Shown: one piece after another, positions 1 through 32,000 of the stretch
Numbering within the stretch: position 1 is the stretch's first letter
Layout of the letters: every line of letters starts with the position of its first letter
Assembly (NCBI GenBank): GCA_021654395.1
Contig: AP024486.1
Span: 360,001-392,000, forward strand
Length of the DNA: 32,000 bases
Origin: Candidatus Saccharimonadota bacterium
GTDB taxonomy: Archaea > Micrarchaeota > Micrarchaeia > Micrarchaeales > Micrarchaeaceae
Direction: 5' to 3'
Notes under the pieces: generated by a model
What the model was told of the DNA's origin: nothing
What the model saw: the letters and a program-made list of their open reading frames with translations, nothing else
Database searches by the model: none
Program-made: the position numbers and the translations under genes

Positions 1-2
1 GA

Positions 3-275
3 TCTATAGCTGGCATAATATACGTAGTTGCATCACAGCGTTATATTGGCGCAACATGGGAGGAGATAGAAAGCTTCTTAGAGCATATTCTTAATGTAAG
101 ATTAGATGCAGAGATAATCTCTCGGCAGTTAAATCTGCTAATTGATAATAACATAATAACATATGATAAAGAAAGAGATCTCTACTTCCTAAGTAAGAAA
201 TATAAGAATATGCAATTAAAAGAGATCTTTGAAGATACTGAAATTAAAATATTATTAAAGGCTAATGTTATATAA
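3..275 (+). CDS. Hypothetical protein, C-terminal fragment (gene begins left of the window)
   Basis: Frame 3 is open from the window edge to TAA at 273-275 (...SRQLNLLIDNNIITYDKERDLYFLSKKY...). It is absent from the ORF track because no start codon lies in the window. No assignable motif. Confidence 0.45.
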   Translation, partial: SIAGIIYVVASQRYIGATWEEIESFLEHILNVRLDAEIISRQLNLLIDNNIITYDKERDLYFLSKKYKNMQLKEIFEDTEIKILLKANVI

Positions 276-284
276 ACAATAGAT

Positions 285-938
285 CTAATGCATTATGCCT
301 TTTAATAGCTCTTCTGCTTTATCTATAGCTTCGTTTATATCATTAACAAGGAAGACATTATCATTACTACTTATACTGCTATAACTTATATCATTCCATC
401 TTTTTATTAATATCAATCTTTGATTGCTATCTTTTAATCTCTTTAATGCATAATCTTTAAGAAAGCTTGGAGAGTCATCTATTATTATCTTATGCCCTAA
501 CATGAGCTTAGCATATCCATGCATATCAAGAGAAAGTCTGTCTAAGATTATTACTTTTGAACGTTCTATTATATTAGGAAAGTTTGATCTAAACCAGCTT
601 TCTAGTGGCTTTGAAAAGCTTGAATCCCTTGCAGTTACAAAGTCTATACTACCAGCTATCTCTATAAGCTGAATTAGACGTTTCTCCTCAATCAACGGCT
701 TTAACTCATCAGTATGTTCGAACCATAGCTCCCTATAACACTCCAGATACTGCGAGTTTGTTATTCCTTTTTCATTGAAGTATCTACTATCTCCTTTTAT
801 TCCAAATTTTATCTCAGCAAGTTTAATAACAGAATGTGTAATTCCTACTATTGTATCATCTATATCTAAAGCCAACTTGCTTTTTATATCTCGTCTTTTA
901 GCTGCATCTTCTGGGTCTCTTAAGATGAGTAGGTTCAT
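285..938 (-). CDS. HAD-superfamily hydrolase, 5'(3')-deoxyribonucleotidase (NT5C)-like
   Basis: 217-aa ORF. HAD motif I DxDxT (LALDIDDTIVG) lies near the N-terminus, with a later VTARD threonine motif and a IIIDDSP acidic motif IV. Size and layout fit NT5C-like phosphatases. Confidence 0.6.
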   Translation of the reverse strand: MNLLILRDPEDAAKRRDIKSKLALDIDDTIVGITHSVIKLAEIKFGIKGDSRYFNEKGITNSQYLECYRELWFEHTDELKPLIEEKRLIQLIEIAGSIDFVTARDSSFSKPLESWFRSNFPNIIERSKVIILDRLSLDMHGYAKLMLGHKIIIDDSPSFLKDYALKRLKDSNQRLILIKRWNDISYSSISSNDNVFLVNDINEAIDKAEELLKGIMH

Positions 939-1305
939 ATACTATCAGTATAATTTAATTTAATAAAGCTTTTTATTAAATTTTTATTAGCAGTTTTACA
1001 GGAAATTCTTTATTTACTTTCATTAAGTTACAAGGCAGCTTTGATAATTGTTAAGTTGCGTTACCTTTGAGGCAGATATCTTAATTATACTAACTTAATA
1101 CACAAGACGAATATTTAAAATAGAGTTAGCGTTTCGATGTAAATGATTTTATATGGCTTCCTCTATGGTATCGCCTACGAATTTTAATAATTAAGCACGG
1201 CTTATTTTATTAAAAAAATTTACTTAAAGTAATAAAAAAGCTCAAGAGTAAGAAAAAGGTAATAACTTTTTATTAAAAAGATACTTTATTACAAAAGTAT
1301 ATACT

Positions 1306-2220
1306 ATGAATTATATGAATCCAAAAGATATCAATAGAATATTTGATTATATAAAAAATAAAGATAATTTTGATGCAACTAATGAAGGAAATGCATTAAC
1401 TCAGATGCAAAAGCTTATATCTCATATAAATATAAAACTTGAGTATTTTAAAGATTTTAAGAAGCTTGAAGATGAGATTGTTCATTTTAAACATATACAT
1501 GCTATATTAAGCAGTAATGAATTAGAAGATCTTAAAAAGAAGATAAGAGATGTAGAGCTTGCTTCTAATGCAGATGAGAAGAAAAAAGAGCTTGCTGAAA
1601 AATTTAAGAATAATGAGATATCTGAAGATGATTTTATTAAACAATTAGATGAAATAAATAAAAAGCCCGAAGAAGAGTTTTCAAAAGATAATATTCGTGT
1701 AAAGATTAAAAATATAATAAATCATTATTATGTTCCTGTTATTATATCAGAAAATGAAAAGATTAGCTATCTGACTCATATAATTAAGGTAGAAAGTGAA
1801 GTTAAGTTTTTAGAGAAGCTTGAAGAGTATGTTAAATCTAATGAGATAGAATGCGATTACTGGTTCTTCTCTAAGATAGATGAAGATTTAGACAAGGTCT
1901 ATATACCTTATTACAACAAAGAAGAGAACAGAGAATCAAGATTCTATCCAGATTTTATATTTTGGATTAAGAAAGGAAATGATTATTATATAGTTTTTGT
2001 AGATCCTAAAGGAATAAAGCATACAGAATATGAGTATAAAGTAGATGGCTATTCTATATTGTTTGAGGAGCAAGGTTCGGCTAAAAGCTTTAATTACAAT
2101 GGCTTAAATGTAAAAGTATTTCTTTTCTTATATACGAAAGATATCAATAAATTGTCAGAAGGATATAAAAGATACTGGTTTGATAATAACAGCATAGATA
2201 AGATATTTAAAGTAAAATAA
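1306..2220 (+). CDS. Hypothetical protein with a Lys/Glu-rich helical N-terminal half and a C-terminal PD-(D/E)xK (restriction-endonuclease-fold) domain
   Basis: 304-aa ORF. The C-terminal block VESEVKFLEKLE...RFYPDFIFWIKKGNDYYIVFVDPKG matches the ES..E / Y.PDF / (D/E).KG pattern at the C-termini of type III restriction Res subunits and related nucleases. No helicase or ATPase motif is present. Confidence 0.5.
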   Translation: MNYMNPKDINRIFDYIKNKDNFDATNEGNALTQMQKLISHINIKLEYFKDFKKLEDEIVHFKHIHAILSSNELEDLKKKIRDVELASNADEKKKELAEKFKNNEISEDDFIKQLDEINKKPEEEFSKDNIRVKIKNIINHYYVPVIISENEKISYLTHIIKVESEVKFLEKLEEYVKSNEIECDYWFFSKIDEDLDKVYIPYYNKEENRESRFYPDFIFWIKKGNDYYIVFVDPKGIKHTEYEYKVDGYSILFEEQGSAKSFNYNGLNVKVFLFLYTKDINKLSEGYKRYWFDNNSIDKIFKVK

Positions 2221-2265
2221 AGGCTTTAAATTCATTTTTATAATCTTGCAGTTTTTATTATCTTT

Positions 2266-2318
2266 ATTACAAATCCTTTAGAATTTGTAATGCATTACAA
2301 ATCCTTTAAATTTGTAAT
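2266..2318. repeat. Two tandem copies of a ~25-nt palindrome (ATTACAAAT-N7/8-ATTTGTAAT), putative operator
   Basis: attacaaatcctttagaatttgtaat (2266-2291) and attacaaatcctttaaatttgtaat (2294-2318) are separated by gc. Each has perfect 9-bp inverted arms. They sit 15 nt upstream of the ATG (2333) of the ATPase pseudogene. Confidence 0.7.
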
Positions 2319-2332
2319 GTAATACATAATTT

Positions 2333-3617
2333 ATGCAAGAAAAAAGAGATATCGGAGATCTTAGATTATTGGAATATCTGGAATCATGATATAGAAGCTG
2401 GGATAAAAAGAGGATATTATTCAGATAAGATAGCATCACTTATAATTGATTCAGAGATCAGTGCAGTTATAGAAACAGGTATAAGAAGAGCAGGTAAATC
2501 ATTTATAACAAGACAAGTAACTTATGAACTTATTCAAAAAGGTATAAGCAAGAAAAGCATTCTTATAATAAACTTAGAAGATGAAAGACTTACTGAAAGA
2601 GATTATAGAAATATACTAAAGATGTATGATGTATATAGAAAAAAGATAAATCCAGAAGGATTATGCTATATAATAATTGATGAAGCTCAAGAGGTTGATG
2701 GTTGGGAACGCTTTGTTAGAGGATTATCTGAGAAAGGAGAGGCAAAGTTTATAATAACTGGCTCTTCTTCAAAGCTTCTTGCTTCTGAGTATAGCACTCT
2801 GCTCTCTGGAAGGCATGTTGCATTATATATACATCCATTAAATCTTATCGAGTAGTTAAAATTTACAGATAATAAGAGAGGCTTATAGGAATATATATGC
2901 GAAGGAGGTCTAACAGCAATTGTGCTCTCTAATAATAAGCAAGAGATAGCAAAGAGCTACTTTGATACTATAATATTAAAAGATGTAATAAGTAGATTCA
3001 AGATTAAAGAGCAAGAAGTACTTATTAGATTAGCAAGATTCTATCTTACAAGTATAGGATCAAGAATAACATTCAATAGCATTGCAAGATTCTTAAAGCT
3101 GCCAATTAAGACTGTATATAACTTTTCGATATACCTTGAAAAAGCATATCTAATATTCTTTGTTAAGAGATTCTCTTTTTCAATTAAAGTAAAGGAGAAT
3201 AGCCCCAGAAAGGTTTATTCTATAGATAATGTATTTCCATGTATTATAGGTGAAAACTCTATAAAGATAAAAGGTAGATTGTTAGAAAATGTAGCCGCTT
3301 CTACATTATATCTTATATCAAAAAATTCAAATGATTTTGAATTCTATTACTGGAATGAGTATGGAAAGGAAGTTGACTTTATAATAAAAGATTCTGGAAA
3401 GTATAGATTGGTTCAAGTAGCATATTCTATTAATGATGAGAAGACTAGAGAAAGAGGGCTATCTTCTATTCTTGAATGTGCAAATAGAATGAATATTGAT
3501 AGATTAGAGATTGTAACTATGAATTATGATTATGAAGAGGTAATAGCAGGAAAGAAGATAAGATACATTAATGCATCTGAATGGATTAAGGAGATATTAA
3601 AAGACCATGGATTCTGA
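2333..3617 (+). pseudogene. Decayed AAA+ ATPase of the AAA_14/DUF4143 (COG1373-like) family: one frameshift and two in-frame TAG codons
   Basis: The ATG at 2333 runs into a stop after 18 codons. The frame open from 2310 carries ILDYWNIWN...GIRRAGKS (Walker A)...IIIDEAQEVDGWE (Walker B)...HPLNLIE, ending at TAG 2853-2855. The same frame continues LKFTDNKRGL, TAG 2886-2888, then EYICEGGL...FDTIILKDVI...VDFII to 3617. Joining ATG 2333 to the main frame requires removing one A from the A6 run at 2340-2345. Confidence 0.7.
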
Positions 3618-3721
3618 TAATAAAAACATAGTCTATTAAATAGTATTTACTTATCTCATTTTAGTATATTTAATTAAAAAATTATTTTAATACTTTAATT
3701 TTAAATAGTAAATTGTTTTAT

Positions 3722-4162
3722 ATGAAAGAAGATGAGGTACTGAATAAAAAAGCCTATACAAAGATAAAATTCACTAGATTTAGTGTAGCTTTATTGGCAT
3801 TAATTACTTCTGCAGCTCATCTATATGCGATACCAGGTGCATATCCCGTTGTTACATTTTATCTAGATATAGAGATAGCCGTATATGTAATAATTGCAAT
3901 GGTCTTCTTATTGGGGCTAAAGATGTGGTATCTGCCTTCTATATTATATAATATCTTTAATCTATTCATATTCTTTTTATCTGCATTTATAGCGATACCT
4001 TTTGTAAATAGTCAACCTTTAGTTGGACATATAGAGTTTATGCAATACTCCTTTGGAAGGCTATTCTCTTTAATAGGATGGATATACATAACGATTATGG
4101 GAATAGTATTGTTAAGATATGATAAGGGATCTAAATTAAACTATCTCTTAGAACAGTATTAA
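3722..4162 (+). CDS. Hypothetical integral membrane protein (about 4 TM segments)
   Basis: The ORF is 3713-4162. The TTG at 3713 is less likely than the ATG at 3722 (MKEDEV...). Four long hydrophobic segments, no recognisable motif. Confidence 0.5.
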   Translation: MKEDEVLNKKAYTKIKFTRFSVALLALITSAAHLYAIPGAYPVVTFYLDIEIAVYVIIAMVFLLGLKMWYLPSILYNIFNLFIFFLSAFIAIPFVNSQPLVGHIEFMQYSFGRLFSLIGWIYITIMGIVLLRYDKGSKLNYLLEQY

Positions 4163-4359
4163 ACGATTTTTAAATTTTAGTCATATAGATTAAAGTTTAT
4201 TCATTTTTCAAGAAATAAAACACTATTGTTAGATTAATCTTAAATTTCTATAAAATATAGAATCTTTATTCATAATAGAAACTATACGATGTTACATCTA
4301 CCTATTTAGATTAAATTAAAAACAAAGTAATTTAATTTATAAGCTTATAAATTAGAATT

Positions 4360-4848
4360 ATGGTTAATAGAAGATCAAAGATCAGATCAAAGGAAGATAC
4401 AAAGCTATTCAATATAGCAGTATACCTAAATCTATCTGCAGGAGCATTAGCGTTATTAATAGTTATACTTATCTATCTTGGCTACTCTGGCTACTTGGGC
4501 CAAACAGTATATCTAAATATCTCCAAAGACGCTTATAATCTAGCGAGTAGCAATCTAGCCCAGATAGGGAAGATCTATGGGGTTAATAAGATAAACAGTA
4601 GTATAGTAACACAGTACCTATATGCAATACTACAAGGCATATCAATAATAGCAATAATTCAAGTATTTGCATCTATATACTATATCTTATTAGAAAGAAA
4701 GGCGAAGCAAGGCAATCAAAGATTCTATAGATATGCAAGCATAGCATTAATAGTTATAGGTGTATTGGGCTTATTCTACGAGTTTCCTATAAATATGCTT
4801 TCAGTATTAGGGGGCATTATAGGCCTATACGGAAGTAAAAAGAAGTAG
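4360..4848 (+). CDS. Hypothetical integral membrane protein (about 4 TM segments, basic N-terminus)
   Basis: 162-aa ORF. It has a basic N-terminus (MVNRRSKIRSKED), hydrophobic segments and a C-terminal KKK. No recognisable motif. Confidence 0.5.
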   Translation: MVNRRSKIRSKEDTKLFNIAVYLNLSAGALALLIVILIYLGYSGYLGQTVYLNISKDAYNLASSNLAQIGKIYGVNKINSSIVTQYLYAILQGISIIAIIQVFASIYYILLERKAKQGNQRFYRYASIALIVIGVLGLFYEFPINMLSVLGGIIGLYGSKKK

Positions 4849-4852
4849 AGGA

Positions 4853-5218
4853 TCAAAGAAGCTTTAGGTCTCTTGTTACTCTATCTATACTTTCAGATAG
4901 CCAAGGCCCAATTCCTACAGCAGTTAATGTACCTGGCTCCACCTGTGTTAAGCCCCTATCTATTATCACTACATATGGTATATTAAAATCTTCAAGCTTT
5001 CTTAGAATTTCATTAAGCTTATCTAAGCTTTCAATCTTCAATACAACCTTCTTAGATCCATTCTCTTCCCAACATTCAACAATCTTTTTATCTAAGCTTA
5101 AAACCTTCTTATAAGCAGCTAAGGATGCATGTGCAGCTTGCGATGCAATCTTACCCTTTCCCATCTTTAGATCATTTCTTATTATAATTACCTGCTTTAT
5201 ATCTTCATCACATCTCAT
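4853..5218 (-). CDS. pth2: Peptidyl-tRNA hydrolase, archaeal/eukaryotic Pth2 type
   Basis: 121 aa. It carries GKGKIASQAAHASLAAY, KKVVLK and IIDRGLTQVEPGTLTAVGIGP, all characteristic PTH2 blocks, and the size is typical. Confidence 0.9.
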   Translation of the reverse strand: MRCDEDIKQVIIIRNDLKMGKGKIASQAAHASLAAYKKVLSLDKKIVECWEENGSKKVVLKIESLDKLNEILRKLEDFNIPYVVIIDRGLTQVEPGTLTAVGIGPWLSESIDRVTRDLKLL

Positions 5219-5267
5219 AAAATCAATCTTTTAAAGGTTTTAAATTTAATAGCCTTATTGATACTCT

Positions 5268-6890
5268 ATGGATAAAAGCAAGTATATAGTAACATCTGCA
5301 TTGCCTTATGCAGAAGCAATACCGCATATAGGTAATCTTGTTGGATCTATACTACCAGCAGATATATTCTATAGATATATAAGGTTTCTAAAAGGAGAGG
5401 ATGCAATATTTATATGTGGATCAGATCAGCATGGGACACCAATAGAGATACAAGCCTATAAGAAAGGAGTAGAGCCAAAGGAGCTTGCATATTCAATGCA
5501 TAATAAGATGAAAGAGCTTTTCGAAAGATTTAATATCGCATTTTCATATTATGGTTATACTGATAGCGAAGAGAATAAGCGAACAGTATACGAAATCTTT
5601 GATAGCTTATACAAGAATGGATATATAGTAGAGACAGAGATTATATTGCCATTCTGCAAATATGATAATAAAGTATTATCGGATAGGTTTGTAATAGGTA
5701 AATGCCCCTACTGCGGCTTTGATGATGCAAGAGGAGACCAATGCGATAACTGCGGCAGATTATTAACACCAGATCAGTTAATAGATCCTAGATGCAATAT
5801 ATGCAAAAGAAATGATATAGAATTTATAAAGAGTAAGAATCTTGCTGTAAATCTAACTGCCTTGCAAGATCAGATAAAAGATTTTATAGAAGCAAATAAG
5901 GATCATAACTGGAGTAAAGCAGCAGTAAACAAGTCATTGAGCTACATAAAAGAAGGACTAAAGCCCAGAGACATAACAAGAGATATAGAATGGGGATTTC
6001 CTGTAAATCTTAAAGGATACGAATCAAAGAGATTCTATGTTTGGTTTGATGCATTAATAGGATATATAGGAATAACAAAGCAGTACCTTAAAGAAAGATA
6101 TGTGGATTATTGGAAAGATAGAAGTACAAAGCTTATTCAGTTTATGGGGAAGGATAATATAGAGTTTCATGCATTGCTCTGGCCAGGTATATTAATAGGA
6201 AGCAAGAGCGGCTTTATACTACCTTATACTATAAAGTCATTAGAGTATCTAAATATTAAAGGAGGTAAGTTCTCAAAGAGCAGGGGAAAAGGAATAAATA
6301 TAGAGCAGGCATTAGATATAATGGATTCTGATTACTGGAGATTTATATTAGCCTATATAATGCCAGAGACTGCAGATTCAGAGATATCTGTAGAGATAAT
6401 AGAGGAAGCAGTTAATAGTATACTTAATAATAAGATAGGAAACCTATTTTATAGAGTGTTAAGCATAGCAAAGAGAGATTCTATAAAGAATCTTAATATA
6501 GTAATAGATGATAAAGCTAAGGAATATATTAAGAGATATGAAGAGCTAATGGATAAGATAGAGATAAGAGAGGCATTGAGATTGGTTATGGAGCTGGCAG
6601 ATATAACAAACAGCTATATAAATGATAAAAGGATATGGGATATAAGGGATAAGGATAAGCTAATAGAGATACTCAATGAGCTCTTAGGAAGATTATACGC
6701 TATAGCAGTGATGCTATATCCATTTATACCTTCATTCTCGCAGTACTTCTTAGGAGTTATAGGAGTAGATGATCTAAAAATAGAGAGCATTGCTAATAGA
6801 GCTATAAGCATAAAGCTAGATAGTATAAAGATACCATTTAGTAAGCTTAATCAGGAGCAGATAGATAAGCTAAAGGAGAGATTAGAGTGA
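5268..6890 (+). CDS. metG: Methionyl-tRNA synthetase (class I), lacking the C-terminal tRNA-binding appendix
   Basis: 540 aa. It has the HIGH motif (PHIGNLVG), a zinc knuckle (CPYCG...CDNCG...CNIC) and the KMSKS motif (KFSKSRG). Confidence 0.93.
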   Translation: MDKSKYIVTSALPYAEAIPHIGNLVGSILPADIFYRYIRFLKGEDAIFICGSDQHGTPIEIQAYKKGVEPKELAYSMHNKMKELFERFNIAFSYYGYTDSEENKRTVYEIFDSLYKNGYIVETEIILPFCKYDNKVLSDRFVIGKCPYCGFDDARGDQCDNCGRLLTPDQLIDPRCNICKRNDIEFIKSKNLAVNLTALQDQIKDFIEANKDHNWSKAAVNKSLSYIKEGLKPRDITRDIEWGFPVNLKGYESKRFYVWFDALIGYIGITKQYLKERYVDYWKDRSTKLIQFMGKDNIEFHALLWPGILIGSKSGFILPYTIKSLEYLNIKGGKFSKSRGKGINIEQALDIMDSDYWRFILAYIMPETADSEISVEIIEEAVNSILNNKIGNLFYRVLSIAKRDSIKNLNIVIDDKAKEYIKRYEELMDKIEIREALRLVMELADITNSYINDKRIWDIRDKDKLIEILNELLGRLYAIAVMLYPFIPSFSQYFLGVIGVDDLKIESIANRAISIKLDSIKIPFSKLNQEQIDKLKERLE

Positions 6891-6892
6891 AG

Positions 6893-7174
6893 CTATAGTA
6901 TTACAAATGAGTCGTAGTCATTATCTTTCTCTGATTCTTCAACTATCTCTATATTCATTACTTGAGGACCATTATCTATATCTACATCTATACTCTTAAG
7001 TAGCTGATCTAGCTTGGCTTTATCTCCATAAGCCACAAGCTCAACAGATCCATCATCTCTGTTTTTAACATATCCTTTAATGCCTAACTTTACAGCATGA
7101 TTATAGACAAATCTTCTATATCCAACTCCTTGAACATGTCCGTGTATAAGAGCTTTTATCATCATTATAATCAC
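6893..7174 (-). CDS. acyP: Acylphosphatase
   Basis: 93 aa. It has HGHVQGVGYRRF and GYVKNRDDGSVE, the two acylphosphatase signatures. The true start may be an internal Met (MIIMMIKAL...). Confidence 0.88.
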   Translation of the reverse strand: MIIMMIKALIHGHVQGVGYRRFVYNHAVKLGIKGYVKNRDDGSVELVAYGDKAKLDQLLKSIDVDIDNGPQVMNIEIVEESEKDNDYDSFVIL

Positions 7175-7512
7175 TAGCTTACTATGCTACCAGCTGGTAG
7201 CTCCTTATCTACAGTTAACAATGATACTGTATTGTCATGTTCAGCAGCAAGTAGCATGCCCTCAGATTCCTTACCTGCTATAATCTTATGCTCAAGGTTT
7301 ACAATTACTATAATCCTCTTATTCAATAGCTCTTCTTTCTTATAGTACCTCTTAATTCCAGATAGTATAGAGATAACATGATCTCCTATATTAACTTTTA
7401 TATAGTATAGCTTACTGCTATTCTCTACATCCTCAACAGACTCTATTACACCAACTCTTAGATCAAGCTTCTCTAGATCATTAATACTTACAGTAGGCTT
7501 CATAATATACAC
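7174..7512 (-). CDS. Stand-alone tRNA-binding domain protein (Trbp111 / MetRS C-terminal-domain-like OB fold)
   Basis: 112 aa. LDLRVGVIESVE...SKLYYIKVNIGD...ILSGIKRYY...IIVIVNLEHKIIAGKESEGMLLAA matches the tRNA_bind domain pattern (dlRVG...kLy...vd.G...GMlL). Confidence 0.8.
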   Translation of the reverse strand: MYIMKPTVSINDLEKLDLRVGVIESVEDVENSSKLYYIKVNIGDHVISILSGIKRYYKKEELLNKRIIVIVNLEHKIIAGKESEGMLLAAEHDNTVSLLTVDKELPAGSIVS

Positions 7513-7919
7513 TAGCTCTTATTATCTATATTGATTGTAGCATTACTGGAGTTTGATATGATTGGCTTATGGTAGCTACTAGAGCTACTATTTATAGTAT
7601 TTGCCATAGATGAGTTTGTTGCATTAATAGTAGTATTGCTTACAAGATTTACAGTATGCCCCTTAAATATAAGATCATAAAGCTGTATAAGCGGGCCGAA
7701 GCTATACTGTAGAGAGAAGCTCCCTGTTTTATAGAAGTAGTATGTAGTAGAGACAAATATTATTAGCAGTATGGTTATAATTATAGCAGATATAAAGATC
7801 TTTATCGACTTTAGTATTATAACTATACATATGATTATCAATGCTATGAGTATTAAGCTTCTTAGTGCTATAGGAACCGTTGTAACTAAGGCCAATATTG
7901 TAAGAATCAAAGGCATCAT
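7512..7919 (-). CDS. Small membrane protein (about 3 TM) with an Asn/Ser-rich C-terminal tail, immediately downstream of ftsZ
   Basis: 135-aa ORF. Its start lies 5 nt after the ftsZ stop and its stop overlaps the next gene's start by 1 nt. The tail VSNTTINATNSSMANTINSSSSSYHKPIISNSSNATINIDNKS contains many N-x-S/T sequons. Confidence 0.55.
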   Translation of the reverse strand: MMPLILTILALVTTVPIALRSLILIALIIICIVIILKSIKIFISAIIITILLIIFVSTTYYFYKTGSFSLQYSFGPLIQLYDLIFKGHTVNLVSNTTINATNSSMANTINSSSSSYHKPIISNSSNATINIDNKS

Positions 7920-7924
7920 AAAGA

Positions 7925-9007
7925 TCAGAACATCTTGTCTATCTCGTCTAGGCTCTTTATAGTATTATTTATGCTCTCTTCAGTCAGATCTGGGAAGTTA
8001 ACACCTGCTAATACTAATATTATCCTTATAGAGTCTTTCTGCAGATCTGTATCTATTCTAGCTCCAAACTTAAGCAGCGCATCCTTGCTTATTCTTGAGG
8101 ATATCTCTTGGACTATAGACTCTGCTTCTCTTAATGTTAAGCTTTCTCCTCCTATTATATGAACTAAAGCCTTCTTAGCAGTTGTTAGATCTATGTCAAG
8201 TAAAGGACTCTTTACAACATTATCTATTGCAAGCATTCCTCTATTTAGATTCTTGTTACTATTTGGAGTGCCCGGAGCATTATAAGCCTCTCCTATTCCT
8301 ATAACAGCATATCCTGCATCCTTAAGTACTGCCTTAAGATCTGCAAAGTCTATATTAACCATTCCTGGCTTTGTTATCATCTCTACAATACCTTTTGTTG
8401 CATTTGCTAATACCTCATCACATAGCCTAAATGCCATATTTAGTGGCATATCTCCGGCAAAGTTCAGAAGCTTATCATTCTTTATTATTATAGTTGCGTC
8501 AGCAACCTTTCTAAGCTTATTTAAGCCCTCTAACGCATTTTTCATCCTTGTCTTTCCTTCGCTAGAGAATGGCAGTGTTACAATGGCAGTTACTAAAGCT
8601 CCATTATCCTTTGCCTCCTTAGCTATTACGTGAGCCGATCCAGTACCAGTTCCGCCGCCTAAGCCACATGTTATAAATACCATCTGGGCATCTCTAAGGA
8701 GCTCTTTTATCTCGTCCTTGCTCTCCATTGCTGCCTCTTCTCCAACCTTCATATCACTACCAGCTCCAAGGCCTCTAGTTGACTTCTTTCCTAGTAGAAG
8801 CTTCTTATGCGCCTTTATCTTTAGAAGATGAGCAGCATCTGTATTCATAGCTATTAAAGTAGCGCCAGCGACACCTATATTATATAATCTATTAATAGTA
8901 TTACTACCACTACCACCAGCACCAACTATATATATCTTTGGCTTAGATCTCTCTATAAACTTAAGTAGCTCTTCGTCATCTGGAGAAAGATCTTGCATAC
9001 TAATCAT
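7925..9007 (-). CDS. ftsZ: Cell division GTPase FtsZ
   Basis: 360 aa. It has GAGGSGSNTINRL and the tubulin signature GLGGGTGTGSA, and the FtsZ layout is intact. The start may be the second Met (MISMQDL). Confidence 0.95.
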   Translation of the reverse strand: MISMQDLSPDDEELLKFIERSKPKIYIVGAGGSGSNTINRLYNIGVAGATLIAMNTDAAHLLKIKAHKKLLLGKKSTRGLGAGSDMKVGEEAAMESKDEIKELLRDAQMVFITCGLGGGTGTGSAHVIAKEAKDNGALVTAIVTLPFSSEGKTRMKNALEGLNKLRKVADATIIIKNDKLLNFAGDMPLNMAFRLCDEVLANATKGIVEMITKPGMVNIDFADLKAVLKDAGYAVIGIGEAYNAPGTPNSNKNLNRGMLAIDNVVKSPLLDIDLTTAKKALVHIIGGESLTLREAESIVQEISSRISKDALLKFGARIDTDLQKDSIRIILVLAGVNFPDLTEESINNTIKSLDEIDKMF

Positions 9008-9094
9008 TAATTTCTTAGTTTATAAACTAATATAAATCTACATCTTTTTAATATCTTTGTATAAATTAATATTATTATTAAAGGATGTATATTT

Positions 9095-9427
9095 ATGTCA
9101 GAAGAGGAGATCTCAGAGATAAATAAGGCAGAGAAAGAGGCAAGAGCTATAATAGAAGAAGCAGATAAAAAAGCGAAAGAGATATTAGATAAGGCAGAGA
9201 AAGAGGCAAGAGCTATAATAGAAGAAGCCCAGAGTAGCTCTAAGGAGCAATTTAGATCAGAGCTAGAAAGATTTAAGCAGAGCTCAGAGAGCTTTTATAG
9301 ATCAGAGCTCGAAAGCTTTAAAGAGAAGATGCAAAGCTTCAAGAGTGATTTTAAGATTAGCGATAAGGAGATGAAGGAGCTCCTAAGATCCATTGTAGAT
9401 AAGATTAACGATAGTATGAAGCGTTGA
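9095..9427 (+). CDS. atpH: A-type ATP synthase subunit H
   Basis: 110-aa charged helical protein, first gene of the atp operon. It contains internal duplications (see the repeat feature). Confidence 0.75.
   Translation: MSEEEISEINKAEKEARAIIEEADKKAKEILDKAEKEARAIIEEAQSSSKEQFRSELERFKQSSESFYRSELESFKEKMQSFKSDFKISDKEMKELLRSIVDKINDSMKR
9123..9228 (+). repeat. Perfect 40-nt direct repeat inside atpH (copies at 9123-9162 and 9189-9228)
   Basis: ataaggcagagaaagaggcaagagctataatagaagaagc occurs twice, 66 nt (22 codons) apart, encoding KAEKEARAIIEEA twice. A second, imperfect 27-nt duplication (aga tca gag ct. gaa ag. ttt aa.) lies at 9254 and 9299. Confidence 0.9.
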
Positions 9428-11358
9428 TATTGATGTTAAGATCTGAAGAGTGCGAGAAGGTCAGAATAATAGTAGAGAAGAAGGATTTAAACAAACTAGT
9501 ATCTGCTCTGCATGCTGTAGGAGTTTTAGATATCAGAGAGATTAGTATTAAGGATACTCAAAAGATCGATCTCAAGGATTATGAGAGTCTTGTTACAGAG
9601 CTCTCTATAAAGGTTAACTCCTTGCTCGATATTATAAAAGAGTCCTTCGGCTCAGATAAAGCCTTCAAGGCTTATATAAAGAAGCTCTATATAAAGTCAG
9701 AGGATCTTGATCTAAATGCTATAAAAAGTACATTAGATTCTATAAAGTTCACAAGGATCTTAAAAGACAAAGAGGAGTTAGAAGCAAACAAGGATGAGAT
9801 AAATAGATTAAAATCAATACTTCCTATATTAAAGACATTAAGTCAGTTCAAGATAGATGTTGCTGAGCTGAATAACAAAGCAGTATTGAATTATAAGCTT
9901 GTTGTGGTAGATAGGAGATACTTCTACGAGCTAAGAAACAGGCTGAGCAATATAAAGAATCTCGCTGCATATAATAAAGCTCTAGATAAGAATCATTATG
10001 CTTTACTGATAGCTTATAAGAAAGAGCTTGAGCAGGAGGTAGATGCTATACTAAATAGATATGATAAAAGAGAGCTATCTATAGATCTGCTTAACGGTTT
10101 TAGCGGCTCTCCGTACAGCGCATACAAGGAGCTACTGAGAAGGATAAGAGAGCTAGAGAGCAAGAACAAAGAGATAATAAGTAAAATAAAGAGATCTGCA
10201 GATACTACTGTAGATCAGCTTCTTATATTTAAGGAGATACTATCTATACATCAAGATAGAGTTAAGGCTATATCATTAATAGGATCAACAGAAAGCTTTG
10301 CTATAGTAGAGGGCTGGGTACCTGTAAGTAAGAGGCATATGCTAGTTAAGGAGCTTAATGATACTCTATACAAGAGATACAGCATAAGCAATATAAAGAC
10401 TGATGAGCTGCAGCCAACTGTATTAAGAAGGCCAGATATATTAAAGCCATTCGATTACTTCTTAAATCTATACTCTGTACCAAGAAGTGATGAGATAGAT
10501 CCTGGATGGATATTTATTGTATCTTTTATAATATTCTATGGAATGATGATAAGTGATGTAGGCTATGGGCTTGTCTCATTAGTAATAGCCTATCTAATAT
10601 CAAGAGTAACAGATAAAGAGGGCTTAATGCATAATGCAGCTAAGCTATGGATGATCTCTAGTATATCTGCAGTAGTATTTGGTTTGCTCTCTAATGAGTT
10701 CTTTGGATATCAGCTAAGCTTCCTTCCAACAGTTATAGACTGGACAAAGAACGTAATAACACTACTTGCTATAACAGTAATCTTTGGAGTAATACAGGTA
10801 TGCTTGGGCTTAGTCTTTGGATTTCTAAACAAGCTCAATGACTATAGAAAAGAGGCAGATAAGAAAGAGCTTATGGTTGCTATAAGCAAACTAACATCTA
10901 TACTAGTAATTGTATTTGGAGCGATAGCAGTCTCTGGCTATCTGTTTAATCTTATAAAAGGAGAGATAGTACTAATCTCTGCTATAATAGCAATAGTCTC
11001 AATAGTACTTACAGTTATTCTTGGAGGTATAGAGGGAGCAGAGGTAACAAACCTTATAACGCATCCTATAAGCTATGCTAGAATACTCGGATTCGGACTT
11101 GCAAGTATAATAATAGCAACGCTAATAGATAATGGATTTACTCCTGTATTATCTAAAGGCTTGCTATCTGTTGTAATATCTACTATAGTGCTTCTTCTAT
11201 TGCAGTTTCTTAATATAATACTTTCAATGCTTGAAGGCTTAATACAAGCAATGAGATTAAATTTTGTTGAGTTCTTTACAAAGTTCTATAAAGGAAATGG
11301 GGATCCTTACAAGCCATTTAAAGAGAAGAGAGTTTATACTTACAAGAGGGTGATATAG
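9424..11358 (+). CDS. atpI: A-type ATP synthase subunit I (membrane stator/a-subunit)
   Basis: 644 aa with a soluble N-terminal half, a multi-TM C-terminal half and the terminal RLNFVEFFTKFYKGNG..YKPF block. The TTG at 9424 overlaps the atpH stop; the ATG at 9433 is the more likely start. Confidence 0.9.
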   Translation: MILMLRSEECEKVRIIVEKKDLNKLVSALHAVGVLDIREISIKDTQKIDLKDYESLVTELSIKVNSLLDIIKESFGSDKAFKAYIKKLYIKSEDLDLNAIKSTLDSIKFTRILKDKEELEANKDEINRLKSILPILKTLSQFKIDVAELNNKAVLNYKLVVVDRRYFYELRNRLSNIKNLAAYNKALDKNHYALLIAYKKELEQEVDAILNRYDKRELSIDLLNGFSGSPYSAYKELLRRIRELESKNKEIISKIKRSADTTVDQLLIFKEILSIHQDRVKAISLIGSTESFAIVEGWVPVSKRHMLVKELNDTLYKRYSISNIKTDELQPTVLRRPDILKPFDYFLNLYSVPRSDEIDPGWIFIVSFIIFYGMMISDVGYGLVSLVIAYLISRVTDKEGLMHNAAKLWMISSISAVVFGLLSNEFFGYQLSFLPTVIDWTKNVITLLAITVIFGVIQVCLGLVFGFLNKLNDYRKEADKKELMVAISKLTSILVIVFGAIAVSGYLFNLIKGEIVLISAIIAIVSIVLTVILGGIEGAEVTNLITHPISYARILGFGLASIIIATLIDNGFTPVLSKGLLSVVISTIVLLLLQFLNIILSMLEGLIQAMRLNFVEFFTKFYKGNGDPYKPFKEKRVYTYKRVI

Positions 11359-11360
11359 AT

Positions 11361-11597
11361 ATGACTATAGATATAAATGCTGCTATTGCAGCGATAGGTG
11401 CAGGAATAGCTATAGCAGGAGGTGCGATAGGAACAGGTGTTGCTCAGTCAGCAATAGGTAGTGCAGGCCTTGGCCTTTATGCAGAGAATCCAAAGGACTT
11501 AGGAATAGCAATACTGTTCTTAGTACTTCCGGAAACACTAGTGATCTTCGGACTAGTAATAGCTATACTTATAATGCTAGCAGCAGGCCTAGTATGA
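11361..11597 (+). CDS. atpK: A-type ATP synthase subunit K (proteolipid c-subunit, single hairpin)
   Basis: 78 aa with a Gly/Ala-rich helix 1, the loop AENPK, and a helix 2 carrying the ion-binding Glu (LPETLVIFGLV). GGGTGAT Shine-Dalgarno-like motif upstream. Confidence 0.9.
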   Translation: MTIDINAAIAAIGAGIAIAGGAIGTGVAQSAIGSAGLGLYAENPKDLGIAILFLVLPETLVIFGLVIAILIMLAAGLV

Positions 11598-11602
11598 TGT
11601 AG

Positions 11603-12202
11603 ATGGCCTTAGGAGATCTAAAAGATTCATTAATAAATGAAGCAAGAAAGCAGGCCTCTGCAAAGATAGCAGAGGCGAATAGTAAAGCAAAGGCGATAGT
11701 AGAGGATGCAAAGAAAGAAGCAGATAGAATAAAAGAGGAGAATAATAGAAAGATAAGCAGCGAGAAGGATCTAATAGAGAAGGAGATGAGAGCGAGTACA
11801 GATATAGAGAAGAAGCTAATTAAGCTAAATACAGTTCAAGAGATCGCAGATAGCTACCTAGATGAGATAAAGAAGGAGCTAAAAGAGAGCTTAGAGAGCA
11901 AAGATCTTCTAACAGCTATAGTAGATAAGGCATTATCTTATATAAAGAGCAACCTACAAGACAGAGATATAGTACTATATGCTGGAGCTAAAACTCAGAA
12001 GCTGATACCAAAGAGCAAGGGTATTAAGGTAAAGAAGATGGATGAGGAAGGAGTTATAATAACAGATGAGTCAGATAGCTTCAAGATAGATCTCTCAGTA
12101 AAGAGCTTAATAGAAAGGAATAGCAGGTTAATAAGATCAGAGCTTATAAGGTTTATAAGAGAGAAGCTTAATGATATAGATGAGCAAGGTAAGAAGGTAT
12201 AG
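11603..12202 (+). CDS. atpE: A-type ATP synthase subunit E
   Basis: 199 aa with a long charged N-terminal helix and a globular C-terminus. Operon position between K and C. Confidence 0.8.
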   Translation: MALGDLKDSLINEARKQASAKIAEANSKAKAIVEDAKKEADRIKEENNRKISSEKDLIEKEMRASTDIEKKLIKLNTVQEIADSYLDEIKKELKESLESKDLLTAIVDKALSYIKSNLQDRDIVLYAGAKTQKLIPKSKGIKVKKMDEEGVIITDESDSFKIDLSVKSLIERNSRLIRSELIRFIREKLNDIDEQGKKV

Positions 12203-13202
12203 CTACTCAAATGCGAGAGCTAAGAGGCTATATGCTGAGCTGCTAAAGCCTTCTCAGCTAGAGGAGATAATGCATCTTAAGGATGTAAGCTCTATACTTA
12301 ATTACATATACAAGACAAGCTACTCTAAGTATATAGATGCAGCAGCATCAAGAGTAAATCAGGATGATAAGCTTGCGTTAATAGATTATGCAGTCTCATT
12401 ATCAATATCAGATGCATATAGGAAGCTAAGAGCAGCGCTGCCTATAGATATACTAGATCAGTACTATATAATCTTTGATAAGCCAGATATAGATAATATC
12501 TCCTTAATGATCTCATCTAAGCTATACGGTATAGATAGCTCGATTGTTTTAAGAAGGATTATAGAAACGAGAAATATAAAGATGGAGCTTGTAAGGCAGA
12601 TTATAAACGAGAGCAACGTAAGCTCATTAATAAGAAGATTAAAAGAGAGCATAAATGACAGATTTGTATTAAGGATATTAGATAGCATAAGTAATAAGCA
12701 GGATGTATTGATAGCAGATCAGCTAGATAGCTATTACTATAAGGAGCTCTCTAAGCTGATAGTAAGAGCGAAGAGTGAGGATCTTGATACTGCTAAGCTG
12801 ATAAAGTATATGCTAGAGGCTTATAATATAAGGATTCTAATAAGATCAAAGCTATACCATATAAGTCAAGAGCTTATAAGCAGCTTATTAATACAGAATG
12901 CTATAACTAAAGGAGATTCATTGAATAGATTGATAGCAGCAGATAGCATTAAGCAGCTAGTAAGCAACATAAGGAGCATCGATCTAACAAAGGCCTTAGA
13001 GAGCTATGAGAAGGAGAATAAGCTATATCCCTTTGAGGTTGGTATAGACAGATACATCTTTGACAAGATAGATAAGATACTAAGAGTAAAGGTCTTTTCA
13101 TTATCAACTATAGTTGGATACTTAACATTAAAGGAGTATGAGACAGCATTATTAAGATATGCTATAGGAAGTAAGATATATAATATAGCTGAGCAGATAT
13201 GA
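12180..13202 (+). CDS. atpC: A-type ATP synthase subunit C
   Basis: 340 aa with the N-terminal YSYSNARAKRL motif typical of subunit C (d-subunit family). It overlaps atpE by 23 nt. Confidence 0.85.
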   Translation: MSKVRRYSYSNARAKRLYAELLKPSQLEEIMHLKDVSSILNYIYKTSYSKYIDAAASRVNQDDKLALIDYAVSLSISDAYRKLRAALPIDILDQYYIIFDKPDIDNISLMISSKLYGIDSSIVLRRIIETRNIKMELVRQIINESNVSSLIRRLKESINDRFVLRILDSISNKQDVLIADQLDSYYYKELSKLIVRAKSEDLDTAKLIKYMLEAYNIRILIRSKLYHISQELISSLLIQNAITKGDSLNRLIAADSIKQLVSNIRSIDLTKALESYEKENKLYPFEVGIDRYIFDKIDKILRVKVFSLSTIVGYLTLKEYETALLRYAIGSKIYNIAEQI

Positions 13203-13531
13203 ATGGTAGAATAGCAGTTATAGGGGATAAGATAATGGTAGATGGATTCATGAGTATCGGAATAAAGGATACATTCCAGATAGATAACGATAAGCAGCTT
13301 AAGGATGCATTAGATTCAGTTATAAAGAACAACGAGATCGCATTAGTTATAATACAAGAGTCACTAGTAGACAGACTTAATCAGAGAGATAGGGATAATA
13401 TACAGAAGAGCGTTAGGCCATTATTTATAGAGATTCCTGGATTTAATGAGAAAGAGGTTCATACAGAGAGATTGAGAGATCTTATACTTAGAGCATTAGG
13501 TATAGATATATCTAATAGATACAAGATATAG
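13199..13531 (+). CDS. atpF: A-type ATP synthase subunit F
   Basis: 110 aa with RIAVIGDKIMVDGFMSIGI, typical of subunit F. ATGA overlap with atpC. Confidence 0.85.
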   Translation: MNGRIAVIGDKIMVDGFMSIGIKDTFQIDNDKQLKDALDSVIKNNEIALVIIQESLVDRLNQRDRDNIQKSVRPLFIEIPGFNEKEVHTERLRDLILRALGIDISNRYKI

Positions 13532-13543
13532 AAGGTGTTAAAT

Positions 13544-15298
13544 ATGGGATACATATATAGAATATCTGGCCCTCTGGTAATAGCAGAGGATATGAGAGGA
13601 AGCAAGATGTATGATGTTGTAAGAGTTGGAGATGAAGGATTAATAGGAGAGATTATTAGGTTAAATGGTAGCAGAGCAACTATACAGGTATATGAGGATA
13701 CAACAGGATTAAAGCCCAAGGAGCCAGTAAGATCTACGAATAAGCCTTTATCTATTGAAGCAGGTCCTGGGATGCTTACTCATATCTTTGATGGACTACA
13801 AAGGCCCTTAGATCATATCTTTGAGCTTCTTGGTCCATTTATAAAGAGAGGTGTAGAGGAGCCTGCATTAGATAGAAAGAAGGAATGGGAGTTTATAAAG
13901 CTGGATAGCATAAAGAAGAAAGATAAGCTTAGTGAGATGCAGATTATAGGATACGTTCAAGAGACACCATTAATAAAGCATTATATAATGCTTCCTCCTG
14001 GAGTTAGGGGAACTCTAACAGAGATAAATGAAGGCAAGTTTACAGTAGAGGATACAATAGCAGTTGTTGAGAGCAATGGAAAGAAAGAGGAGATAAAGCT
14101 TATGCACTATAGGCCTGTAAGAAAGCAATCTCCATATAAAGAGAGAGTTAAGGTATTGGAGCCGATGCTTACAGGTCAGAGGGTCATAGATACATTCTTC
14201 CCAATACTAAAAGGAGGAACTGCTGCTATACCGGGTCCATTCGGATCTGGAAAGACAGTAACACAGCATCAGCTAGCTAAGTTCTCAGATGCTAATATCG
14301 TTGTTTATATAGGCTGTGGAGAGAGAGGCAATGAGATGACAGAGGTACTAACAGAGTTTCCAGAGCTAACAGATCCACATACAGGAAGGCCACTACTAGA
14401 GAGAACCGTAATGATAGCAAATACTAGCAACATGCCAGTAGCTGCGAGAGAAGCGAGTATATATACAGGAGTTGCGATAGCAGAGTACTTTAGAGATATG
14501 GGCTACTCCATAGCATTGATGGCGGACTCAACATCAAGATGGGCAGAGGCGATGAGAGAGATATCAGCAAGATTAGAAGAGATGCCAGGAGAAGAGGGAT
14601 ATCCAGCATATCTGCCAAAGAGATTAGCAGAGTTCTATGAAAGGGCAGGAAGATTTGTAAATCTTAATAATACAAGCGGAAGTATATCTATAATAGGAGC
14701 AGTATCACCACCAGGTGGAGATATATCTGAGCCAGTGTCTCAAGCAACATTAAGAGTAGTTAAGGCATACTGGGGCTTAGATGCATCCTTAGCAAATGCT
14801 AGACATTTTCCAGCAATCAACTGGTTAACAAGTTACTCTCTATATGCAGCAGATCTAAGAGAATGGTTTAATACAAATGTTGCAGAAGACTTCTCAGTAA
14901 ATAGAGATGCTGCACTAGAGATACTCCAGAAGGAGAAGGAGCTAAAGGATATAGCTCAACTAGTAGGAGTAGATGCCTTACCAGAGGATCAGAAGCTTCT
15001 ATTAGAGATTGGTAAGATGATAAGAGAGGACTTTTTAAGGCAGAATGCATTTGATCCAATAGACCAGTACTCAACAATAAAGAAGCAGTATCTAATGCTA
15101 AAGATTATAATGGCATTCTATAAGCTAGCAAGAGATGCAGTAAGCAGCGGAGTTAGCGTAGATTCATTAGTCAAGAGCAATGTAAGAGCAGAGATATCAA
15201 GAATGAAAGAGGTTAAGAATGAAGACTTTGAGAGCTTCTATAATAGTATAATAGAGAAGATGAATAACGAGATCGCTTCTATTAAGGCCAAGATATAA
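13544..15298 (+). CDS. atpA: A-type ATP synthase catalytic subunit A
   Basis: The ORF is open from GTG 13535. The ATG at 13544 follows a GGTG motif. It has [12 protein letters not shown], Walker [25 protein letters not shown] and [10 protein letters not shown]. The length is normal, so there is no intein. Confidence 0.96.
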
Positions 15299-15300
15299 GG

Positions 15301-16683
15301 ATGATATATATGATAGAGAGAGAGTATAAAACTATAAAAGAGGTGTATGGTCCTTTAGTGGTGGTAGATAAGATAAATGATGCTCAGTATAATGAGATCG
15401 TAAGAATAAATGTAAATGGAGAGGAGAGGCTAGGTCAAGTAATAGATACAACAAGTGACTTTGCAGTAGTTGAGATATTCGGTGATAATACAGGCTTAGA
15501 TATAGAAAGCTCAAGCGTAAGCTTTACTGGAGAGCCTCTACTATTCGGAGTCTCAGAGGATATGCTTGGAAGGATATTCAATGGAAGAGGAGAGCCGATA
15601 GATGCAAAGGTCGATTATCTTGTAAGAGAGAAAAGAGATATAAATCAAACAATAATAAATCCTGCAGCAAGAGCGATGCCTAACGATTTCATTGAAACAG
15701 GAATATCAACAATAGACGCGTTAATAACACTAGTAAGAGGTCAGAAGCTGCCAATCTTTGCTGCATCAGGACTAAGATATAATGATCTTGCTGCTCAGAT
15801 AACTAGACAAGCAAAGGTGTTGCATAAAGACATAGAGTTTGCTGTTGTATTTGCTGGAATAGGAATAACTCATGATGATGCTCAATTCTTCATAGACTCA
15901 TTCAGAAAGACAGGTGCATTAAGTAGAGCAGTTGCATTTATAAATACAGCAGACGATCCAAGCATAGAGAGAATACTAACACCAAGATTAGCTTTAACAA
16001 CAGCAGAGTATCTAGCATTTGATCATGGAATGGATGTTCTAGTAATAATGACTGATATGACTAACTACTGCGAAGCTTTAAGAGAGCTATCAAGCGCAAG
16101 AGATGAGGTACCTGGAAGAAGAGGATATCCAGGATATATGTATACAGATCTTGCAACATTATATGAGAGAGCAGGTCTTATAAAAGGAAAGAATGGAAGT
16201 ATAACTCAATTAGATATACTAACAATGCCAAATGATGATATAACACATCCTATTCCGGACTTAACAGGATATATAACAGAAGGACAGATATATATGAGCA
16301 GAGATCTTGCAAACAAAGGAATATATCCACCAATAAATCCATTGCTATCATTATCGAGACTGATGAATAATGGAATAGGAGAAGGAAAGACAAGAGCAGA
16401 CCACAGAGGAGTCGCCGATCAGCTCTTTGGATCTTATGCAAGATCTATAGATGTAAGGAATATGAGCACTATAATAGGTCAGGATGCATTATCAGATATA
16501 GATAAAAAGTATCTTGCATTTGGAGATGCATTTGAGAAGAGATTTATAAATCAAGGATTATATGAAGATAGATCTATAGAGGAGACATTAAGTATAGGCT
16601 GGGATCTATTATCTATGCTACCAGAGACAGAGCTTATAAGAATAAAGACAGAGTTTATAAAGAAGTACTATAAGAAGAGCTGA
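15301..16683 (+). CDS. atpB: A-type ATP synthase subunit B
   Basis: 460 aa with [37 protein letters not shown] and the [20 protein letters not shown] blocks. Confidence 0.96.
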
Positions 16684-16688
16684 TTATA

Positions 16689-17306
16689 ATGCCTGATGTA
16701 AAGCCTACTAGAATAAATCTGATAAACATAAAGAACTACATAAAGATAGTCAAGAATGGATACTCGATACTAAAAAGAAAGAGAGAGAGCTTAGTAATAG
16801 AGTTTATGAAGATATTAAAGGAGGAGTCTTACTCTAGAGCAGATCTATACAATATATTGCAGAGCGCTTATAGAACAGCAGCATTTAGTATATCTTACTA
16901 TGGAGAGCAGAATGTACTTAGAGTCGCATCTTATATAAGCAACAAGTATACTCTAAGTATAGACTCGAAGAATATAATGGGTGTAAAGATACCTCTACTG
17001 CAAGGAGAGATAGAGCTTTCATCATCATTATTAACATCTAGGCTATTCTTTGATGATATATTCAACAACTTCAGCAAATCTTTAGATATGCTTATAAAGA
17101 TTGCAAAGAAGGAGGAGAGCTTAGTCAGATTAGTTAATGAGATAGACAAGACTAAGCGCAGAGTAAACGCTCTTGAGTATATACATATACCTAAGCTACA
17201 GCAGCAAGCGAACTATATAAAGACAGTACTAGCAGAGCAAGAGAGAGATATGTTCTCTTCATTAAAGCATGTTAAGAAGAAGATAGCATCATCAAGCAGA
17301 TACTGA
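16689..17306 (+). CDS. atpD: A-type ATP synthase subunit D (central stalk)
   Basis: 205 aa with KPTRINLINIK...GYSILKRKRESLVIEF, typical of subunit D. Last gene of the operon. Confidence 0.88.
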   Translation: MPDVKPTRINLINIKNYIKIVKNGYSILKRKRESLVIEFMKILKEESYSRADLYNILQSAYRTAAFSISYYGEQNVLRVASYISNKYTLSIDSKNIMGVKIPLLQGEIELSSSLLTSRLFFDDIFNNFSKSLDMLIKIAKKEESLVRLVNEIDKTKRRVNALEYIHIPKLQQQANYIKTVLAEQERDMFSSLKHVKKKIASSSRY

Positions 17307-17416
17307 TCTTTAATTTTATATTATTTATAGAGAACGCTTAAAAAAGATAAAGCCATTTCTATAAGTACAGCTTAATAAGGAGATTAAGTATTAGGATTAG
17401 ATAGCTTTTTAATAAA

Positions 17417-17502
17417 TGCAGGGGGTGAGATTTGAACTCACGTAGGCACTAGGCCAACGGATCTTGAGTCCGTCGCATTTGACCAGGCTCTGCCACCCCT
17501 GC
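17417..17502 (-). tRNA. tRNA-Leu (anticodon CAA), class II with long variable arm, no encoded CCA
   Basis: The reverse complement folds by hand as acceptor GCAGGGG/CCCCTGC, D arm GCA-GAGCCTGGTCAAA-TGC, anticodon arm ACGGA-CTCAAGA-TCCGT, a 15-nt variable arm, T arm GTGAG-TTCAAAT-CTCAC and discriminator A. Length 86 nt. Confidence 0.9.
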
Positions 17503-17563
17503 ATTAAGCTTTAGAGGTCTATAATAAGATTTTAGATAGAGAGATTTAAAAAGCTTTGAAGAA

Positions 17564-18124
17564 TTAGATAGCTTTCTTTATATCCTCAATCTCATCCTTA
17601 ATATTCTGAATAGCCTCTTTTAATGCTCTCTTTGGAGGCATCTGACCAAAGCTCTCTACGTAAAACTCTATACGCGAGTCATCTTTTATCTCATAGGATG
17701 CTAAAGCTGCTTGAAACTTTGCATGCCTCTTAGCATCTCCAAGAACAGCTTTGCCTTCTAGTATAAGCTCTTGATTCTCTCCAAGCTTTATTATTGGTAT
17801 ATTTGTATTAGCCACTTTTACATAAGGATCCTCGCTCTTTAGATCCTTTGAATAGACTGTTACTGGCCCTTTTGCCTCTAATCTAAATAGAACAGACTCT
17901 TCAGTACGCTTCTCTGGCGTCTCTATAGGAATTAATCCTATCCTATGCGCAATATACTCATCAAACATAGCGCTTGTATTCTTGTAAACTGTTACTGTAT
18001 CTATAGCATACGTCTTAACGCTATTTATTACAGCCCTTCTAATAGCATTAACAAGAGCTATATCGCTATTCTTAAATGTAAGCTTTAAGCTATTCTGATC
18101 CTCTTCATTAATAGCTACTTCCAT
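17564..18124 (-). CDS. rpoD: DNA-directed RNA polymerase subunit D (Rpo3), short cysteine-free form
   Basis: 186 aa with ALVNAIRRAVINSV...AID.V.....S...DEYIAHRIGLIPI, the alpha/D/Rpb3 dimerisation-domain signature. The protein contains no Cys, so it cannot have an Fe-S domain. Confidence 0.85.
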   Translation of the reverse strand: MEVAINEEDQNSLKLTFKNSDIALVNAIRRAVINSVKTYAIDTVTVYKNTSAMFDEYIAHRIGLIPIETPEKRTEESVLFRLEAKGPVTVYSKDLKSEDPYVKVANTNIPIIKLGENQELILEGKAVLGDAKRHAKFQAALASYEIKDDSRIEFYVESFGQMPPKRALKEAIQNIKDEIEDIKKAI

Positions 18125-18203
18125 GAGATCACTATATATATTAAGTTAATATATTATTTAAATATCTTGCTTATTTAATCTATTAATACAAATCTATATG
18201 TAA

Positions 18204-18276
18204 GCGGGCGTAGTCTAGCCTGGTAGGACGTTGCCTTGCCAAGGCAGAAACCCGGGTTCAAATCCCGGCACCCGCA
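18204..18276 (+). tRNA. tRNA-Gly (anticodon GCC), no encoded CCA
   Basis: Hand fold: acceptor GCGGGCG/CACCCGC (C6:A67 mismatch), D arm GTCT-AGCCTGGTA-GGAC, anticodon arm TTGCC-TTGCCAA-GGCAG, 4-nt variable loop, T arm CCGGG-TTCAAAT-CCCGG and discriminator A. Length 73 nt. Confidence 0.88.
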
Positions 18277-18277
18277 T

Positions 18278-20659
18278 CTATACTCTTATTCCTAATTTAT
18301 CTAAAAGCTTTATGATATATATCTTTGCAAAGTTGTTTACCACTAGATTAAGCAAGCCCGCTAAGATCAAGATCTCTATTATGTATATAACCGGTATGCT
18401 CTTAACATATAGGAATCCGAACGCTCCTATCAAAAATATTATTATCATATCTGCTATCATAGCTATACTTAAGGCTCTGCTTGGTCTGCTAACCCAGAAG
18501 TTTCCCCTCTCTCTAATATTTAGAAGATTAAATATATTCGAGTATAGTAGATAAAGCATTATAGCAGTTTGTAGCTCAGCTATTGGTAAGCTGCTAAATA
18601 GAGGATAGACTGCAAATGCTTCAACAATCATTACACCTCCTAGAAGCAAGCCAAATATAACAGATCCATTTATATTCCATGTTGCTGGCTTGCTTGAAGC
18701 TCTTACATTATCTGTAGAGAGTACTATACTTATAAAGTCATATAAGAATAGTATTAGAAGCATATCAAATGCAGTTATTATCTCTTTGCTCAGAAGTATT
18801 AAAGCCAGTACTATAAATATAACATTCTGAAAAGTTCTTATGATCTTTGATCTTATCCATATATTAACTCTCTCGTATATAGCCCTACCTATGCTTATCA
18901 TAGATACTATATCCTTTAATCCTTCAGAGGTTAGTATAACGCTTGCTGCACTCTTAGCAACATCCGTTGCATTGCTTACTGCTATTCCAACATCGGCTTG
19001 ATTCAGAGCAGGAGCGTCATTTACACCATCTCCTGTCATTCCAGTAACATAGCCTTTCTGTTGAAAGCTTCTAACAATATTGTACTTATCTTCTGGGTAG
19101 ACCTGTGCTATTCCATCAGCATCTATCGGCAGATCTGCAGTTCTATATAGCTCATTAGGTAGTATGATCTTGCTGCCTATACCTGCCTCTTGAGCAACTC
19201 TGGAAGCAACCTCTTTTATATCTCCTGTAAGCATAACAACCTTTATACCATTCTCCTTTAGCTCCTTTATTAGATAAGGTGTATCGTCTCTTAATGGGTC
19301 TGAGAGCACTATGAAGCCGCATATGCCTCTCATAGATCTATCATCTATAGCGACTGCAATTATCTTATATCCAGATAGTGCAAGTCTCTGGGCATTGCTT
19401 AAGGCTTCTTTATCTATCTGAAATATATTAGCAAGAGTATCTACAGAGCCTTTAATTATATGTATCTCTCTATTATTAACAGATGCAAATGCCTCTGTTC
19501 TTCTAGTTGAAGGATCGAAAGGTAGAAATCTTTCTATCTTTACAGAATCTACGTTTATATGCATCTCATTATAATAGCTTATTATTGCATTATCTATAGG
19601 ATCATTATCTGCATCGTTAGATGCAAGCCTTGCGTATAGTATAAGATCCTCTTTGCTACAATCTCCAATAGTTATAAGATCTACAATCTTCATAGAATTT
19701 TTAGTTAACGTACCTGTCTTATCAGTTGCTAATAATGTCATTGTTGCTGCTCCTTCTATAGCTTCTAGCTTTCTTACTAGTACTCCTTTCTTTGATAGCT
19801 CTTTGCTACCTAAAGCTAAGCTTATTGAGAACATAGGAGGTAATGCTACGGGGACTGCAGCAACTATAAGCACAATAGACAGTATAAGATAGCTCTCTAT
19901 ATCTAATCCTCTAAAGTAAAAGTATAGGCCAGTTATAAGTACAAGTATAAGAACTACAGCAAACAGGTCAAAGATGACTTTTTCTACAACCTTCTCTATT
20001 CTTAATCTTGGCTTTGTGTTGCTTATAAGCTCTATCGTCTTACCATAGAAAGTATTCTTACCAGTAAGAATAACTAATGCATTTGCCTCTCCTTTTCTTA
20101 TTATGCTACCGCTAAATAAAAGATCATTCTTACTCTTATTTACCGTTAAAGACTCTCCAGTTATCTGAGACTGATCTACCTCTACAAAGCCATCTATTAT
20201 CTTTGAGTCTGCTGGTACGAAGTCTCCTACTCTAACTCTTATTATATCTCCTGGTACAATCTCAGATGAATCTACAACTATCCATTGAGAGTCTCTTAAT
20301 ACCTTGCACCTTACTCTTATCTGCTTCTTAAGCTCATCTATCGCCTTTCTAGCAGTATTCTCTTGAAAAGAGCCCATAAGGCTGTTGAATATAATAAGTG
20401 CAACTATTATATAAGCATTAAAGATCTGATTTACAAGTATAGATAGCAAAGCAGCTATAAGCAGTATGAGATTTATAACATTAAACAGATGATTCTTTAA
20501 GATCTTTAGGAACGAATCCTTCTTCTCTTCTACAGAGTTATAACCGTACTGCTTTAATCTCTTCTCTGCTTCCTCTCTACTCAGACCTTTCTCATTTGTT
20601 GCTAATCTATTAAAGAGATCGTCTATACTAAGCTTCTCTATATCATCCTTATTAATCAT
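18278..20659 (-). CDS. Cation-transporting P-type ATPase, plasma-membrane H+-ATPase-like (P3A-like; subtype tentative)
   Basis: 793 aa with TGES, the phosphorylation site DKTGTLTKN, MLTGD and the GMTGDGVNDAPALNQADVGIAV hinge. The N-terminus has GLSREEAEKRLKQYGYN. Size and hinge sequence resemble archaeal/plant/fungal type III pumps. Confidence 0.9.
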   Translation of the reverse strand: MINKDDIEKLSIDDLFNRLATNEKGLSREEAEKRLKQYGYNSVEEKKDSFLKILKNHLFNVINLILLIAALLSILVNQIFNAYIIVALIIFNSLMGSFQENTARKAIDELKKQIRVRCKVLRDSQWIVVDSSEIVPGDIIRVRVGDFVPADSKIIDGFVEVDQSQITGESLTVNKSKNDLLFSGSIIRKGEANALVILTGKNTFYGKTIELISNTKPRLRIEKVVEKVIFDLFAVVLILVLITGLYFYFRGLDIESYLILSIVLIVAAVPVALPPMFSISLALGSKELSKKGVLVRKLEAIEGAATMTLLATDKTGTLTKNSMKIVDLITIGDCSKEDLILYARLASNDADNDPIDNAIISYYNEMHINVDSVKIERFLPFDPSTRRTEAFASVNNREIHIIKGSVDTLANIFQIDKEALSNAQRLALSGYKIIAVAIDDRSMRGICGFIVLSDPLRDDTPYLIKELKENGIKVVMLTGDIKEVASRVAQEAGIGSKIILPNELYRTADLPIDADGIAQVYPEDKYNIVRSFQQKGYVTGMTGDGVNDAPALNQADVGIAVSNATDVAKSAASVILTSEGLKDIVSMISIGRAIYERVNIWIRSKIIRTFQNVIFIVLALILLSKEIITAFDMLLILFLYDFISIVLSTDNVRASSKPATWNINGSVIFGLLLGGVMIVEAFAVYPLFSSLPIAELQTAIMLYLLYSNIFNLLNIRERGNFWVSRPSRALSIAMIADMIIIFLIGAFGFLYVKSIPVIYIIEILILAGLLNLVVNNFAKIYIIKLLDKLGIRV

Positions 20660-20727
20660 ATAAGAAGCTTATAAGTTAAATAAATAAAATAGTATAGTTT
20701 ATAAGCTTTTAATGATATACTAAGATT

Positions 20728-21213
20728 ATGGCAGATATAGAGATTGTAGATGTTAAAAAGGAGAAGGATGAGCAGGTAATATTAGGGCATGCTGCATTCA
20801 TAAAGACAGTAGAGGATCTATACGAAGCAGTCTACTCATCAGTTCCTGGAGTACAGTTTGGTATAGCATTTAGTGAAGCTAGCGGCGATAGACTCATAAG
20901 AACAGAAGGCAACAATAAGGAGCTAATCAGTAAGGCAGCAGATCTACTAATGAAGCTTTCAGCAGGGCATACATTTGCTATATTCTTCAAGAATGCGTAT
21001 CCGATAAATATTCTGAATAGTGTAAAGGCGCTGCCAGAGGTGTCTAGAATATACTGCGCGACAGGCAATCCATTAAAGGTCGTTATACTAAAGGATCAGC
21101 AAGGCAACTCAGTAATAGGAGTAATAGACGGCATGTCTCCTTTAGGAGTAGAAGATGAGAGCAAGAAAAAAGAGAGGAAGGATCTAATAAGGAAGTTAGG
21201 ATATAAGCTCTAA
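20728..21213 (+). CDS. Conserved archaeal ~160-aa protein of the 'adenosine-specific kinase' family (assignment from memory of the family pattern)
   Basis: 161 aa. GHAAFIKTVEDLYEA...FGIAFSEASGDRLIRTEGNN...AGHTFAIFFKNAYPINILNSVK..PEVSRIYCATGNP matches my recollection of this family's conserved blocks. Function is uncertain. Confidence 0.55.
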   Translation: MADIEIVDVKKEKDEQVILGHAAFIKTVEDLYEAVYSSVPGVQFGIAFSEASGDRLIRTEGNNKELISKAADLLMKLSAGHTFAIFFKNAYPINILNSVKALPEVSRIYCATGNPLKVVILKDQQGNSVIGVIDGMSPLGVEDESKKKERKDLIRKLGYKL

Positions 21214-21627
21214 ATCAAGATATGCTATCTTAGTAATACCATTAGCTATACTAAATATAAATTCTTCATTAGAGTTTATGAGCTCCTTTATATAAATATA
21301 ATCTAGAGTAGCTAAGACTCTAGATCCATTGAAGTACTGGCTTATAGATGCATCTAGATCTGGATCTCTATAAAGTCTATACTTTAGAATTAGCTTCTCT
21401 AATGCTATATCTGCTGCATCATCGTATATCTTATACATAAATACCGTCTTATCTCTCTCCTCGCAGTTAATTATAGATAGAGCTAAGCTGTTGATATCTG
21501 TCTTTACTAGATCTATATAAGAGATATCTATGCTTATAGATCTATCATTTCGTAATCTCTTAGCTAGATATATAATTGCTAGTGCTATAGTAGCAGATAT
21601 TATCAAGTAGTACTGCATATATCTCAC
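21196..21627 (-). CDS. ORFan, N-terminally membrane-anchored protein; last gene of the VirB4-like operon
   Basis: 143 aa. The GTG start overlaps the upstream stop (GTGA); the ATG at 21618 is an alternative start. One N-terminal TM (YYLIISATIALAIIYLA) followed by a ~115-aa domain with no recognisable motif. Confidence 0.55.
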   Translation of the reverse strand: MRYMQYYLIISATIALAIIYLAKRLRNDRSISIDISYIDLVKTDINSLALSIINCEERDKTVFMYKIYDDAADIALEKLILKYRLYRDPDLDASISQYFNGSRVLATLDYIYIKELINSNEEFIFSIANGITKIAYLDLELIS

Positions 21628-22154
21628 TGATCTAAGCCATGCTTCTTAAGTAGTAATGCAACAGTATCAGAAGGGATAATAGCTCTAAGATCTTTAAGAA
21701 GCTCATTATATCTATTAATCATATCTCTATCCTTTGCTATCTGCTCCTTCATAGCCTTATTAGAATCTTTAAGCTTTACTATAAAGCTCTCTAATATCTC
21801 TATCCTTGATATTATATAATACCTATACGCATTTTCATCTGCTTTATTAATAAAGCTTATATCTGATATACTAAATAGAAGTCTAATCAGCTCCGGTATT
21901 ATACTGCTATATGCAATATCTGCTATAGGATCTATCCTATATAGAACAAATAGCAGATTCATATAAGCCTTTATCTTGCTATTAAGATCGCTGCCTTTCT
22001 CTAGAGCTATTATTCTGTCTTTATATATCTTTATAATAGATTCTTTGTATGATATACTTATACAGTTATTCTCTATAGATGGCTTAATATCCTTTAATCT
22101 ATTATAAGCTAGATCAAGATCTTTTATCTTAATCTCAAGATTTATAGCGATCAT
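21624..22154 (-). CDS. ORFan soluble protein with a helical C-terminus; fifth gene of the VirB4-like operon
   Basis: 176 aa. Its ATG overlaps the ATPase stop (ATGA). No TM segment. The C-terminal KDSNKAMKEQIAKDRDMINRYNELLKDL looks coiled-coil. Confidence 0.55.
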   Translation of the reverse strand: MIAINLEIKIKDLDLAYNRLKDIKPSIENNCISISYKESIIKIYKDRIIALEKGSDLNSKIKAYMNLLFVLYRIDPIADIAYSSIIPELIRLLFSISDISFINKADENAYRYYIISRIEILESFIVKLKDSNKAMKEQIAKDRDMINRYNELLKDLRAIIPSDTVALLLKKHGLDQ

Positions 22155-23344
22155 AGAAGCTCAGCTATATAGCTATCATCTAATCCGATCTCCTTTAGTA
22201 ATGCTATACTCTCAACTCTCCTTATCTCATAAGGCATTATCTTTAATAGCTGTTCTATGCCTATATAGCTGCCTGCTGCAGCCGCATCTTGAAGAAGCTT
22301 ATCTATATCATCTTCAGATACGCCTAGCTCTAGAAGTCTTCTCTTTAATCTATCTATACTATATCTTAAGATCATATCTCTCGCCTCTATAATAAGTGTA
22401 TCATTGTTATAAACATTTAGCTGACTATCTACTAATGCAGTGCTAATACCTCCTACCTTATTACTTACTAATATAAACCTGCCTCTATGCAGCTTATTCA
22501 GCTCTTTGCTTATATTACTATTCAATATCTTCTCTATTGTTTCTATATCAGTATTTGATTGAAGCTTAAATAGAATAATAGTTGCAGCATTCGCTATCAG
22601 CTCCTTAATAGAATCATTTAGTAGCTGCGTACTTACTATAACTCCTATACCTCGCTTCCTTCCCTCTCTTATCAGCTTAAGTATATCTATACTATAGCTT
22701 ATAAGCTTCCATGCCTCATCTATAACAATGAATCTAAAAGGTTCTTTTCTATAAGCTCTTCTATATAGCTCTTTATTCTCTAACCATATATAAGACTCTA
22801 ATATGGCTCTTACTTTAAGATCATCTAAGCCGTTTAATGAGATATAAATACTATCATTTAAAAGATCTATACGCTCTCTAATGCATCTGGCATCATTAAG
22901 CTTCTGAATATAACTTAAAGCCTCAGATCCTAGCTTATCTCTAATATAATGAGATAGCTCCTCTATGCTATATCTATATGAGATATAGCTTATAATATTA
23001 CAAGGATCTATTATCTCTAAGCCGTAAAGCCTTGCGATATCTTTATACTCATCAGACCAATCAACTATAGCTATACTTATATCATTTATGCTCATTGCTT
23101 TAGATATTATATTCTTAACTAAGAAAGTCTTTCCAGAGCCACTCATGCCAGCTATAAGTATATGACCATTGCTCAGCTCTTTAAGATCTAGAGTAATAAC
23201 AGATCTGTATGCTCCTGATAAGCCTAATACTATAGAGCTCTTTATATCAATATTACTGCATGACCTTAGATCTGGCTTAAATATAGGAAGTGCTTTGGAG
23301 ATCTGTGATATATTATACAGATTCTCTAGCTTAATAGCTATCAC
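22151..23344 (-). CDS. FtsK/HerA/VirB4-superfamily P-loop ATPase (CedB/VirB4 C-terminal-domain-like)
   Basis: 397 aa with a GTG start. It has Walker A HILIAGMSGSGKTF (nt 23126-23149), Walker B FRFIVIDEAW (nt 22709-22729) and REGRKRGIGVIVSTQLLND (nt 22625-22669). The DEAW and RK..TQ combination is typical of VirB4/TrbE and HerA-clade translocases. Confidence 0.8.
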   Translation of the reverse strand: MIAIKLENLYNISQISKALPIFKPDLRSCSNIDIKSSIVLGLSGAYRSVITLDLKELSNGHILIAGMSGSGKTFLVKNIISKAMSINDISIAIVDWSDEYKDIARLYGLEIIDPCNIISYISYRYSIEELSHYIRDKLGSEALSYIQKLNDARCIRERIDLLNDSIYISLNGLDDLKVRAILESYIWLENKELYRRAYRKEPFRFIVIDEAWKLISYSIDILKLIREGRKRGIGVIVSTQLLNDSIKELIANAATIILFKLQSNTDIETIEKILNSNISKELNKLHRGRFILVSNKVGGISTALVDSQLNVYNNDTLIIEARDMILRYSIDRLKRRLLELGVSEDDIDKLLQDAAAAGSYIGIEQLLKIMPYEIRRVESIALLKEIGLDDSYIAELL

Positions 23345-24059
23345 CCAGATAATCTATATATAAGAATCTTTCAAGATTGCTTCCATTTAAGAGCCTATAT
23401 CCAGATTGAGCTATAGTAGCCAATCTTTCAGAGATCATCTTTAAGTCATCCATAGCCGTCCTCTTTGCTTCGCTTAAGCTATCTGATATGCATGTAGCGC
23501 TTATGTAGTAGTATAATCCAAATGTATTTATGCTATCTATTCTAGATATCTCCTTAGAGATAGTATCTATCTTACTTTGCACTGCTGCTATCTTAGCTGG
23601 AGAAGCCCTCTCACTAACAAGCCTAGTTAGCTGTATCTCATATAGCGCCTTCCTTGTTTTTAGGTCTTCTATAAGCCTAGAAAGATCGATTCTCTTTATA
23701 ATGCAGCTTATCTTTATACTAGATCTAAGATCCTTTATAGCAGACTCTAGCTCTCTGTAATCTATCTCTCTATTTGGAGTATAGAGCTCAGCTATAGCAG
23801 TACATATATAACCTACTTTACTATATCTTACTATTATATCTCTACTGCTAAGTATCTGCATATCATCTATAACTCTTATAACCTTAGCTCTCTTAATCAG
23901 TATCTCTATTAATAGATCATAAGATCTGTATAGAGTGATTAGGATAGTAATTAATATCAATGAAGCAAGTATGAAGTAAGGCTTATAGAAGATAGCTGCC
24001 GCTATAAGAGTAGAAGAGGCAGATATAATAGAAATATAATAAGATAGCTCATGTCTCAT
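23331..24059 (-). CDS. Membrane-anchored protein (N-terminal TM hairpin plus soluble domain); candidate VirB3/VirB4-N-terminal-domain equivalent
   Basis: 242 aa. Two adjacent TM helices span about residues 7-44, followed by a soluble alpha/beta-looking region (ILSSRDIIVRYSKVGYICTAIAELY...FGLYYYISATCISDSLSEAKRTAMDDL). It overlaps the ATPase gene by 14 nt. Confidence 0.55.
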   Translation of the reverse strand: MRHELSYYISIISASSTLIAAAIFYKPYFILASLILITILITLYRSYDLLIEILIKRAKVIRVIDDMQILSSRDIIVRYSKVGYICTAIAELYTPNREIDYRELESAIKDLRSSIKISCIIKRIDLSRLIEDLKTRKALYEIQLTRLVSERASPAKIAAVQSKIDTISKEISRIDSINTFGLYYYISATCISDSLSEAKRTAMDDLKMISERLATIAQSGYRLLNGSNLERFLYIDYLGDSY

Positions 24060-24060
24060 A

Positions 24061-25062
24061 CTATGCGCCTAATCTATAAAGATTTATATCAAAGCCACCA
24101 AGCAGCTTAGATAGGTATCTAAAAGCGCTTAGGCTTATAATAAGATTTATAGTAGGCATAACGAATACTTGAAAGATTACATCTGCTATATAGCTGTATA
24201 TCTGATTCATATAGCTGTATATCTCATTAGATAGCGACTCAACATAAGCCTGCAGATAAGAGGCAGCAGTCGGACTATTACTACCTATATAAGAGTATAT
24301 AGTATCTGCAGAATTAGCATAATAGCTTATATTCTGCGTTAATATGAAGCTCTGCTCATTGTATATATAAAGATCTAGGATATAAAGGCTTGACATTATA
24401 ATTGAGAATGCTATAACTGCAGATATTATAACTGAGCCTATCGCTCTTAAAGGATATATTGATCTAAGGATAACGCCAATACTTAATAGCAATGGAGATA
24501 TAGTTGTAATATAGAGTATTACTGTATACTGAATATATATCGACAATAGTGAGAAGTAAAGCAGATCGATAAGCTCAGACAAGCTACTTATTATTGGCTT
24601 CATTATATAGTATAGATCTACCTGCACAACGAACAGATTTATAGTTAGATCACCTATTGCGGATACTGCTATATATAATCCATACATCTCAAATAGGAAG
24701 CTATTTACAGAATCTGCGAGTGTTGGCTCATATCTTCCATTATAATATATATAATTATTCCCAGCAAGGAATGCAGTTGCGATACATGAGAAGATATCAT
24801 ATGATACAGATTCAGGGCAGCTATATCTTGTGCTATTGATAAAGCTACCATCTAAGCTACTATATATAAAGCTGTTAGAGTAGAGTATTGCGTAAGTAAG
24901 CCATAGTAAAAGAAGACTTACTATGATATCTGAGGCGAAGCTCCTTGCGATAGCTTTAAGTTTATAATCATTCAAGGCATATGCGATAGCGTTTATAATA
25001 CCAAATGATATTAGCATTATCTCATTAGTTATTAATACAGTCTGAATTAGATAGCCAAGCAT
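24061..25062 (-). CDS. Polytopic integral membrane protein (about 6-8 TM); candidate VirB6/CedA-like channel component
   Basis: 333 aa with many hydrophobic helices, one loop carrying two Cys, and a Tyr/Ser-rich loop with three IYSY motifs. Two of these are encoded by a perfect 16-nt direct repeat at 24188-24203 and 24209-24224. Confidence 0.6.
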   Translation of the reverse strand: MLGYLIQTVLITNEIMLISFGIINAIAYALNDYKLKAIARSFASDIIVSLLLLWLTYAILYSNSFIYSSLDGSFINSTRYSCPESVSYDIFSCIATAFLAGNNYIYYNGRYEPTLADSVNSFLFEMYGLYIAVSAIGDLTINLFVVQVDLYYIMKPIISSLSELIDLLYFSLLSIYIQYTVILYITTISPLLLSIGVILRSIYPLRAIGSVIISAVIAFSIIMSSLYILDLYIYNEQSFILTQNISYYANSADTIYSYIGSNSPTAASYLQAYVESLSNEIYSYMNQIYSYIADVIFQVFVMPTINLIISLSAFRYLSKLLGGFDINLYRLGA

Positions 25063-25067
25063 CTAGC

Positions 25068-25370
25068 TCAGCTACTGCTGTTTGTTGTATTTAATATAAG
25101 ATGCGCTGCAGCATTTGTTATACTATCTGCAGTTAGGCTTAGTATCGCTAGTATTATAGCTCCTATTATTATATTGATAGCAGTGCTTTGAAATCTAGCT
25201 CTCTTGTCATAAGGCATTATCTGTCCTATTGCGTAGAATATTCCCGCTAGTATAAATAGAGCGCTGCTTAGGATCGGGCCTGCCTGCTGTAGTACTGCCT
25301 TTATATAGACTAGCAGATTTATTATACCTATAGACAGATAGATATACTTGTTTTCGTTCATATATATCAT
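25068..25370 (-). CDS. Small hydrophobic protein; candidate VirB2/CedA1-like pilin (leader plus helix-basic loop-helix)
   Basis: 100 aa. An N-terminal hydrophobic segment (YIYLSIGIINLLVYI) ends ...AVLQQAG. Two further hydrophobic helices are joined by the basic loop PYDKRARFQ. The C-terminal tail LNTTNSSS carries N-x-S/T sequons. First gene of the operon. Confidence 0.5.
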   Translation of the reverse strand: MIYMNENKYIYLSIGIINLLVYIKAVLQQAGPILSSALFILAGIFYAIGQIMPYDKRARFQSTAINIIIGAIILAILSLTADSITNAAAHLILNTTNSSS

Positions 25371-25541
25371 AGTATAATTTTATTTACTTAACTAAAAGAA
25401 ATTTAATTAAAGTAAATTTTAAATATTTAACTATAAGAATAAGTTATAGAGTATAAGAATATTTAGCAGATTTAAGATAGAATATTATAAAGTGTAGAGC
25501 TGGAGAATAAGATATTTATTTAATAGATATAATCTATAATT
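25371..25541. promoter_or_regulatory. Divergent AT-rich promoter region between the VirB4-like operon (-) and the NAD-kinase-like gene (+), with a 10-bp direct repeat
   Basis: 171-bp intergenic region. TATAAGAATA occurs at 25432-25441 and 25452-25461, 20 bp apart. There are several TATA-like runs on both strands. Confidence 0.5.
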
Positions 25542-26303
25542 ATGGCTTATCTATTTATAGATAAGAGTAAGAAAGTAGATAGAAGCGTAATAAAAAGGCT
25601 TGAAGCTCTATCAGATGATTTCTACTTTATAGTAGGCGGAGATGGTACATTCATAGATACTGCGCTAGATTACAATAATAAGATAGTTGTGCCAATTGCA
25701 GCTCCAAACAGAAATAATAGCAGATCTTTAAGATCTGCAGGTCAGATGATACCTCATGATATAGAAGAGATAGACAAGATAATAGAAGCGATAGAGAATG
25801 ATAGCTATATGATTAAAGAACTGCCGGTCTTAGAGTGCAGCATATATGGCTACACTTATAAGACTATAGCAGACTTTTATGTCGAAAGAGGAGTAGCTAG
25901 AGGTGCTCTTCGCTATGATATAGATATAAAAGATAACAGTAAGAAGATGCAGATATCTGCAGTATCTAACGGATTTATTGTTACTACTCCTTTAGGATCA
26001 ACGGGTTACTTCTCTTATATAGACATACTAAATAAAAAAGAGCCAAGGAGAATAGATGGAATTGGGCTTGCGCATATACTACCAATAACAATAGTTAATA
26101 AGATAGATGGTAAGCAGTTAGATCCAGAGGTAAGGAGCATATTCAGCATGAAAGTAGATATAGAAGTAAATATAAGAAGGGATGCTGATTCTCATCTATA
26201 CGGAATACCAAAGATACCTAGCGGTATAAGGATAATAACAGATAAGATAAGCTTCAGAGTCTCTAAAGAAGGAGTTAAGATGCTAGTACTAAGCAGATCA
26301 TAG
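25542..26303 (+). CDS. Divergent NAD kinase-fold protein (ATP-NAD kinase-like)
   Basis: 253 aa with the FYFIVGGDGTFID (GGDGT) motif and VTTPLGSTGYFSY, resembling the NAD kinase TP.GSTAY block. The usual G-I-N-x-G-x-L-G-F-L segment after GGDGT is not recognisable. Confidence 0.5.
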   Translation: MAYLFIDKSKKVDRSVIKRLEALSDDFYFIVGGDGTFIDTALDYNNKIVVPIAAPNRNNSRSLRSAGQMIPHDIEEIDKIIEAIENDSYMIKELPVLECSIYGYTYKTIADFYVERGVARGALRYDIDIKDNSKKMQISAVSNGFIVTTPLGSTGYFSYIDILNKKEPRRIDGIGLAHILPITIVNKIDGKQLDPEVRSIFSMKVDIEVNIRRDADSHLYGIPKIPSGIRIITDKISFRVSKEGVKMLVLSRS

Positions 26304-28418
26304 ATTTATACTATCTATTATCTTCTTAGCTATCTCCTTACCAAGAAGCTTCTCAACAGACTCTCTATGCTCAAGTATATCCTTAACATTTCTTATTCCA
26401 TTATCATAGAGTAGTCTTGCTCTAATGCGCCCTATGCCCTTTAATCTAACGAGATCAAGCAGCTCCTCCTTAACTCCTTCAGAGATTCTCATATCTAAGT
26501 AGCGCATAGCCGCATTATATCTATTAATTATCTTTGCTATCTCTATTGCTGAGTAGCTTATCCATTCTAGATTCTTTATCTTATTATATAGCACACCTGG
26601 TGCTATATCATATCTATCCGAGATATCTCTCTCTGGAATCTCATTAATCCAGTCATAAAGCATAAAGGCATTTATAAGTATATCAACCTCATCAATATCC
26701 CTTGGAATTGCATCTAGATAGGCAAGTCTCTTTATCGATTGATTTGATGATAGCTCATACATTGCATTGCTAAATACTAGATCGCTTTTAGTCTTTACTA
26801 GTGGTCTCATCTCCATAGTAGCAGAGTATATGAAGAGTAGAGATAGATCATCATAGCTACTTATGCTCTCTAAAGCTCTTTTAATCCAGTAGCCGCTCAT
26901 AGGATCTATATATAGATCTGATACTCTCTTACCCAACTTTGTTGCATTAAGGCTCTTGCCTTCTACCTCAAGCATTCCATAGTCTATAAGATCGTTTATT
27001 ATTCTTTCTATACTCTTTCTTATATGTAAAGTATTACCAAATCTATGTGCATAGAATGTATCTCCTATAAATTCTTTTAGCTGATCCATATCGCTTACCT
27101 CATTGCTTGCTACCAGCGATAGTATATGCTCTCTGAGTAATGGCTGAACAGCAAGCTTGGACTCTATATCCTCTGGCTCTGCATTTATATATAGAGAGAA
27201 GAGCTCTGAGGCTCTATACTCGTTAGGTGCGCATATAATTCCTCTGCCTTCTTTATCGTATCTTGGCCTACCTGCTCTACCGAATATCTGAAGCACCTCA
27301 TTTACAGAGAGCCTAGAGCTTCCAAGAGAGGAGTCGTATCTATTAACATTCTTTATTATAACAGTATGTGCAGGTAGATCTATGCCCATAGATAGCGTGG
27401 TTGTAGTTGTTATAACTTTTATTAAACCTTCTCTAAAGGAGTCTTCAATTAGCTCTCTCTGCCTATTTAGCAATCCAGCATGATGAAATGCAACGCCCTT
27501 CTCAACCAGCTTAGATAGAAGCTCACATTGGTCTGTTGGCTTATCTAATACATGATAAACCTTATATGCTATCTCTTTTAGCTTCTCCTTCTCTTCAGCT
27601 GTTAGATATCTATATACTAGATCGCTAAGCTCCTTTGCAGCAGCTTCAGCAGATCTCCTTGAAGGTAAGAATAGAAGCGTTTGCTTCTTCATCATTAGTG
27701 TATCATATATAATTGAATGCTCTATCTTACCAAGATCTGTTAATCTATACTCCTCAGAGTTATCGAAGATTATCTTGCTATCAAAAGCAACACCCTTTCT
27801 AAGCCTAACTGGTCTATAGCTACTTTGAACAAGCTCTGCATCTAGCCAATCTGCTAGCTCTTTTGCATTACCTATTGTTGCGCTTAGCCCAACAATCTGA
27901 ATTCCATCTATCCTCTTCATCTTAGTTATTAGTATCTCTAATGTTGGGCCTCTACTAATATCATCTAAAGCATGTATCTCATCGAATATAACGCATCCTA
28001 TGCTGTATATCCAATCAGCGCCATGTCTTATTATGCTATCGAACTTTTCAGTTGATAGGAAGATCATATCATAGTTTGCTAGATCTGGCTCCGCAGAGTC
28101 AAGATCTCCTATAGAGTAAGCAGACTTTATAAAAGGATAGCTACTTAAAAATGACTTATACTTCTCAGTTACAAGAGCCCTCAAAGGAGCTATATAGACA
28201 GACTTCTTTCTTCTTTTTATGATATTGTTAAGGGCAGCAAGCTCACCTATAAATGTTTTGCCACTTGCTGTTGGGCTAGCCACAACTATATTCTTAAAAT
28301 CTAATAATCCTTTCTTAATAGCAAGCTCCTGCGGCTCTGTAAGCTCTACAATCCCTTTTCTATATACTGCCTCTAGTATCTCTCTGGGAAGCTTACCCGC
28401 AAGATCTGCTATATTCAT
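26298..28418 (-). CDS. hel308: Ski2-like DNA helicase Hel308/Hjm
   Basis: 706 aa with Walker A ASPTASGKT, DEIH (VIFDEIHAL), SAT, LSMGIDLPA, FGRAGRP and a C-terminal helix-hairpin-helix (LVRLKGIGRIRARLLYDNGI). Confidence 0.9.
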   Translation of the reverse strand: MNIADLAGKLPREILEAVYRKGIVELTEPQELAIKKGLLDFKNIVVASPTASGKTFIGELAALNNIIKRRKKSVYIAPLRALVTEKYKSFLSSYPFIKSAYSIGDLDSAEPDLANYDMIFLSTEKFDSIIRHGADWIYSIGCVIFDEIHALDDISRGPTLEILITKMKRIDGIQIVGLSATIGNAKELADWLDAELVQSSYRPVRLRKGVAFDSKIIFDNSEEYRLTDLGKIEHSIIYDTLMMKKQTLLFLPSRRSAEAAAKELSDLVYRYLTAEEKEKLKEIAYKVYHVLDKPTDQCELLSKLVEKGVAFHHAGLLNRQRELIEDSFREGLIKVITTTTTLSMGIDLPAHTVIIKNVNRYDSSLGSSRLSVNEVLQIFGRAGRPRYDKEGRGIICAPNEYRASELFSLYINAEPEDIESKLAVQPLLREHILSLVASNEVSDMDQLKEFIGDTFYAHRFGNTLHIRKSIERIINDLIDYGMLEVEGKSLNATKLGKRVSDLYIDPMSGYWIKRALESISSYDDLSLLFIYSATMEMRPLVKTKSDLVFSNAMYELSSNQSIKRLAYLDAIPRDIDEVDILINAFMLYDWINEIPERDISDRYDIAPGVLYNKIKNLEWISYSAIEIAKIINRYNAAMRYLDMRISEGVKEELLDLVRLKGIGRIRARLLYDNGIRNVKDILEHRESVEKLLGKEIAKKIIDSINL

Positions 28419-28425
28419 CTAAGTA

Positions 28426-30072
28426 CTACCTAATGGCCTTGCTAAATAGCTTTATCTCGAATGCAGTAACAGCCTCAAATAGGCTGAAGTTTAGCAGTAC
28501 CTGCGGATGTATCTCGCCAAATACGCCAACTACCTCAGAGCTCTCATTAAGTAGATCTGCTGCTCTTCCATCAATAAAGCTGCTATGCTTAGAGGCTCTT
28601 AGCTTATAGTTAAATCCTAAAAGCTTCATGAGACCCTCTACATAAGCCTTTATCTCTATGTAGTTCGTCTTATTAGATTCTATTACACCAGCAACGACAT
28701 CCTCCTCATATATAGTATCATTCTTCTTGTAAAAGACCTTACCAACCTCGAATAGCTTTATCGGTAGCTTAGCGCCTTCTGAGGACTTTAATGATACTAG
28801 GAGCTGCGGTATCGCTGTATCTCTTAATGTTGTAAAAGAGCCTTCCTTCGGCTCTTCTACCATTATAATGTTATCTCTATTAGTATCTCTAAGCATATTC
28901 TCAAATAAGATCTTCTCATTTGTTAGATAGGTATTCATTACCTGTGTAAATCCATATCCTATCATTATCTCTGTGATCTTGTTATATAGATCTGTCTCAT
29001 CTGAAAGCAAGCCGCTTCCAGAGCTCTTTATCTCTAACGGATTTATGTTGTTATAGCCAAGAGCTATAGCTATATCCTCAAGTACATCTTGATTGTCTAT
29101 TACATCTATTCTATAAGGCGGTATACTGCACATTACAAAGTTTCCGTATCTATATGCAGAGTATCCCATCTTATTTAGTAGATCTATTGTCTCATCAACC
29201 TTAACATAATGCCCTAAGGTCTTATCTATCTGTGTATACTTTATTCTTATGCTTCTTCTTTCAAATACTGGAGATACTATTGCTCTATTCTTATATGTGC
29301 TTCTAACAGAGTAGATCTCTGCACCATAGTCTATAAGCTCTGCAGCCACTAAAGCTGCTAATGATTGAAGTAGCTCTAAGTTATCTCCATTAAGATCTAT
29401 AAATACAGATCTAGTACTCTCCGTTACCTTTGTATAGTAAGAGTTTATTATTGGTATGGCTGCTATTACCTTACTTCTATCTCTTAGCACAAGATACTTA
29501 TCTTTGTGTATACTGCCATATCTCTTCCCCTGCTCAGTTATCTCTGGAAGCTCTTTTAGACTTACCTCCTTATTAAGATTTAACGGCTTTATTGTTGCAT
29601 CATTAACTGCCTCATATCTTAACGGCCACTCTATCTTATCTAGATCATGCACACCAATAGCAACTCTTCTTCTGCTCCTTCCTATAGATTCTGCTAATGT
29701 ATCTGTAAAGTTTATAAGGTATCTAAGCCTATTATCATCTAGCTTCAGATTCTTTGCGACAAGGCCAACTATGAATGGCCTCAACGCTCTTGTATTTGGG
29801 TTAACCTCTATACTGTAAGCATCTGTTGATAGCACCTTATATCTATCAAGATCTGGCTTCTTCATTCCATAAAAATGCTTTAATGCTCTCATATAGCCTG
29901 CAAATCCAAATAGATCGGGCCTATTTGGAGTTATATCCATATCCACATAGCTATCTGTCATCTCTTTAACTTCCATTCCATAAGCAGGTGTAAAATCCTC
30001 TATCTGCTCTCTTGATACTCCTTCCTTAAGGATATCTTCTATATAGAAAAGCACCTTGGTCATATATACCAT
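28426..30072 (-). CDS. pheT: Phenylalanyl-tRNA synthetase beta subunit, archaeal type
   Basis: 548 aa with the ITPNRPDLFG motif. Archaeal/eukaryotic-type length, and it lies immediately downstream of pheS. Confidence 0.88.
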   Translation of the reverse strand: MVYMTKVLFYIEDILKEGVSREQIEDFTPAYGMEVKEMTDSYVDMDITPNRPDLFGFAGYMRALKHFYGMKKPDLDRYKVLSTDAYSIEVNPNTRALRPFIVGLVAKNLKLDDNRLRYLINFTDTLAESIGRSRRRVAIGVHDLDKIEWPLRYEAVNDATIKPLNLNKEVSLKELPEITEQGKRYGSIHKDKYLVLRDRSKVIAAIPIINSYYTKVTESTRSVFIDLNGDNLELLQSLAALVAAELIDYGAEIYSVRSTYKNRAIVSPVFERRSIRIKYTQIDKTLGHYVKVDETIDLLNKMGYSAYRYGNFVMCSIPPYRIDVIDNQDVLEDIAIALGYNNINPLEIKSSGSGLLSDETDLYNKITEIMIGYGFTQVMNTYLTNEKILFENMLRDTNRDNIIMVEEPKEGSFTTLRDTAIPQLLVSLKSSEGAKLPIKLFEVGKVFYKKNDTIYEEDVVAGVIESNKTNYIEIKAYVEGLMKLLGFNYKLRASKHSSFIDGRAADLLNESSEVVGVFGEIHPQVLLNFSLFEAVTAFEIKLFSKAIR

Positions 30073-30075
30073 CTA

Positions 30076-31509
30076 TTAAAGATCGAAGAAAGGCCTATCT
30101 CTTAAGAACTGAATATTATTTCTATAAAGCTGCCATATCGAGTCTAGATTCAAGAAGTCTCTTGCAAGCCTCTCGATGCTTAAGCCGAAGGCTAAGACTT
30201 TCTTATTCTTTATACCTACTGCTCTACATATCTCTTTTCTTATTATGCCAGCACCTCCAAGCTCTATAGTAGTATTAAATCTCTCATTATAGTAGTTGAT
30301 CTCGAGGCCTGGCTCTACAAATGGAAAGTACGCTGGCTTAAAGCTAATGTTCTTTATGCCTAGATTCTCGTAGAAGCTTTTTAGTATATATAAAAGATTT
30401 GCGAAGTTAAGATCATTTCCAACTATTATTCCATCTATCTGATGGAACTCTGCTAAATGATTAAAATCTATATTCTCATTTCTAAAGACTCTTGCTACAG
30501 AGAACATCTTTATAGGATCGCTATAGCTAAGATCCTTTGCTATCTTGTATAGATGCCTTGCTGAGATTGCAGTTGCTTGAGTTCTTAGCAACGCTCTTTT
30601 AGCCATATCCTCTTTCCATTCATATCTCCATCCTTTCTTATGCATACTCTTTACTCTTTCTACTAAAGCAACATCATCTATACTTAGGCTTATAGGTCCT
30701 TTTATGTAGAATGTATCTTGCATCTCTCTAGCTGGATGATCCTGCGGCTCAAATAGGACATCAAAGTTCCAGAATGCAGTCTCTACTATGGGGCCATTAA
30801 CCTCTATAAAGCCCATACTCAGAAAGATCTGCTTTATTATGTTTATGAACTCGTGTACTGGATGCTCTCTAGCAGGATATACTGCTTCTACCTCTTGATC
30901 TATATCATATCTCTTAAAATCCTTATTTAGCCACTCCTTATTAAGTATAATCTCTCTTGTAAGGCTTGTTATATAGCTCTCCTTTGAATAATCTTTTATA
31001 ACCCTTATATTACTGATCTCTGTCTCAGTTGTCTCTCTTATAAGACCTCTCTTCTTTAGTATGCTAATATACTCCTCCTTATCCTTTATAAAGCTCTCAT
31101 CATCTAGTCTATTCAGTATATCTCTAAGTATATAGCTTCCATCTCTCTTATACTCTTCAGCTATCTTTGTCAAAAAGATCTTTCCGTCCTTTATAGCTAT
31201 CCATCCATTTCTCTTTGCCCATTGAACAGCTACAGGATCTGCACTCTTCGTTTCTATAAATTCATCTATAGATCTAACTAGCTTCTCCTCTGGAAGCCCA
31301 TCTAGATAGCTCCTTCCTTCATCAGTTAGATAGTATCTTTTTCTCTCAGCTTTATTAAACTCTATATATCCTTCTTGCTTAAGCCTCTCTAGTATAGAGC
31401 TCAATGTATTTATGCTTATTCCTGAGAGCGCGTTAAGCTTCTTTATATCTATTCCGGGATTGCTCTTTATTATACTAATTACTATCTCCTTCTGATCCAT
31501 ACAATTCAA
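30076..31509 (-). CDS. pheS: Phenylalanyl-tRNA synthetase alpha subunit, archaeal type
   Basis: 477 aa with N-terminal winged-helix repeats and a class II core: HPAREMQDTFY (motif 1 region), VFRNE (motif 2) and GLSIERLA (motif 3). Confidence 0.92.
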   Translation of the reverse strand: MNCMDQKEIVISIIKSNPGIDIKKLNALSGISINTLSSILERLKQEGYIEFNKAERKRYYLTDEGRSYLDGLPEEKLVRSIDEFIETKSADPVAVQWAKRNGWIAIKDGKIFLTKIAEEYKRDGSYILRDILNRLDDESFIKDKEEYISILKKRGLIRETTETEISNIRVIKDYSKESYITSLTREIILNKEWLNKDFKRYDIDQEVEAVYPAREHPVHEFINIIKQIFLSMGFIEVNGPIVETAFWNFDVLFEPQDHPAREMQDTFYIKGPISLSIDDVALVERVKSMHKKGWRYEWKEDMAKRALLRTQATAISARHLYKIAKDLSYSDPIKMFSVARVFRNENIDFNHLAEFHQIDGIIVGNDLNFANLLYILKSFYENLGIKNISFKPAYFPFVEPGLEINYYNERFNTTIELGGAGIIRKEICRAVGIKNKKVLAFGLSIERLARDFLNLDSIWQLYRNNIQFLRDRPFFDL

Positions 31510-31540
31510 ATATTTATAAATTAAGATATAAATAATAAAT

Positions 31541-32000
31541 CTAACCTTTAGATCTCTTATAAGATACTAAGAATACTATAATGAACAGAAGAGCAAGCAG
31601 CGCATAGAGCCAGTAGCCAAGATAATGGTATAATGATGAAACATTAGATATAACCTCCTGTGCTATAGGCTCTCTTATCTGAAATACTAGCTTAAAGTTG
31701 TTTAGCGGCTCTCCTTTGAACCAAGAGACACGTGTTACATTCTTGTAGCTGTTTATAACACCTCCTGCAGGATAGTCTGGCAGAGGATAGATCTCTTTAA
31801 TTGTAGAGCCATTAGGTAGTATTATATTAAGCGAGGTGCTTGCAGGTATAATCTCACCACTTACAGTATGTAAGAAGTTTAAGAAGCTGTCGTTAAATGT
31901 ATAAGTGAATAGTCTTGGCGCGGTCTTGTTTATTATAGTAAGATTTCTAACAAAGTAGCTTACATCTATATATGCATATGCAAACTGCGCATTTATCAGA
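31541..32000 (-). CDS. C-terminal part of a probable secreted/surface protein with a C-terminal TM anchor (gene begins right of the window)
   Basis: My manual translation of the minus strand is open from the window edge to TAG (complement of 31541-31543). It ends ...LGYWLYALLALLFIIVFLVSYKRSKG, a hydrophobic helix plus basic tail. Several N-x-S/T sequons lie upstream (NLT, NKT, NDS, NGS, NVT, NVS). It is not in the ORF track because there is no start in the window. Confidence 0.55.
   Translation of the reverse strand, partial: LINAQFAYAYIDVSYFVRNLTIINKTAPRLFTYTFNDSFLNFLHTVSGEIIPASTSLNIILPNGSTIKEIYPLPDYPAGGVINSYKNVTRVSWFKGEPLNNFKLVFQIREPIAQEVISNVSSLYHYLGYWLYALLALLFIIVFLVSYKRSKG

Follow-up and report, generated by a model that had tools for sequence, protein, structure and literature searches.

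A conserved chromosomal gene cluster of Micrarchaeota encoding a candidate Ced-like translocation apparatus with a predicted split ATPase

Results

Structure of the cluster

We analysed a 32,000-nucleotide window of the genome of ARM-1 (Ca. Microcaldus variisymbioticus), a tiny symbiotic DPANN archaeon of the phylum Micrarchaeota. It contains six minus-strand ORFs, ARM1_0414 to ARM1_0409, all six annotated in GenBank as hypothetical proteins. The first gene, g1 (ARM1_0414, 25068..25370), encodes a small two-helix hydrophobic protein of 100 aa in the ORF list, a candidate VirB2/CedA1-type pilin. It is followed by g2 (ARM1_0413, 24061..25062), encoding a polytopic membrane protein of 333 aa, a candidate CedA/VirB6-type channel, and by g3 (ARM1_0412, 23331..24059), whose 242-aa product combines a TM hairpin at its N-terminus with a helical domain on the cytoplasmic side. 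The product of g4 (ARM1_0411, 22151..23344, GTG start) is a 397-aa P-loop ATPase of the FtsK-HerA superfamily. The last two genes, g5 (ARM1_0410, 21624..22154) and g6 (ARM1_0409, 21196..21627, GTG start), encode a soluble, helix-rich protein of 176 aa and a 143-aa protein with a single N-terminal TM anchor.

From g1 to g6, neighbouring genes are separated by 5 nt and 1 nt at the first two junctions and overlap at the other three, by 14 nt, by ATGA and by GTGA. This spacing suggests translational coupling of the six genes. The ORF list gives the same coordinates, lengths and junctions as the original prediction. The GTGA overlap between g5 and g6 depends on the choice of the start codon, as the GenBank starts of ARM1_0414 and ARM1_0409 lie three codons further in, yielding proteins of 97 and 140 aa, respectively. 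The only sizeable non-coding gap adjoining the cluster in the ORF list is the AT-rich region of 171 nt between g1 and a divergent 253-aa gene (25371..25541), presumably the promoter region of the operon.

We calculated the number of stop-free runs of a given length expected by chance in the window at 33% GC. It is 8e-3 for runs of at least 176 codons, 6e-5 for 242 codons and below 1e-7 for 333 and 397 codons, and a chance origin of the larger ORFs is excluded. For 100 codons the expectation is 2.5, but among the genes of the cluster g1 is conserved best, with 33-53% identity to 13 Micrarchaeota homologs. The least secure gene is g6, since 0.1 chance ORFs of 143 codons are expected in the window. 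Hydropathy profiles agree with the membrane topologies proposed earlier: two strong hydrophobic helices and an N-terminal hydrophobic stretch in g1, approximately six to seven hydrophobic helices in g2, an N-terminal hairpin in g3, one N-terminal anchor in g6, and no hydrophobic helices in g4 and g5.

Conservation

Homologs of g1, g2, g3 and g4 stand in the same order in 17 Micrarchaeota loci (L001, L003-L009, L011-L015, L017-L019, L028), with BLASTP E-values from 1e-15 to 1e-27. The gene order is kept across Micrarchaeota, and of the proposed six-gene unit four genes are conserved, whereas relatives of g5 and g6 could not be detected. For g5, no homolog was observed in 87 related loci, and there was no Pfam, NCBIfam or PHROG match below E 0.003. 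Its position elsewhere in Micrarchaeota is occupied by a conserved protein of 175-240 aa, whose family gives 3% in hhalign against g5. Similarly, g6 has no homolog in the related loci and no family match in Pfam, NCBIfam or PHROG. Judging by these searches, g5 is specific to the ARM-1 lineage and g6 is also lineage-specific. ARM-1 lacks a second P-loop protein (637-778 aa), which 9 of the 13 examined loci of the compact type encode downstream. The immediate neighbour of the cluster is a housekeeping-type gene (PAE2307 family), and FtsZ is encoded approximately 12 kb away. The organism had been described as an archaeon outside the lineage in which Ced was defined, which is borne out, with the correction that it is a DPANN micrarchaeote.

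A predicted split ATPase

The motifs GMSGSGKT (Walker A), VIDEAW (Walker B) and REGRKRGIGVIVSTQ are all present in the 397-aa translation of g4, as originally predicted, and a small helical domain, approximately 70 aa long, forms the C-terminal end of the protein. In Pfam it matches DUF87 (7.6e-11) and AAA_10 (1.6e-6), and in NCBIfam VirB4_plasma (1e-14), CD1110 VirB4 (1e-11) and CedB (7e-8). The best NCBIfam matches over 21 members of the g4 family are CedB (7.5e-21), HerA_antiphage (7.5e-20), CedD (1.3e-18) and TraC (1.3e-17), all scores of g4 being far under the curated cutoffs, e.g. 31.5 bits vs 700 for CedB. For the stand-alone family, HerA_antiphage scores nearly as high as CedB. The AF2 model of g4 (pLDDT 76) matches DndH-C, HerA, FtsK and VirB4 equally in Foldseek (TM 0.45-0.5), and the modelled ATPase core is indistinguishable from HerA, FtsK or DndH by structure.

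The product of g3 has no direct match in Pfam or NCBIfam. It is linked by phmmer to its homologs from L013 (2.2e-8), L028 (6.1e-8) and L001 (8.4e-5), and these stand-alone proteins yield matches in the N-terminal region of the CedB model of NCBIfam. The best match is that of the L028 protein (2.5e-9, residues 10-195 on model positions 5-186), followed by L001 (9.4e-5) and L013 (1.3e-4). CedB is matched by 5 of the 30 members of the g3 family, and together the stand-alone homologs cover model positions 5-217.

Natural fusions of g3 and g4 were found in L053, L058 and L060, where the g3 HMM matches residues 5-264 and the g4 HMM residues 274-667. The fusions match CedB over positions 56-587 of 590 with E-values of 5e-39 to 8e-40, vs approximately 1e-13 for HerA models, which upholds the assignment of the ATPase to the VirB4 class. 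The genes g3 and g4 are homologous to both halves of CedB. This was not part of the original prediction, where the 242-aa protein was considered a possible additional unknown family. Instead, g3 is probably the detached N-terminal (TM plus NTD) half, and g4 the C-terminal motor half, of a split CedB/VirB4-type ATPase. The C-terminal extension of CedB-like fusion relatives resembles, by eye, a wHTH followed by a PD-(D/E)xK motif.

Membrane proteins

Local BLASTP alignments of g1 with its homologs have 48-59% identity. The conserved core, IGPxLSAxLFIxAGIFYAxGQxxPxDKRAxF, is followed by the second hydrophobic helix. Most homologs have, by eye, a Sec-type signal peptide at the N-terminus, which is absent in ARM-1, L001 and L028. 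The top and only relevant PDB match of the family profile is TrwL, the VirB2 pilin of R388, across the helix-loop-helix, with E 0.29, not significant alone. The product of g1 itself matches the conjugation TM protein pLS20_p028 of NCBIfam with E 0.0078. In a scan of 72 members of the g1 and g2 families, pLS20_p028 was matched by seven proteins (best E 3.2e-5), CedA1 by two, and Mbov_0395 pilin-like and TcpD by one each. The g1 HMM also matches the N-termini of g2 paralogs (1.8e-4 and 1.5e-3), which thus carry a g1-like module. The same relationship has been reported for CedA1/CedA and VirB2/VirB6 (PMC9905601).

The g2 family has 50 representatives among 1.84 billion proteins, and almost all full-length ones are 315-358 aa long. 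It is characterised by the motif LRxFYxTRxLGG, which has the form ILRSIYPLRAIGS at residues 198-210 of the window protein, and by a second, C-terminal segment similar to SIRELAxxLGS. The AF2 model (pLDDT 84, pTM 0.79) contains three helices of 52-57 residues. The g2 protein has no Pfam or NCBIfam match. At the profile level, its family is linked by hhalign to the membrane proteins encoded beside the CedB-like fusion genes (78.7%, E 1.7e-5, 152 columns), and the motif R-x-x-x-x-x-R-x-L-G is common to both groups. As to the channel, an HMM search gives the L061 ORF with 1.2e-5. In the scan of 72 members, CedA (3.8e-28) and CedE (2.6e-19) were matched by two members each, those matching CedA probably being the L060 and L061 ORFs. 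BFVD contains no match to the g2 model, and in PDB Foldseek yields no significant one, TrwI/VirB6 having the highest TM listed (0.30/0.35) with E 2.3.

A local match to an ABC exporter weakens when a better profile is used, from 1.4e-6 to 8e-3, its TM-scores are 0.1-0.2, and this candidate was rejected. In addition, 26 and 30 members of the membrane-protein families have no match in Pfam, and by these searches the membrane proteins are not ordinary transporters. Neither g1, g2 nor g3 of the window has a significant direct match to any Ced or VirB model of Pfam or NCBIfam, and the links run via relatives and profiles. For the VirB6-like assignment of g2, the moderate profile link stands, while a significant fold match to solved VirB6 does not. 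TrwL as sole relevant PDB match points to a VirB2-like g1, but weakly, and both assignments should be read as weak to moderate at the profile level.

Discussion

The compact, divergent VirB2/VirB6/VirB4-class (Ced/Ted-like) apparatus proposed originally is upheld by all three comparisons that could have overturned it, those of the ATPase, the membrane proteins and the gene order. We consider it likely that the cluster encodes a chromosomal, T4SS-derived, Ced-like envelope-spanning translocation apparatus conserved across the phylum Micrarchaeota.

An integrated conjugative plasmid or ICE of the archaeal MPF-FATA or pNOB8 type, of which the cluster would be a remnant or a still active module instead of a host-domesticated system, is very unlikely. 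The top single-protein matches of g4 in NCBIfam are indeed ICE and plasmid VirB4 models, and g1 matches a protein of plasmid pLS20. However, the four-gene core occurs in loci whose flanking genes vary from genome to genome, and the homologs have diverged to 25-30% identity, which suggests that the phylum inherited the core vertically. Further, the GC content is even across the region, none of the six proteins has an integrase domain in Pfam or NCBIfam, and no tRNA gene adjoins the cluster, the nearest one being approximately 2.9 kb away. Tblastn against 50,697 phage records yielded no match, and plasmid matches are weak and partial, none exceeding 40% identity or 75% coverage. By these sequence criteria, the cluster does not appear to be a mobile element. 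The same empty phage search argues against a provirus-derived genome-packaging module, consisting of an FtsK/HerA-type packaging ATPase and viral membrane proteins, as do the retention of the cluster phylum-wide in a chromosomal context, the g2 model unmatched in BFVD and a neighbourhood free of capsid and other viral genes. This explanation is extremely improbable, although the PHROG family phrog_2666 (terminase large subunit) scores 1.4e-17 and the packaging ATPase B204 of STIV is matched by sequence (3.5e-4) and by Foldseek (TMt 0.67).

A membrane-tethered HerA-type helicase system that acts in DNA repair or in defence against viruses and is unrelated to secretion would agree with DUF87, the HerA central domain, as the best Pfam match of g4, with the HerA_antiphage score across its family, and with DndH-C, HerA and Sir2-HerA complexes as its top Foldseek matches. 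However, g4 cannot contain a HerA HAS-barrel domain, because only approximately 55 residues precede its P-loop. Moreover, the operon encodes no NurA, Sir2, DUF4297 or other effector or nuclease domain recognisable by Pfam or NCBIfam, polytopic and pilin-like partners are kept in the cluster, g3 shares homology with the N-terminal region of CedB, and for the fusions CedB is a far better match than HerA. The repair or defence reading is thus not supported and highly improbable, and the ATPase belongs neither with HerA-NurA nor with defence HerA proteins.

The cargo of the same apparatus could be other than DNA: it might assemble a filament for adhesion or contact, or transfer proteins, lipids or metabolites between symbiont and host. 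In Pfam and NCBIfam, the six proteins have no DNA-binding or DNA-processing function, and a relaxase, a nuclease, ParA and a recognisable coupling protein are all missing from the operon. Biosynthesis of amino acids, nucleotides and cofactors is lacking in ARM-1, which depends on its host as the source of most building blocks (PMC8784108). A role in contact or transfer of this kind has been proposed for the T4SS of epibiotic Patescibacteria. Their epibiotic growth requires T4SSs (PMC12857230). On the other hand, the CedB-like fusion relatives carry the putative wHTH and PD-(D/E)xK extension, and FtsK-HerA motors of the CedB-like clade are typically nucleic-acid pumps. The nearest characterised relatives, CedB, CedA, CedD and CedE, are DNA importers (PMC11868833). 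We regard a non-DNA cargo as possible but unlikely.

In the Ced-like apparatus, g4 would form a hexameric FtsK-HerA-type motor at the cytoplasmic face, tethered to the membrane by g3, the TM hairpin and N-terminal domain of their common CedB/VirB4-type ancestor. The CedA/VirB6-like g2, with long helices projecting from the membrane, may serve as a channel or an assembly platform. Extracted from the membrane, the two-helix, VirB2/CedA1-like g1 would polymerise to form a filament or conduit of the conjugative type, and g5 and g6 may be lineage-specific accessories. Formation of a filament or pilus, the direction of transport and a DNA cargo are what we infer for this apparatus. By analogy with Ced, the cargo is most likely DNA that ARM-1, itself devoid of nucleotide biosynthesis, would take up from neighbouring (host) cells.

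We found no published description of this cluster. Its phylum-wide conservation makes it a concrete candidate for uptake of DNA or other large molecules by host-dependent Micrarchaeota cells. The data support its distant relationship, with rearrangement, to the Ced DNA-import system of archaea and to the bacterial conjugation machinery.

The cluster and its chromosomal surroundings

Six co-directional minus-strand ORFs were reproduced at window positions 21196-25370; they encode proteins of 100, 333, 242, 397, 176 and 143 aa, named here g1 to g6 in this order. All junctions claimed in the original prediction (a 5-nt gap, a 1-nt gap, a 14-nt overlap, and ATGA and GTGA overlaps) are seen in the ORF listing, the Walker A, Walker B and arginine-rich motifs ascribed to the 397-aa protein g4 are present, and the proposed topologies agree with the hydropathy of the six proteins. 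At 100% identity, g4 and g2 correspond to ARM1_0411 and ARM1_0413 of 'Candidatus Micrarchaeota archaeon' ARM-1; the remaining proteins g1, g3, g5 and g6 are ARM1_0414, 0412, 0410 and 0409. GenBank annotates all six as hypothetical, and scans of the window proteins against Pfam, NCBIfam and PHROG produced real matches for the ATPase g4 only.

The GenBank starts of ARM1_0414 and ARM1_0409 lie three codons downstream, so that the two proteins shorten from 100 to 97 aa and from 143 to 140 aa (alternative start codons at 25361-25370 and 21619-21627, respectively). The GTGA overlap therefore depends on the choice of start codon, and the GenBank start puts a few bases between g5 and g6. In this window of 33% GC, the chance expectation of stop-free runs is 8e-3 for at least 176 codons and below 1e-4 for at least 242 codons. 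For ORFs as short as g6 (143 codons) and g1 (100 codons) it is 0.1 and 2.5, and these two are not secured by length itself; homologs of g1 were found at 33-53% identity.

ARM-1, or Ca. Microcaldus variisymbioticus, is a cultivated thermoacidophilic DPANN ectosymbiont of Sulfolobales, with a complete genome of 814,439 bp that lacks amino acid, nucleotide and cofactor biosynthesis (PMC8784108). The surroundings of the cluster look like core chromosome. The ftsZ gene of what had been described as an AT-rich archaeon with FtsZ was indeed found at 7925-9007 (E 1e-103 to M. jannaschii FtsZ). A block of nine plus-strand ORFs at 9095-17306, divergent from the adjoining ftsZ, has ORF sizes that fit an A-type ATP synthase operon. 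Immediately downstream of the operon lies a convergent gene of the PAE2307/ST1511 family (20728-21213; E 1e-52 to solved structures). The 3' ends of this gene and of the operon share 18 nt (21196-21213), leaving no space for a terminator between them. The GC content is uniform across the window, and no tRNA adjoining the cluster was found in it.

Conservation in Micrarchaeota

Neighbourhoods of ATPase homologs and 80 metagenomic loci were searched using iterated HMMs seeded from the window proteins. A g1-like gene, a polytopic protein of about 340 aa, a protein of about 240 aa and the ATPase are collinear in 17 Micrarchaeota loci (L001, L003-L009, L011-L015, L017-L019, L028), with direct BLASTP E-values of 1e-15 to 1e-27. 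The best conserved gene of the cluster is g1. No homologs of g5 and g6 were detectable in related loci by iterated HMM searches or by comparison of positional families, and the idea that they are counterparts of the positional families of other Micrarchaeota was rejected, as this comparison showed no relationship. Since relatives carry other genes in these positions, the conserved unit consists of four genes, g1 to g4. Thus the gene order proposed for all six genes is kept in relatives for the first four, and not for g5 and g6.

Downstream of the ATPase, most relatives contain a conserved protein of 175-240 aa and more small ORFs. They also have a second P-loop protein, soluble and 637-778 aa long, that is absent from the ARM-1 window. 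The forms of about 700-780 aa were found at L003:9215-11551, L005:8961-11225, L007:9052-11265, L009:4909-7083, L012:9690-11879, L018:9453-11564 and L019:4678-6897; those in L001 and L028 are shorter (693 and 637 aa) and have hydrophobic stretches near both ends. This protein is a distant relative of g4 with a weak Pfam match to Zot/HerA_C and no match to VirD4 models. Its interpretation as a CedD analogue was rejected: it has no TM segment, no g3-like part and no CedD match.

An expanded form of the cluster occurs in nine loci of other Micrarchaeota (L021, L023, L033, L041, L044, L045, L047, L048, L055; e.g. L021:242-8801). Here g2 is represented by three to four paralogs in tandem (350-527 aa) and g3 by two (about 275 aa, also in tandem); the ATPase is about 505 aa long, and the C-terminal helical domain of g4 is matched by an ORF of its own, of about 100 aa. 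GenBank lists two expanded-family ATPases (P0106 and P0107) under bacterial MAGs (Baltobacteraceae, Acidoferrales); they fall into a 90%-identity cluster with Micrarchaeota entries and L055:6779-8425, and probably come from mis-binned Micrarchaeota contigs.

A scan of 1.84 billion representative proteins produced only 50 clusters of g2 homologs, the full-length members being almost all 315-358 aa, and hence the g2 family is small and lineage-restricted. A homolog search with g2 alone, or with a concatenated g1+g2+g3 profile, retrieved only the query itself and a single homolog with an insertion; the prefilter was probably swamped by hydrophobic words. The g2 homolog P0044 (766 aa, Candidatus Anstonellales archaeon) matches the family at residues 46-270 and 722-761, with an insertion of about 450 residues between the two parts.

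The split ATPase

The g4 protein is an ATPase of the FtsK-HerA superfamily, and a finer placement from g4 alone is impossible. In Pfam it matches the central DUF87/HerA domain; in NCBIfam it matches VirB4-type ICE models, HerA_antiphage, TraC and CedB, all far below cutoff (31.5 bits on CedB, NF041017, with an equivalog cutoff of 700 bits; 30.4 bits on VirB4_CagE, TIGR00929, with a cutoff of 643). When 21 members of the g4 family were compared with NCBIfam, CedB (7.5e-21), HerA_antiphage (7.5e-20), CedD and TraC were nearly tied. A Foldseek search with the g4 model (pLDDT 76) is uninformative within the superfamily, as DndH-C, HerA, FtsK and VirB4 all match equally at TM 0.45-0.5. An N-terminal HAS-barrel was not found in g4, which has only about 55 residues ahead of its P-loop.

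In three loci g3 and g4 are fused into one protein of 886-901 aa (L058:1032-3692, L060:5420-8113, L053:430-3135). The fusions match the NCBIfam CedB model in one stretch covering positions 56-587 of 590 (E 5e-39 to 8e-40). Some stand-alone g3 proteins match the N-terminal part of the same model: that of L028 at 2.5e-9 (residues 10-195 on model positions 5-186), those of L001 and L013 at 9.4e-5 and 1.3e-4. Altogether 5 of the 30 members of the g3 family match CedB, and these relatives span model positions 5-217. All three named proteins are of the compact type, and the expanded-type g3 paralogs were rejected as CedB matchers. In turn, single-sequence phmmer with the window g3 retrieves L028 at 6e-8, L001 at 8e-5 and L013 at 2e-8. 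Comparison of the g3 profile with PDB produced coiled-coil noise only.

Hydropathy of g3 reveals a TM hairpin, followed by a cytoplasmic domain. CedB and CedD consist of a TM part, an N-terminal domain and a HerA/VirB4-like ATPase, their N-terminal domains being structurally homologous to parts of that of VirB4 (PMC11868833), and g3 and g4 taken together have this CedB architecture. Because the fusions, the stand-alone g3 proteins and the window g3 form a chain leading to the CedB model, we conclude from sequence comparison that a CedB/VirB4-type ATPase is split here into g3 (TM hairpin and cytoplasmic domain) and g4 (the motor). The best fusions reach 130-137 bits on CedB, below the equivalog cutoff, and therefore the ATPase is a homolog of CedB and not an ortholog-level member. 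The PF03135 domain (CagE_TrbE_VirB) was not found by Pfam in g3, g4 or the fusions.

This kinship removes the main objection foreseen in the original prediction, namely that the ATPase might belong with HerA-NurA repair helicases or defence HerA proteins: the fusions match CedB at about 1e-39 and HerA models at about 1e-13, and g3 matches the CedB N-terminus.

The fusions also have a C-terminal extension of about 250 aa, in which a winged-helix-like segment and a PD-(D/E)xK-like motif (DVLVDGRLAVEVETGESD) can be seen by eye, hinting at a possible role in DNA processing. Upstream of the fusions there is a trio of genes encoding a small (84 aa), a polytopic (about 290 aa) and another small (about 69 aa) protein.

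The membrane proteins g2 and g1

The polytopic protein g2 has no match in Pfam or NCBIfam, and its 26 relatives are also without Pfam matches, TrbL/VirB6 included. An AF2 model built with representatives from the 1.84-billion-protein scan (pLDDT 84, pTM 0.79) contains three helices of 52-57 residues, which must project beyond the membrane. Neither PDB nor BFVD gave a significant Foldseek match to this model; TrwI/VirB6 of R388 (8rt9_F, 8rtd_L) has the top TM-scores in the list (0.30/0.35), but with E 2.3-3.2 this is no evidence. The possibility that g2 is an ABC-exporter TM domain was rejected, as the initial match at 1.4e-6 weakened to 8e-3 with a 40-sequence profile and the TM-scores are 0.1-0.2. 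This match stands among coiled-coil and haemagglutinin matches and is treated as local similarity between long helices.

When 72 members of the g1 and g2 families were compared with NCBIfam, two matched CedA (NF041796) at 3.8e-28 and its paralog CedE at 2.6e-19. We infer that these are the 286- and 293-aa ORFs of L060 and L061, both of which were recruited by the iterated g2 search. The former is directly upstream of the CedB-like fusion gene, and the latter precedes a partial ATPase match. By hhalign, the compact g2 family aligns with these two ORFs (78.7% probability, E 1.7e-5, 152 columns), the alignment spanning the signature LRxFYxTRxLGG (PFRxGRxLGS in the L060 and L061 ORFs) and the C-terminal ...LAxxLGS. 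An HMM made from the representatives of the 1.84-billion-protein scan only retrieves the L061 ORF at 1.2e-5. It is likely but not proven that g2 is a homolog of the CedA/VirB6 class.

The core of the g1 family consists of two hydrophobic helices with a P-x-D-K-R-A loop between them; VirB2/TrbC-type pilins have a comparable layout of signal peptide, two hydrophobic helices and basic loop. Like TedC and VirB2, most homologs carry an N-terminal Sec-type signal peptide; it is absent in ARM-1, L001 and L028. Among 177,635 PDB sequences the g1 profile has a single relevant match, to the VirB2 pilin TrwL of R388, covering both helices (E 0.29). In NCBIfam, seven members of the g1 family match the pLS20 conjugation TM protein (best 3.2e-5), and in the scan of both families two members match CedA1 (NF041797) at 7.6e-4, one matches a mycoplasma ICE pilin-like protein and one TcpD. 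With the g1 HMM, the N-terminal region of g2 paralogs is retrieved as well (1.8e-4, 1.5e-3); the same relationship between the small protein and the channel N-terminus was reported for CedA1/CedA and VirB2/VirB6 (PMC9905601). Each of these items is weak, and all of them together point the same way, weakly suggesting a VirB2/CedA1-like protein. Two hhalign comparisons, of g1 with g2 (14%, E 0.002) and of g1 with the small proteins beside the CedA-like genes (2.4%), were too weak and were not used. A tiny 65-aa ORF downstream of the ATPase (L003:8801-8998, also in L004) is weakly matched by the g1 HMM (E 2.6e-3); it may encode a second, minor pilin-like subunit analogous to CedA2.

Possible function

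The best-supported reading of the cluster is a Ced-like, T4SS-derived envelope machine. Hexamers of g4 would be held by g3 beneath a channel or platform formed by g2, and g1 would polymerise into a conjugative-type filament or conduit, with g5 and g6 as accessories specific to ARM-1. The most likely activity would be uptake of DNA from host cells, suggested by analogy with Ced (PMC11868833, PMC9905601) and by the lack of nucleotide synthesis in ARM-1 (PMC8784108). The predicted divergent apparatus of the Ced/T4SS class outside the lineage in which Ced was defined is supported by the CedB homology of g3 and g4 in a DPANN micrarchaeote.

The main rival is that the machine carries cargo other than DNA or makes a purely adhesive filament; the same genes would be involved, and we regard this as fairly unlikely. 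An integrated conjugative element is very unlikely and is contradicted by specific results, among them the uniform GC content and flanking genes that differ between the Micrarchaeota loci. A HerA repair or defence system is highly improbable and is contradicted by the CedB kinship of the fusions and of g3; nuclease or effector domains (NurA, Sir2, DUF4297, other) were not recognised in the six proteins by Pfam or NCBIfam. A provirus packaging module, in which g4 would be the packaging motor, is scarcely credible, again being contradicted by specific results. As to its origin, a recent gift from the Sulfolobales host was rejected, since the cluster occurs throughout the phylum, in Micrarchaeota of many habitats, and resembles Ced only marginally.

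A Ced-like machine would bear on the routes by which DPANN archaea acquire DNA, nucleotides and further building blocks from host cells. At the contact site of ARM-1 with its host, structures have been imaged (PMC11329633). The cluster could encode the symbiont side of the host-symbiont connection imaged by cryo-ET in the ARM-1 co-culture, importing host DNA or nucleotides; this link to the cryo-ET structures is speculative and we consider it rather improbable. In epibiotic Patescibacteria, growth on the host requires a T4SS (PMC12857230). If the link held, DPANN archaea would have in a domesticated T4SS an organelle that is phylum-wide and essential for symbiosis, paralleling that of the Patescibacteria.

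A full-text search found no published account of Micrarchaeota with a Ced-like or T4SS-like system, and neither of the two ARM-1 papers speaks of secretion ATPases, pilins or Ced. Among DPANN, the closest precedent is the VirB4/TraG-like domain in giant nanohaloarchaeal proteins. Domesticated T4SS of the Ced/Ted type are extended by the cluster beyond Thermoproteota into DPANN, and ARM1_0411 to ARM1_0414 are four conserved candidate genes in a cultivated system tractable by cryo-ET. The split of a VirB4/CedB-type ATPase into N-terminal domain and motor could inform the docking of such ATPases on the channel.

Comparison with known systems

The Ced system is characterised by the CedA1 pilin in a lipid-containing pilus of the conjugative type and by DNA-damage-inducible import of chromosomal DNA between cells. 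Ced of Sulfolobales and Desulfurococcales (CedA, CedA1, CedA2, CedB, and the newer CedD and CedE) parallels the cluster in its parts list: a small membrane protein of two helices, a polytopic protein (the channel in Ced, a likely counterpart in the cluster) and an ATPase of HerA/VirB4-like type anchored in the membrane. Both are chromosomal and not on a mobile element, and CedA1, like the ARM-1 g1, has no cleavable signal peptide (PMC9905601). However, the ARM-1 ATPase is split in two genes, all genes of the cluster are in a single operon, whereas cedB is apart from cedA in Sulfolobus, and the cluster contains two additional ORFans, g5 and g6. The similarity is marginal, with no CedA1 or CedA match for the window g1 and g2, and ARM-1 is a DPANN symbiont and not a crenarchaeote.

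Ted of Thermoproteales (TedC pilin, TedA, TedB), the components of which have no BLAST-level similarity to Ced (PMC9905601), is likewise a minimal VirB2/VirB6/VirB4-like trio on an archaeal chromosome. TedC resembles most Micrarchaeota homologs of g1 in having a signal peptide of the signal peptidase I type. On the other hand, the VirB4-like protein TedB is in one piece, and the ParA/VirC1-like, Rad50-like and HerA-like genes of Ted loci are missing from the cluster; this comparison follows published descriptions of Ted.

The core of conjugative T4SS (VirB2, VirB3, VirB4, VirB6) shares with the cluster an ATPase from the same branch of the FtsK-HerA superfamily, and the combination of a TM hairpin with a VirB4 N-terminal region in g3 recalls the common VirB3-VirB4 arrangement. 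However, Pfam CagE_TrbE_VirB, TrbL/VirB6 and VirB2 have no match in the cluster, and VirD4, relaxase, VirB8 and VirB1 were not recognised among the six operon proteins by Pfam or NCBIfam. The T4SS of Patescibacteria is similar in its setting, a reduced-genome episymbiont (PMC12102498, PMC12857230). SPEARE-type proteins of Nanohaloarchaeota represent another DPANN lineage in which a VirB4-class ATPase was proposed to act in host interaction, but there the VirB4/TraG-like ATPase is part of a giant surface protein, in fusion with Ig-like repeats; the neighbour is a full-length VirB4 with the PF03135 N-terminal domain, and no g1-g2-g3-g4 operon was described (PMC10266531).

The cluster could not be assigned to any Ced, Ted or VirB family model at the ortholog level, as all scores are far below curated cutoffs. 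By this comparison it would work like Ced or Ted, and differs from them in the split ATPase, the single operon, membrane protein families outside existing models, and the DPANN host.
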